A DNA stretch of 63,983 nt, the filler included, from Asterionella formosa (Eukaryota), in assembly GCA_002256025.1 (NCBI GenBank). It is 7 parts of 7 records of this genome, joined end to end, with 100 filler letters (N's around TTAATTAATTAA, not from the genome) between each part and the next. Parts side by side here need not be neighbours in the genome. Positions count along the whole stretch, not along the records: positions 55,364 to 63,983 come from NKIB01011934.1; 6 more parts are not named here. The stretch is one strand, 5' to 3'. Of the stretch, positions 1 through 63,983 are shown one piece after another. The translations under genes were made by a program, and so were the position numbers. The notes below the pieces were generated by a model, which was not told the origin of the DNA, searched no databases, and saw only the letters and a list, made by a program, of their open reading frames with translations. Position 1 is the first letter of the stretch. Each line of letters opens with the position of its first letter.

Positions 1-216
1 GACAATACTGTCTTGACTTTCCTTCATCTCGGAAGTAATTCAATTGGTGTTGACGGAGCCAAGGCCATTGCAGAGGCTCTCAAGGACAATACTGTCTTGA
101 CTACACTTTATCTCGGATGGAATTCAATTGGTGATGACGGAGCCAAGGCCATTGCAGAGGCTCTCAAGACCAATACTGGCTTGACTGAACTTGGTCTCTC
201 CGATAGTTCAATTGAT
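1..216 (+). repeat. 84-bp tandem repeat encoding LRR units (about 2.6 copies visible)
   Basis: Units 1-84 and 85-168 are identical except at 7 nt; a third, partial unit starts at 169. Confidence 0.95.
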
Positions 217-2475
217 TATAGCTTACTTAATAAAATTCAAAGAACAGTTGAGATAAGCAAGCACGTTCCCAAACCGGATAACATTGATGATAATGTTTTT
301 AAATGTTTCAGGGATCTAGCAGCAGCACTGATCTGGGGGGAAACAGCCCATATCGGGGTGGATGATATTAAAGCCCGGTTGAAAGATTGTCCTGAAGCTG
401 CAAAGGCGCAAGATCGCCATGGAAACACTCTGTTGCACCATGGCATGAAAGTCCGGGCACCAGTGGAAATTATAAATGTCCTTTTAAAAGCTTGCCCTGA
501 AGCGGTGACAAGAAAAGCCAACAATGATGAGACTCCTCTTGACTGTGGTCTAGGAGGGGAAAAGCGAGTGTCACTAGAATCCATCCAAGCTATTGTGGAC
601 AAATATCCCGAGGCCATTAACTCTATGAAAATGCCCTTTATTCCACTTCATTTGGCAATTTTTCGACATGAAAAAGCTCCAGAGATCGAGCAGATCATAA
701 AGGACAACCCAAATTCAGTTGCAAACTATGGCACTCCAAACCTGCAGTCTCCTCTTCTCCTCGCGTTGCAACAAGGAGATTATCCTGATTTTGAGGTCGT
801 CCGTATTGTGATTGAGAAACACCCAGATGCGACTAACACTCTTGATAATGAAACGAGCTATAATCCATTTACATATTGTTTTTCCAGGCTCCTTCAATTG
901 ATAAAGAAATATGCAAACCTTGATGTTGGAGATGACCAGTCCTCTTTCGAGTTAGAAGAAGAGAAACTGTTTAGTTGGTATAAGGTTTTGCGGCTTTTGT
1001 GTGCATCCCTCACTGAGGTTGGAGACATCAAGCAATTGTGCATTCTAGACACACCCCAAGCTAAGAAAGTTTCAGATGGGCCGAGCCTTATCTTTGTTCC
1101 AGAGCGGCTGGGCTTTTTCTTTTGGGTGCTCGCCATCAATGAATTTGATCGATTCGACAGGACTCTCCCATGCCTCGATTTGAATCACGAACCAATAACT
1201 AACTGGACCGTTTTGGAAATCTTGGTGGATCTTGGAACAAAAGATGCGGCCAATATATTCTTCCAGATAGAGGAACAGCTGAGAGGGTCCGAAGAACAGG
1301 ATCAGATGGAAATCTCCATCTATAAACATAGCGCAACGAAAGTAGCGTCATTTCAGTCCATTGCTCAAGTGAAAAAAGAGACATGGCAAAAGGTTGCAAT
1401 TAGGGCAAAGTTGTCCAAGCTTGCTAGGCTCAAAGAGTGGGGTGATAAATATGGAAGGTTTCTTGGAAAATATCAAATGCAGGAGCTGAAGCATTTGTCA
1501 GATACCTGTGTCGTTTATTTTGGAACAGAAATAAATGATAAATCTGTAAACATGAAAGAAACCAATGTAGCTCTCAAGTTCTTCAAAGACAGTTCTGCCT
1601 TCCTGCTTGAATTGGAAAAGCGGTACTTGATCATGAGCAGAGTTCCTGCAACCCATCCTGCATCCCAATTTGTCATTGGTGTGACAGCTGCATATTCAGA
1701 CAGCAAGAAAGGGCTGAATGCATCTGATTATCCGCATGTTAAGTTTGAGTGTAACCAGACAATTGAATGGAAAAAAGGCGACATTGAATTCAATCATCTC
1801 CTAATCATGGAGCGTGGGGGAAGGAATGACCTCAGTGATGTTATATCGGGTCGAAACATTGCAGGCAAGGATGCACTAATGGTGCGTTCCATTGCAATCC
1901 AAATTGCCAAGTGCCTTCAGTTTCTTAATGAAACGTGTAAAGTTATGCACGGAGATGTGAAGGCTCGAAATTTCGTGTCTCGTGGTGAGGGTGTTGGATA
2001 TACTGTGATCGATTTTGACAATGCGGCATTAATTGGCTTGGAAGAGGCTGGTCAGAAGCGAACAAGCTCTGGATACTTGCCTCCTGAACAGGCAGCTGTT
2101 GAATACCATAAGCTTAACAAGAAACATGGTGAGGGTCCTCCAAAAGTTAAAGCCAGTACTCAATATGACATGTGGTGCTTTGGAGTCCTTCTTTATTATC
2201 TCTGCACTGGTAATCAACTTTTTGTTATGAATGAGCGTGAAGAAGTGGAGCTGGATGAGCTAAAGAAAATAGTAAATTGGAGTGACAAAGATTGTGATAA
2301 GGAGGTCAACAAAATTGGTAACTACAATCCCTGGACTCCCATGAAGCCTCTGCTTAAAAAACTGCTCAGAAGAGAACCACTGTCACGCTATGAGAATTGG
2401 ACTGATATTATTGAAGAACTTCAACGCGATAACGCTATTGTCAGACCTGATGGAAACAAGAACCGCAAACAGTAG
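1..2475 (+). CDS. LRR (RNI/NLRC3-like) - ankyrin repeat - Ser/Thr kinase protein, 5' partial
   Basis: Frame is open from base 1. It has 28-aa LRRs (LTTLYLGWNSIGDDGAKAIAEALK), ankyrin-like repeats (HGNTLLHH, DETPLD, PLHLAI, SPLLLAL) and kinase motifs VALK, HGDVKARN, DFD, GYLPPE, DMWCFG. Confidence 0.85.
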   Translation, partial: DNTVLTFLHLGSNSIGVDGAKAIAEALKDNTVLTTLYLGWNSIGDDGAKAIAEALKTNTGLTELGLSDSSIDYSLLNKIQRTVEISKHVPKPDNIDDNVFKCFRDLAAALIWGETAHIGVDDIKARLKDCPEAAKAQDRHGNTLLHHGMKVRAPVEIINVLLKACPEAVTRKANNDETPLDCGLGGEKRVSLESIQAIVDKYPEAINSMKMPFIPLHLAIFRHEKAPEIEQIIKDNPNSVANYGTPNLQSPLLLALQQGDYPDFEVVRIVIEKHPDATNTLDNETSYNPFTYCFSRLLQLIKKYANLDVGDDQSSFELEEEKLFSWYKVLRLLCASLTEVGDIKQLCILDTPQAKKVSDGPSLIFVPERLGFFFWVLAINEFDRFDRTLPCLDLNHEPITNWTVLEILVDLGTKDAANIFFQIEEQLRGSEEQDQMEISIYKHSATKVASFQSIAQVKKETWQKVAIRAKLSKLARLKEWGDKYGRFLGKYQMQELKHLSDTCVVYFGTEINDKSVNMKETNVALKFFKDSSAFLLELEKRYLIMSRVPATHPASQFVIGVTAAYSDSKKGLNASDYPHVKFECNQTIEWKKGDIEFNHLLIMERGGRNDLSDVISGRNIAGKDALMVRSIAIQIAKCLQFLNETCKVMHGDVKARNFVSRGEGVGYTVIDFDNAALIGLEEAGQKRTSSGYLPPEQAAVEYHKLNKKHGEGPPKVKASTQYDMWCFGVLLYYLCTGNQLFVMNEREEVELDELKKIVNWSDKDCDKEVNKIGNYNPWTPMKPLLKKLLRREPLSRYENWTDIIEELQRDNAIVRPDGNKNRKQ

Positions 2476-4690
2476 CCAACACAACTCAGCCAATGTCATT
2501 AACAACAACAACAACAAATGCAGCACATCCTTCTTCTCCAACAACTTCAACACCAAGCAGTAACAATCCTACTGATCTCATTTCCATAGGCCGGTCGAAA
2601 ATGAAGGAGGCTATGGACAATGTGAATTCAAGAGCAATTGAGCTTCCTAAGGAATTCATTATTAGTTGTACAAACAACTTTGCTGCCTTGAAACTAGGTG
2701 AAGGAGCGTTTGGTGCTGTCTACAAAGGCAAGGATGAGAATCAGATTTTTGCTGTTAAATGTATTCTTTTCAATATTGCTGTTGAGAAAAACAAAGTGGA
2801 GGAAGCTACCAAGGGTTTTAAAAGAGAATTGCAGGTGAGCTCATTTGTGGTATCAAATAATGCATTTCGTTTCAAGTCTTTATGTTTCTCATTCTACTGT
2901 CATACTGTTTCAGGCATTAAAGAGGTTCCAACACTCCAATATTGTAACTTTGTATGGCTATCATTTGTCCCCTGATTCGCCTAATCAATACCTTGTGTTT
3001 GAGTATGCATCCAATGGTTCTCTTGATACATTCTATATGAGTGAACAAGAAAGATCAAGTCTCTCAAGTAAGATCCGACTTCGAATCATGTCGGACATTA
3101 TTTGTGCTATCCACTACCTTCATACTGGTACAAAGGACAACCTTGGTCTGTTTCATCATGATATCAAGTCAGCTAATATCTGCCTTGATCAGAACTAAAC
3201 TGCCAAGCTGATTGATTGTGGTCTAGCCAAATTTGTTCTTGTGGATGAATCCATTGAAACCAATAAAAATTTCTTTTCAGTTCAGATCACATCAACTGAT
3301 GGAGTCTTTGGGACACCTGGCTGCAGATGTCCATGGTATTCTAAGGGAGTTAACAAATATGAAGCATCATGTGATGTTTACTCATTTGGCATTGTCATGA
3401 TTGAGCTTGTGACAGGCTGCCTCCAAAATAACAAGTTGGGAGATTTCTCTGAACGCTATTTACCAAGTGATGTCGATGAAAGAACTCCAGCAGATGTAGT
3501 GAAGGAGGCAATTCCAAAATTGATGAAGGATGTTGATCCTCTTGCAGATGAATGGGAAGATGGAATTCTTTCCTCTGTGTGTACAATAGCCATTCATTGC
3601 ATTCAGAACAATCGCACAAAGAGACCAACAACTAATGAATTGGTTGAAAAGTTGGGTCAACTTGTAAGTGGAACAGATCATAATGGGGAATGTGAATTGC
3701 CACAAATGATCACTGCCTTTGACAATCTTAACCTGAATGAAAGCACTTAACAATGTGTCTTGTGTGCCAAGATTCTACTTTGTGGGAATTGCAATGCAGA
3801 GCTGATAAAGGCAATGCAACAATTATCAAAAATAACTATAGTGAACAAGTGAAGTTGATCAGATTGTACCTTTATAATAATTGTGAGCTAGTTAGTCTAA
3901 CACGTCCTAAACAACCATACAGTGGAAATACTGGAACAATGAATGTGAATGAAAGTACCTTACTTTGTATTGTGTTTGGCAAAGGTTCTACTTCTGTTTC
4001 CAATTTCAAATATCATTTCACATGCAGACAATGCTTTGAGGATCATGTCTATACGCATCATGGTGATATGACCATTTAGTGCCCAACCAATGGTTGTGAC
4101 AAGTTCTTTTCTAATACAGACATGATCCAGAGCCAGATCTTGTCTAGCAATCTGTATGACTTTCTTTTGAAGAAACAAGATGAAAATGAGAAATGGTCCA
4201 AGCTCTTGCAAAACCAATCAAGAATTTCTGGAGATGATACCTCATCTAGAGTCACGAGTAACAAAGGCCCTTGGAGTAGAGGCAATGAGTCCCAAAACTG
4301 TCTATATTGTACCACTCAATGAAAAAGTGGAACCAATCTGGAAATGGCCAAAACTTTGGATAAAAACTGAAGTTCAGATATTCTTTGTTTGTCAGCATTC
4401 AGGTGTTGATGTAAAAGAAGCCTTTTTTGCTTACTATGCATGTTACCAGGAAGTGTGTGACAGATGTTGCACCTGATATCAGATGTGCTATGTTTCTTCT
4501 AAAATTTGCAGCACCTATTGGTAAAATTTCAGCTGGTATTGATTTTCCAATTCCAATGGAATCAATTGAGAAATTAGCCAATGAATTGATAAGTGATCCC
4601 CTGAAAGACAAGCTTGATCTAATGCTTTCAAGCAAGCAGCATTTTCTTGAGTTGGATTGGAAGAGGCTAACTCCAATCGTTGGACCATCT
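2451..4690 (+). pseudogene. IRAK/Pelle-like (TKL) kinase followed by RING-like zinc finger and a C-terminal domain; disrupted
   Basis: Motifs LGEGAFGAVYKG and FAVK, a phase-0 intron at 2835-2913 (GTGAGC...TTTCAG), HHDIKSANI, an in-frame TAA at 3196-3198 before TAKLIDCGLAK, then GTPG and DVYSFGIV. These are followed by HFTCRQC...CPTNGC, with further stops and frameshifts up to the TTAGGG tract. Confidence 0.8.
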
Positions 4691-4691
4691 G

Positions 4692-4833
4692 TTAGGGTTA
4701 GGGTTAGGGTTAGGGAAAAGGGACGACGCCTCTAGGCGTCATCCCTATAGAGCATCCAGCCCTTCTAGGGCTGGGCATGTAACTGTAGCACAGAGTATGA
4801 CTAATCCTATAGATGGAAACTGGTATGAGAATG
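4692..4833. repeat. Dispersed repeat: (TTAGGG)4 followed by two hairpins
   Basis: Near-identical copy at 36093-36227. Hairpins are GGGAcGACGCC-tcta-GGCGTCaTCCC and CCAGCCC-ttcta-GGGCTGG. Confidence 0.85.
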
Positions 4834-5265
4834 TATGTTATAGTACCAGTAGGTCTATGGTGGTGCAATGTGGTGCAGCGACAATATGAGGTCAGCAAGG
4901 AGTGCCTTACCGGTAGTTAAAAATTCATTACCGGTAGTAACCTATATACCGGTATATGATACAAAATGCTAGCAATACTTACTAGTACTGGTATGTCCTA
5001 TTACTTTTATGAACCGGGTAGCCTACGGCCGTTGGCTACTACAAAATACATATCTTATATGAATCTGATCGTGATCCTATGTAGAAAATATCACTATGGT
5101 AGTGCAGGCCGTAGCACGGATTTGATATATGGATAGTCTGATGGTGCAATTTTGGTTTCTCTAAGTAACAGTGGTGCAATCGGTGGTGCAATTGTGGTGC
5201 AAATACCAATGGGCAGTTGAATTTACGAATAGTTTTCTCTTTTTCAACCCTGTTTGGGAAAAGTC

Positions 5266-6047
5266 CCGTAAAACCTGGTCTCTCGTACCCCTCAATGTAC
5301 ACAGCCACGACTGATTTACTTAGAGGGGCGTACAAGACAATGGTCCTTTTTGGCTCAATCCAAAATTATGAAAATACCAACTTCACCACCGTTTTCTCCG
5401 TAAATAACAGAGTTAAAAGATATATTGTTGTTAGCCCAAACGGTTTCTATTATCAATAGTTTTTTAATTTTTTTGTGCACTGGCGCATCCGAGAATCATG
5501 ATGGCATCAATATTAACTCCTAGAAGTGAGTACCCTTTGTACATAATCCTACAACAGTATTAATTTGCGTAGGCTCTACCACTTGGATCGTGATGGATAT
5601 GAATATATGCCAATCACATCACTTATATGATTATTCGACCAGAATTATGGCATGCACGAAATATTTCTGCATCATGAGAAGAGCAGCAGACGAAATGATT
5701 CTATGAACGCTTCTGGGAAGCCGACAACATCAAGGTCAGCATTGCCTGAGCCGCCCCTGTAGCATTCAGTGTGTTAATCGCGCCAGAACAATGTTGCAAC
5801 CTCGACTGTTGAAATAAATCACAGGCCAATGATGTCGCCATCGCAATTGTCATTGGCATCGCCCGTGTTGGCGTTGCTTCTTGTTTCAGGATGGTGACCA
5901 GTAAGAATACAATTATAGTATAAATACATTAACAAAACGCTAGAATACAATAATCTGATGGTTTTTTTCTGTACACATGAAACATTTGGGAATGTTGCGC
6001 CAGATGTACAAAGTTATCTGGGGGATAGGAGACACCAGGTTTTACTG
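5266..6047. mobile_element. Non-autonomous Tc1/mariner(pogo)-type element / MITE
   Basis: TIR CCGTAAAACCTGGTCTCTCGTACCCC matches the reverse complement of GGGGATAGGAGACACCAGGTTTTACTG, with TA on the right flank. The left part is homologous to 18500-18737 (inverted). Confidence 0.75.
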
Positions 6048-6361
6048 TATTCTCCTAGTAGCACAGTAGCTGTTTCTAAAAAACGATTGGTGACATGGAA
6101 ATCATTTTGAATACATGCCACCTCACTTCTGAAAGTTTTTGAAATGAAATACATTGGTGGAAACTACATCTAAGCCGCGTATTACGTGAAGTGACCATCA
6201 CATAAATAAGTCTAGTTGATTTTGAATTGATCACATGAATTAGTTGAATACATCAAAATGCTTACTTGAATATATCTATATATTATCTGCATACATCACG
6301 TTAATTATTTGATCAGAGTATCATGCATGCATTCCTGATCATCACTATATTACGTGATCAC

Positions 6362-6455
6362 CTTCACATAATTATTTGAAATACTTCACATAATTATTTG
6401 AAATACTTCACATAATTATTTGAAATACTTCATGTAATTATTTGAAATACTTCAC
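6362..6455. repeat. 22-bp minisatellite, about 4 copies
   Basis: CTTCACATAATTATTTGAAATA repeated in tandem. Confidence 0.9.
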
Positions 6456-7967
6456 TTAATTCTGTAATTTAGTTCACATTGCCTTATAATTTTGTTCACG
6501 TAATTCTATAATGTAGTTCACGTAATGTATTTAATTTGTTAACGTAATTTAAAAGTACAATCAAATATGTTGATTTCTAATTCAACTGCCAGTATTTCAC
6601 ATGACATGGGAAACAAATATCGATATGCAATCAAACACAGCAGTTCTTTCAGAATGGCATCTTCAGTCTTGAGAAGGCAGGCATCATGAGATGTCTGTAA
6701 GGACAATGCAAGACAAACAGAAACCGTTCATTCTGAATGAAAAAATATTCATTCTTGAAAAGGCATCATGGTGCGAAATCGCAACAGGAATGTATCACAC
6801 TGGCTTCCTCCTTGTCCTTGAAATGAATTCTTCATTGACCTGCAAAGATTTACAAAAGAACAGTGTATCAGTAATTCATTTAATAGAACTAGCAACAGCA
6901 GAAAGCAACACACACATGTGCTATTCGACTGTTTCACGGAGCAGTCAAATTGACAGCAGAACACCGGCATTAGCCAGCCACCAGGCAGCACCGCAACTCA
7001 CTGATGCAAATAAATGTAGAGAACAATAACAGAACCATGTGATTTCTCGCTCGCTTTGCTGATACAATTATGAAAACTGAAGATTAAGCTCACCTTGAAG
7101 GCCTCCATTGCCGGTCTCCATATTGTGTCATTTCATCTGCTATCACTCATACTTTTCAAAGAACACTGCTTTTCTGAAAAGGCCTGTTCAAATGTCAAAT
7201 GAATGTTAAAAACAACAGCATATCAGTATGAGTTATCCCTCGCTTGGTGATATGATAGCAAAAATAGCAAGCAAATAAATCTTACCTTAAAAGCATCAAT
7301 TGCTTACCATCTCAATGTTGTGTCATTCCACCTTCTATTGTTTCAACAAACAATATGTGAGTTCTTGGCTGATGTAGGATTTGTTAATGGTGAGACGCTA
7401 AAAAGCTAGAAGGGGATGCTGCTTTTAAGGGTCCTCCCCATGTTGAAAAGATATATTGTGCACAGTGGTGGTTAAATGTTGTCTTTATGAATTCAGAGGG
7501 TCAAAAATCCTGGCTCAGCCATGACTTCATCTTTGTACCAACAGAACCTACAATCTACATGAAATAACGTGGCGCAGTCTTACTTCGTCGGGAAATTTTT
7601 TGATGCTACAAGTGTGACCTTAAAGAAATATCGGTATGACAAGAAGGAGAGGACACAGCCAGTGGTTACTCTTAATATATTCACAGTACGAACGCCATAT
7701 TCTATTGTAATAAGGGGAATACAGGAAGCAATGCTGGTAGTTCAAACCTACAGTTCCACAGTATGCATGTAGAAATGAGTACAGTTTCTCAGTTCGAACG
7801 AAATAATTCCTATTGTAACAAGAAGGGAAAGACGGAAATACTGGTAGGGCAAACCTACAGTCTCACACTTGTAACGATGACCCGGTACCTACTAGCCAGG
7901 AGTACCTGGTGGTACCATACAGTATAGCTATTTGTTAGTATGTCTGAGTGCAACGTCAAAAGACCCA

Positions 7968-8036
7968 AGGTACCAGGTACAAGGTACCAGGTACCAGGTA
8001 CCAGGTACCAGGTACAAGGTACCAGGTAACAGGTAC
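7968..8036. repeat. (AGGTACC)n heptamer array
   Basis: About 10 tandem AGGTACC/AGGTACA units. Confidence 0.9.
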
Positions 8037-8301
8037 TCCCCTGGTACTAGCCCTGGTAGTATGTATCATAGTAGCCCTGAGTAGGCCTTTTATACCGGTA
8101 CCTGGTCCCAGGTACCATACCTACTATTCATTAGCTGAGGTCAACACACTCAGCATCACGATGCCATTCCAGACACATTCACAATACACCAGGTATATTA
8201 TCCATATATTTTGTATCTTTAGAATTCATACGAAATATAGTTTATGTAAAAGAATAAGAGAATTCATATTGGATGCTGACAATATCGATGGTAAGGATGA
8301 T

Positions 8302-9139
8302 TGTTGATATGCTTCATGTGACAAAATCTAGGATGATTTCAGTTAGGGTTAACAGCATTCCATCAATGTACATGTCGTCAATATTATACAGAGAAACTGT
8401 TTCCGGTGAGAAATATTTGAACTAATGTTAATGAAGACGAACATACAAATAATAAGATGGGATGGAATATTTGGAAAGTTAAATGTTCTATGTAATGAAC
8501 TATTCACAGGCATGTCGTCGCCATTGGAGCTGCCGACAATGTAAGTAAAACAATATTCTATATGTGTTATGAATTAAAAGAATGATTGAATGATCAGGAA
8601 CAGATCATTATCATTACTTGGTTATCTGTATGAAAGTTTGGACAAAAGATCCAAGATCCAACTGATCTGAAATAAGTGGAGTTGAATCGATTGTAAATCG
8701 ATTTCTAGTTTTATAAGCTCACAATAAAATAAAGAAGCAAAACGTTGCTGTCTACATTTAACTTGTCTAAAAGAAAGACTATAGCATACAGCGTGTACAA
8801 ACGTGTACTGCTACTGGTGTAAGGAATTTAACACGTTTATAAACGGACCTATTGCTTTACACAGATTACCAACGCAGCATCATGGCTGATGAGAAATCGG
8901 GCGAGGTCATTCGCTTGATAAAGTTTGATGGAGAGGAATCAAACTGGCATGAATGGAGTGTCAAAACTCTATCTCTATCTAAGATCAAGGGCTTTCGCCT
9001 TGTCTATGCAAGTGATACGAAACCATGCAGCGACACAACATATGCAACCTCTGCTACTGATGCAGAAAAGAAAATCTATGAAGCCAATGACAAGGCATAT
9101 CAACAACTAATAATGAGCTGCACAGGCATTGCGTTTGGT
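8302..9139 (+). mobile_element. Ty1/Copia LTR retrotransposon 5' end: putative LTR (to 8833) plus gag N-terminus (ATG 8882), cut by scaffold end
   Basis: Gag-like IRLIKFDGEESNWHEWSVKTLSLSKIKGF...NDKAYQQLIMSC. The putative LTR ends TTTAACA followed by CGTTTAT. The left LTR boundary is a guess. Confidence 0.7.
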
Positions 9140-9239
9140 NNNNNNNNNNNNNNNNNNNNNNNNNNNNNNNNNNNNNNNNNNNNTTAATTAATTAANNNNN
9201 NNNNNNNNNNNNNNNNNNNNNNNNNNNNNNNNNNNNNNN
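9140..9239. other. Artificial scaffold spacer
   Basis: N44-TTAATTAATTAA-N44 (stops in all six frames). Confidence 0.98.
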
Positions 9240-10084
9240 GGGGGGGGTGCTTTGGGTAGTGCCGGTGACCTAATAACAGGTTAATTGATAATCTAAATGA
9301 ATAAATTTAGAGAAAAAAAAATACATGTTGGGGCATTTTGTCAATGTGATCAATTGGTAGGCTGCTTGCTAGACAATTTGTATGCAATGGCATACCAAAT
9401 TATGATTTCCCAGCTACAGTACATCAGAGAATTTCATTTTGCCACTCCTCCAGCCATTGCTACATCTGCCCATAGAATTACCTGCTTTTTGCTTCCATTT
9501 TCCCGGTGAAGAAAGATGTAATATGACATCTGTGTCTGTGAATGAAAAAGGTGTTAGGCCTAACATTCTTGCTCTTTTACCAACTGCCCCAAAATTATTG
9601 CAGAATGGCATATTTATATTGATCATTCATAAAAGGTTATTGATTGATAACTTTTTGGGTGTCTGATAATAAACATATACATGTTTGATTATATACGTAT
9701 TGTTATTGTATCAAACAGTTTTTAATGTTGCATCAATTTGTGTACAATTTGTATTATACAGTGAATGTATATGTATATATCAATTCATTCTAAACTCAAT
9801 GATCAAACAATGCTGGTGTTGTCGTTAATACAGCACTGATACTATTTTGTTATCAAATGGATTTCCAATATATGATCTAAAGATAGAAACTGTTCAATAA
9901 AGTCAATTGATATATTGATCTGCTGACGTTTGGAGTGCTTTGATCAAATGGTATTTTGGTTTTCGACCTAATGTTATTATTTCTAAAGATCTAAGGAAAT
10001 CTTACTATTGATCAAACATATTATCATGTCAGATCAATGATAAACACAAATAGAGCTAAATAGATCGCTACTTAATAATAAACG

Positions 10085-10200
10085 TGTTAAAGTATCTTGT
10101 ACTCTTGAGTAGTATACATCTATACTTCACTTGCTTTCAGCTGGCTGTAGTATCTTGTAATCTACTTCTAGATATTAAGTAATCGTCAGAAACTCCCTTA
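10085..10200 (-). mobile_element. LTR 3' end of a probable Copia element (extent beyond 10200 not resolved)
   Basis: Homologous to 45637-45741, with similarity starting exactly at TGTTAAAG. On the minus strand it reads ...TTTAACA-CGTTTAT, as at 8827-8840. Confidence 0.6.
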
Positions 10201-11392
10201 AAGTAGCAATTTTGCCTATTGTGTGACATCATCATTTCAACGCAACTGCCATTGGTATCATGAAGCAGATAAATTACGCACCATGTCACTCTACTTTAAA
10301 CTGTGACTTTGATTAGAATTATAATCATGATAAGGTTAATTAATGATAAAAGAATGCAAATGATATGATAAGAATTAGCTATTCTTATCGTGAATACTTG
10401 TTGTTATTAATATCTGTCAATCAAGTGAAATTCAAATAAAATACAAAGGCTTACGAAAGTGAAAAGAGGGTCTATATATATATAGTAGGGCTGTGCTACT
10501 CCACATCTTCAGATACCAAGTAAGTATATGCATGCATTGACATTATTGTCTAATGGTCTGCTAGTTGTCAAAAAACAGATACACTTAGTCACATATATTT
10601 AATAACTTCACTTTTATTAGCGCCTTAAGACTATTAAATTTCTAATAGAATAACCCGGATGGCGCTTTCTGGCGTTATCAGCCCTGGATACTCATCGAGA
10701 ACCCAACCCATGATCAACCCAACAGACGTCGTGGTGATGGTGAGTGCTAAAATGTGGGGAAAGAGGTGGGTACACTCCCTCGAATGGGAGTCAAGGCAAC
10801 TTGTACACCGAGGTTTTGCAATGGTGATGCTGTAAATACTTCAATCTTCTACAAGAATGACCTCCCCAAGAAGAAAGTGGACAGCTTGGTTTGGACCCTG
10901 CCCTTGGGAGGTGGCCACGCTGGTGGTATAGGTGGGGGACTATAGTATGCGCCTCGCATTCTATATGTGTGAAATTTGAACTAATGGGAACATACTGGAA
11001 CCTACTAGGAAATTGTACAACTAAATAGTTCATAAATATCCAGGTCGTAGTCAGAGCAGCTACCGCATCGACCAAATACCAAAGCCAATTGCATTTGAAA
11101 ATATCAATACACATAATTTGGTCGAGAATTTTTCATCAAATTTTCAATTTCTTTCCCACAGCATCGACCAAATCTTTTAACAGTCAAATCTCGCGCCTAA
11201 ACTTTTAGCCAATAGAAATAAAGATAGACTTTAGCTACGTGTATCGCTTTTAATTCATGAAGTAGCCGCATACATACCTTATTCTTAGACGGCTAGCGAT
11301 ACGCTTCTCTGGTACTTCTGCCCATCAAAAGATATTACGACTATGGCTTCTTTATTACCAATAAATATGACTCTAATTTATACACAGCGAAA

Positions 11393-12669
11393 ATGAGCAA
11401 CAACATCAACTCGTCAGATGACGATCGTTTTTTTCACTTCCGCAATATGCGGAAGCAAAACGAGAAGGGGGCCAAGCAAGAAAGAAACAAGGGAGGAGGA
11501 TCAAAAGTGGGAAAGGCATCCAATATCAATCGTTTTGACTATGACAAGCTTTTGAAAAGGATTATTTCGGTGAAAATCCGATTTACTCGTCAGCAATGTT
11601 CAGGAGGGGCTTCTGGATGAGCAGGTAATTTTTTGAGAAGATTCTTGATGATTTGGTTACTTCGGATTCTTACTTTTCTCAGAAGAAGGATGCCTTGGGT
11701 TTAGTGGGATTTTCGCCACGCCAAAAATCTACCTTGGTGCTTCTCATGTTAGCCTATGGAACATCGGCTGATCAGTTGGAAGATTTAACAAGAGTATCAG
11801 AGTCAACAACACTCAAAAATCTGCAATGCTTCTGTAACACAATAATCAGCAGGTATGGGAAAGAGTATCTTAGAGCTCTGACCAAAGAGTACCTTGAGAT
11901 GATTCTACATTTGCATAGAGGAAAGAGTTGGCCAGGGCTTATTTGTTCATTGGACATTATGCATTGGGAGTGGAAAAATTCCCAAAGCATACAGAGGAGC
12001 ATATGAAGGAAAATTAGGAATGGCGACTATTGCTTTGGAAGCTGCGGTTGATTGTAGACTTTTGGTTCTGGCATTCATAGTTTGGAATTCCCAGGGCAAA
12101 CAATGATCTTAACATTTTGGATCCTTCTCCATTTTTCCATGGTTTGTCAGATGAAAGGACTCCAAAGTAGTATACTTTGCCATCAACAACCAACAACACA
12201 ATCTTAGATATTATTTGGTTGACTTAAACTAACAAAATTGGCATACTTACTTCAAAACAATTTCAGAGCTACAATGTCCAAACCGGAGCTATTTCTCGAT
12301 GTGTCAGGAGGCTCAGCGGCGCAAGCGAGTCGAGCGAGCATTTGAAGTTCTACATGCCAGGTGGAGGATCCTTGCACTTCCATGTAAAATTTGGTCAGTG
12401 ATTTATATGAATAGAGTTCTTATTGCATGAATCATTTTGCTCAAGATATCATGGAGGATGGGTGGGAAACTGAAAATACAAATGACTATCTATTTGACAA
12501 TATTCATGATGGATTTTTGGTTGACAATGTGAATCATTACAATGTTCATACATTTCTTGATTTCAAGAATATTAGAATGAACTAGATGAGTAAAGTTGAG
12601 CACTTTCAATTGTGTAACAATTTGATTGAGCACTTGTGGAATCAAAACAGAACAAATAGCAGATAATAA
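11393..12669 (+). pseudogene. Harbinger-type DDE transposase (plant transposon protein-like)
   Basis: QKKDALGLVGFSPRQK, LAYGTSAD, WPGLICSLDIMHWEWKN, TIALEAAVD, FGIPRANNDLNILD, RKRVERAF; multiple stops and frameshifts. Confidence 0.9.
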
Positions 12670-12759
12670 CTTGATTCTAGATTAAGATGTTCAAGGCTGT
12701 AAAATACAAGTTCGAGATTGGCGATAATGAAATTAATAGTGAAATGTAATGTTACTAAA

Positions 12760-13366
12760 ATCAAACTAGTTTGATACTGTTGTGGTCCAGTCTCTAGAAT
12801 TGAAATCTCATCATCAGTAGCAAATGATGAAAGAGATATTGAAATATCGATTTCAAGTGAACTGCCTGACTCCCATGAACCGTTCTTGGGTTTTTTGTGT
12901 GATGGTTTTTAACTGTCCTCCATCTCCTCCATATCTTCTTGAGCCTTCCTAGCAAACAACTTTGGCTTCTTCCTCTGACTTACTATTAAGAACGAAAATC
13001 TTGAACCAAAATTCATCACATTGCGTCTTCACCATTTATTCCAACATCTGCATATGTTCTCCTTGTTCAATGACAAACTGAGCATTTACGAGCAGCTTAC
13101 TATCTTTTCCTGCTTTCTTCCCCATGGGATACACCTCTAATAACTCAGGACCCTTCGTTGTGATGTACTGCTGATCTTGGACATATCCACACCCACCCTT
13201 CCACTTTGGGGCATACTTCAAAATTCGCAAATCACCCTTCAGACACGATTTCTCTACCCAGTTTCCTTCCTTTTCCCTCTAATTTTAAACGCTCCCTGGC
13301 TTCTTCCAAATTGTTCCCTTTTGGGCAGTGCACGCCATTGAGGTGTGATCCTTCCCATCTGGGATA
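12760..13366 (-). pseudogene. Harbinger accessory (Myb/NAM-associated-like) protein remnant
   Basis: ILKYAPKW and PMGKKAGK motifs, a charged C-terminus, and position convergent to the transposase; interrupted by an N gap. Confidence 0.5.
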
Positions 13367-14142
13367 NNNNNNNNNNNNNNNNNNNNNNNNNNNNNNNNNN
13401 NNNNNNNNNNNNNNNNNNNNNNNNNNNNNNNNNNNNNNNNNNNNNNNNNNNNNNNNNNNNNNNNNNNNNNNNNNNNNNNNNNNNNNNNNNNNNNNNNNNN
13501 NNNNNNNNNNNNNNNNNNNNNNNNNNNNNNNNNNNNNNNNNNNNNNNNNNNNNNNNNNNNNNNNNNNNNNNNNNNNNNNNNNNNNNNNNNNNNNNNNNNN
13601 NNNNNNNNNNNNNNNNNNNNNNNNNNNNNNNNNNNNNNNNNNNNNNNNNNNNNNNNNNNNNNNNNNNNNNNNNNNNNNNNNNNNNNNNNNNNNNNNNNNN
13701 NNNNNNNNNNNNNNNNNNNNNNNNNNNNNNNNNNNNNNNNNNNNNNNNNNNNNNNNNNNNNNNNNNNNNNNNNNNNNNNNNNNNNNNNNNNNNNNNNNNN
13801 NNNNNNNNNNNNNNNNNNNNNNNNNNNNNNNNNNNNNNNNNNNNNNNNNNNNNNNNNNNNNNNNNNNNNNNNNNNNNNNNNNNNNNNNNNNNNNNNNNNN
13901 NNNNNNNNNNNNNNNNNNNNNNNNNNNNNNNNNNNNNNNNNNNNNNNNNNNNNNNNNNNNNNNNNNNNNNNNNNNNNNNNNNNNNNNNNNNNNNNNNNNN
14001 NNNNNNNNNNNNNNNNNNNNNNNNNNNNNNNNNNNNNNNNNNNNNNNNNNNNNNNNNNNNNNNNNNNNNNNNNNNNNNNNNNNNNNNNNNNNNNNNNNNN
14101 NNNNNNNNNNNNNNNNNNNNNNNNNNNNNNNNNNNNNNNNNN

Positions 14143-14245
14143 CTTGTTTGCTCAAATTTTGGCGAATGAACAAAGTTGAGGCACCATTAAAGGCTCTTGT
14201 TTGCTCAAATTTTGGCGCATAAACAAAGTTAAGGCACCATTAAAG
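14143..14245. repeat. 53-bp tandem repeat, 2 copies visible beside an N gap
   Basis: CTTGTTTGCTCAAATTTTGGCG...GGCACCATTAAAG occurs at 14143 and 14196. Confidence 0.9.
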
Positions 14246-15572
14246 CCGCATCAACCTGTTTGGTCAATGCGAATTGTAACAATTGCATTAGATCTATTCG
14301 ATAAAAAGTAACATAAAAGATATTTTAATCACTCTTGCTGGTGGTGTGCTTGTTATTATCGCTGTGCGTGTATATATATATATAGCTATATTGCTTGTTT
14401 GTTTGTGCTGTGTCTATGTATTCCCCGTTTATCTTCGTCTTCATATTCATACATTGTGTCCATTAATGATCGATCTTTCATCGTGAAATCTAAACAGTTA
14501 TGGAAAAAATGGACCACAAGTCATCCACAGCTAGCTATCCTAGAGGCCAGCTATTGCGACAAGGTGGAGCAATATCTACTTGAATGTCCCAGCTGGTATA
14601 CAAAAGAAATTTACTAGGTTGTTGATTGGGAATCACACAACCATGCCAGGAAGAAACTACAGATCACACTCATGATTATAATATTTAATTGGAATTGGTT
14701 CTGCTAGAAAATATGAAACAACGCCAAAAATATGAGCCCAACAATGACAGGAGATTCCCACAACGTGGTAGTAGATTAACGAGGACTTCAATAGCATCCT
14801 TCATTGTCCTCTTAAAATGTTGGAATCGAAGATGGCAAGGACAGAGACTATTACTTTACTCCTGGGAAACAACAAATGTCCATTGTGATATCAACATTGA
14901 ATCAAGGAATGAAATCATGGTTTGATGGCAGCTCTGTGAAGTGGTAGGAAGATATCCAGCCAGCAGCAAACACAGTAAGCCAGATCAGCCATCTTTGAGG
15001 CATGATTCCTGAATTAGCAGGACATACGCTGGGACCAGGCAGTACTGGACCGGCTTAACAAACTCTATCCACTGTTGGTTCAGATAAAACCTTGGATACG
15101 ATATGGATGATTAACCATATTTCGGACATGTGGACCGTTGGGATTGGATGTTAGTAGCAATACCTTAACCAGCCAATTTTTGCATTCAAGTACTGATGAG
15201 GAACAAATCAAGAAATTAAGCAGCCAAGGAGGCAGATCGAATCATTTCAACAAAGCCGATCTAATCAATCAGGTGTACCACCACTCTTTCTGCTACCATG
15301 TCAAGTTCGAAAATGGGATCTTTCTCTCCCTCTCTCTCAAAAGTTGCTATGAATCCTCATAGCTAGTAGAAACCTTGTTATGGGCAGCACTACGTCATGT
15401 CCCAATGTAGAAAGATATAATCTAGCTATATCAATTTCTCCAATTTGACATCGAAAAGCAAAACAGAAGGATGTTTTCATTTTGTTGTGGCTCAACAATA
15501 ATTGATTTGGTTATATATATTTGCAAATCCCCAAATGATGAAAATAAAAATTGAAGCGTTGAATCCTCACCA

Positions 15573-16901
15573 TCAAACACAGGATGTATTCCTACAACGT
15601 TGCTCACACATGCAATCTTTGGAGCAATAACCACCACTGGGGACAAACGTGAGTCCAGACGGGGTGAATGAAAAATTGTCAATTTGGACTTGCACTTGTA
15701 GGGCGGCATCTAAGAATCCTGATGGTGCCACAGCACCTTGACTGTTCCAAAGGTTAATCCGCACTTCTAGTTGTTTGATTGGAAGACATTGGATGTAATC
15801 TTCCACTCCATTGACAATGGATGTTTTGGTTTCGTAAGTATGATTCAGTCCACCACCAGCAGTGGTGGACCAGACAATCTTTCCAGGATTCCACTTGAAT
15901 TCGTACGTGTGACCCCCAGGATCCAGTGATGTTGGCACTCCTGAATAGAACCGATATCTTGATGGTGCATCCACAGGCTGGACTAGAAATTGTACATCAG
16001 CATCGTTGGGCTTGGACCATCGGGAAATTTCAATGTCAACTTCATGATTCCAATTCTCATGAATGGCATATTGATCTTCATCATTCCAAGTAAATAGTCC
16101 CAATACTAAATTATCTGGAAGTGTAGATGAAACGACAGTCGAATCGGTTGTATTCACAACTGAAACACTCTTAACTGAAAACCGATAGGTCCCATAAGTG
16201 AAATTTTTATCCTGAGGAAGCAAGACTCTCACTTCGCTGGCTTCCCAATTGTCACCCACTTTCATGTATCTCATTGTCAATGTATTCCAAGCAACGGACA
16301 CCGCTTCCGTAGAAAACCGATTATCCCCAGGACCACAGAGGGCATCGCCACTGCTTGCCTTCACTTCGACAGTATAGTTCGACCACATTTTGGTGTATCG
16401 CTTCCGGTTGCGATAGGATGGGAAGCAATATAGATCTTCCGTCGACAAGGGGGAAAAAACATTGTCGAGAACATCGGGAGAGGGTGTAGGGGTAGGGGTA
16501 GAATTGTACGCTGGAGAAGGATTAGATTGTGGAAGGGGAGCATCCGTAGGCTCGGGGAGAGGAGCATCCGTGGAGACTGATTGGGAAATGATATTTGTTT
16601 TTGTGGGTGCTCGTATAAAAACGGCGAACATTAAAACAAGAATCCCAGATACCACGCCCAAGATGAATTTCTTGCGCCACAAAACCTCTTGTTTTCGGAG
16701 TCGTTCTTTCTCTACTTGTTCTTCTTTATTCATTTCTGCCTCATGAACATCAATCGTGACCTCCTTCTCCTTGTCGGGATCATCTTCAAATGAATGGGAA
16801 GTGTCTTGCAGCGGCGCAGTACATATGTCATTGTCGTCCACCTTGCATTCCAGAGCGGGCCGGAGCTTAATCCCAAAGTAGTCCTCAAAGACCCGAATCA
16901 T
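15573..16901 (-). CDS. Single-pass membrane protein with GH16-like (ConA-like fold) domain
   Basis: TM helix (FILGVVSGILVLMFAVFI), Pro/Thr stalk, ExDxE motif HEVDIEISRW, HTYEFKWNPGKIVW, Cys-rich tail. The frame stays open upstream of 16901, so the start is uncertain. Confidence 0.75.
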   Translation of the reverse strand: MIRVFEDYFGIKLRPALECKVDDNDICTAPLQDTSHSFEDDPDKEKEVTIDVHEAEMNKEEQVEKERLRKQEVLWRKKFILGVVSGILVLMFAVFIRAPTKTNIISQSVSTDAPLPEPTDAPLPQSNPSPAYNSTPTPTPSPDVLDNVFSPLSTEDLYCFPSYRNRKRYTKMWSNYTVEVKASSGDALCGPGDNRFSTEAVSVAWNTLTMRYMKVGDNWEASEVRVLLPQDKNFTYGTYRFSVKSVSVVNTTDSTVVSSTLPDNLVLGLFTWNDEDQYAIHENWNHEVDIEISRWSKPNDADVQFLVQPVDAPSRYRFYSGVPTSLDPGGHTYEFKWNPGKIVWSTTAGGGLNHTYETKTSIVNGVEDYIQCLPIKQLEVRINLWNSQGAVAPSGFLDAALQVQVQIDNFSFTPSGLTFVPSGGYCSKDCMCEQRCRNTSCV

Positions 16902-17813
16902 CTTGAAAGAATCTGTTTTCCATACGCTACGCTTGCCTGGCGAACGAAGAAGTTTGGATGTAGGTACGAAATAGTGGGCGTACCTTTGATTCGAATGCCG
17001 GGACAGGAATGTAAATTAAACATGAAGCATAGAATACATGTAGAAGGAAAGGAATGATACTTACCGGAATAAAATATATGTATATATATATGACATATAT
17101 CGGTATGTCGGATCGGAGAATATCGAAATTAGAATACCACGTATATTTATCTACTGGAATAACATGGTGCATGGTACGAATTATTTATTAGCTACTCCGA
17201 GTACAAGTTACGTCGCATACCGAGCCACACCAAAAAATCATATTTTCAGTCTTGGGAAGAAGGACCTGGTGCCGGTAAGTTTTGTCAGCCTTCCTTCTCC
17301 ATTTCTACCTGGGTACCGTTAGTAGCACAGAAAATGGTAAAATCAACTACGGTACATAGCTACCAGGTACTGTGTGTACTCCGGAGCGATATCAAGTGCA
17401 TACCGGTACGTAAGTCGTTCTTGATTATGATCATTATATTCACATTTGATGGACATATACTACCAGTACATTAAAAACGACCTAGACGACTGTAACAGTA
17501 TCAAATCACGCACACCATAAAAATCTTCTTTTGGCAACAAATACCGGTATGACATGAAATACCGGTACTGATTCTATTTCCATTCCTCAGACTACATCTG
17601 CCGGGTACCCTTCGGACACCTGTCGATATCAACAGCCTAACAGACACATTCTGACATACCGGTATGTACCGGTAATAGGGAATACAACTTATTGGTATAC
17701 TAAATCTTCGGTGTCACCAAAGAAGTGTGGAAACAATTGGCTGATTGCTGCATTTTTACTACGGTATCATATCTTATTTACCATCTCACAACCAGAAACA
17801 CGCAGCTGTCAAA

Positions 17814-18374
17814 ATGGGAACTCACCAGCATGGATCAAGCTGTTCACACGGCAAGCAACCGTCGAGTAAGATAGATCAGGAAAGCCATGGCCACCAGAAG
17901 GACGTCCTGACGCGACTCTACATAGCGTCTGCGCTCTGCTGCGTCTTTCTGGTTGTTGAGATCATCGGTGGGTGGCTCGCTGGCTCCCTCGCTGTCTTGT
18001 CGGATGCTGCCCATTTATTTGCTGATCTCGCGGGATTTGGAGTGGCGATTGGCGCTTCGCATTTGGCCGCGCTGCCAACGACGGATCAGCACACATTTGG
18101 ACTAAAGCGCATGGAATCCTTGGCTGCCTTGTTTAGCATGGTCAGTCTCGCATTGGTTAGTGTCGGGCTTGCGTTCGAAGCCGTGAGACGACTGCTCATG
18201 CCGCCCGAAGAAGGAGTGGATGGAAAGCTCATGAGTGGCATTGCAACCATTGGGGTCATTGTCAACATCATTCTGGCCTTTGTCTTGGGGGAACATCACG
18301 TACACTTACCCGGAAGCAATCATAGTGACCACGACCATGACCACGACCATGAACACCATCACAAACACGACGAG
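17814..18374 (+). CDS. Cation diffusion facilitator (ZnT/SLC30/MTP-type zinc transporter), 3' partial
   Basis: EIIGGWLAGSLAVLSDAAHLFAD, TFGLKRMESLAALFS, and a His-rich loop HSDHDHDHDHEHHHKH; cut by scaffold end. Confidence 0.92.
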
Positions 18375-18474
18375 NNNNNNNNNNNNNNNNNNNNNNNNNN
18401 NNNNNNNNNNNNNNNNNNTTAATTAATTAANNNNNNNNNNNNNNNNNNNNNNNNNNNNNNNNNNNNNNNNNNNN
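18375..18474. other. Artificial scaffold spacer
   Basis: N44-TTAATTAATTAA-N44. Confidence 0.98.
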
Positions 18475-18737
18475 ATTTCTGTTGAAGTCATGACGAAATT
18501 CGGGCGCGCCAGTGCTCCAAAAATAGAAATTCAATTGATCCTAGAAGCCGATTGAACCTAAAACAATATATCTTTTAATGTTGCTATTTATGTTTTAGAC
18601 TTTGGAGAAAACGGTGGTGAAGTTGGTTTTTTCATAAAGTTTGACAATCAAAAAAGTTCCAATATCTTGTACTCCCCTCTAAGTAAAATCAGTCGTGGCT
18701 GTGTACATTGAGGGGTACGAGACACCAGGTTTTACGG
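18475..18737. mobile_element. Terminal part of the Tc1/mariner-type element family seen at 5266-6047
   Basis: Inverted homology to 5266-5486; ends GAGACACCAGGTTTTACGG followed by TA. Confidence 0.8.
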
Positions 18738-18924
18738 TACATAATTCTTGAGTTCTTCCGCTGACTCTCGTGGAATTCTACAGTACATGCAAGCTCCAAA
18801 TTCATTCAGTCATGCTAATAGCAGTAGCACATTTCTACACTGGAATTATTGTCCAACATGATGATTATATCTATACATAAATATATTTAATAATAAGTAT
18901 GTACTAGACTGCATTATATAGTGG

Positions 18925-19070
18925 TAGATGAAAGGGTTTTATTGTGGAGTGTTTTGCCAGTATCCCGGTATGAGTATCGAACAATACTATTTTTAATGAC
19001 ACATCTATCACATAGATTCTACATAAACTTTCGTACCGTGTATGAGTGATATATCTATTTTACATAGAAT
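18925..19070. repeat. Dispersed repeat shared with about 29325-29470
   Basis: Shared blocks ATGAAAGGG, CTATTTTTAATGA, ATAGATTCTACAT(A/G)AACTTTCGTACCG, ATAGAATAC. Confidence 0.6.
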
Positions 19071-19603
19071 ACAGGACGATGGATGACGATGTTTCATCAC
19101 GAATGAGATCATGAAGACATTTTGAGAAATTACGAGCTTAGCTGTGTCCTGAATACCCGGTACACCAGTATCATTTTATATGCACAGGAGGTACATTTTT
19201 ATTGGAAAGAAAGGACTCGTACAGATACATAGATATAATACGTACATTATACCGACCATAATTTCAAATTTCGAACCCGGTCACCTGTACAAATCTACAA
19301 GGCTCAAAATACGGGACTTCAAGTATACTGGAAAAAGGCTCTCTTTTCTGTCTACGGAGTACATGCTGAGCAATCCTGCACATCGATACAGATGTATATA
19401 GGGTTAGGGTTATATCAAAAACATCGGAACTCAATAATGAAAGAACTCGACTAACACCCATTCTATACTTTGATGTCAGTTCAGGAAATGAGTTGTACAT
19501 AAGGAATAATTAATAAGCTCATATATTCAACAAATACTACTCCTTCTAGTTAGATACTACTTCACTTTGAATTCAAAAAGAGTCGAATTAGAAGACAACA
19601 AAC

Positions 19604-21725
19604 ATGGCAATGTATTCAAGGGTTCCTGTGATTCCTTTGATCAAAGACTACAATGTATTGACTAATCAAGACTAAAACATTCAGAGTTGCTTTAACCGGT
19701 GGAAGGTTTGAATCGTTTGATCAAGATATGATCAATGGAAGCTCTGTGGAAGCATTGTTAATTGGAGTGAGTCAATTTCGTGACATGGCTAACACATGTG
19801 CCTTTAGCCCTGCAGATACCTTTTCCTAATTTAAAAGGTGTTTGACAGACAGTGCCTTATCTGATTGGTAGAATGTGGAAGTACACCCAGAAGATCAATC
19901 TTACGATAGTTTTGATGAAGCGATGGTTTTACAGTTAGATGATCATTTACCAAATGAGAGTTTTCAACGTCAATGACAATGGATGTTACGTTATTTATCT
20001 AAACCCTTTTCTATGTTGGTAATGGATTTCGGAGCTTGTATTAAAACTTTGAACAGGCTACTTCAACTAATGCCTCATCCAGAAGATCAAAACGGATTTT
20101 CAAAAAAAGATATGCGGATTATAATTATCCGTTCTATGCCCAATGAGTGGCAACAAGAGTTTGAATTAAATCATGCGAAAACTTCAAGCCAATCGATTCG
20201 CTCGGTTCTCGCTTACTTCGAGAGTCAACAATCGTTTAAGGACCGAAACAAGCATCTTCCCAAGAACAGTTTCCAAACAATCACACAAAATCGTCTTCGT
20301 ATTGCTGAAGGCAATCATGTGATGCGTCAAGAAAACAAGCGTGTCAGTCGTCAATTCTACAACGATAATTTTACTCCAAGTGGTCTTGGAAGAGCGCGTG
20401 CTATTGTCAATGCAGCCGGACGCGCATGGGATCGTCAGGCGACTGTTTGTCATCAACCTCTACAAGCCAGTCGTACGTATCATGATTATCGTGGTCCTTG
20501 CCCGGTACATCCTCAAGGTGTACATACTTGGGGCAATTGTTTCCAGAATCCTCGTACTCAAGGTGGTCGAGCAGGTCGCATGGCTGGTCGTAATAATGGA
20601 TATGGCCGTTCCAGTTTTGGTAGACGAGGACATTTTGGTGGTCGTGGAGGCGGTGCACACAGCAATCCTACGGAAAGCTACCATACTGACACTGCTAAAC
20701 CTGTGCCTGATCCACATGTTTGTATGTTAAATTCATGGACTCATCCATCCGGTTGGGGTACCTGGTACCGTGCCACGTGCCGATCCTACCGAGAATACAT
20801 CTGCCCAGGAAATTTCAGTGGTCACGAACCCTCCTGCTGGTCAGATAGTGACTTTTGTCCCTACTACCCAACAGCAGATTTGTGATCGTCATCACAGAGG
20901 TATGTGCGATAATAGCGATGCTATTTATAATGACTCGTTGAGTATATCTCACGTTGGTCATCACCTGAATAAAATTGTTTACTTAAAGGTTGAATACACT
21001 ATGGATACCGCTGTTGCTGTAACGCGGGACATAAATAACTGTATTGATGGACATGATGTTCCACATACATATCAGGGCCCAATTCCGGTTTCCTGTTTTA
21101 CTTCTAAGGATATATTTACATCAATTGATTTGATTCCGATGTCCCTTCTAGCGCCACGATTGGTGGATGATATACCTATGCATAAAATACTACGAGTAGT
21201 ATTCGTTAGTGGAGGATCGTTATCCTTAATACATGAACGGGTTATGCCTCAAGGTATTTCTTTGTCTGACGAGACTTCCCAATTAATACATACCATAGCT
21301 GGTACTTATTCATCTCATGCCAGTGTCATGCTATATGACCTGATTCTACCAGAATTTAATCGATCCGCTCATATTTTACAACAACAATGCCAAGTCTTTA
21401 ATGGTCTATGCACATTTGATGTTATTTTAGGACGTGATTTCCTCCGTCAAGTTGGTTTAACCATTGATTTCGTAAATAACACCATGTCCTGTATGGATAT
21501 GATTGTTCCTATGCATCCTCTCACATTCTTTGATGATAGAGAACGTTTATAAGTTGTATTATTATATTTCGATGCACCTATGCTTGTGGAATCTTCATAT
21601 GCGCTGGAAATTAAAGCTGCTGAATATAATTACGTAAATATTGATACAGTGGTGGATAAACAGATACATTTGACAACAATACAACGATCATGTTTATGAA
21701 CTATATTGGTCAAAGAGGAATCAAC
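19604..21725 (+). mobile_element. Ty3/Gypsy-like retrotransposon remnant (gag, zinc knuckle, aspartic protease)
   Basis: Gag-like RSMPNEWQQEF, knuckle CPVHPQGVHTWGNC, RG-rich tract, protease with degenerate active site (VVFVSGGS) and DVILGRDFL; many stops; ends before RT. Confidence 0.8.
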
Positions 21726-22479
21726 CTTTTAGCTCCCACCATGTTACCTTACCTTACTTGATTGAGACTTTCTCCAGAGCGAGTTCGCTCATGACGGAGA
21801 AAGAACGACGACATAAAGTCATCAATGAATGACATGGAACCGAATGAACTACTCAGACAACACTCCAGTAAGAAGCTGCTAAAGTACTACAGTACAACTA
21901 CCGGTACACTGCTTGTGTTGAGAACAGAGTTGACCAGCCATGTCTGTTCATCCTTCTAGTATTACCGGTACTCGACTACTCCTATTCCTACTGGTATGAA
22001 CTGATATGAGTTCATCGTTGTGCAGCATCGTAATTGCAGAGGTGGGTGGTTGGCATTACTATACATTCCTCGTGACTGCAGCCAGCCAGCAGTTCGTTTG
22101 GATTAGGCTTTACATAGCTAGTACAGTGCTCTGGATGCTTCCGGTTCCAGAACTCATCAAGGCTTTGTATGCTGCTGGGTTGGCTTGGTTTGTTTTGGCT
22201 TGGGTATCTCTTCACACAACTGCAGCGTCGTGAACCGGCAGTTCAGCTGCTACTGCCATTGCCACTACTTGCAGGAGCAAGGGACAGTCAAATCCTGATT
22301 CATCATTAGAATCAGAAGACAACAACACTTGAGTTGGATCCAGCAACGAGTGAAACTACCAGTATTGTTCCTGACTTGGAGGCGACCTCATTTATTAGAA
22401 AAGACCAACAAAGCTATGCTTGCATGGCTGGTCGCCGGGATCTCAGTCTCGCTACTGCTTGTATGGTACTTGATGGATT

Positions 22480-22722
22480 CTGGAGAGAACCTCCACCCAA
22501 GCCCGGACTTTCATGCCAAGATGCAGTGGAGTGTTACCCTTGTCGTCTTTCATTGTTGTGACATCAGGACAGGCATCCAAAAGGGCCCTGATAACCACCA
22601 CATTGGCCCCTTCTTCTACTCCAAGGTACAACAGAGTGTTTCCGTAGTGGTGTTGCACCTTTGCAGCTTCAGGACAAGCTTTCAACTGGGCTTCAATAAC
22701 ATCCAGCCCAATAGGAATGAAA
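22480..22722 (-). pseudogene. Ankyrin-repeat fragment paralogous to the gene at 1-2475
   Basis: IGLDVIEAQLKACPEAAKVQHHYGNTLL...GNTPLHLGMKVRA aligns to IGVDDIKARLKDCPEAAKAQDRHGNTLLHHGMKVRA. Confidence 0.8.
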
Positions 22723-25078
22723 TGACAGTCCGAGAAAGAGCGAAGCCAACAGGTACACGAATTAAATTGAAGTATCATACATATTGAGCAATGATCCGTC
22801 GGACGAATTACATCAAGAAAGGGTTGGCGATAGTGGTTGCTATCCAGTAGCCGACCCGGCGCTGGCTCACAGGACTTGAACATATACATGTGCTCAACAG
22901 TACGTGACGAATTAATTCAATGTTCAATTAGATGTTCAAGACCTGGATACACGTACTTTCTGTAGGCAATTTAGTTGGGGAAGACACTTCAAGGCGGCGA
23001 AAACAACCAACCTGTAGTCAAGCATGGCGCACCAATCACGATCGGTGGATACCGGTGATTCTAAACTATCATTACCCTTGTACTGGTACTCCCTAACCCT
23101 AACAGATCTGGATGAATCCTTTACGAGATCACGCAGCAGCCACACATGGCAGCTCTATCGAAATCTTGCTTTTGAGGTGGCCCAACTTTGGCCTTTTGTG
23201 GGGGCTCCTGTGCAGTGGCAGCAACCACTTGGTCAACAGACACAGCAACTTTTCCTTCATTGACAGCTTGTTCAGCTTCATCAGTTGGAAGTGGAAAACT
23301 AACATCTTCGACAGTTTCAACCTCAGAATTCTCTTTTCCTTTTCCTTCTTTGATCTCAGTAGTGTTTTCAACTTTCATGTCAATTGGGTGACCACCAACT
23401 CTCTTGCCCAAGCGGACAGAGATAAATGTGACCTTCTTTTCATAATTTTCCAATTTAGTAAGCACATGCTTTTTGATCGCAAAATTCCAAAAAGTTTTCT
23501 CTTTCTGTGTTTCCTTGTCAACCTCTTCCAACCAATGGCACATCATACCATTCTTCAACAAATTTCTGGAAATCATTCAGCCTTCCTGATGCTGTGAGTA
23601 CCAATATCCTCCACCTCATATCCATCTAGATCACACAATAGCTACTACTGAAGCAGAACTTGATGCAGCCACCACCTTATCACAACATGTTTTGTGGCTA
23701 TGCAGGTACATGGAAGATATGTCAATTTCTTATCATGATGCTACTGCCACTTGAGAAGACAAGAATTTTGCTCCAAAAATCATTGTGCATGCGAGCAAAT
23801 TAAAGCGCAATGTACATCATATTGCTACAAAAAAGGCTTTGCAAGAAAATGTCCATATTGGGAGAGTCCATTTTACCTGGGTTTTATCTGTTCACAATTT
23901 AGCTGTCCATTTTACCAAGATGCTCCCATATTCTATCCTTCATGCACATTGCATGACTATGATGGGATATCAATTTATTGATGCAGGTCATCTTGCACTC
24001 GCCCTGCTCGTGCGCCCTGCCACAACAGTTCTTTGACAAGTTATGAATCAACTCTTTCCATCATGATGTGTCAATAGATGTCTGTTTGTCTGACAGTACC
24101 TATCTTATCTAATTATTATTAAATCACTCTTTTAACAACCACACCTTCCAATCTCCTTTTGAGCTTTTTGTCAGGTTAGGCATCAGACTCCTCTCCTCTC
24201 TTGTCTCCTTATTCATCAACCTTGTTGATCTCCCTCATCCTCTCCTCCTTCATTGCATGCTATGGTCATAATCAATTTACCAGTATGCTTCTCATTTTCC
24301 CTAACCATGAGTATGGTTCCATTAGGGGGACTACCCTACCTAGTATTAAATTCTCATCCAGTTCCCATTCACATGCATCCGTCCAAATGTACGTCAGGCT
24401 ATTCACTGAAGTACCAGTACTGGCGTGGTACAATAAGAATATTACCATCAATTTAGAAACGGTAAACTATTTCATTTTCATATTCTTTCACTCTTTGCTT
24501 TACTCCACTCTTTGCTTTATTCTCTCATCTCTCTATTTCCTGTATCATTTTGTTATCGTACGGTTCGTGCACATCGAGAAACAATCTCAGTCGCCTCAGT
24601 GTTGTAGCAGCAGAACCAGTCACTCACAACCTGTCGTCACTAACCTCGAACTTATTTAGCCAATAGTCGCATCATTGTTCATGGTACGCACATTTCATTT
24701 CGATGGAGCAACAACAGCAACAACCTCTGCAGCAGAACTATCAGCAACAACAGCAAGAACAACAAACACCAACAACTATTTCTAGTAGCACACCCTCGGA
24801 AACGTTACGACCAGGAGCCTCACTCACGGCTTCAAAAGATTATCTGGCTGGAGATGGAGCTTCACCCATGGCTCCAGAAGTAATGGAAGTCAACAGAGCA
24901 GTCAAAGAAAAGGGAGGGACTGCACAAACATTTTTGGTAATGGTTGTCCTCGGCAGACAATCAAATGTGCATGACCATTAATCCACCAAGCAGTGAGTCA
25001 TGGTTGTAGCAATGTTGTTTTGGATCAATTTTTTGCTATTATTCACATCATAAATAAATCCTCCTTCCCATTCCACAG

Positions 25079-25871
25079 ATATATCCTGCCATGATGATTA
25101 CCTTGTCTATTATCGATTCCTTGGCCGTGGCATGGGCCAAGCACTCTTTGATCGGCAACTTATGAAAGGACATTTGGTCCGTCATCTCTACAAACATCTG
25201 CTGGTCTGGCCAATGAGTATTACAAGTCTCTAAAGAAGCTCTCTAATATGGAGGATGTTTCAATGACATGTCTTGATTTCACTGCTACTGAAGAGACTCT
25301 TGGTATCCGCAAGGAGGTAGCCTAGAACTTATTCCTGGTGGTTCTATGAAAGAAGTAACAAATGAAAACATTTATAACTACTTGGAAGCTAACCCCAGCC
25401 AACTGACAGAGTCTTTGATGTCATTCCTGAGCCAGCTCTGTCTGTTTTCGATCACCAAGAGCTAGAGCTCTTACTTTGTGGTCTCCCTCACCTAGATATG
25501 GCTGATTGGGAAGCAAATACAATTTGTCTTGGTCTTTACGAAGACAAGATAGCAAGATCAATCACATTGTGAACTGGTTCTGGGAGGTGGTTGTACGAGA
25601 TGACTTTGATCAAAAAACCAAGGCTTGATTGCTGCAATTTGTCACTGGAACATCAGGGGTGCCATCCCGAGGGTTTTCTGTATTGCAAGGAAATGATGGA
25701 AATATCAAAAAGTTTGCCATTCATGGAGTGGATAGAAATTCCTGTTTTTACCCACAGGCACATACATGTTTCAATCGCCTTGACCTACCTGACAACCAGT
25801 CAAAGAAGGAGCTTGAAGAGAAACTAAGGCTGGCTGTGACCACTTCTTGCATTGGTTTTGGCTTGGAGTAG
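25079..25871 (+). pseudogene. NEDD4-like HECT E3 ligase C-terminal fragment
   Basis: YYRFLGR, ALFDRQL, LYKHLL, LLQFVTGTSGVP, catalytic AHTCFNRLDLP, terminal GFGLE; stops, frameshifts and deletions upstream. Confidence 0.88.
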
Positions 25872-26043
25872 GCAGAATGCAAACATCATAACTAGTCTCT
25901 CATCTTTTGTATGGCTGTAGTGGTTGTAAACACTATAACAAGCTGTTCATTTATGTGTAGCAACATGATTTAAATAACCAAAATAATGAGGGTTAGGTAA
26001 AGGAAGGAGCTACAATGACGATTATCCAATGACGATGAGGTGA

Positions 26044-26535
26044 CTAATTAACTTGCCAAAAAGTAATGAGAATACTGGTATTTTGCTTTTCCCCTGATGC
26101 TAGGGTTAGGGTTAGGTTGGTTGTAGTGATAACATCTTCTGCAGCAATCTGCAATTTGTTTGGGCAGTATTCACAACCAATTTCCGATGTGCTGTGCAAG
26201 CATAGAGTACTGCAAAGTATCAATCTCATTTGATATCAGATTCTTCATAGTGATTTATTTGCAGCAATTGTTGCTCTGTTGTTGTAAGTCACAGCCAAGT
26301 TCCCAAGTATTGAACAACCAGATTCTTTCACAGTAGCAATCTTTGGATGTTCTTCCATAGCAGACAAAACTGTAGTGATACCTCCTTCTTTAACAATCAT
26401 CAACTTATTATTGTCATTATTCACAACGAAGTTCTGAAGCTTCATGAGACCTTCTTCTTGCCCAGTAGCATTGACTAAAGAAATCATCATCATCATCATA
26501 GAAGGCATAATTGTTGTAATTTCTTCTATAGTCAA
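26044..26535 (-). pseudogene. Armadillo-repeat fragment
   Basis: NKLMIVKEGGITTVLSAMEEHPKIATVKESGCSILGNLA, plus a further broken repeat (GCEYCPNKLQIAAE). Confidence 0.7.
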
Positions 26536-26627
26536 GTCAAGTCAGTATTGACCTTGTGGATACACTTCTTTTTTAGATTAACAAGTCCCTCAAATTTTGT
26601 TAATAAATTATCATCATGAATTGGATT

Positions 26628-27035
26628 TCACTTGGCAAAAAGTGAAATCCAGACTTTATGGTCCTTGAGTGCCTCAGCTATGATGGCCTTGGTACCCTCA
26701 TTACCAATTGAATTACCATTGAGATATAGTGGTAGCATACTGAGATCAATTGCAGTCAAGAAGGTATAGACCGTGAGGAGGGCCTCTGCAATGGCCTTGG
26801 CATGATCAACAACAATAGATTTACCTCCAAGATAAAAAAGTGTGGTCAAGACAGCATTGACCAAGACGGCCAGCAATGCAATTTCCTTGGCGCCATCATC
26901 ACCAATTGAATTATAACTGAGACTAAGAAGTTCAGTCAAACTTGGATCATTTTCTTTCAACCATTTGACACATCTTTCCAATTCCTCTGTTACTGTTTTC
27001 CCTCCAGATGATAGTGAAACCATTGTCAATCTCAT
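26628..27035 (-). pseudogene. N-terminal cap and degenerate LRRs of the same LRR family as 1-216
   Basis: LKENDPSLTEL, YNSIGDDGAKEIA, AKAIAEALL, GNSIGNEGTKAIIAEALKD; small indels. Confidence 0.8.
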
Positions 27036-27109
27036 CTTGAATGTAAATGAAGTTGTTTATAATTTTTTTAGCAACTTGCTCCCCATCCCAGTATAAAAGT
27101 GTCCATTGT

Positions 27110-27324
27110 TTCTGACTTGGTATATAATAACCAGGTTATAAATACTGCCTCACTAAAATAATGCATAACTGTGGTTATTCGTCATCAAGTCTGACTTGGT
27201 GGCGTCAGACTTTGGACTCAAGTCCAGACTTGGAATGAATAACTAGAGGTTATTATTATATCCAAACGACGCGTCAGACTTCATTTTTTGTGGCAAGTCT
27301 GGACGTGTTAAAATAACCAACCCT
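27110..27324. repeat. Palindrome-rich repeat, probable MITE end
   Basis: Repeated AAGTCTGAC/GTCAGACTT motifs in both orientations, bracketed by GGTTATT/AATAACC. Confidence 0.45.
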
Positions 27325-27603
27325 CACCTCTCTTTTATATCATGTACAGTTATGACGCATAATTATCGGTATGTTATGTACATATATGGAGTATATAGCA
27401 ATAGGTACCCTGGTACCTGGTACCAGGTAGTACCAGTATTTTGTTGTTGGACAGAAAATTATACCCGTAGTGACAGCTAGTGCACTAGCAATCAAGTAGC
27501 ACCGTTTACACAGGCAGTGATCATGAATGTTTGTAATTTCGCTGTTATCATCATCTTGTTACAACCAAAACCAAACTCTCGTTCTTCTTTGCCTGTCTCA
27601 TCC

Positions 27604-27703
27604 NNNNNNNNNNNNNNNNNNNNNNNNNNNNNNNNNNNNNNNNNNNNTTAATTAATTAANNNNNNNNNNNNNNNNNNNNNNNNNNNNNNNNNNNNNNNNN
27701 NNN
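27604..27703. other. Artificial scaffold spacer
   Basis: N44-TTAATTAATTAA-N44. Confidence 0.98.
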
Positions 27704-28292
27704 CTGTACCTGGTAGCATGAATTACGACACCACAAATATCCTTACTATTTCACAAAGGAAGATGCATGTCGTAAATGAATTAGCCACGAGAGCAGGGTC
27801 TTAGTTGAACTTTGAAATGAATTATTTGAAACATCAACTAATTCAGTCTCGAGCTCAAAGTTTTTTGTGAAATCTTAAAAGTAACCTTTTCTCCGGGAAG
27901 AGTGGCATTAATTCATGTGAAGTACCACATAATTAACACTCCTACGTAGAACGAATTTCGGGCGGGCTGAAACCAAAAAAGTGCGCAGAATGCGCAATTA
28001 TCGCACCGTCAAGGGTGTTTTATTTGATATCATATTTATTCTATACATACCACCGGTATAGTACAGTTCAGTTCCGGTAAGCGCTGGAAGGTCCGGTAAC
28101 CAGCGTTTCCCATGCAGCTCATGGGGCTGTCAAGAGAAGTTTGAATTAGAATGTGTGATGATATCAGCGACAATAGCAAAGGGCCAATACTTCAAAATCA
28201 GCAGTTACCATTTCATTGAACATCAGCCAGCATCATCGGCTGGTGGTGCTCTTGGTCCTACTATGGTTTGGAATCTCTACTTCAATATGGCT

Positions 28293-29012
28293 TTATTTTG
28301 ACCTAATGGGCTCATCTGTATTCCATTGTCCATCATGTCGCACACGCCCATCAGGATATGTTTCAACACCTTGTCCATGAGCCATTCCTGTCTTCCATTC
28401 ACCCTTGTAGGTACGTCCATCTTCCCAACGACATTCCCCAAATCCATCATACCGACCATCGACCCAAGATCCCACATAGTATCCTCCATCAGAAAAGGTA
28501 TATCGACCATGCCCTTCACGTTGACCCTGAACGAAATCCCCTTGATAAGTTGCTCCATCAGGCCACTTAAAGGTCCCCTTACCATGTCGCTTGTCTTCAC
28601 TAAACGAGCCATCATAGAAACGTCCATCTGACCAACAATAAACTCCCCTTCCATGACGTTGATCAGATCTATACTCTCCTTCATATGAATCACCGTTCGA
28701 GAAGGTAGCGCTCCCATGTCCATCCCATCGTCCATGCCTCCAATCTCCTTCATATGTGCGGCCATCATCTTCATAGACCATGCGCCCGACACCATGCGGC
28801 ATTCCTGTTGATCGCAAGACGAGACCTGAAAATTTTCCTCTGTCTCCATATGGGTCCAACAACGTTTGGGCCAATACCCTTTGGCAGTCTTGTGCAGCAA
28901 TCGGGGACGACATGGAAGTGGTTGGAATTTGGGTTGAAGGCTGAGACTCTGTTGCTGGCAAAGAACGAGGCGGCCCTTGGGAAGGATCGTATGAAGGTGC
29001 GTAATTCGTCAT
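28293..29012 (-). CDS. MORN-repeat protein
   Basis: About seven 23-aa repeats of type YEGxWxxGxxHGxGxxxxxDG after a low-complexity N-terminus. Confidence 0.92.
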   Translation of the reverse strand: MTNYAPSYDPSQGPPRSLPATESQPSTQIPTTSMSSPIAAQDCQRVLAQTLLDPYGDRGKFSGLVLRSTGMPHGVGRMVYEDDGRTYEGDWRHGRWDGHGSATFSNGDSYEGEYRSDQRHGRGVYCWSDGRFYDGSFSEDKRHGKGTFKWPDGATYQGDFVQGQREGHGRYTFSDGGYYVGSWVDGRYDGFGECRWEDGRTYKGEWKTGMAHGQGVETYPDGRVRHDGQWNTDEPIRSK

Positions 29013-29474
29013 GTTTGCTTTGTTATTCTTTGTTGATTTGGTTGTTGTATCGCATGTATAAAATATATAATGAAACGCCTTTTTCTTTGTTGTGTGGTAA
29101 TGTTTGTAATTTTTGTTGAGTCTTGCCCATTACCGTTTCTCTATCACCTGATATGATGTCGTTGAATTCTACTACCGGTACATGCATGGTCCAAATTCAT
29201 TTACCGGTAGTCATACTGAGTAGAAGTCATACCGGAACTTTTATCCAACATAATAACAATATTATGTTCTATGTATGCACTACATTCGTTCGTTACATAC
29301 TATGTAAGTACCGATAATGCATGGTTATGAAAGGGCTTTTGTTGCGTATTTTATCTATATATTTATCGAAAAATATTATTCCATAAACCTCGGTCTATTT
29401 TTAATGAATAATTATTAAATAGATTCTACATGAACTTTCGTACCGGGTGAACTGTATAAATAGATAGAATACTC

Positions 29475-30010
29475 AATGCTCATCCTTTTGTACAAGAAGA
29501 GGCTAAAGAAGAAGAGCTGAAAGCCACTGCTTTGGAGGATTCGGCAGCGATGATGCTCCCTCATCAAGATGCCAAGAAAAAGTCTGTTGGATCTAGCAAA
29601 GAAATACCGTTCTTTGCAGAGGAGCCAAAAGTGGTTTACCTAGTAGACCAGAAAGACAACACTTATATTGCAGAAGATACTTGCAGTTGTTGTGCCTCAA
29701 GATCACATTCAGACAACGATTCTTCTGACTGTCCTTTTAGCTCCTGTGGTATTTTCTACAGCTCCACCTCGACAAGTTGTGGCAGCACAAGCACTGCAAC
29801 AAGCACAACCTGGCAAATTTCCAGTATAGGGACCAGTCTGGATTCATTCCACACCATGAGCGATGATTCCGTTTTGCATGTCGACCCTGCTCTCGCTAAT
29901 ACCAGCAACGAGGTTCAGGATAAACATGGCCAGCTGGAACCTGCAACACTATTCAATGCTGTTCTTAGTTATCGATGATCCTGAAATTGCAAGTACCTCA
30001 AATATTGGAT
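29475..30010 (+). pseudogene. Truncated paralogue of the N-terminal cytoplasmic region of the LRR gene at 34559
   Basis: EEAKEEEL...MLPHQDAKKKSVGSSK and DDSVLHVDPALANTSNEVQDKHGQ match EEAKEEEM...MLPQDAKKKYVVGSSK and DDSFLHVDTALASTNNVRDDHGQ; no TM or LRR follows. Confidence 0.75.
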
Positions 30011-31799
30011 CATGGCTGGCCTGATGTGAGAAGTGGCCTAACAGATCATCGTCAATCAATGACCACATTGAAACCGCACAGATGCGACTAGTCTGCAGCA
30101 AACCGGTATTCACCTCATGCAGTGATGAGTTGTATTTCAGTTTTACCAGACACTTCTTAATTTATGTAGGTCAGATATGAATAGTAGGCTACATACGATA
30201 AAATCTACATACGAGTGTACCACAGGACGGAATCCAGAATCCGTTCGTATGCCATCCTTGATGTCGAAATCGGCAGAACGGCCTGATAAATAATATTTTT
30301 TTATATTTCTAAATCACATATCTACCATATATATATTATGTTCAAGGAGCATGGTGATGAGGTACCAGGGTACCACATTACCTGCAACTTGGTACATTAG
30401 AGTACCAGGGGACCTGTGTAGATATAATATCAGGGGTAACTTACCACGATTGATGTTACATTGTGGACCTCATCATCTTTGCTGGCTTCCATGAAAAGCA
30501 GGCCAACAGAGGGAAAGCGACAGTACCGCCCAACAAGGTTGTCATGTCAACTCAGGGTCAATCTTTGGGAAGCTAAGCAATGCAACAAATGGAATCAGCA
30601 TCAATGGATCTGATGCTGCTCAGCCAGCTTGCAGTTCACTTGGAATATTTTTTGTAGTGTGATATACAGAAATATAGAGTGTATAAACTGCAAACTGCAA
30701 ACTGCAAACTGCAATTTTTGAAAGCACAAAATCGGTTGGATGAACATGAACTGCAATCATCAAAGCGCAACTTGAATGACACTCTAAGAATAAGTCAAAT
30801 GATGAAGAACCGACAACCAGAAGAAATTGCACAGATCATGGATGCTTTGGAGAATGAAAGAGAAGATGAAACAGAAAGCAACAGCAAAGATGAGAATGAC
30901 AGATATCAACCTGATTATGACAATAGTTTCGACTTGTTGCAGTCATTAGAAGGGGCAATTGGGGAGGTGACTGGTTAGTTCCCCTTGTAAGTGAGGAATT
31001 TGATCTTGTTCAAGTCTTCTATTGACGAATAGTACTATGAAGGGCATGAATTGCCCTCAATTCTATGTTCTCTTAAAAAAGTGCGAGACAAGAAACAAAA
31101 AGAGGAGTTTGATTGTATTACAGAATCTGCTGTTTGTTGTGTTCTGTTGTCAGAACCAGAAGATGGAGTGTTTTATGAAAAAGAAGTATTCATTTTTTGA
31201 TGAAGGTGAGGAGGCTTACAAATTGAAGCCTTTGTATCTTTTGGGGTTAGTAGGCTATCGCATTTTCTTTTGGAAGGACATTGAGAAATGATGATGCATG
31301 TGGTCATAGTCGGATTTTTGAGCTCATTGTGATGAATCGATTTTCACTCAATGTAAATGTTACTTTGAAGAGCGAGTTTTTTTGTCTTTGGACAAATACA
31401 ATCTCATTGCAACCTTTCCCTCAAATGAGTTACCAAAATTGAAAATCATGGCAACAGATGTAATGTATGTAATCCAAAACTTTTCAATTTTCCTGAAATC
31501 AACATGATCTGGAAGTCTGGTCAAACAGTGGCTGTGTGGTATGTGTAGCAGCCATCACAGCAGTGTCACGAAGCCAACTGAGTTTCATGTGGCAAACAAA
31601 ATATTGGTGGTTTTTATGAAGGCTATGTAGGCTAGGATTTAATTAAGGGTTTATCAAAAAAGGGGGACAAAATATCGAAAAAGGTTGACGAAATATCTTT
31701 TTCCAATATATATTTTGTGATATATTGTTGCTATAATTCCAACATGAAGGTGTACTCACCTCCGGGCTACATACATTCATTTACTATTTAAAAAATTTC

Positions 31800-32950
31800 T
31801 AGTACACAGCCAACGGCTGAATTCCCGTGCTGCAGCCGCTTTTCCTCCCCTCCCCAATGGTGCTTTCCGCCGCCGTGCCAAAATCATCGCTCTGTTGGCG
31901 CTGGACAACCCCAACAACTTGGCACATACTTCAAGCGCCAAGCAATCACCTTCCCTTCCCCGACTCCCCCAACGACTACTCTCTCTCCAACACTCCTCAC
32001 AGCACCAAGAAACGTCCATCCAATGCGGCTCCCCTGATTGTTGCTGCACTCTGTCCTTTATTTACCACCATATTCTGAAAAGATAAACATCTGACAATGG
32101 ATCAACCAATCCCCCCACTTCTACCCAAACCCTTCAACATCTAATCAGACTCAACAATTTTGCATAACTACTTTGCGGCGGGCGCACTCTCGACAACCGC
32201 ATTGTCAAGGGTCAAACTCACATAAGATCTACTATTCTTAATTGGATAGCTCTTTCTCATCCCACATTGACCAGTTGTTTGATCAGTTCAACAGCAAACT
32301 ACTACCCACTGATTGCGGCTGGCTTCTTTAGTCCTCTGCTCGAATGAAACAGACGGAATGTCAATCCCAATTGCAATACCTCTCACTTGACATAAATGAG
32401 TTTGCGGCCTTGTTTCTCTATCCCATGTATTTCCCACCTCCTTTGATACAATGGGGAATGCTCTCCTGAGTCTCCCTGAACCCCCCCCCTCCCCATCCAG
32501 GCACAAATTATCTTCTCTGGAGCATAGAAACTAACACATACAACCCATTGCCATTTTACTTTTGTACCCACTTAAGCAACATCAGCTACGTCCATACTCC
32601 CTCTCCTAATAATACAATATCCCTCTCTCCAACCATTGGATTTCTGGCACCACACTACCCTAGCTACCCTACCCTCCAACCCATTTCCGCTAGCATTGAA
32701 AAACTAATATCATCCTCCAATACCCAAATGTTTTCTCTCCTTCACTTTACCCCTTTTGGCCACCCCCTCTTACTTGACCTTCCAGCACCATTGCCTCCCA
32801 ACCAAGCTGAACTTCCAAGTCCAGTTGCAGTATCTCTTCCCACTGTCCCACTCGAAATCAGTCCTCCAGCAACTATAATGCATGCCCTTCTTTGTCCTTG
32901 ACCCCACCACATAACCATTCAAACCAGTGGGAGGACGGCGCTCTATCATT
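31800..32950 (+). mobile_element. Possible highly degenerate non-LTR retrotransposon remnant
   Basis: C-rich broken coding sequence. LLPK...GGRTLDNRIVKGQTHI weakly resembles the post-RT region seen at 58150-58260. Confidence 0.35.
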
Positions 32951-33229
32951 TTCGAGCCCAACTCTATCCATCTCAGCGTCAGCCCAACCCCAATTACTGA
33001 TAGATATAACATCATATTTTATGTTTCTACAGTCCTAGGTTGACCAATTGCCAGCCACATAGAATCCTCCATTACAATGACTCTGCACAATGTCTACAAG
33101 TAGAAAACATCTTATTCATGTGACGCATGTTATAATGACAATCATATGATCATATCAATTACATTTATCATCTAATATGTGTAAAAATTATTGTCATGAG
33201 AATATCATTAGTATAAATATATCGTTATG

Positions 33230-33346
33230 TTTACCATCACTGGCTGCAACCATCAGCAACCATGATTAAATCTGAATTTGAATCATTCACTTTACCATCA
33301 CTGGCTGTAACCATCAGCAACCATTAAATCTTCATTTGAATCATGC
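33230..33346. repeat. About 61-bp tandem duplication
   Basis: TTTACCATCACTGGCTG(C/T)AACCATCAGCAACCAT...TTTGAATCAT occurs twice. Confidence 0.85.
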
Positions 33347-34558
33347 ATGTTCTTGCAGTAGTAGGACAGTCGCACATGGGTATATGTACATGTCTGTACT
33401 ATAGTATTGTTGAGAATATATGTATGACTCTCAGTTTTTAGGTGGTACCATACAACCGGTATCCTCATTCATTGCTTGCTTGATTCTTCAATAGCAGGCA
33501 CATGCAACAATGAACTATACCTGTATGAATACTACATATCGATGTCGGAAATGTTGAAAGCATCGCAATGGTTCCGTTCAAATTATTTGAAAAGAGCAAA
33601 TGAAATTCGCGCCAATGAATAGACATACAGGTACATATCTAAATCTGATACTGGGTATGCTACTTGGTACACATAGCTTTGTTGTATACCTTTAATACTG
33701 GGAGTCTACCTGTATGGTACCGATATTGTGCAAATATACATTCTTTACTAGACAGTACAATACAATGTGTATTATACTGGTTCTGTGTACGCAATCTATA
33801 AAAGAAAATAACTTCGTCCAGCATACCGGTACTCCTACCGGTATATATGGTACTCAGACTACCCGGTAGTCTACAGTTTTGTATGGTTTATGTTACATAA
33901 AGTATGCATGTGTGGACAAATGTTCGCAAAACCGGTAGTATATTCGGACTTTCCCGGAACTCCCGGCCAGCTCAACCATTCCTCACAGATGTTGTTAATG
34001 CATGATGGCAAGGAGTGTAATTAATACATAGCTACATAGCTTGTAATTTCTCAAAATGTCCTCATCAGTCATGTAACGTTTTCACACAAGATCCATTCGG
34101 TACTGGTATTTTCTTAATTATTTAAAAAAAAGCATGTGTGACTAACAATATTGTTCCATATCATGTATACACAAAAGTCCTTTCATCTCTCTCTATATTT
34201 ATTACTTAGATGATATCATGGTGATGACTAGAAATAAAGCAATTTAGAGCTTTCATGTAGAACTCAACGACATCAGTTGGTATAGAAATTATTTCCGGTA
34301 GACTACCGGTAGTACGGAACCATGAGTCAAGAATTACAAACACGAGCGACATCATACTACGACACACACGCAAATGAATCATACTTTTACATATGACTAA
34401 AGGTACATACATATAAGCCCTTTCTTTCATCATTCACCTAATCGATACCGTTAGTTCAATCGTATATACAAACGATCATCATCATACTTTATGATTATAA
34501 ATTGTGTTTTCTCGTCGCTCGTCCTCTTTTTGATATCGTTCACAACAAGACCGCCAGC

Positions 34559-35797
34559 ATGTCATCAAGCAACTACAATACTAACAAGAAGAATGATCAT
34601 GGTGCTAGCCTCTATGCTCATCAGTTTGCAGAAGAAGCAAAGGAGGAAGAGATGGAAGCCATTGCAGGAGCAATGCTCCCTCAAGATGCCAAGAAAAAGT
34701 ATGTCGTTGGATCCAGCAAAGTGGAGTACCAAAAGAAGAAAGCCGCAGTTATCATGCCTCCTCAAGATGACAACCATTCGTCTAATATTGTTGTTCCAGC
34801 AGTCTCATCATCAACAGCAGCAGCTCCACCTCGAGATGTTGTGGCAGCACCATCACAACAACACGTTCGTCCTGGCGCTTTTGTAGTCAGAGGATCAGGA
34901 TTCATTCCACAGGATGACTCCTTCCTGCATGTCGACACTGCTCTCGCTAGCACTAACAACGTTCGGGATGATCATGGTCAGCCGGAACTCACAGCTGTTC
35001 TTGTGGAAATCCCTGAGATTCCAAGTGCGTCTATTGTTGATCATAAAGCAGAAGGAAAAGCCCAGTGTCGGCGTCAAGTGAGAAATACCTTGGTGGCAAC
35101 TGGCATCTTAGTTTCCATCATTGCTATTGTCACATGGCAGCTGCTCAAACAACGGCCAGACCCACCTTCTACATCATCACCTACAACATCGCCTATGTCA
35201 CCACCTGCAACTCCATTGTTTAATTTCTTGGCTGGATATTCATCTGATAATGGAACAGCACTTTCAACTATTGGCTCCTCACAACAATTGGCAATGTCAT
35301 GGTTGGAGAAGTCAAAACTAGATAATAGTCCAAGAGACTATACTTTGTTGCAATTCTATGCTTTGGCAGTGTTTAATTATGCGACTGGTGATACCCTTTC
35401 AAAAATTTCAAGCGATACATGGTTGAAAGATAATGGAACTGCTTCTCAATACAACTTTTGTGGTTGGAAGAACATTGATTGCGAAGGAGGGAAAGATATC
35501 ACTGGTTTGGAACCTTTGTCTTCTCAACTTGTTGGATCCTTTCCGCCCGAGATTGGGCTCTTGACAAGTCTCACTTCTCTATATTTGTATGGCAATTCTT
35601 TTACTGGCACACTTCCCACAGAGATTGGAAACTTGACAAGTCTCACTGCCATTACTCTGCAGAACAATAAATTCACAGGTTCAGTGCCAGCTGAGATATG
35701 GCCTGGACTTAACGCAAGTGTCATGATACTAGGATTGAGTAACAATTCATTCAATGGTTCACTTCCCCTAGAAAAAGGGGACACCTACTACTACTAA
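34559..35797 (+). CDS. Type II transmembrane LRR receptor-like protein (diatom-type)
   Basis: PGAF motif, TM helix, PTTSP stalk, SSQQLAMSWL, LLQFYALAVFNYATG, CGWKNIDC cap, and 24-aa LRRs (LTSLTSLYLYGNSFTGTLPTEIG). The LRR array is short, so the gene may be 3'-truncated. Confidence 0.85.
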   Translation: MSSSNYNTNKKNDHGASLYAHQFAEEAKEEEMEAIAGAMLPQDAKKKYVVGSSKVEYQKKKAAVIMPPQDDNHSSNIVVPAVSSSTAAAPPRDVVAAPSQQHVRPGAFVVRGSGFIPQDDSFLHVDTALASTNNVRDDHGQPELTAVLVEIPEIPSASIVDHKAEGKAQCRRQVRNTLVATGILVSIIAIVTWQLLKQRPDPPSTSSPTTSPMSPPATPLFNFLAGYSSDNGTALSTIGSSQQLAMSWLEKSKLDNSPRDYTLLQFYALAVFNYATGDTLSKISSDTWLKDNGTASQYNFCGWKNIDCEGGKDITGLEPLSSQLVGSFPPEIGLLTSLTSLYLYGNSFTGTLPTEIGNLTSLTAITLQNNKFTGSVPAEIWPGLNASVMILGLSNNSFNGSLPLEKGDTYYY

Positions 35798-36092
35798 TAG
35801 TGGCACATGTGTGATGAACAGAATTAAACAATTGACGTATCATGACATTACCATATTAGGATTCATGTTTACTTGCGTGACTTTTTTGACTATGAATATA
35901 TACATAAAAACATTCATTTTATGCATAATAATATGGTGAGTTAAAAGCATGAACATAAATAAACAACTCATAGTTAACAAACAAATGTACAGCTACGCCG
36001 GAGAACACTACAATACCATTACGGTAGACGCGTACATACATACCAGTCCATATGCATTAGAATATTCGTCAACAACCACACACCAAAACTGG

Positions 36093-36227
36093 TAGGGTTA
36101 GGGAAAAGGGACGACGCCTCTAGGCGTCATCCCTATAGAGCATCCAGCCCTTCTAGGGCTGGGCATGTAACTGTAGCACAGAGTATGACTAATCCTATAC
36201 CGGTAGATGGAAACTGGTATGAGAATG
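36093..36227. repeat. Second copy of the TTAGGG-headed double-hairpin repeat
   Basis: Identical to about 4705-4833 apart from a CCGGTA insertion at 36200-36205. Confidence 0.85.
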
Positions 36228-36369
36228 AATGTGTTAGTACCGGTTGTTTATTTTTTGCTATCAATATGTGGAAGTTCACTGTGTGGTACTTACCAGAGTG
36301 ATGGTCATGTAAGAATGTTATACATTATAATGTTATGCATATCTCTTAAGGTAATTCAACTATTGATAA

Positions 36370-36450
36370 AAGATTTCTCAACCAAGTGATGTTTATTAAT
36401 ATTTTCAACTGCAATTGGCTTTGGTATTTGGTCAATGCGGTGGCGATACT
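36370..36450 (-). mobile_element. Harbinger terminal fragment
   Basis: Inverted homology to 11054-11130 (CCGCAT(C/T)GACCAAATACCAAAGCCAATTGCA). Confidence 0.65.
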
Positions 36451-36464
36451 GCTACAAAAGATGA

Positions 36465-36829
36465 CTCACAGATATCGTCTTGTCTGACTGGATGAGCGTT
36501 GCAATACACTCAGATGCTCAGTCCCAACATAACAGTCTCAACAAGAAAGTCATAGTGATGTGGCTGGAAGATTACCTTCTTCATGATATCTCTGAGAGTC
36601 AATAACAGTGGCTGGATGCCATGATATTACTCAATAAAACATTTCAACATGTTTATAATCGACTTTGCTGCCTGTCTCAAGACCTTAAAGATGCTCCTAA
36701 AACTCATGATAACTCATCCAGAAGATCAAGAGGTTTCCGCCAAGGAAGATTTGAGGTTGATTGTCATTTTGCTTGATCGACAATGCGTGGCAACAAGTGT
36801 TTGAGTGGAACAATGAAAAGAACAAAAAA
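36465..36829 (+). mobile_element. Gypsy gag fragment related to 19850-20175
   Basis: DFAACLKTLKMLLKLMITHPEDQ...AWQQVFEWN aligns to DFGACIKTLNRLLQLMPHPEDQ...EWQQEFELN. Confidence 0.7.
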
Positions 36830-36929
36830 NNNNNNNNNNNNNNNNNNNNNNNNNNNNNNNNNNNNNNNNNNNNTTAATTAATTAANNNNNNNNNNNNNNN
36901 NNNNNNNNNNNNNNNNNNNNNNNNNNNNN
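36830..36929. other. Artificial scaffold spacer
   Basis: N44-TTAATTAATTAA-N44. Confidence 0.98.
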
Positions 36930-37242
36930 CGTTTCTTTTAAAACTATATTTAGGTTTTCACACTACATTTTGCCAACATTGGTGCAAAAATGGAGCGAAA
37001 TGGACAAATATTTCTTAAAAATGATGAGGGGACAAACCTTATCTTTTCCACAGTTGCTGCTGTGTAAAACACGACAACCCCGATTTTATTAATAATATAC
37101 ACGGTACATAACGGTATTTATGTTTCTACGGTTGCATGCATATGACAGTACATCAAAAAATCGCAAGGGACATGGACGGTGACTGCTATCGTGAGCCATA
37201 CGATATAAACCCAACCATGATGTTGCAATCAAAGGAGCAACT

Positions 37243-38784
37243 ATGATACTGAGAATTCCCAGAGCATCGCCGCTCTTACGGAGCATCCAGATATACCGTC
37301 GACAACCCATCATCCGCAATCAAGGTACCATGTGCCTTCTTGGCAGCACGATAAGACCGCGTCAATCAGCATTCAATATCAACCAAGGATACGCTTCCAC
37401 CGACGCGTTTTCAACATGTGATTCACAACGATGTCAACACCGATCATTCTCCGCTAAACATAATATATCCTACGCCAAAACAGGAATGCTGTCAATTTCG
37501 TCCTCCTCGCTCCCCCTTTTTTCGTCAATGATTGAACCTCATCTTGCGACGATCCAACTACTCCCTGAAGTACAATATGCTTTGCAGAATGAACCCAGCC
37601 CGAGTAGCATCGAAGGTTTGACTCGAGCACTGGATATATTCGCTCAAATGAAACCCGGAGGAGATGAGTACTGTGCAATTCTTGCAATGTTGGCAGATTG
37701 CCACGCTAGAATTGGACAATATAGTCGCGCGCAAGAAGTGCTCAAGACGTTGCAGAAACGTAGACGGAACGCATTTGATGTCAACCTTAGCAAATCAAAA
37801 GCGGAATGGTGCCTTGGATATTTCTCAGAAGCGTCACACACGTGTATCAATGAAGTATTCAGAAGCCGCGGCGTTGTCTTTGAACCTCTGAAGATGAGTA
37901 CGGCCCAGAACAGCATGGGGCTTATTTCCCTGTTTTTGGAGGGCGAGGAGCGTACTAGTGACTCAGTTGAAGTTTTAGAAGAAGCTTGCTATGGATTGAT
38001 CGAGGATTTAAATTCTGAAAAGGGCGACGAAGATTCGGACCAGAAACATGAAATGGGGAAGGACGAGGCCAACATGGACTTGACAGCAGAAGAAACTGCT
38101 GCCATGAACCAAGTTGTAAATGCAGTTCAAGAATCAATAGATTTAACACCACAACCAATGACAAATTTGATTCAAACCGATGATCAAATTAAATTAGCAG
38201 CAGCCATTGGATTTAACAATCTTGGAATCGCACTGGTAATCAATCCTCAGCCAGAAGGTGATCACATGGCAGCCTGGAGAGAAGGACTTGACGTGCTGGA
38301 TCGGCTGGCCACCCAAACAACATTAGCAAATTCGATACGAATTAGATTATTGTTGAATCTTGCCATTACTTTATTGAAACAAGAATCGGACGAGTCCCTC
38401 AAAACTGCCTCCGGATATGCAAAGGGGGCACTTCGACTCAGCGAGGATCGCAACGGAATAGATCCATGTGAATATCATTTTATGCTGGGGCGTTCGCTTT
38501 CAGTTGTTGCTTCCTGTTTCCTCAAAGCTGACTCAGCTGTGACGGCAGAAGGTCTTTTCCAGTCATCGTTGGATGCTCTAAAGAAGGGGGTCGGGCCGTT
38601 AAATCAATTAGTCCTGAAAGAAACCTATCTAAAGTACTCCATTCTATGCCAAAAATGGGACAAGCGTAAGGCTGATGCAAAGAGATTGGAACAAGATCAC
38701 AAGGGCATTCGTCTTCCCAACGGTTGGAATGGTCAGCAAGAAATCTTGGCTGGCCTTGTGTTTTATGGTCCGGGAGATTTGTGA
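37243..38784 (+). CDS. TPR-like helical protein, possibly mitochondrial
   Basis: Intact 513-aa ORF with an Arg/Ser-rich N-terminus and TPR-like helices (LAMLADCHARIGQYSRAQEVL, AIGFNNLGIAL, AVTAEGLFQSSLD). Confidence 0.75.
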   Translation: MILRIPRASPLLRSIQIYRRQPIIRNQGTMCLLGSTIRPRQSAFNINQGYASTDAFSTCDSQRCQHRSFSAKHNISYAKTGMLSISSSSLPLFSSMIEPHLATIQLLPEVQYALQNEPSPSSIEGLTRALDIFAQMKPGGDEYCAILAMLADCHARIGQYSRAQEVLKTLQKRRRNAFDVNLSKSKAEWCLGYFSEASHTCINEVFRSRGVVFEPLKMSTAQNSMGLISLFLEGEERTSDSVEVLEEACYGLIEDLNSEKGDEDSDQKHEMGKDEANMDLTAEETAAMNQVVNAVQESIDLTPQPMTNLIQTDDQIKLAAAIGFNNLGIALVINPQPEGDHMAAWREGLDVLDRLATQTTLANSIRIRLLLNLAITLLKQESDESLKTASGYAKGALRLSEDRNGIDPCEYHFMLGRSLSVVASCFLKADSAVTAEGLFQSSLDALKKGVGPLNQLVLKETYLKYSILCQKWDKRKADAKRLEQDHKGIRLPNGWNGQQEILAGLVFYGPGDL

Positions 38785-39153
38785 GAGGAGCCTTACTTTC
38801 GAGTTGTTTCAGTGTCTCTAGCTTGACGATTTTTTTTCAGAAATTGTCCATTTGGTGCTCGCATTCTCACCGTGAACCCTCTTCATGATCCTTGACACTT
38901 TTTGATGTTGCTACAATAACACTTGAATTTTATCAACTTACCTTTTTTCATATCAAGAATCTTATTATTTTGTCATGACGGCATGTTGGCTTTTCCACCT
39001 CGTACAAATCTAAATCATTCCTACCTTTCCAATTCGTAACTCGATTTCTCCCGGGAAAGTATTTCCAAGTGCCCGCGCATGATTTACAAATTAATTGTTC
39101 AGGGCATTGACTATGTAAAGCTTACTGTAAAAATTCGCTGTTGGTATCGTACA

Positions 39154-41073
39154 CTATTCATTCTTGTCTCCTGAATACCACGGATGATGAACTCCTAGTA
39201 CCGACATTAAAACATGTTTGTCAAACCATTCCAGATCTTGACATTTGTCTCGAAGATCCTCCATCAGTTCAATGTTTATGTCATTGTCGTTCATAGCTGC
39301 CACAAATTGATCCCACTCTGTCGGTAGTTTGGGCGATCCAAATGCTGCATTATACCATTCGTCCTTTATCGCTGGTAACCAAATTCTTACAATTCGCATG
39401 TAATTCCGCACAGCTAGCTTTGTTCGATCATCTGCGATGGTGCCACGGTAAAGAAATTTCCCATTATGTCTCAACCCATTTCCTTCAATCAACGTTTCAG
39501 GGACAGTCATGATCGGAAATTCCGATAAGAGCACGATTCCGACTCGCACGCATGGTACTTGCACAATACGCGCACGACACATCCAAAACTTTAGTGCTAA
39601 TGCAATATTCTCACCGTCCATAAATTTTAAGCCTCTGTCAACCGAGTTTAAAATCTCATCCTTGCGGACTGCAAACAAGTGACCGTCGAAGAAAGGTGTA
39701 GGGTAAGCTTTCCAATTGGATAAGTATTCAGCGCTTAAATCAACATATACCCGCTTCAACTTGAGTTCTTCGTCCATCATTAACATGTAATTCGACTTAT
39801 CACCTTCTTTCTTCAGTTCCAGTTGTGAATTCATCTCATGCACCATGGCCACAGATAGTGTTCTCGGATCTTCGAGTAGCGGCAATAAAAGCTGTTGCAA
39901 CCAAGTCCCGGACCACACCTCAACGTATGGATCTACAAAAATGAGATGTTCCGCCTTGGCTGCCAACATTGCATTGTATCTGCTCAAAACGCGATTGGCA
40001 GGAGTGCTGGGCGATCTAGGCTGCAAAATCGAGATCAATTGAGATAGGGCCGTGAGCCTCTTGAATTCCGCATCAAGGTCATCAATACCCGAGTTTGTAG
40101 CAGCATTGTCGTGTACGATGAGAATTTCGGCAATGAGATGACTAGGCGTTCGGGCCAGAATAGAGTGCACCGTTGTGCTTAGTAAGTCTATGGGATAACC
40201 CTCGTAGACTGGACCAATGATTATGGAAACCTGAGGAAATTTTTCGAGGTCAAATCTGTATCGCCCACATGTGACTGAATAAATACCGGCAGATGCAAAT
40301 GTGACGTCTCTCAGAGCAGTGAGCTTGTCTTCAAAATCTTCGGTCACAAATTTTTTGGCCAGGTAATTATCTTCAGTTGCAGCCATCCACCAAGAATCTT
40401 GATAAAGAATAGTAGTGTTTATCGGAGTTACCATAGTCCAACCCATATCGCTCGCAGGCCGAACGGGACTGGTCACAACATCGTCGTCGCTAAGTGGTGT
40501 TGCGGTATTACTCTCATAAGAAGTAATAAGAACTAAAACAATCATTAGAACTGCCAAGAAATACACCGAATGATCTGCTGTGACAAAACTAAGAAATTGC
40601 ACATTTGGCAGGACGAGTTTAGGTGGCCATTCGTCACGATCATCCATCAGTGTAGGTTTACTAGGCTTGCGATCAGCAGCTGGACGAGACATCAAATGAG
40701 ATACAACGGCCAAAGAATCTTCGCCCGTATCCAAACTGCTGCCCCGTCGTCGAATCCCAGTCCTACTCTTTCCTGGTTTGTGGTTCTTCTTTGTGGACCC
40801 ATCACAATCAAGACATAGTCGAAACGGAGAATCATCAGTTCCAACAGGAGTCCCACAATCTAGATGCATTGGACAGTCGCAACCAGGACACGATGCTTCC
40901 ACGCCACTTGTGTCCATAGCGTCCATGCATCCACCACACAGTGGCGCAGCCGGTGGGGCTGGTTTTCGATTGTAGTCTTGTAGCTCAATACCTCCACCTT
41001 CATTGGAAGCATCATGAGATAACAAGCTTGACTCTTCGTCTTTTGGGAATCCAGCAACGCCGGCCACCACCAT
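39154..41073 (-). CDS. Polypeptide GalNAc-transferase-like (GT27, GT-A fold) type II membrane protein with N-terminal PHD-like zinc finger
   Basis: FPQVSIII, TVHSILARTPSHLIAEILIVHD, WLQQLL, GENIALALKFWMC, VPCVRVG, RNYMRIVRIWL; TM helix; N-terminal C4HC3-type spacing. Confidence 0.8.
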   Translation of the reverse strand: MVVAGVAGFPKDEESSLLSHDASNEGGGIELQDYNRKPAPPAAPLCGGCMDAMDTSGVEASCPGCDCPMHLDCGTPVGTDDSPFRLCLDCDGSTKKNHKPGKSRTGIRRRGSSLDTGEDSLAVVSHLMSRPAADRKPSKPTLMDDRDEWPPKLVLPNVQFLSFVTADHSVYFLAVLMIVLVLITSYESNTATPLSDDDVVTSPVRPASDMGWTMVTPINTTILYQDSWWMAATEDNYLAKKFVTEDFEDKLTALRDVTFASAGIYSVTCGRYRFDLEKFPQVSIIIGPVYEGYPIDLLSTTVHSILARTPSHLIAEILIVHDNAATNSGIDDLDAEFKRLTALSQLISILQPRSPSTPANRVLSRYNAMLAAKAEHLIFVDPYVEVWSGTWLQQLLLPLLEDPRTLSVAMVHEMNSQLELKKEGDKSNYMLMMDEELKLKRVYVDLSAEYLSNWKAYPTPFFDGHLFAVRKDEILNSVDRGLKFMDGENIALALKFWMCRARIVQVPCVRVGIVLLSEFPIMTVPETLIEGNGLRHNGKFLYRGTIADDRTKLAVRNYMRIVRIWLPAIKDEWYNAAFGSPKLPTEWDQFVAAMNDNDINIELMEDLRDKCQDLEWFDKHVLMSVLGVHHPWYSGDKNE

Positions 41074-42352
41074 GGTTGAAAAGAAGAGACGGCTTATGTA
41101 TATAGCTCACTTTTTTCAAATACTGTCTGCATGGGTACAACAACAAAGTGTAGCAAGATGTGTTCCACTAATGTACTCGTCAAGGAAACATAAAAAATCC
41201 TTTTTTGGTTCCCATCAGTTGTTCTTCTATGCTGTCGTCGATATTATTAGCTAGTCGAGAACAAAATCATGGGGGTTGCAGATAGTGTAACCGACATACT
41301 GAATTTCCTGTAGAGTCTACAAAATAGGTAATTTATATGCTTCATACAAAAGACAAATATGGCGGCATATAATTATCCATCGATAAAACAAGATTCATGT
41401 CAGTAGAATGCGGTACCAGGTAATGAGCACCTGTTAACAATACTTGCCCTGGCTGCTGATTCATATTTGCGCCCTTCCTGGGCAGCACGTTTCATTTATC
41501 GGTACCAGGTACCTGGTACTGGTACCTCGGTATACCTTTACACACGGCAGTGGATTCATTTGCTTGTTTGATTCTGATACGCATATAGCTACATATGTCA
41601 GAGAATGCCTGCGAAGATACTGGTACCTGGTACCAGGTACCAATACCAGTACTGTGGCATACCGGTATATAGAATGTACAACGAGAAGGAAGATTCAGTG
41701 GAACAGCCCCAAGATTCGTTGCCAATTTTACTTGTCAGGCTGATGTACAGTGAGGATCAACTGGAGCAACAAGCTCCAGTTCTGCTAAAATATCTACGGT
41801 GGCCTCGCTAATGAAAATATCACGATTTAATTTTTTATGATCGCTATAGCTGAAAACATTTCTTTCACTTAACACTTTCTTACATAATAACAATTTGTTA
41901 ATAGCCTATCTAATCTTGTCCTTGCATGGTTAGTACTCAGGAAATCCCAAAATAGGCATCTCACACTTTCCCTGATCACAATGATGTAATCAACAAATTT
42001 TTTTACTCTGCAAAGCAACACCATGCATTTATGAGCACTTTTACAAGGTTAACAGCCAACTGGTGCCAGATGACTCATGTAGCTCCCCCACCTTCTGTAA
42101 ATTAGCTTCTTAATACCAGCCATTATCACTGATCTAGGAATTACCGATTTTCTATTGGGTTCTGCCAAGCTTTCTGAAAACTGCTGAAATTCTTTAAAAA
42201 AATCTCATTTGCTCAGCCAGCATAATAAGAAAAATAGCTGAATTGCTTACCAGCTGGGATTACATACATATAGAACAAGTATGATCATTTAGAAACATCC
42301 ATAAGAAGCATAGTATCAGCAGTAATAGGGTACCGGTATCAGGTACCAGGTA

Positions 42353-43474
42353 CTCCATCCATCCAATAAGGGTTGCAATGACAATTTAAATTAGTCTGGG
42401 AACCTTTTGACTCCTGCGATTTTCTCTGGCTCAACGCCCTTTTTGCGCCTTGCTCTCACCAGCTATAGCTACACATCCATGTTGAAAAAATTTAGAAAGA
42501 TTAAAAATCACGATCTAAATAACACTTTTTGGGCTTTTCGATTTTCACTATTGCCCATCTTGAGCAAAGTGCAGATGCCAGACCCCCTTTATTCTTGCCG
42601 TCACCTCTTCTCAACAAGCATATAAGAAGAAAGATCTAACTCCAGATGAGTGTCAACTTGTGTTGGATTACGTTCTGCAGAACCTCAAAAGAGGAGATGA
42701 TGGGGAGGACAAAATAGATGATTGGCTTGTTTTAGTGTGTGGAACCGTTAAATATTTGGAGGGCAGTTCAAAAGTAGATGAAGCAACCATACAACGTATT
42801 TGGAATCGCATCCATTGCCATAATGGCTGCATGGGATAAAAAAGTGACATGCATTCCACCTTTAAATATATATATTTACTACTACTAGCACAAGTCATTT
42901 ATGGTTTTACGTCTATTCTATTTGTAGTTTAGAGTGTAGAATTATGATTATACAGCTGATCATCTAAATCGAGAATTCCTTCTTTAACAGCATCTTCAAT
43001 CTTGACAATTACGTCAATAAATGTAAAAAGTGCAACTCCATAACTTTGTATTCTCGTTTGCCTTTTGTTTGCTCGATAGAGTCTTTTAGCAGTTCAATAG
43101 CTAATTACTGCAATATGATCAACATAATTAATGGTCTCGAACATATCATGTGCAATTCTCCAGGGAAGATACCCAACTCTGCACCTTTGACTTTGTGGAT
43201 GGAGGTCATAGTCCACTGTCACCTGGATTGCATCCTCGAGTTCTTTGAGGACCTTGTCCAGCACTGCACACCAATAGAAGAAGATCAAAGATCCAACTTT
43301 TCCAGTTGATCCACAACAGTGATTATGGACGCAGCTGTGCCCATAACTGTTTGCCATCAAGCCAAGCATCTGACCATCAGTGATGATGCCATGGGCATAT
43401 CATCGATGTCAACATTCTCTTTGACGATAATGATAATGATGATGATGATGATGATGATGATGAAGATAATGATA

Positions 43475-43521
<47 letters not shown>

Positions 43522-43522
43522 A

Positions 43523-43578
<56 letters not shown>

Positions 43579-43874
43579 AATCATACAAGCAAAATCATCG
43601 CATGAGCATTGTCATGCTTGATATATTCATATACCCAATGTATATGTGTTTGTTCAACTCGTTTCGATTGATTGATTTAGATGCTAATAATTTAATTGCA
43701 AAAACAGAGTCTATATTCATGGCTAGTATGTAACTCATAAAAAGTCCATTCTTTCAAGTAAGCCAACCCTCACATAGAGATTTGGTATTTTTCTATGTAA
43801 TCCGTCTTTAAAAAAGCTGCTTGGCACTTGAGTCACTGCAAATCGATGCTAAGACTGTAATTGGATGGAGGGAG
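42353..43874 (+). mobile_element. Internally rearranged plant-type mariner / Stowaway-like element
   Basis: TA-CTCCATCCATCCAAT ... ATTGGATGGAGGGAG-TA (15-bp TIR, 1 mismatch); transposase N-terminal remnant KKDLTPDECQLV...VDEATIQRIWNR. Confidence 0.75.
43424..43577. repeat. (GAT/AAT)n microsatellite, about 50 units
   Basis: Directly visible. Confidence 0.98.
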
Positions 43875-44165
43875 TACCATTTACCAGTTACTATCCTGTT
43901 GTACCAAATGGATGAATAAAACTGGCATTAATTATTTCCATTCTAAATTTGGGCACGTCTGCGATTATTGAAAAGCTTTGAGGTACTATAAGATTTATTT
44001 TCAATTTCATGATAGTGACATTTTGTATCTGTTTTCCTGCAAATATTTGAGTGGTTGGCTGTTCATGTAAAACAGCATTTGGTGATATGTACATACACGC
44101 TATCAATATTTATGCATGTTGAATTGGTTTCGATTAATTTTTTTAGATGCTAAATAGCAATTTAA

Positions 44166-45386
44166 GGTTGCGGCCCTCGGCTTAACCCTAGTTTGGAGAA
44201 AACATTGCTAGGGTTGTAAAAACGGCATGGAACAGGGAGTTTGCTGCTAGAGTTCCCATGATTCGAGTGTCCATTTGAATATTTGAATAAAAAATGAGTC
44301 GGCGCCAGATAGATAGAGTTCCATTTTAAACAAACAAAAATGATATTTAAATGTTTATACTTTATCAACGTTCCCGTGTGTAGACATATTTTTGTTCCAC
44401 GCCATAACACATGTATAAATCAGGAGTATGCCTAAATGTATACTCATGATTTTATTTATCCGTTTATATTGAATCTTAGTTGCTGCGTGTAGATTTAATA
44501 TTACTCTTCCCCCCAAAAGGCATTTTACTCTACTCGTACAGTCAAAGGCACATACCGGTACATAAACCAATACCGGAGTAACGGTGTACAAGGGTACCTG
44601 ATACCGGTAGTGCATACCGGTAATCTTGGTGGTAAATGACGATGGATGATGAAACTCCCGGTACCAGGTAGTACTTATTTTACCTACCAGGTACCAGTAC
44701 ACAGTAAATCTAATACATGTGGTTCAAGTATGGCTGGCGTAATTTTACAAGACCGGGATACTCCAGCCGATCTGGAGCAGGTGAGTAAATTCAATTCAAC
44801 CAATCAGAATATGTGTAGTGACGCGGCAAAGTACCCTGGAGTCTTTTCGGACAGAGAATTATTAAGCAAAACATACCTACGCAAGACTCTAAGTCTACGA
44901 GAACGGTTTTGCACGTACTAGTTCTGATTCCAATATTTTGGCGACTGTTGAAAAAGCCGATCGGGACAACTGTTTGGAAGAGGATTGCTCTACATCTCCG
45001 GGGTTTCATGACGATTAAAATAGATAGCCGTGTACCCTATAACGTCAGGAGTTAACTTCTGAAGAGAAGTGGAAGATATGTATCGTAGACTTTTTGAAAA
45101 GCTTCGTAGCCCCTTTTTTTGACTAGTTTTGCGATAGTTACGATTCTCTGATACTTAACTGCCACTTCTCTCCAGAAATGGGGTCCTTGCCATATCTGTA
45201 TATAGATCATACCCCTAAATCGAGGAATGACAGTATCTAAGCATATGCAAAATGGTCGTAATGGTGAAAGCTAATTTTACCTTTAACTATTTTATTTACT
45301 TGTACGTGATGTGTGGATTGACGTACATCATAAAAATATTTTGGGAAAAAACGGACCTCGCAATGTGTATCTGCGGGGCCGCAACC
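44166..45386. mobile_element. Non-autonomous TTAA-targeting DNA transposon, Kolobok-like
   Basis: TTAA-GGTTGCGGCCC ... GGGCCGCAACC-TTAA (11-bp perfect TIR, TTAA TSD, purine termini); empty site in the paralogue near 43690. Confidence 0.85.
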
Positions 45387-45390
45387 TTAA

Positions 45391-45552
45391 TTACTGATGT
45401 AGAGTTTACATATACTCACATCTAAATAATTTTTTCGAGTAAGCCGATCCTCTAGTAGTAGAATTTTTTTTCTCTGTAATCCGTCCTGAATAAAAGTTGC
45501 TAGGCACTGGAGTCGCTGCAAATTGACGCAATTGTTTTCGCCCAGATGGGAG
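45391..45552 (+). mobile_element. Right end of a second mariner/Stowaway-like copy (continues from about 44120-44165)
   Basis: Homologous to 43695-43874; ends GATGGGAG-TA. Confidence 0.65.
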
Positions 45553-45636
45553 TACCAGTACCGGTAGCCTACCAGGTCTGTACTGTGGTTCCCTGATATG
45601 TTGGTGGGACTATCGATTATGTACCAGGTAGTGTGC

Positions 45637-46047
45637 TGTTAAAGTATCTAGTACTCTTGAGTAGTATATGTCTATACTTCACTCTCAGCTAGCTATTTCT
45701 CTTGATCTACTTCTAGATCTTTAGTAAACGTCAGAAACTCACTTTCTGCTTTACTTTATTGTGAGCTTTCTACTACTTAGAATAAGCTCCTTCCTAAGAT
45801 CCATTTTCGATCTTTCAACTTCTACTTCAATCATCTCGTCATCGTCTTTACCAAAACAATTCTGTGGTCCCTGGGAGCCACATTTACTATAACACATAGT
45901 TGGAGCATAATCATAGTTGCAGTCACTTTTGTGACTCGACTCAAATGATCCCTTCACTATTTGTCACTCTCCCTGATCTCTGGTCCAACAGTCCAGTGTA
46001 CCGTTTGAGATATTAGACGCATGTAGATCGTGGATTCTGGTTATGAC
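45637..46047 (-). mobile_element. Probable LTR (solo or 3' LTR), cut by scaffold end
   Basis: First ~105 bp homologous to 10085-10200; begins with TG. Confidence 0.55.
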
Positions 46048-46147
46048 NNNNNNNNNNNNNNNNNNNNNNNNNNNNNNNNNNNNNNNNNNNNTTAATTAAT
46101 TAANNNNNNNNNNNNNNNNNNNNNNNNNNNNNNNNNNNNNNNNNNNN
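46048..46147. other. Artificial scaffold spacer
   Basis: N44-TTAATTAATTAA-N44. Confidence 0.98.
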
Positions 46148-46583
46148 AGAAATGTAGCAAAGCGCATAAGTTCAAGAAAAGCATTGCTTGGTGGCAATAT
46201 TGACATCATGGTCAATGACTATACAAATAATCAAATAAGATCAACAGTGGTGCAATACATCTTCAAAGAGGAGTCATTGAGAAATACATTGATTCTTATG
46301 AAGAGATACATTTACGTATGTTCTTCGATCATGCACCCCAGCCATAACAATAAAAAATATAAAAACAATAAAATACAAGTAGACTCTATGCCAGACGAAC
46401 ATGATCCTTCCATGCGCCTGACTTTGTCAGTACCGTATGCATAATAATAATAGCCATATTAACGAGACGATTGCTCATTTCCTCCTGTTGCTTGTTGTGC
46501 GCTGCTATATTACTATTCATTACATGCATACATATAACATAAAGCCTGCGAGAGCATTGTTCACAACAAAGCGTAGTCAAGAA

Positions 46584-47474
46584 ATGGCAGTGTCACCTCC
46601 TAAATGTCGACCCAAACTGTTGCTGTTGGCAATCGTTTTTCTCCTTTCAATTGACAACTGCATTGGCAACAGGTGGATGCCATCCATCATCTCGCTTCGT
46701 CCTCGCTCTGTCTTCTTTGGCATGTTCGGAACCAAAAGTTCCGCCTCGCAACAATATCGATTATCCCTGGAACAGCAATTGAATGCGTTGGAACAACAAC
46801 TTCGTACTGCCAAGGAGGAAGCAACACAACTGAGGAAATTACTAAAGCTTGCCTCCCAAACGTCGCGACGACAATCAGTGACACAGAAGAGAGAAGAACA
46901 GGCTGTTCTCAACCAAGAGTTGGCGGCGTTACAGGCACAAACAGAACTGTTGACAAGCCTGCGAAAGGAACTAGAAAAGATGCTCAAGGAGGAAAGAGCA
47001 CGTGCAGCGGAACTGGAACGACAACTCGAAGGGGAACGCGCCAATACAGTTGACCTTGTTAAGAAACATGATGCTGAAATTAAGGAACTTCAAAAGATGC
47101 TTGATACCCAGATGCGAAAGCAACTGGAAGAGGTTCAAAACAAAATGGACGCACGAGTGAAAGATGCCGCCGATAAAGCCAGGAAGGAGGCCTTGCAACT
47201 AATGGACGAAAAGATCAAAGAAGCAATTGACAAAGTCCAACACAAAGCAGAAAAAGAATTACAAATAGAACGCGAAAAGGCAGAAGACGCTGTAGAGAGA
47301 GAGCGTGTAAAAATGAGAAAGCTTGTCAAGGCACTGGCAGAGCGAGAAAAGAAATTGCTGTCAAATCATGAACAGCAACAGAAACAAAGAGGAACTGTGA
47401 TTTCGAATAAATCATCTCTGCCATCTACCATGAAGCAAACAGGGACCAATAGTGTCAGATCCCCATTAAAATAA
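46584..47474 (+). CDS. Coiled-coil protein with signal-peptide-like N-terminus
   Basis: MAVSPPKCRPKLLLLAIVFLLSIDNCIG followed by a long E/K/Q/L heptad region; ATG 46584 preferred over 46437. Confidence 0.75.
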   Translation: MAVSPPKCRPKLLLLAIVFLLSIDNCIGNRWMPSIISLRPRSVFFGMFGTKSSASQQYRLSLEQQLNALEQQLRTAKEEATQLRKLLKLASQTSRRQSVTQKREEQAVLNQELAALQAQTELLTSLRKELEKMLKEERARAAELERQLEGERANTVDLVKKHDAEIKELQKMLDTQMRKQLEEVQNKMDARVKDAADKARKEALQLMDEKIKEAIDKVQHKAEKELQIEREKAEDAVERERVKMRKLVKALAEREKKLLSNHEQQQKQRGTVISNKSSLPSTMKQTGTNSVRSPLK

Positions 47475-48097
47475 CAATCACGAGTGCAAATACTCACGAA
47501 CATCGTAATCATACCTCGCAAATGGGGGATGGCACAGGTATTTAATAGTATGCAATGGGTCCTACTTATATGCAGAAAGAGCAGCACCACACTTGTGTGT
47601 ACAATTGACAGTCCCAGGTAACCTGCGTTTAAAACCGGCTATTATAGCCTGCATTTGCAAGTCACCACATAGTGGTATGCACACTCGCATAGGTTCTTTC
47701 CAATCAGATTTCCATTTGCCTGCATGCTGGTAGCCCTTTCCAACACCCCAACAAAAATTAACATTGAGCTACTTTCTGGAAGTAGCCATAAGGGGTGTTC
47801 TGCCGAACTCACATAGATACGTTCTCATCGTATTTCCATTAGTCTACACATTCTGAAAATTGTCATAAAAAGTGACGGGAGATCGATTGCTTTATATTTT
47901 GCCTCAAAACTTTTTTAAAACATCTTCTATCCTACTGCCTTTATATATACTAATCTAATACGAATCTACCTTACATGAACCATTGTGATGGTACTGAGAC
48001 CTTATTTGAAGTCAGCTATTGGTAGCCATCACTATTTTGCATTGTCTTTTTGGAAGAATGACAAGTAGAAATGAAAAATTTAGCTTATGGCGTGAAA

Positions 48098-51000
48098 CTA
48101 AACCCCAACATTCTTCACCACCACGTCCATGACAGCAACTTCCTTACAGATCTTCTCTAAGTCACTGAAAGGAAAATAACGGTGCTTTTCTCGCAAATCC
48201 ACATTGTGCTCCGGCTGGCCACTGGCACTAGGCTGACCGGGTATTTGTGAAAGGAGAAGTTTCAGATCGGTTGAGCGATTGCTGTACATAGTCTCACCAG
48301 CAAATAGCTGAAGCTCTGTTAATACTGCAGGTTTCAACAGTATCGAGTCACTCTGATCCAGTCGACCACCAGACCCTTTCAGGACCATCAAAGGACCATT
48401 GATTCCTTTAATTGCACTCCCATTAAGTTCGCGATCAATTGAAAGTGTCGCTAGTGATAAGTGAAGCACCTGAGAAAATGGCTTAGCAGATCCTTCAGCT
48501 CTAATGATTCCCTTGGGTCTTGAGCAAAAATCAATAAGGATATCAGCTTCGCGTTCGGAAACAAGTAGGACTTGCCCATTTTGATAGCACACACATGTGT
48601 CTGCCACTCGCAAATAATCAGTGAGTGTCAACACTGATGCTCCTGAAGGGCTTAGCACAGCAGAGAAAAAGTTTCTGGTCCCAAATATACAACTGGACCA
48701 GTTGATTTGATTGATGGTTGTAGGCTGCAGATGGTACTTGATGAAATCTGCCAAATGAATCACTCCAGCATCATCCGGAAGCTGTGAAGGGAGCGTGAAC
48801 AGCGATGCTCTAACATACCAGTCTACTTCACTACGAGGCTGCATTTCAGTTGTTTCCTTTTGTAGTTCCTCTTCACGCTCTCTCTCTAGCTCTCGTTCTC
48901 GCTCACATTCCTCTTCCATACCACCAGATACTCTGACCATTTTTTTCAAGCATCTGGGCTCTCTATTGAAGCTTGGCAATCATAGAATGAGATTCTTTTG
49001 ATTGTCCAATTCCCCTCCCCCCCCCTGTGCGTTCAATGTGATAATTGCTTGCAACTTCGATTGCTACCTTTGCTTCTATATGCTCGTTCAGCTTGGCATA
49101 CATCTCTTCAAGAGAAAGCTTTTCGTCCTCAATACATTTTGTTGGTTTGTGCTTTGTAGTACAATAGAATAGACCCTGATTGGCCCAATCCACAAATCCA
49201 CTCTCATTTGCTGAAACGGTGTTAGCTATAGTCCATGTCAGGACTTCCTTGGCATTAAAAGAATGAGATTTGCAATTCATTCTCATCTCAGCGAAGACAT
49301 CTTGTTGACCAATGATAACAAGTTTCTGCGATCTTCCAATCTTCCTCATCCTGCCAGCTGCTTGCATGAGTTTGTCTTTGCACAAACCAGGTCCGATGGT
49401 TAATAATGCGACTGCAGTAGGTGACAACTTCAAATCTGATCCACGGCATCTTGGCTCATCGAAAATGGCAAAGCATTCATGTTCAGGGATGGATGACAAT
49501 GAAAGTGGTAGGATCTTTCGAAATCGATCCATAATCTTCCACTGTGCAGTATTACCACCTCGAGCCTCTGGGAAGACAACTCCCTGAAACGGAAAGTTCT
49601 TAAGTTGAATAAATTTTGATGCAATATCACAGTTATCATTCCCTGCAAGCAAGGCGCCGGCATCAATGAGCACATGGTACTCCATAATATTCTCAGATAC
49701 CAGAGACAAGATTGCGTAAATGGCTGGTCGTNNNNNNNNNNNNNNNNNNNNNNNNNNNNNNNNNNNNNNNNNNNNNNNNNNNNNNNNNNNNNNNNNNNNN
49801 NNNNNNNNNNNNNNNNNNNNNNNNNNNNNNNNNNNNNNNNNNNNNNNNNNNNNNNNNNNNNNNNNNNNNNNNNNNNNNNNNNNNNNNNNNNNNNNNNNNN
49901 NNNNNNNNNNNNNNNNNNNNNNNNNNNNNNNNNNNNNNNNNNNNNNNNNNNNNNNNNNNNNNNNNNNNNNNNNNNNNNNNNNNNNNNNNNNNNNNNNNNN
50001 NNNNNNNNNNNNNNNNNNNNNNNNNNNNNNNNNNNNNNNNNNNNNNNNNNNNNNNNNNNNNNNNNNNNNNNNNNNNNNNNNNNNNNNNNNNNNNNNNNNN
50101 NNNNNNNNNNNNNNNNNNNNNNNNNNNNNNNNNNNNNNNNNNNNNNNNNNNNNNNNNNNNNNNNNNNNNNNNNNNNNNNNNNNNNNNNNNNNNNNNNNNN
50201 NNNNNNNNNNNNNNNNNNNNNNNNNNNNNNNNNNNNNNNNNNNNNNNNNNNNNNNNNNNNNNNNNNNNNNNTCCTCCTGTAAATCTCGAATCTGTTGGCG
50301 CAGTTGATGAGCTGCCTGTTTCTTTTCAACACTGCTTTCCAATGTGATTCGACGCGTAGGTTGGTATTCAGTTACTCAGCATTGAAAATATCTTGGAGAT
50401 ATACTCTCGAGTACTTCTCTGTTATGAGAAATGTTGCAGCCTGGTTGCTCAAACAAAAGAGTCTGTGGCTAGCCACATGGTTTCTGTCCAAGAAAGATGC
50501 GACTTTTTTTGCCACTTCCCAAGAAAATTTGTCAGATAAAACCATGTGCTGAAGGTCTATGTAAGACAAAGCAGCACCTACACCCGAAAGGACGGAGTTG
50601 AACTTAATTTTGGCGGTCTGGAAGATCAGACAGTATGCAATCCATCTCTCGACTTCGTAATTCAGTTGTCATCATGTCATGCCCACTTTCCACAGGTGCG
50701 CGCCACTTATGGAGCAGGCGTCTGTATTCATCAACTATGCTTTCCAATTTAGTTATTTCATCATCAGAAAATGTGGTGAAAACATTTGTTTCCAGGTCAT
50801 TCATGGCTTTCTTGAATAAGAATTGTTCAATTCCCTTCATTGACGTCCAATTTTTTGGTTCGGTTGGATTCTGTATCAACTCTTTGACCCACATCATAAC
50901 TTCATTGTAGGTAGCCACTGTAAGCTCAGGTGGATCTGGAATAAAACCAATGTTGACCATATTTCTTTCTGAGATGAAATCATCAGAGTCGTCTGATGAT

Positions 51001-52263
51001 GCACTCTGTATCCCTGTGGGAATGCTGAGAATTGGGTTTCGAAACGAGTCAGGATTTCCGAAAACGGTATTCAGCTCAGGAAGCCTATAAGTGGTGGCCT
51101 CGCGTGCTGTCATTAGCTTCACAAGATTCATCACAGAAACATGAATATTTGTGGCCATGTCCAAGAGCCCTTTCAGCAAAGGATCTCTTTTGGAAATCTT
51201 GAGTGCTCTATTTGATGCAAACTTTAGAAATTCAATTGCCCAATCCAACGATAAATACATGGATGCAATTTCTTCTCTCCACTTCTCAAATGGTTGGCTG
51301 CATAGGTGACTAACGTCAGACACAAGTAATTCAGCAACACGAATGTCCAAAAAGATACCTATGTGACGAAAAAGCCTCCCTTTTGTATCCCCGCAGAGGC
51401 TGAGACTCCATTTGAAAAATGCCATAACTAATGTGACACTTGTGTTTCGTATTTCACCACCTGCATGCAAAACCATTGTCAGTGAATCCTCCAACTGAAA
51501 GCTTCTTACTGCAAGGGCAATTTTCACAAGTACACTTGCATTCATTGGCCTGTGAAAGCAAGGCATATATGAAAGCAGGGGTATGTTGGTTGCCTTGCCT
51601 ACCACCAGCTGCAGTTCGTTGCGTATCACGCATTGTCTGGGCCTTAGCAAGATACTCTGCAAAGCGCTTGCGGACATTGGGAAAGTTCGACTCTTCAATG
51701 AGCCCCAAAGCAAGGGCTTGATAATCTGTAGGGTTTCCAATATAAGCATGGCCTGTTGAACCAGGGTAATGCATCTCTAGATTATGGCGATCTAATCCAA
51801 GCACTTGAAGAAAAACAGTCCCATAGAGTGCCATTACCTCCTTGTGGGCTATAATGAGACATCCGTATTTAGGGAAGGAATTGCTGCCAGACAATGATTT
51901 TTTGCTGGGAATGTCACGAAAGAAAGACCCACGGCAGTCCATTAGCATCTGCAATTCCCCATCTTCTTCTGATAGCTAAACAGGGTAGGTGTCTAAATTC
52001 TTGTGGGACCAAAATAGGGAGGTTTAGTGACGTCGGTACAATAGCAAGCAAACGGCACTGCAATTCCAATTCATTCAATTGTTGCACTCTCACCCATATT
52101 GGTTCCATGCATTCCCTAACTATCTCGATATAAGCCTCACATGATTCTTCATTCTGATGTGGTGTAAAAGGTACGTGTGGAAGTGCGTAAATCACAGTCA
52201 GGAGTTTGGATTCAAGCTTCATTTGGTATCAGTGTTGCCCCAGGCTCAAACGCGAATGTTTCT
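48098..52263 (-). pseudogene. Large DUF3638/DUF3645-family protein; gapped and frameshifted
   Basis: VLIDAGALL, DEPRCRGSDLKL, ALLTIGPGLCKDKLMQAAGRMRKIG, EEECERERELERE; several same-strand ORFs in shifting frames; N gaps. The frameshifts could be sequencing errors. Confidence 0.65.
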
Positions 52264-53111
52264 NNNNNNNNNNNNNNNNNNNNNNNNNNNNNNNNNNNNN
52301 NNNNNNNNNNNNNNNNNNNNNNNNNNNNNNNNNNNNNNNNNNNNNNNNNNNNNNNNNNNNNNNNNNNNNNNNNNNNNNNNNNNNNNNNNNNNNNNNNNNN
52401 NNNNNNNNNNNNNNNNNNNNNNNNNNNNNNNNNNNNNNNNNNNNNNNNNNNNNNNNNNNNNNNNNNNNNNNNNNNNNNNNNNNNNNNNNNNNNNNNNNNN
52501 NNNNNNNNNNNNNNNNNNNNNNNNNNNNNNNNNNNNNNNNNNNNNNNNNNNNNNNNNNNNNNNNNNNNNNNNNNNNNNNNNNNNNNNNNNNNNNNNNNNN
52601 NNNNNNNNNNNNNNNNNNNNNNNNNNNNNNNNNNNNNNNNNNNNNNNNNNNNNNNNNNNNNNNNNNNNNNNNNNNNNNNNNNNNNNNNNNNNNNNNNNNN
52701 NNNNNNNNNNNNNNNNNNNNNNNNNNNNNNNNNNNNNNNNNNNNNNNNNNNNNNNNNNNNNNNNNNNNNNNNNNNNNNNNNNNNNNNNNNNNNNNNNNNN
52801 NNNNNNNNNNNNNNNNNNNNNNNNNNNNNNNNNNNNNNNNNNNNNNNNNNNNNNNNNNNNNNNNNNNNNNNNNNNNNNNNNNNNNNNNNNNNNNNNNNNN
52901 NNNNNNNNNNNNNNNNNNNNNNNNNNNNNNNNNNNNNNNNNNNNNNNNNNNNNNNNNNNNNNNNNNNNNNNNNNNNNNNNNNNNNNNNNNNNNNNNNNNN
53001 NNNNNNNNNNNNNNNNNNNNNNNNNNNNNNNNNNNNNNNNNNNNNNNNNNNNNNNNNNNNNNNNNNNNNNNNNNNNNNNNNNNNNNNNNNNNNNNNNNNN
53101 NNNNNNNNNNN

Positions 53112-54232
53112 AAAAGATTTGACCCCCATTACTGTCATTACTGGCTTTCTCGGTGCCGGAAAGACCACCTTTGTCAATTACATCTTAAAAGAACAAAACC
53201 AATGGAAGATTTGTGTCTTGGAGAATGAATTTGGTGAAGTTTCCATCGACGACGGTCTAGGTACGTGGCACTTGCGTAGCGCTTGGTAATAATAGTCGGG
53301 GCACTCTGCTCACAAAACGAACCTCTTGTTGTTGACCTCTTGTGTATTTGAATTCTGCAGTTGCTGAATCGATGGATGCCCCCGAGGACCTTATCACCAT
53401 GGACAATGGCTGTGTGTGCTGTAGTATTCGAGGAGATTTGGTTCGTACCTTGGGCCAACTCGCCAAACGTCGCAAGGACTTTGATGCCATTCTGCTCGAA
53501 ACAACAGGCCTGGCGGATCCTGCTCCCATTGTGTATACCATCCAGACGAACCCAAAGATGAGTGATAATTATCGGATCGACTCAATTGTCTGCTTGGCTG
53601 ACTGTAAGCATTTGAATATTCATTTGGATGACAAGAAACCAGAAGGTTCCATTAATGAAGCCCTTCAGCAAGTGGCATTTGCCGATAAAATTCTCTTGAA
53701 TAAGATTGACTTGGTCACTCTAGAAGAGAAGGAAGCCTTGAAAGCGCGGTTGAAGACCATTAATCGATTTGCAACTGTCATTGAAACGGAAAAGTCACGT
53801 GCGCCGCTGGGGGAAATCTTGGGCCTCAACTCCTTCAACATGGAATCTATTCTTGACTACGACCCTTCATTCTTTGACAATCAGGAGGACACGGTTCATA
53901 ATCTGGAATTGGTGCAGTCGGTTGGTATTGAATTCAAGGGAAACCTCCACGCGCAATGGTTCAACATGTTTATGATGGATTTGCTTCGAGAACGCGCAGC
54001 AGACTTGTACCGTACCAAAGGTCTCCTTAGTTTTCATGGACAGGGAGATACCAAGTTTGTATTTCAGGGTGTTCACGAACAAATTAACTTCGGTCCGGCC
54101 AAGATGGGATGGAAGGAAGGAGAAGATCGAGTCAACAAGTTTGTCTTCATTGGTAAAAACCTGAACCGACAAGAATTGACAAAGAGTTTGATGGAATGCC
54201 TCTATAAAGACGAAGGAGAGGGAAAGAAATAA
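53112..54232 (+). CDS. cobW: CobW/COG0523 (ZNG1-like) metallochaperone GTPase, 5' partial, intron 53261-53360
   Basis: [28 protein letters not shown] and a CobW C-terminal domain (YRTKG, FQGVH, FVFIG). The GTACGT...CTGCAG intron restores the frame. Confidence 0.93.
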
Positions 54233-54432
54233 GGTCTTCTTAGTATTATAATTTGTTGTAGACAAAATTTTCGGATGAAAGACAATATTTCAATAATGGT
54301 TTTCTCTCTTGGTTGAAGCTCCTCTGTTCCAGTTGATAAACTATATTCATCTTCAGTTTGTAACCTGTTTAAAAAGTTGTTAGCTTGTTCGATATTTTTA
54401 CTTTCTTGTCTAAATGTCTAAACCAAAATTAT

Positions 54433-55225
54433 TTATTTTGTTCCCTTTACAGCAAACATGGGATCACCAGAATTCGTTTTCGCCACACTGGCTGCTGTAT
54501 TCATCCAAGCCAAGCCCGAGGATGGATTTGAAAACATTTCTTGGAGTGAAGGTCGTTTGGGTGTTTCGACTCGCACAATCAAGTCCAGTGCTTCCACCGA
54601 CGCCCAGTTGGCTGTATAGTGATAGTAACTCGCAACGATGGTCATGCGGCCAATATCATCGGCCAGCATCCACATGGCTACAGCCTTGGTAGGGAAACAT
54701 CGGTTGGAAAAACTCACAAGAGCGACTCCACCAGGTCGCAATATGCGATGCATTTCTTGAAATATTTCTTTAGGTTTGGTCAAGTAATCAACACTAACCA
54801 CATTGCAAACCATGTCAAACGAATTGTCTTGAAATCTTGACAAGTATGGATCCTTGTTCAAGTCCTGGACGTAATATTCTGTCAATTGTTTATTTGCTTG
54901 CAGTTCTTCTTCGTTCATACCAATTCCTACGACTCGTCCCAAGGGAATAGTATCTGGGAAATGTGAAATCCAGGAACTACAAAGGTCTAAAACGTCGGCT
55001 GGGGCTGATAGTTGTCTATCCTTTTGTTGTGCCAACAGTTCCGTCTTGTAAAATTCCGTGAGAGCCGCAATGGCAGCATCGTCAATATGAGTGACAAATC
55101 GTGGTCTATCGTAAAAGTTTGAATCATCCGTTTCGTCTAGACGCTTCAAATCCTTGGCGGTGTAGGGCCAGTCTGAGCCGCTTCCATCAAAATCAGTTTC
55201 ATCAAATGTACAAATGGAGCGGGCT
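54433..55225 (-). CDS. Class I SAM-dependent methyltransferase (type 11), 5' partial
   Basis: WPYTAKDLKRLDETDDSNFYDRPRFVTHIDD, VLDLCSSWISH, VVSVDYLTKP, SFSNRCFPTKA; likely splice acceptor TTCTTCCAG near 55225. Confidence 0.88.
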
Positions 55226-55263
55226 GGAAGAAATGAAAAAGCAATGTGGCGCTGCTGCTGCTG

Positions 55264-55363
55264 NNNNNNNNNNNNNNNNNNNNNNNNNNNNNNNNNNNNN
55301 NNNNNNNTTAATTAATTAANNNNNNNNNNNNNNNNNNNNNNNNNNNNNNNNNNNNNNNNNNNN
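55264..55363. other. Artificial scaffold spacer
   Basis: N44-TTAATTAATTAA-N44. Confidence 0.98.
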
Positions 55364-55639
55364 ATGTCCAAATCAACAGTGGTAGAGTTGTCATCGCCTT
55401 GTGAATATCTCCGTTTCTTGTTCAAATTACTGCCAGGTATTTCCATCAAGTTCAAAATCTGCTTCGGTATTTTTAAGTGATTGTATATGTTAATCATTTT
55501 TATAGCGCGTTCTTACTAGTCCATTTCTAGGTTTGTCAGTGGAATGGTTGGTGGGTAGTGACTTCCTTGTGCAGAAGTAGGGTAAAAAATTTTTGGTAGC
55601 ATTTTGCTTGAATCATTTCCTTTGAGTGCACTGTTCATG

Positions 55640-58395
55640 TCAGCCAGAGAATTGGATGGCAAGTGTTGATTGGCTGGGCGAAAGATTTTCTTTGTATCCC
55701 CACTCCTTGTTGCTGTCTCTCTTTGGTTTTCTTTATTGTTGATTGATAGTAGGAGCTTACTGATATTTGAACTTTCTCCATGCCTGCCTTTGAAGCCTCA
55801 AATAAATATTTGGCTCTTTCCAAAAACCTGATTTTTTTCCCAATTTTGATTTCAGCAGATCCTCCGGAGTGGTGCTAAAAAATGCTCATCTCTTCGTAAG
55901 ATTTCTCCTTCATGTTGATAATATTTCTTCATCTTTTCATTGTATTCAGATTGTGATGTTAGTTTGTTCTGTCCATTATGTAGCGCCTAGTTCCTTTCAT
56001 GCCATGCTGCTTCCGTGACTTTCCAAAGTTGTGAGATCTCTTGCAAATTGTGAGTAGTGGACTTGGGTCTTGTGCTGAGCTTTGTACCACTTTTCTTCAT
56101 CCTTTGCTCCTGTACCCTCTTAGTGTCAATTTATTTCCCAGAGCGTCTTGTTGGGCAATGGCCTCACGCATGTGGCATTTTGTTGTGAGTGGTGTACCTG
56201 GGGCAAATTTTTGTACGAAACTGTACTGATGTTGCGACATTACATGTTGTAGGTATGCCATCCATACTGAGGATACCCTATCTCCAGTTTTGGACTGTTG
56301 TACTAGGTTTCTAGACATCTGTGAGATTTGGATGTCTCTGTGGTACTTACTACTCTTTGGATGCCTGCAGATGTGCATGTGTTCATTTGCTTCCCGCTCC
56401 CCACAGGGCAAATATGTTTCTATACCCTAGTGCATGATTTGTCTTCTTACCCAGGTTGAGAGCCACCCATGGACATATTTTGTGATCATTGTTTTCGTTG
56501 GACCCGATCGCCCTTTGTATACTGTGGATGGGTTTTCCCAGTCCACTATTTGTTCCCTGTTTTCGTTGTATGTTCCTATAAATAAGCCCTTTATGTTCCA
56601 GATTATATATACTGTCTCATCTGAGCTGCTGTACCTGTGGTGTGGATTCTGGACGTTGCGATGATTGGACTTGCTTGCATCGTCGGTTAATGTGGAGAAT
56701 TTTGCCTTGGTCCCCCGGGCGCTTCATTTGGGCACCTCGCAAGGAAATTTGAGGCCATTGCCTCCGCCACAATGTCCAGTATTGCCGAGGTTGTCAGTTT
56801 ACCATTTACCTCTCTCTTGTTTTGATGTGATTTAATCAGTTTTACCTTCACTAGTGTATGAATGAATTCTGCCAGAAGTGCTGAAACTATGTCTTCATTA
56901 GCCGGGGGACATCCTGTGTGTTTGCTCCATGTTAAAAACCTAACCTGAGCGAAGGCTGCAGCACTGTCTGTCCAAATAGTTACCAATGACGATGTGTCTA
57001 TCTCATGGAACTTGATGAATTCCAGTAGAAACTTCAATGCTGATGCTATTCCAAATAACTCAGCTCGCTCTCGTTGAGCTATTCTGGTTGATATCTCCAT
57101 CTCTACCAGCCCGGAGCAGGCGGCTGTTTGCCTTGGAATCGAACTTCTAGTACTTGTTGTGTGCAGATTCCACGCAAATGAACACCTTGAGTCGGATTCC
57201 ATTAATCTGTCTGTCGCGATGTGAGTTTTGAGACCCAAATGAAATATCTACATAGTCTGCTTCTGGCAGATGCGGTCACGACCATGTTCTTGACTAGATG
57301 AGTCTCCTAGGTTGGTAGTCCTTGCAGTTGTCGCATGAAAGGGGCGCTAAGATCTGGTCTGAGGCTGTCCTCCTTTAATATCCATCATTCTATATGCTAT
57401 ACCTCCTTGGTCATTCACATCACATGGTATGCTGCCCTTTGACTGCGACATTTTTGGTTCTCTGCATGTTTGTTTATTGAATTGAATTGTTCTAGGATCT
57501 GTGGTGGCATTAGCATATGCTTTCCATATTCCCTGTTATTTCTGATATTCCCAGAGAAGTTGCTCGTTCAGTTGGATGTGTGTGAGTCATTCTTGTTTGG
57601 GGTATTTTATCCATTGTCCTAACTGCTGACGCAGAATCACTTTTTAATCTGTTTGTAAGTAAGTTACGTTTTATTGCCATTGTCCATTCTTTTTGTTGCA
57701 GTTTGGTTGGCTTGGCCATTGCCATTTGGTGATCCTTCCTGGTATTCTTGTGCAATCCAAAATTTCTTGCCGCAGTATTCTCCCACCTGCTATTGCAATG
57801 TGTGCCACTATAGTCACTTGTAGATACATTCTGCATGCATTTAATGAAACATTCTGGAATGACAAACCCTTTCTTGCAAAGAGTTGTTGCATAATCATCG
57901 AGTCATCCTGATATTGCTTTTCTGGGCCCCAATGGTTGCTGATCTCAACCATGAATTAATGGGCTCCTAAAAACTTTCTCATATGCATTAGCCATGTTGA
58001 TGTTAAGTACGGAATTACCTCCGCAGTGTTCATCAGTAAGCAAGGGTTCTTTCCATCCCGACTCTAGTTGGCTGGTTCTTAATGCGATGTCCATCATTTC
58101 TGCCACTTCATCCTCTGATGCGTACTTGTGAAATAGGTAATTTTCTGTCGCTCTGATCCCTTGCTCTACACTTAAATCCAACAATTTCAGTACCCCTGAT
58201 AAAATTGGTCTATAGACCACTGCTAGCGGAAATTTTTATTGAAGCCCATTTTCCCCAGACTTGCAATTCTTGCCCTCTTTTGTGCGGCTTCAATTTGTGC
58301 AGATGTCATACTTGTGACTGGTAAGGAGTACGTCATTTGTGCCGCCTATATCCCCCAGTCTGCCTGACTTGTGTCCCTTCTCCACATCTTGTTTG
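55640..58395 (-). mobile_element. 5'-truncated non-LTR retrotransposon with RNase H and C-terminal zinc knuckle, degenerate
   Basis: MGFNKNF-PLAVVYRP...DLSVEQG, LNACRMYLQV, WQWPSQP, RNase H (IATD, RAELFG, WTDS, IKSHQ), and C-GEREANEHMHIC. Confidence 0.85.
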
Positions 58396-58800
58396 ACTGT
58401 GTTTTTTGATGCTAGCATTTGAATACCGGTATTCAAATCCTAATAAGTATAGAACTATTCATTATTGTTTATTTTCATCACTTCGGCAGTTTGAAGAGAA
58501 TAAAGCAAAGTTAGCAAGACATGCTTACTTTGATTTAAAAATTTCTTCCTTTTGCTTTGGACCACCCCTCTATTGCCCCGGTCATTGTCATTTTCTTATT
58601 CAGCCACTTGCCTCATTTTGACATTTTGGCGTTAAGATGAAAATAAATATTTACGTCACTAACAAGTCGTTTTACCCTCGTAAAGCATTATTCATACTTC
58701 GTCCAGTCTACTGTGTACTACAATTGCATGTTACATGTAACAAGGAAGGGCCTTTCTTATCATTCTTTCATTGGTCCTCATTGGTGTAGTATCATCTCCG

Positions 58801-58955
58801 AAATATGATACAAAAATGGCGTTTTTTTTGTGTATCACCAACGGTTCTTTTGGTCTGATCACCGGTGCATCGTGGGTACATCACTGATTTAGTTTTTGGA
58901 CCCCTGACCAATGCTGTATCGATGATACAGCCGTTGATCGCTTTGTATCACATCC
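58801..58955 (-). ncRNA. Candidate ~155-nt structured RNA
   Basis: 15-bp terminal stem and 8-bp inner stem that pair fully (with G-U) only on the minus strand; shares an 18/19-nt upstream motif with the tRNA-like gene at 59207. Confidence 0.35.
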
Positions 58956-59145
58956 GTTGTTGCTGATGAAATAAAATGTGAATTAAATTTTATAGTACAT
59001 TAAAGCTATCCAATAATTGCACTTGTGCCCACCAAATAGATGGACACAATTACTACTGGTTTTATTCGTCCGTACGGTACAACCGGACCTGTCTTTTCAT
59101 CAGCCGCATCACCCGGAACCCTAGGGACTACATGAAAAAGACAGG

Positions 59146-59207
59146 TGGAGAATGCAGGAATCGAACCCGCCATCACAGTGGGTGTGCTTACCACTAAGCC
59201 ATTCCCC
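59146..59207 (-). ncRNA. 62-nt tRNA-Ala-like RNA lacking a normal anticodon arm
   Basis: Acceptor GGGGAAT/ATTCTCC-A with G3-U70, D stem GCTT/AAGC, T arm GCGGG-TTCGATT-CCTGC, A and B boxes, and T5 six nt downstream. Confidence 0.75.
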
Positions 59208-59467
59208 GTTGTTGCTGATAAAATAACTGCAAATACGCAAGCACAACACTACCTTTCAGCTTTGTCAGTCAAACAAGAATCAATAGTCCGCTCATCTCTA
59301 TCATACCTCCTGTCTTCCAACATCGACTATATCTCTATTAATTGGCGCAATGAGCTATAAAAATGGTGGATATAGCTGAAACTTCAGATGCTGCCAATAT
59401 TCCCATTTCGAAAAAGAATCAATGCTGTGCAGCTGATGAGGACCTCAAAGAAATTGTTGAGTTGTCT

Positions 59468-59625
59468 ACTGCTGGTCCAGCTGACATTGACAAGATGGTT
59501 CTTGTTGAAAAGAGGAAACCCCCAACTGCTGGCTGGTACACTTGACATTGAGGCGATGGGTGCACCTGAAAAGAAAATACCTCCAACTGCTGGTATACTT
59601 GACATTGACAAGATGAGTCTTGTCT
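59468..59625 (+). repeat. About 57-61-bp tandem repeat (3 copies), coding-like
   Basis: TAGPADIDKMVLVEKRKPP / TAG-TLDIEAMGAPEKKIPP / TAGILDIDKMSLV, with a frameshift. Confidence 0.65.
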
Positions 59626-60422
59626 ACATTAAATTTATTTCATGTAATTCTTTCCTTTTACTCTCTATATTGACAGGAGGTTGTTGCAAGCCCAAGGTTA
59701 GCAATCTGGTACAAATCACATCTCGCATCACAGAGCTTCCAGGCAATATATACAATGGTTCCACAGTCAGTAAGTAGCCCCAACCAAGGAGTGCCGCTTG
59801 TCTGTGTTACCGGTACTGGTACAGTAAGTACATACTGAAGGTAAGACACAACCGAGGGTGGAGAGGACTGCCTGCAAGTATTCTTGTGTTCGAGGTTTGG
59901 GAGGCGCAAGTATGCAGACCAAACAAACAAGGTCAACCTGCGAGGGCCTCCAAAGTCGAGTACACAAGATTACGAGTAGGCAGACTCCTCTCAAGTAGGG
60001 TCTTAACTAGGCAATTCATAACCTGGCTATTGGCGCGCTTTTCGCCACTACATTGCCCTTTCTGTTAACATTGAAAACCTATTTTAGAATGTTTGTATAT
60101 TGGATGCAAACTAGCCAATTGTCCTTCATGTAAAACATATATTGGATATTTCATAAGTACAGTTTTTGGATGACTCAATCCTGCAATTGACCATCAAATA
60201 AAACATATTTTGTAGATTTCACATGCTCCGTTTTTGGACTACCAAACTACCTTCCATAGTTTCAATACTAGCCCATAGATTTTATTGCCGAAATCGACTG
60301 CTGTTTATTTAAGTGAAATGGATTACTGACATCAATTCCCCCCCTATGGACTGCCGTTTACTTGAGGAAAATCGACTGCCGAAATTGGAAGGGAGTAGGA
60401 TGAGCTACGTGAAGGCACAAAA

Positions 60423-60510
60423 TGATGGTTTTCTGTATCGATGGCAATTCCACTATTTACATCCCTGATGGTTTTCTGTATCGATGGCAATTCCACTATT
60501 TACATCCCTG
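60423..60510. repeat. Perfect 43-bp tandem duplication
   Basis: TGATGGTTTTCTGTATCGATGGCAATTCCACTATTTACATCCC occurs twice. Confidence 0.95.
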
Positions 60511-61065
60511 CTATCTTCCAGCATGCTCCGAGGTATACTAACTCCGTTCATTGATGTCGCTCTCAAACATCGACTCTTCATCCTCAAATGGATCTGGCTT
60601 GTTGCTGGATAATTCGACTCCTTATAGAATTCATATTGTTGCATCCTGCTTGCTTCATCACAGCGGTGGCGCCAAAATTTCGGTTCTCCTTTCTATTGAT
60701 TTCCGATAGCCTTTCCGGTCAACTCCTTCGCTAGATTTGATATGTAGTGATAAATAAATTAATGGTTGCTGTTCAAAAGCGACCTCAATGAGTCGTTGGG
60801 TATAAAACTCAAAACGTTATGGTAGGTCAAAGTTAGGCTTCCATCTTGTCATTGAACCGGTATTTTCGACAGATATGATCAGCCATTAAATTTTAACTAT
60901 ATTTTTGTAGTATGTTTTCTATGTGACCTACACTATCTCAAATCAGATCTTGGCAGCAAGTTTTAGTGCTCTTGTGTTGGCTTTTTTCCGCTGCTCTACA
61001 ATAGTATTGTTTCATTGCTTTCTAATCACAATATTGCTTTTGTTACTTTTATATAATCATCTATA

Positions 61066-61859
61066 ATGACAACGAAAAGTCGTCAATCTCAATGAGCTAT
61101 CGTGAACTCAGCAAAGCAGCTGGAACATGATGGAGCTGGTGTTCTGCATGAAATCGTATTCAACAAGGAAGAGAGGACAGGTAAGTGCTTTTTGATTGTT
61201 GTTGCTATGTTTGAGTTCCCGCCATGGTCGAGCATGCTAATTATAATACATATTTCTTTCTCTTCACAGTGTTGATGAAGGCACCTGTCATGTTTCTCCT
61301 CCACTCCCTGACAATGCCAACAAGTCACCGTCCACTTGTCAAACAATTGTCCAATGAGGTGAAGTATATTTCCAGTTGATTGTTATTGTTTTTCACAAGG
61401 TATAATATAAACACACTGACATTATTTGTTTCTTTTTCTTGTTTCCCCATGCTAGCAAAGCCACTTAATTCGAAACTCGCATGAAAATCGTAAGTTCTTC
61501 AGGATGCCAACAATGTTGGCAACATATCTTGCCAGCACCAACAACATATCACTCCATTAATCCCTGTCATCCTACTCAAACTTGTCCTCCTAAAGTTACA
61601 AAGCCACAAACTCCCACATCAGCCAGTAAATTTTTCGATGCATCCTGCTCCTCCACCTGCCAGATACTACCAGCAGCCTGCACCCCCAGCACCAAACCTC
61701 CGCTATCAACAAGCTGTTGCTCCTCCGCCACCTCCACCACTACAACTTGAAATCAATCCAGAAACCACACACTCCAAATCGATTCATGCATCGGTTTCTG
61801 CTCCTTCAGGCCCGATCAGAAAATTTCTGGAATTTCGTTGTGACAACAAAAAAGTGTGA
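61066..61859 (+). pseudogene. Spliced gene remnant of unknown function
   Basis: Intron-like segments GTAAGT...TTCACAG (61181-61269) and GTGAAG...ATGCTAG (61359-61455) join in frame; Pro/Gln-rich tail; internal stops. Confidence 0.35.
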
Positions 61860-62009
61860 GTTGACAATTGTTAATGAAAATATGTTGACAATTTTCAACA
61901 CTATTTTTCCGCTGACTCATTTCTTTTTTCACTTTTTATTCTACTCGGTTTTCTTAGAGAATTTTATTTTTGCATGTTTGATACTGTGTGCCTGGTGCAA
62001 ATCTTAGTA

Positions 62010-62895
62010 GGATGAATCTTTCCATGGTCTGGTCTATCCACACTGATGTTACTTTTTCCTGTTGTGGTTGCTTTGGTGAACTTTCCTTGACATTGTGGAC
62101 CTAGCTATGTGTATCTCTTATAAACATGATTTTTTGGATGCTGACATGCCATGATGTGTTTATTGTTTTCTCTTGCTCCGCTTGTCTATTCCCTGATGCA
62201 TTGTTAGCAGTCTTCGTGCTCCTGTTGAAAACCAGCCAACCATGGATTTTTTTAGTAAGCAAGCATTGTTGTGGTGGTTCTTCGCTCCTCTCCCCTTTAT
62301 TCAGCTAAGCGTTTTTCCCAGTCGTCTACTTTCTTCTTGTTTTTGTCATATTTCTGCTCAGATCACTGCTTGTACTCTCTAAGCTTTATATTCTGCTGCA
62401 TGTGTTCAGCAGTGGCTGTGTGTAGTATGTGACACTGATCAACAAGTAAGCTGCCCTGCCTGCATCATTGGATAATGAGGGGACATATTATTTCTTTTTG
62501 CTGCAGCCTGCCTGGCACCGCATCATGATGGCGTCAGCCACTACGTTCAGTTGCACTGATGAGCTTAATTGCACTTGCTTGAGCTTTTGAGTCCACCTGA
62601 TTTTCACTGTGACTGGTAGGCTAGTATTGATAACTTCTTCTGTGAGAGACATAATATCAGCATTTTCTGGAAGGTGATGACATGTGTGATTGCTCCATGA
62701 TAGAAAGTTTATTCTCACCACCAGTGCTGCAGCACTATCTGTCCATATGTTTACAACCGAATGTTTAGCTATTAGCTATCTCGTGGAAATAGATAAATTC
62801 CATTAGGAACTTCAGTGCTGAGGCTAAGCCAAATAATTTCACTCTGCCTTGTTGAACTATTTCGCCTGTGGCCCAGAACATGCTGCAGTTTATGT
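62010..62895 (-). mobile_element. Second remnant of the same non-LTR family (RNase H C-half and zinc knuckle)
   Basis: TAACSG, VNIWTDSAAA, LPENADIMSL, QLNVVAD and EQENNKHIMACQHPK align with the 56270-57130 region. Confidence 0.75.
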
Positions 62896-62957
62896 TGGAG
62901 CGTGCAAGAATCAAACCCGCCACCTCATGAGGTGTGCTAGCCACTAAGCCATTCCCC
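62896..62957 (-). ncRNA. Second, more degenerate copy of the 62-nt tRNA-like element
   Basis: 51/62 nt identical to 59146-59207 without gaps; flanks unrelated. Confidence 0.65.
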
Positions 62958-63983
62958 TTTCAGCACTCCAGGAGAGTGGACAGTGGGATTCGCTCAGTGG
63001 AGGAGGCAACCATGATATGGATGGGTTGGTTTAGGCAGTCCAAGCTGACTAAAAATTGCTTGAGCCAACAATGAAATTGAATTGCTCATTTGTATAGACA
63101 GTGTTATTGCTTCTGGTAGATTTGAAGTTCAGAAAATAGCAGGAGACTTTGATTTTGCTTGCTTGCCAAACCGAAATTTTCTGAAGACACAACAATCAAA
63201 GGTTGGTTCATGCGTGAAATTGGTTGGTGCTCTTAGATATCCTGGTCTAGAAATGCATCTCATTGTTTTTTGATGGACATCTTTTGATTACTCTTTGTTT
63301 GAAAGTACTTTACAAAGACAAAAATACAATTTTTTGTGATATTCATTTACAAATTTATTAAGAAAATTTGTTGTAACACTTATTTTCTTGTAGCAATTTC
63401 GACAATGAATGATAGTCTATTAGATTGCTGATTCCTCCTGTCTAGTAGAGAGTCTGGTCCATTAGTCGATGTTATCATTGGGGAAGGGGGAAGGGATGAG
63501 GGAATGGGATTTTAGAGGACCACCTATTCTGATTTTCATCACTGATTAACAACAATTTCGGAAATGAGATGGACACCACTGGAAGGTGGCATGATTTTCT
63601 CTTTTGTTGGAGTTGTTTATTTAGTGGTTGATTTAACAATAAACTATAGGAGAACATGCATCTTATAATGTATTCTTCTTAATTTGTTATTTATTGATCA
63701 AGCCAAATTCATGCCACCTTATTTCTGATAAAAGAAATTGAATCAACATAAAGACAAGATGGGCGGCATGAAGTAGAAAAGCTAATGAAATGAATGCTAG
63801 GAATAAAAAAACTAAACCCAACTAGATTTAGAATGTTTAAAAATTGGTTTGAAACAAGTGTACACTTTGTTTGCTTGGTTCCTAGGATTTTAAAGTCAGG
63901 AAGTTCCTTCCAAACACCTTTTCCCAATGGTCCACAGAAAACTGTGATTAAAAACTTGTAAACAACATTGTGTGCTCGTGGTG

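Follow-up and report, generated by a model that had tools for sequence, protein, structure and literature searches.

A tRNA-like sequence lacking a full anticodon arm is very probably the head of an abundant SINE family in a freshwater alga

tRNA-derived SINEs are short, non-coding repeat units that carry a tRNA-related 5' head with motifs resembling the A and B boxes, and that occur as very many dispersed copies with variable flanks, a flanking duplication and neutral-looking decay. The tRNA from which such a head descends can be an alanine tRNA, as in the rodent ID/BC1 SINE. SINEs in unicellular algae are poorly characterised; the Cyclotella cryptica genome paper states that they have only recently been annotated in diatoms and were earlier thought absent from unicellular eukaryotes (PMC7466962), and a table within the Pleurosigma genome paper lists SINEs (PMC12803021).

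Two other kinds of RNA invite comparison with a very short tRNA-like sequence. RNAs of the mascRNA/MALAT1 type are cloverleaf-like, measure about 61-62 nt and have a reduced anticodon arm, as does the sequence described here, and arise at a single locus by cleavage of a long Pol II transcript, whereas the algal sequence is part of a high-copy retroposon. Canonical tRNA-Ala has in common with it the G3-U70 pair, A73 and paired acceptor and T arms; the algal sequence departs from it in having no 7-nt anticodon loop, in scoring below the Rfam threshold and in not being called by ARAGORN. Minihelices consisting of an acceptor and T arm with G3-U70 are substrates of alanyl-tRNA synthetase (AlaRS).

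Here, we describe the analysis of a 62-nt sequence in a 63,983-nt stretch of DNA (the window), composed of seven parts of the Asterionella formosa assembly GCA_002256025.1 joined end to end. A preliminary description had read this sequence as an anticodon-less tRNA-Ala mimic. We present evidence that it is, with high probability, the tRNA-derived 5' head of a very abundant SINE family in a freshwater alga. The family displays the properties of tRNA-derived SINEs listed above, and is set apart from known families by its 62-nt head with a 15-nt middle, a T5 run conserved 6 nt behind the head, the lack of an A-rich tail and of a partner LINE found in the window, and a unicellular freshwater host. 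A SINE is an ordinary kind of repeat and not a new class of RNA gene, and the family itself is apparently undescribed in the open-access literature searched, in which a word search found no description of it. The main value of the analysis is that a false lead is cleared, since on our reading the supposed mimic serves an abundant retroposon as its promoter head.

The tRNA-like head and its second copy

The window contains two copies of the head, both on the minus strand:

59146-59207, minus strand: tRNA-related head of SINE copy 1, 62 nt (sequence, Rfam tRNA match, covariance model R1 at 91.5 bits, repeat boundary at 59207)
62896-62957, minus strand: decayed, head-only copy 2 (covariance model R1 at 85.9 bits, homology to copy 1)

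The letters quoted in the preliminary description for copy 1 agree exactly with the minus strand at 59146-59207, and the arms that it recognised are present. The acceptor stem (GGGGAAT/ATTCTCC) comprises 7 bp, all of them paired, the third being the G-U pair G3-U70, and is followed at its 3' end by A73; the D arm (GCTT-AGTGGT-AAGC) has a 4-bp stem, and the T arm reads GCGGG-TTCGATT-CCTGC. Between these arms lies a shortened middle of 15 nt (ACACCCACTGTGATG), where about 22 nt would be expected for an anticodon arm plus variable loop. A single base, G, separates the acceptor and D stems, and the stem of the middle carries one C-A mismatch. Two segments of the head, TGGCTTAGTGG and GGTTCGATTCC, fit what we take to be the box A and box B consensus of Pol III promoters.

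The Rfam tRNA model aligns with copy 1 over its full length, 5 nt taking the place of 13 anticodon-arm positions, and scores 28.8 bits where the gathering score is 29; in this search of 551 nt the E value is 5.9e-4. The original observation is real, the head is clearly tRNA-derived, and its likeness to tRNA exceeds chance. An 18-nt word from the T arm has two matches at no more than three mismatches, compared to an expectation of 0.00. Searches of the whole window with ARAGORN returned 0 tRNA genes and 0 tmRNAs, and Rfam at its gathering thresholds returned 0 matches. A functional tRNA-Ala was rejected on these results, on the lack of a 5-bp anticodon stem with a 7-nt loop, and on the failure of the Rfam tRNA model to match copy 2 even at E<=10; a tmRNA was rejected because neither ARAGORN nor Rfam reported one. 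Thermodynamic folding is undistinctive (z -1.0 and -0.3).

The second copy, of equal length, had also been noticed before and is confirmed: it is 82% identical to copy 1 over 65 nt, the homology consisting of the head plus about 3 nt, with unlike flanks on either side. Its divergence is concentrated in the middle, as had been stated, 5 of the 11 differences within the 62 nt falling in the 15-nt segment, which in copy 2 (CACCTCATGAGGTG) is a perfect palindrome. Copy 2 has two mismatches in the acceptor stem and one in the D stem, and its T loop is changed to TTTGATT. A covariance model (R1) built from three heads, namely copies 1 and 2 and one from a marine-metagenome contig (L015, described below), matched only copies 1 and 2 in the window when run with its filters off. 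All three of these heads have GU at alignment pair 3-59, which corresponds to G3-U70. The simplest account is that G3-U70 and A73 were inherited from a parent tRNA, possibly a tRNA-Ala. For this parent the databases gave a single hint, a match of 30 nt to phage tRNA-Ala genes (E 0.3), which stood beside a match to tRNA-Thr (E 1).

A retroposed unit present in very many copies

The head of copy 1 is not a stand-alone gene; it belongs to a retroposed unit that spans 58975-59207 on the minus strand (about 233 nt) and lies within a larger repeat:

59135-59145, minus strand: trailer CCTGTC followed by T5, directly behind the head (conserved across the family)
58981-59134, minus strand: SINE body (contig joints, depth peak, conservation in 63 ORFs)
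about 59024-59111, minus strand: segment of ~88 nt within the SINE body that is absent from some family members (contig joints)
58968-58980, minus strand: T/A-rich 3' end of the unit (CACATTTTATTTC), including TTTT (from the end of family homology to the downstream duplication)
58954-58967, no strand assigned: downstream copy of the 14-nt target-site duplication (exact direct repeat)
59206-59219, no strand assigned: upstream copy of the 14-nt target-site duplication, including CAACAA (overlaps the first two G of the head)
58790-61940, no strand assigned: high-copy repeat region enclosing copy 1 (summed depth 84,894-900,191; edge bins 7,493 and 5,840)

The 14-mer at 58954-58967 and 59206-59219 is the sole exact direct repeat of at least 14 nt at a spacing of 150-400 in the 63,983-nt window. 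Since copy 2 and L015 both start with GGGG behind unrelated flanks, the true duplication is probably 12 nt, extended by 2 nt of chance identity or microhomology. The CAACAA reported upstream of the head is present, and belongs to this duplication instead of standing as a separate upstream element. Likewise, the T5 reported downstream is found at 59139-59135, 6 nt past A73, but as a conserved internal feature of the family and not as a gene-specific terminator. At the other end of the unit, 13 T/A-rich bases separate the end of family homology (58981) from the duplication, without a poly(A) or simple-repeat tail, and neither a LINE-like partner sequence nor a shared LINE 3' tail corresponding to the SINE tail was found within the window. 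The unit is short and non-autonomous; its open frame of 62-80 codons has no Pfam match.

Independent copies of the family were recognised among translated sequences. An open frame passes through copy 1 at 59006-59248 on the minus strand, and 63 of 64 candidate predicted ORFs from other contigs (ENA, JGI and NCBI assemblies) match it at E<=0.01, in a set that is ascertained for open frames. In the last six columns of the upstream flank the commonest residue accounts for a share of 0.12-0.36 (14-20 rows), and from the first codon of the head on it accounts for 0.83-0.97 (24 rows). Within the unit this share is 0.90 in the 5' part of the head, 0.73 in its middle, the anticodon-arm remnant and most variable part of the head, 0.84 in the T arm and acceptor, 0.93 in the trailer including the codons of the T-run, and 0.79 in the body. 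The T-run codons C-L-F are retained in 92-98% of the 63 related ORFs. With 0.79 against 0.73-0.90, body and head are conserved to about the same degree, a sign that the copies are young and not that an RNA is under selection. The subfamily consensus reads Val-Val where copy 1 reads Val-Met, and L015 has a G at the mismatched position, indicating that the C-A mismatch in the middle stem of copy 1 is a private change.

Contigs from four public runs (X1, X15, X18 and X20) were aligned to 58000-63900 at a likeness of at least 80%; the runs that carry this stretch are labelled as algae and freshwater metagenomes, X1 being a DNA run and X18 and X20 RNA runs. A conserved protein of the CobW type encoded in the window assigns it to Eukaryota and no more narrowly. 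From X1 alone, 21,907 contigs were placed on these 5.9 kb. Their summed depth, which is not a copy number and is taken here as "very many copies" only, peaks at 900,191 in the bin that holds the head (58985-59181) and is roughly 85,000-480,000 for most bins across 58788-61939. It is 3,353-3,559 at 62137-62727, and 551-640 at the unique flank 58000-58393, where a single-copy contig of 2,784 nt has a depth of 414. A 233-nt contig of X15 is identical to the unique part of the window at 62571-62803, and the source of X15 is thus the same or a very close organism.

The contigs also delimit the unit. Just past 59207, the first base of the head, 40 X1 contigs depart into unlike, AT-rich sequence (agreement 0.4), and loose ends at 58973 (45 X1 contigs) and 58981 (50 X1 contigs) likewise lead into unlike sequence. 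The whole unit is covered by one X15 contig (58989-59207; 18 other letters and 4 gaps, roughly 90% identity) and by one contig of the RNA run X18 (58995-59206, roughly 90% identity), both of which run on unaligned past one or both ends of the match. Contigs from all four runs contain joints that skip 83-119 nt, from about 59016-59032 to 59112-59136, and represent subfamilies whose body is shorter. At 59172, 106 X1 and 28 X18 contigs switch to a different middle that is equally short and in which a 5-bp stem with a 4-nt loop is possible; the equal length of these alternative middles indicates that the shortened arm is family-wide and ancestral. The repeat contigs of X18 and X20 are contig-level data in which DNA carry-over is possible, and are silent on the head as a small RNA and on the start, end and strand of any transcript.

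Thus, many dispersed copies with unrelated flanks are evident both from the heterogeneous contig ends on either side and from the 63 ORF copies, which are unlike one another upstream. The high copy number, the sharp 5' boundary, the 14-nt duplication and a body of about 170 nt common to the copies bear out what had been the fallback reading of the preliminary description, namely the head of an unusual SINE. It had also named a long conserved tail common to the copies as the mark of an ordinary tRNA-derived SINE, and such a tail is found in the 63 protein-level relatives and in the aligned contigs. Among such elements the family is unusual in its very small 62-nt head, the conserved T-run behind it, the clear target-site duplication and the very high copy number. 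The family is of modest value in its own right: it would help to annotate repeats and to avoid false calls of tRNAs and ncRNAs, and would offer a marker for phylogenetic or population studies.

Propagation of the family and competing explanations

We propose that the anticodon arm would already have been shortened in the founder of the SINE family and would have no decoding role. Pol III would start transcription of source copies at the internal promoter of the head, which resembles the A and B boxes, and read-through past the T-run would yield transcripts that include the body and tail. The reverse transcriptase of an autonomous element would then copy these transcripts into new AT-rich sites, creating the duplication. 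One feature sits uneasily with the SINE reading, in that a conserved T5 6 nt behind the head should stop Pol III, which does not fit simply with transcription of the entire unit. Either T5 is a weak terminator and the family propagates by read-through, or most transcription ends at T5.

The internal T5, in speaking against simple propagation by Pol III, is also the point at which another origin of the unit has to be weighed, namely that it is a repeat of a different kind, such as a DNA-transposon derivative (MITE) or a piece of some larger element, which captured a tRNA pseudogene and carries the head as a passenger instead of as a promoter. This would be in keeping with the lack of an A-rich tail and of a partner LINE found in the window, and with the position of the unit inside a 3-kb high-copy region. 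However, homology begins exactly at the first base of the head in 20-24 ORF copies and 40 contigs, as expected under the SINE reading because transcription would start there. Furthermore, a terminal inverted repeat between the ends of the unit is not apparent by eye, and a target duplication of 12-14 nt would be long for a cut-and-paste transposon. We consider such a capture improbable.

The preliminary description had preferred a Pol III family of processable, alanylatable but non-decoding RNAs, and had proposed stem covariation as a check. In its fullest form this explanation holds that the heads are functional Pol III genes, standing alone or exapted from the SINE, whose precursor of about 75 nt would be cut by RNase P and RNase Z to 62 nt, receive CCA and be charged by AlaRS through G3-U70, yielding a pool of non-decoding Ala-RNA. 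Much in copy 1 would suit it: a perfect acceptor stem, G3-U70, A73 and motifs resembling the A and B boxes, with G3-U70 recurring in 3 of 3 heads and the T-run behind the head kept in at least 92% of the 63 copies. The covariation check speaks against it, as none of the 21 pairs shows a compensatory change among the three DNA heads, where G-U arises at two pairs and pairing is absent from 7 of 63 cells. Moreover, the substitutions in copy 2 break pairs, and the similar conservation of body and head noted above is contrary to selection on the head alone. With no covariation, and with the head lying inside a larger repeat unit, the earlier preference is unsupported, and we judge it very improbable that the heads are functional genes.

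A related idea grants that the heads belong to a SINE. A T-run stands 6 bases past an intact-looking G3-U70/A73 minihelix in nearly every copy, and hundreds to thousands of heads could for this reason be short Pol III units. That such units would supply a pool of CCA-tailed, 62-nt, Ala-charged and non-decoding RNA is a conjecture from sequence features to which we assign only a slight chance. If it were true, this transposon-borne pool of Ala-RNA could titrate AlaRS or feed tRNA-fragment pathways and other tRNA-dependent pathways.

Two further explanations deserve hardly any credence. On the plus strand, in repeat-rich surroundings, the sequence TGGAGAATGCAGG... opens like the complement of a tRNA 3' end, as would an over-extended primer-binding site behind the LTR of an LTR retrotransposon; this is rejected because there are no LTRs, neither 56000-63983 by itself nor 58700-62100 compared with the remainder of the window showing a long direct repeat, because the unit, enclosed by a duplication, extends from the tRNA-like 5' end over about 230 nt, and because the bases beside the 3' end are CCT, not CCA. 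Nor is it at all likely that the conserved 62-codon frame (MVSTPTVVAGSIPAFSTCLFHVVPR...) is a real small protein gene of the repeat family whose tRNA likeness is incidental, for although 63 ORFs with an equal frame and stop are predicted on other contigs, this set was ascertained for open frames, its starts are mostly alternative-start calls inside the head, the alignment contains many frameshifted variants with differing C-termini, Pfam gives no match, and the tRNA model match spans the full head.

Neighbouring repeats and relatives beyond the window

Copy 2 and the body of copy 1 have the following neighbours and relatives in the window:

62313-62891, minus strand: 5'-truncated RNase H-like fragment, oriented like copy 2 and abutting its 3' end (paralogous to 56533-57083)
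56687-57247, minus strand: longer paralogue with a 186-aa open frame and no tRNA-like head (sequence similarity; RNase H assignment weak)
43894-44000, plus strand: tail-only relative of the SINE body that lacks an upstream head (sequence similarity, 76% over 108 nt)

The homology between the fragment and its paralogue reaches to about 4 nt from the 3' end of the copy 2 head (a local alignment equalled by 12 of 500 shuffles) and stops at copy 2, with none upstream of the head. The letters TCCAA are common to both sides at the junction, and a search for flanking direct repeats of at least 8 nt around copy 2 found none. By analogy with the U6-L1 chimeras of mammals, which are retrocopies produced by template switching of reverse transcriptase, we infer that copy 2 may be an old head-only copy joined by such a switch to a 5'-truncated RNase H-like element. 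Copy 2 resembles these retrocopies in that a full-length part like a small RNA runs at its 3' end into a 5'-truncated repeat of the same orientation, and differs from them in its partner, whose likeness to RNase H is weak, and in the flanking duplication, which was not found for copy 2. Homology of the head itself to the open frame at 56687-57247 was considered and rejected: the MAFFT alignment and a 10-nt exact match in the T loop (57135-57144) are due to chance (z 0.3-0.6 against shuffles).

Paralogous, low-copy repeat fragments occupy 56430-58235 and 62313-62891 on the minus strand and are weakly RNase H-like, with the motifs DGS, RAELFG and TDS. The ORF has 32 relatives among 1.84 billion representatives, nearly all of them short and without a Pfam match, and no longer relatives were found. 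The motif order DGS...RAEL...TDS recurs in three of these relatives (P0001-P0003), and Pfam RNase_H matches 3 of 20 (best E 0.005). The 186-aa ORF itself has no Pfam match, and a profile search of the PDB returned 0 matches. Its AlphaFold model, of low confidence (pLDDT 63), has the order strand-strand-strand-helix-strand-helix-helix-strand-helix; Foldseek gave nothing at E<=0.001, and the rows of highest probability were foamy-virus RT/RNase H (0.72 and 0.69). Together, sequence and model point weakly to an RNase H-like family. A long trinucleotide microsatellite, which reads as poly-Met, poly-Asp or poly-Ile depending on the frame, lies at 43390-43610, about 300 nt upstream of the tail-only relative.

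The region at 58790-61940 is probably another element into which the SINE inserted. At 58789 other contigs share one consistent continuation (agreement 0.86-1.0), which indicates that the host element in the window is truncated or interrupted there. This region of about 3 kb contains no long ORF. It includes a 61-nt tandem repeat at 59468-59623 (3 units, 61-84% alike), whose plus strand reads as a repeated peptide, and, at 60423-60508, a 43-nt stretch that is exactly duplicated in tandem.

Beyond the window, metagenomes were scanned with a pattern in which the D-arm word is followed at a short distance by the T-loop word. The scan yielded 48 loci, among which only L015 belongs to the SINE family (R1 92.1 bits, against 39.9 for the next best); pattern scans for the head words gave 0 matches in viral contigs and 0 in prokaryote reference genomes. 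L015 is a marine-metagenome contig of 1,493 nt that is 93% identical to copy 1 over 75 nt, comprising the head and 13 nt of trailer, and that reads TTATT where copy 1 has the T-run. Like copy 2, it carries the head (in L015 with these 13 nt) without the family body. In L015:1-857 the head copy lies beside a truncated gene for a tail tape-measure protein like that of Flavobacterium phages, the 5' flank corresponding to the middle of this protein (32-38% identical to Flavobacterium phages) and breaking off near the head. Neither the tape-measure protein nor phage or plasmid records match the 3' flank. Because the head words are absent from the prokaryote genomes and viral contigs, L015 is more likely a chimeric low-coverage contig than a phage-borne copy.

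About 21 of the 48 loci (among them L005, L013, L017, L023 and L029; Ga0056124 and Ga0209052) form an unrelated, abundant family of tRNA-like repeats, which has the same D-arm and T-loop words as the SINE, a shortened D-to-T spacing and a common downstream sequence. It probably represents a SINE from another eukaryote, and its existence indicates that short-armed tRNA-like heads are common in repeats. Two further loci, L024 and L047, have 3 to 4 R1 matches each, one with a short D-to-T spacing, and look like tRNA gene clusters.

Elsewhere in the window, paired 44-nt runs of N occur about every 9.2 kb (9140-9239, 18375-18474, 27604-27703, 36830-36929, 46048-46147 and 55264-55363), along with three longer runs (13367-14142, 49732-50271 and 52264-53111); this pattern of N reflects masking or scaffolding and not biology.

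Follow-up and report, generated by a model that had tools for sequence, protein, structure and literature searches.

Heads of a probable high-copy tRNA-derived SINE in the diatom Asterionella formosa, one of them joined to a LINE fragment in a candidate RNA-level chimera

Results

Organization of the locus

The window, that is, the whole stretch of DNA that was analysed, is 63,983 nucleotides long. Two 62-nt tRNA-like sequences had been pointed out in an earlier note on this DNA, and both were confirmed on the minus strand (copy 1 and copy 2). The position of copy 1 upstream of a LINE fragment, in the same orientation and 750 nt away from it, was found as that note had described. The coordinates of all features are given in Table 1.

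Table 1. Features of the SINE copies, the LINE fragments and their junction in the window
Feature	Position	Strand	Remarks
SINE head, copy 1	59146-59207	-	A box 59191-59201, B box 59157-59167; model R1 91.7 bits
SINE copy 1, complete, ~233 bp	58975-59207	-	head and family-wide tail; contig loose ends at 59207 and 58973/58981
T5 run	59135-59139	-	7 nt past copy 1 head
Direct repeat, upstream copy, 21 nt	59206-59226	-	last 2 nt are the first two G of the head
Direct repeat, downstream copy	58954-58974	-	20/21 identical
SINE head, copy 2	62896-62957	-	62 nt, tRNA-like; model R1 85.8 bits
Junction overlap TCCA	62896-62899	-	fits both the 3' end of the head and the LINE (TTCCAAGG in fragment A)
LINE fragment B	61976-62898	-	5'-truncated inside the putative RNase H domain; frameshifts and a stop codon
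LINE fragment A	55520-58395 (both ends approximate)	-	5'-truncated; no RT domain
Third SINE copy, partial or decayed	43894-43997	+	tail positions 121-224; 76% identity over 105 nt

Contigs from three DNA runs and one RNA run were aligned to positions 58900-63100 at 80% likeness. The block between the two heads (59246-62001) was found to be highly repeated in all three DNA runs, with many internal joints; in run X1 its summed depth, a quantity not equivalent to copy number, was 76k-604k. The block includes a 61-bp tandem array (59468-59623) and an exact 43-bp duplication (60423-60510), and Pfam searches of its eight ORFs gave no matches.

Pairs of 44-N runs, the two members of a pair lying 12 bases apart, return at intervals of ~9.2 kb in the window (9140-9239, 18375-18474, 27604-27703, 36830-36929, 46048-46147 and 55264-55363), and larger N runs occupy 13367-14142, 49732-50271 and 52264-53111; these look like masking or scaffolding. 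Two long open frames lying beside LINE fragment A have the look of host genes: by eye we take the first (53336-54232, plus strand) to be GTPase-like, of the CobW/ZNG1 type, and the second (54433-55311, minus strand) is presumably methyltransferase-like.

The tRNA-like sequences

Copies 1 and 2 are 81.5% identical over 65 nt, and when they were aligned together with their flanks the likeness was confined to the 62 nt and ceased at both ends. The 3' end of copy 2 reads CTCCA. Its exact 62-mer occurs once in the window, where no occurrence is expected by chance.

A compact cloverleaf could be drawn by hand. Its acceptor stem has 7 bp and includes G3:U70, its D stem has 3 bp and its T stem 5 bp; the anticodon arm is replaced by a stem of 4 bp with a loop of 6 nt, and a variable loop is missing. 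Pairing was found in 94.7% of the 57 cells (three sequences), compared with 44-54% in slid controls. No covariation was detected among the three sequences, and the predicted folding energies of the heads were no better than those of shuffled sequences (z -1.03 and -0.30).

The heads were also compared with the A-box and B-box consensuses of Pol III promoters. Positions 7-17 and 41-51 of copy 1 agree with these consensuses throughout. Copy 2 has kept its A box intact; its B box carries two changes and its acceptor stem two mismatches. ARAGORN identified no tRNA across the window, and no Rfam match to the tRNA-like copies was obtained at gathering thresholds; a relaxed, E-value-based Rfam search returned a weak match to tmRNA for copy 1 only (18.7 bits, E 1e-4, against a gathering score of 47). 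A search of the window with model R1, built from the three heads, recovered the two heads and no further one.

A pattern scan for the head gave no matches in viral contigs and none in contigs of bacterial and archaeal genomes. The only match came from metagenome contigs, in a marine contig (L001) whose head is identical to copy 1 at 58 of 62 positions and is followed by a 13-nt trailer and then by sequence that resembles neither the SINE tail nor the LINE. Positions 1-1229 of this contig correspond to a fragment of a phage tail tape-measure gene (PHROG, E 7e-27), the head side occupying 1230-1493. The contig, which has low coverage, may be a chimeric assembly or may hold an unexplained copy of the head outside diatoms; it was given little weight because its other half is the phage gene fragment and the assembly is possibly chimeric.

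A high-copy repeat family headed by the tRNA-like sequence

In copy 1 the head is followed 7 nt on by a T5 run, and then by a tail of ~160 nt. We take this T5 run to be terminator-like for Pol III. Of 63 family ORFs (see below), 52 retain the peptide CLFH, which spans this run in copy 1.

The borders of the element were set independently by loose ends of contigs: in run X1, 40 contigs have such an end at 59207, where the head starts, and 45 and 50 contigs have one at 58973 and 58981, at the beginning of the downstream direct repeat. The flanks beyond these borders are AT-rich and carry discordant letters (agreement 0.40-0.48). A target-site duplication, a feature that the earlier note had recommended looking for, was found at copy 1 as a 21-nt direct repeat, 20/21 identical, enclosing 59207 to 58975; the duplication measures 19-21 nt and lies at the borders marked by the contigs.

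Summed depth in run X1, which is not to be read as copy number, was 571k-807k over 58900-59181, 59k in the bin containing the copy 2 head and 2.3k-4.8k over LINE B (62002-62847), the depth of single exact contigs being ~400-1000. At 59172, inside the anticodon-like region, 106 X1 contigs break with a common alternative sequence, and therefore head subfamilies appear to exist that differ there. One X1 contig joins the front of a copy-2-like head to a copy-1-like tail.

A search with the 80-aa frame running through copy 1 yielded 63 public ORF clusters (from 64 candidates at E <= 10; weakest E 2.2e-5), all of which showed the head followed by the same tail. The start of the head is included in 23 of them, and 13 extend at least 8 residues upstream of it, giving 12 different flanks. 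The most variable spot among the family ORFs is the anticodon-like loop. These clusters (P0076-P0138) are an annotation artefact: in ENA, JGI and NCBI data, read-through frames of the SINE have been filed as "hypothetical protein" clusters, at least 63 in number.

Several features of a SINE were found together: internal boxes, a short and non-autonomous build, dispersed copies with unrelated flanks and a target-site duplication, the last being testable at copy 1 alone. We are confident that both tRNA-like copies are heads of a high-copy tRNA-derived SINE of ~233 bp. This replaces the proposal of the earlier note that they are Pol III genes for a processed RNA, since the family is an established one, with a tail and a target-site duplication. 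The observation in that note that likeness stops at the predicted mature ends holds between copies 1 and 2; across the family it does not, copy 1 continuing ~170 nt into the family-wide tail.

Compared with the 3' regions of LINE fragments A and B, the SINE tail scored no higher than shuffled sequences did, and nothing above chance was found between it and the C-termini of 43 LINE proteins. The tail therefore offers no support for this LINE family as the partner of the SINE. The RNA run consists of metatranscriptome contigs, one of which spans most of the copy 1 element at low likeness; it is uninformative on a Pol III transcript or on a 62-nt RNA.

LINE fragments A and B

The earlier note had placed the LINE family of the junction elsewhere in the window as well, and it is indeed present there as fragment A. 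Fragments A and B are collinear at the protein level, stop-to-stop frames of B from 62860 to ~61976 matching A from 57082 to 56182; taken from the junction, B corresponds to A from 57090 to 56182. Fragment B ends at the equivalent of position 56182 of A, ~650 bp before the end of A, where the high-copy repeat block starts. Fragment A can be aligned with the 2062-aa relative P0038 over residues ~1133-1805 of the latter, and it continues further towards the 3' end; with this extent it lacks the RT domain as well. The N run at 55264-55363 may conceal the true 3' end of the LINE.

With the 186-aa frame of fragment A as query, exhaustive searching by phmmer returned 32 matches at E <= 0.001. Fragments of at most 254 aa made up 29 of these, and two of the three longer matches were excluded as repetitive, low-complexity proteins. 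Through P0031 (511 aa), 43 longer relatives of up to ~2400 aa were reached, two of which carry the NCBI label Fragilaria crotonensis. Among 22 full-length relatives (~1900-2100 aa), RVT_1 was detected in 9, zf-RVT in 1 and Exo_endo_phos in 1; the best RVT_1 E-value was 3.4e-7, and the rows shown individually were below Pfam's cutoff. A distant relative, P0074, scored above the Exo_endo_phos cutoff.

Pfam RNase_H was found below threshold in 3 of the 14 relatives scanned, and the acidic motifs of the relatives stand, by our own reading of the sequences, in the order of RNase H. These observations hint weakly that the domain of fragments A and B is RNase H. Pfam gave no matches for the window ORFs of the two fragments, and a profile of the family matched nothing in PDB by sequence. 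The family is likely to be a divergent non-LTR element of the APE-RT-RNase H-zinc finger type, an assignment for which these predicted domains provide modest evidence.

In the RNase H region of fragment A, just upstream of the position equivalent to the joint between B and the head, a 10-nt string (57134-57143, minus strand) is identical to the core of the SINE B box. A decayed head within LINE A, considered on the strength of this identity and of a MAFFT alignment, was rejected: the stretch is conserved coding sequence in the relatives, and the string is therefore probably there by chance.

The junction of the copy 2 head with LINE fragment B

Past CTCCA, the SINE consensus continues into the trailer and the T5 run, whereas copy 2 continues into LINE sequence and has no SINE tail. 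Read from the CCA of the copy 2 head, the frame gives PT*TAACSGP, to be compared with PTQTAACAGP in family member P0014. The fusion of the head to the putative RNase H coding sequence, described in the earlier note, is thus real: both parts lie on the same strand and one runs directly into the other. The head is complete from G1, and the joint falls within the last 4 nt of its predicted tRNA-like 3' end.

A profile of the first part of the RNase H region, made from 55 family sequences, was used to search the six frames of 62700-63500. The profile detected fragment A (E 8e-11) and, near copy 2, only the part downstream of the head. No LINE sequence was detected upstream of the head in any frame of 62958-63500, and tblastn agreed; reading the flank upstream of copy 2 as an RNase H N-terminus was rejected on the same searches. 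RNase H sequence does not resume on the far side of the head, as it would, according to the earlier note, in a simple insertion. Since no LINE lies upstream of it, the head was not simply inserted into a LINE.

The same head/LINE junction, with a frameshift, is present in a public 56-aa ORF (P0139), which was the single candidate in a search with the junction ORF and the only sequence that the search returned. Mis-assembly of the junction is less likely in consequence. P0139 represents the same kind of locus and no second event.

No target-site duplication was found around the unit formed by the head and fragment B, the best local match of the upstream 40 nt being no better than those of shuffled sequences. 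With up to 3 mismatches allowed, the 17-mer adjoining the copy 2 head was found nowhere else in the window, and no SINE tail was found downstream of fragment B in the window (blastn at word size 7 and nhmmer). LINE sequence follows the head in 0 of 63 SINE ORFs, and the head peptide occurs in 0 of the 75 LINE-family proteins checked.

Discussion

Origin of the copy 2 junction

We infer, with even confidence, that copy 2 is an RNA-level chimera produced by template switching during LINE reverse transcription. An event at the RNA level is favoured because the break lies within 4 nt of the tRNA-like 3' end and the head is 5'-complete; the TCCA overlap, moreover, fits pairing of a nascent cDNA with the 3' end of an acceptor RNA. 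Template switching was among the proposals of the earlier note, and it stands as the best reading of copy 2, again at even strength. The copies themselves proved to be SINE heads, and several features of the locus count against a chimera: the LINE 3' end, required of a product of target-primed reverse transcription, is absent from fragment B; the head and B are enclosed by no target-site duplication; only one junction is known; the heads show neither covariation nor a predicted folding energy better than that of shuffles; the SINE tail does not resemble this LINE family; and domain support for the LINE class is weak.

The course of such an event would be as follows. The LINE reverse transcriptase would copy LINE RNA at a genomic nick and halt inside the RNase H region. 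A SINE transcript would end at the T5 run and be trimmed at the tRNA-like 3' end, without CCA, leaving a putative free head RNA. The end of the cDNA complementary to UCCA would pair with the 3' end of this RNA, and synthesis would continue to the first base of the head. The unit of head and fragment B would decay later, losing the LINE 3' part. Only tentatively do we propose this full chain, in which SINE transcripts ending at T5 are trimmed by tRNA 3'-processing to a free 62-nt RNA and the LINE reverse transcriptase jumps to it through the 4-nt overlap.

A juxtaposition at the DNA level is rather unlikely, although it is the strongest competitor of template switching. A LINE would have been inserted into a full SINE behind the head, or joined to it by deletion or recombination, and the SINE tail and the LINE 3' part would have been lost later. 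The locus is repeat-dense and rearranged, as the high summed depth and the many joints across 59246-62001 indicate, fragment B lacks its 3' part, no duplication flanks the head and B, and the TCCA overlap fits microhomology-mediated end joining equally. However, a chance break would be needed within ~5 of 233 positions, with both partners in the same orientation, and the lost SINE tail is not seen downstream of B in the window.

The TCCA overlap also bears on RNA ligation, which we consider improbable. In that case the head RNA and a cleaved LINE RNA would have been ligated before retrotransposition, as for U6/L1, into one template. The product would be the same as that of a template switch, and the mechanism has been shown for U6/L1 with RtcB (PMC6789731). 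Ligation, however, does not require an overlap such as TCCA. Its 5' partner must also carry a 2',3'-cyclic phosphate, an end that ordinary tRNA 3' trimming is not known to leave.

The earlier note had further suggested a nascent SINE, with the head and a LINE-derived tail amplifying as a new element. Many SINEs do consist of a small-RNA head and a LINE tail (PMC7245038, PMC5786205). Nevertheless, the LINE part here is low-copy: summed depth over fragment B is 120-350x below that of the real SINE. The junction is found in a single public protein, P0139, and fragment B consists of ~900 bp of coding sequence that has decayed and lacks a 3' end, all of which makes a nascent SINE very improbable.

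Targeting of Pol III genes by the LINE was also raised in that note. Such targeting, in the manner of TRE or Ty3 and with the tRNA-like sequences as working genes that attract the LINE, can hardly be entertained: both LINE fragments in the window do lie downstream of a head in the same orientation, but the distances are 0 and 750 nt (n=2) with no fixed spacing, the supposed targets are SINE copies, copy 1 being an insertion with its own duplication that may pre- or post-date fragment A and copy 2 being degenerate in acceptor stem and B box, and proximity of a head to a LINE is cheap because the heads belong to a high-copy family. As copy 1 forms an insertion complete in itself, the 750-nt spacing most likely reflects a chance neighbourhood within a cluster of transposons.

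Significance

The types of element described here are already known. SINEs have, however, barely been described in diatoms: 13 putative copies in Phaeodactylum tricornutum were reported as a first (PMC5859163). Our search for diatom SINE literature found this putative class and repeat tables in genome papers. A well-delimited, high-copy SINE with a compact head should help in annotating the repeats of diatom genomes and freshwater metagenomes, and its read-through ORFs, filed as hypothetical proteins in freshwater metagenomes, are worth masking.

Since it is a single case, and a decayed one, the joint between the copy 2 head and the LINE is a lead and not a result. If the RNA-level chimera is true, the LINE enzymes of diatoms would switch templates like those of mammals and fungi, and the head of the SINE would exist as a processed RNA. 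It would be the first LINE-made chimeric retro-element in diatoms; our literature search found nothing on LINE-made chimeras in this group and nothing relevant on the release of SINE heads by RNase Z or tRNA processing. The locus would then offer a snapshot of a SINE head coupling to a LINE, and it would prove indirectly the release of SINE heads in the form of small RNAs.

Comparison with known systems

TRE5 and TRE3 of Dictyostelium and Ty3 of yeast are retrotransposons that target tRNA genes. Here, as in those systems, a retroelement stands beside a sequence bearing a Pol III promoter; in contrast to them, no fixed distance is kept, and it is SINE copies that lie next to the retroelement here in place of tRNA genes.

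The tRNA-like domain of tmRNA resembles the heads in its acceptor stem with G3:U70 and in its T arm, the score being far below gathering. Tiny tRNA-like RNAs of the mascRNA type are, like the head, small cloverleaves of ~60 nt. A dedicated RNA gene is nonetheless unlikely, because the element is repeated, mobile and decaying, unlike tmRNA and mascRNA.

The family shares with tRNA-derived SINEs of the SINE2 type its A and B boxes, a length of ~233 bp, dispersed copies, a target-site duplication and the occurrence of 5'-truncated or decayed copies. It differs from them in its compact 62-nt cloverleaf, accepted by no tRNA finder, and in the conserved T5 run just past the head; neither a LINE-related nor an A-rich tail could be made out. 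From the "putative SINE" class of P. tricornutum, reported to have 13 copies (PMC5859163), it is set apart by its high copy number.

LINE-made chimeras are represented by U6/L1 in mammals and by MINE (WEIRD-MGL) and Mg-SINE in Magnaporthe grisea (PMC2104539, PMC4476161, PMC6789731). Copy 2 departs from them in being a single instance with neither a flanking duplication nor the LINE 3' end, and in that its 5' partner is the SINE head only and not the whole SINE RNA; our literature search found no described chimera with only a processed SINE head as 5' partner. The Magnaporthe junctions are reported to have no microhomology, unlike the junction of copy 2 with its 4-nt TCCA overlap (PMC2104539). 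In its architecture copy 2 is like these chimeras: a complete small or non-coding RNA lies 5', in sense orientation, with its 3' end joined to a LINE that is variably 5'-truncated.
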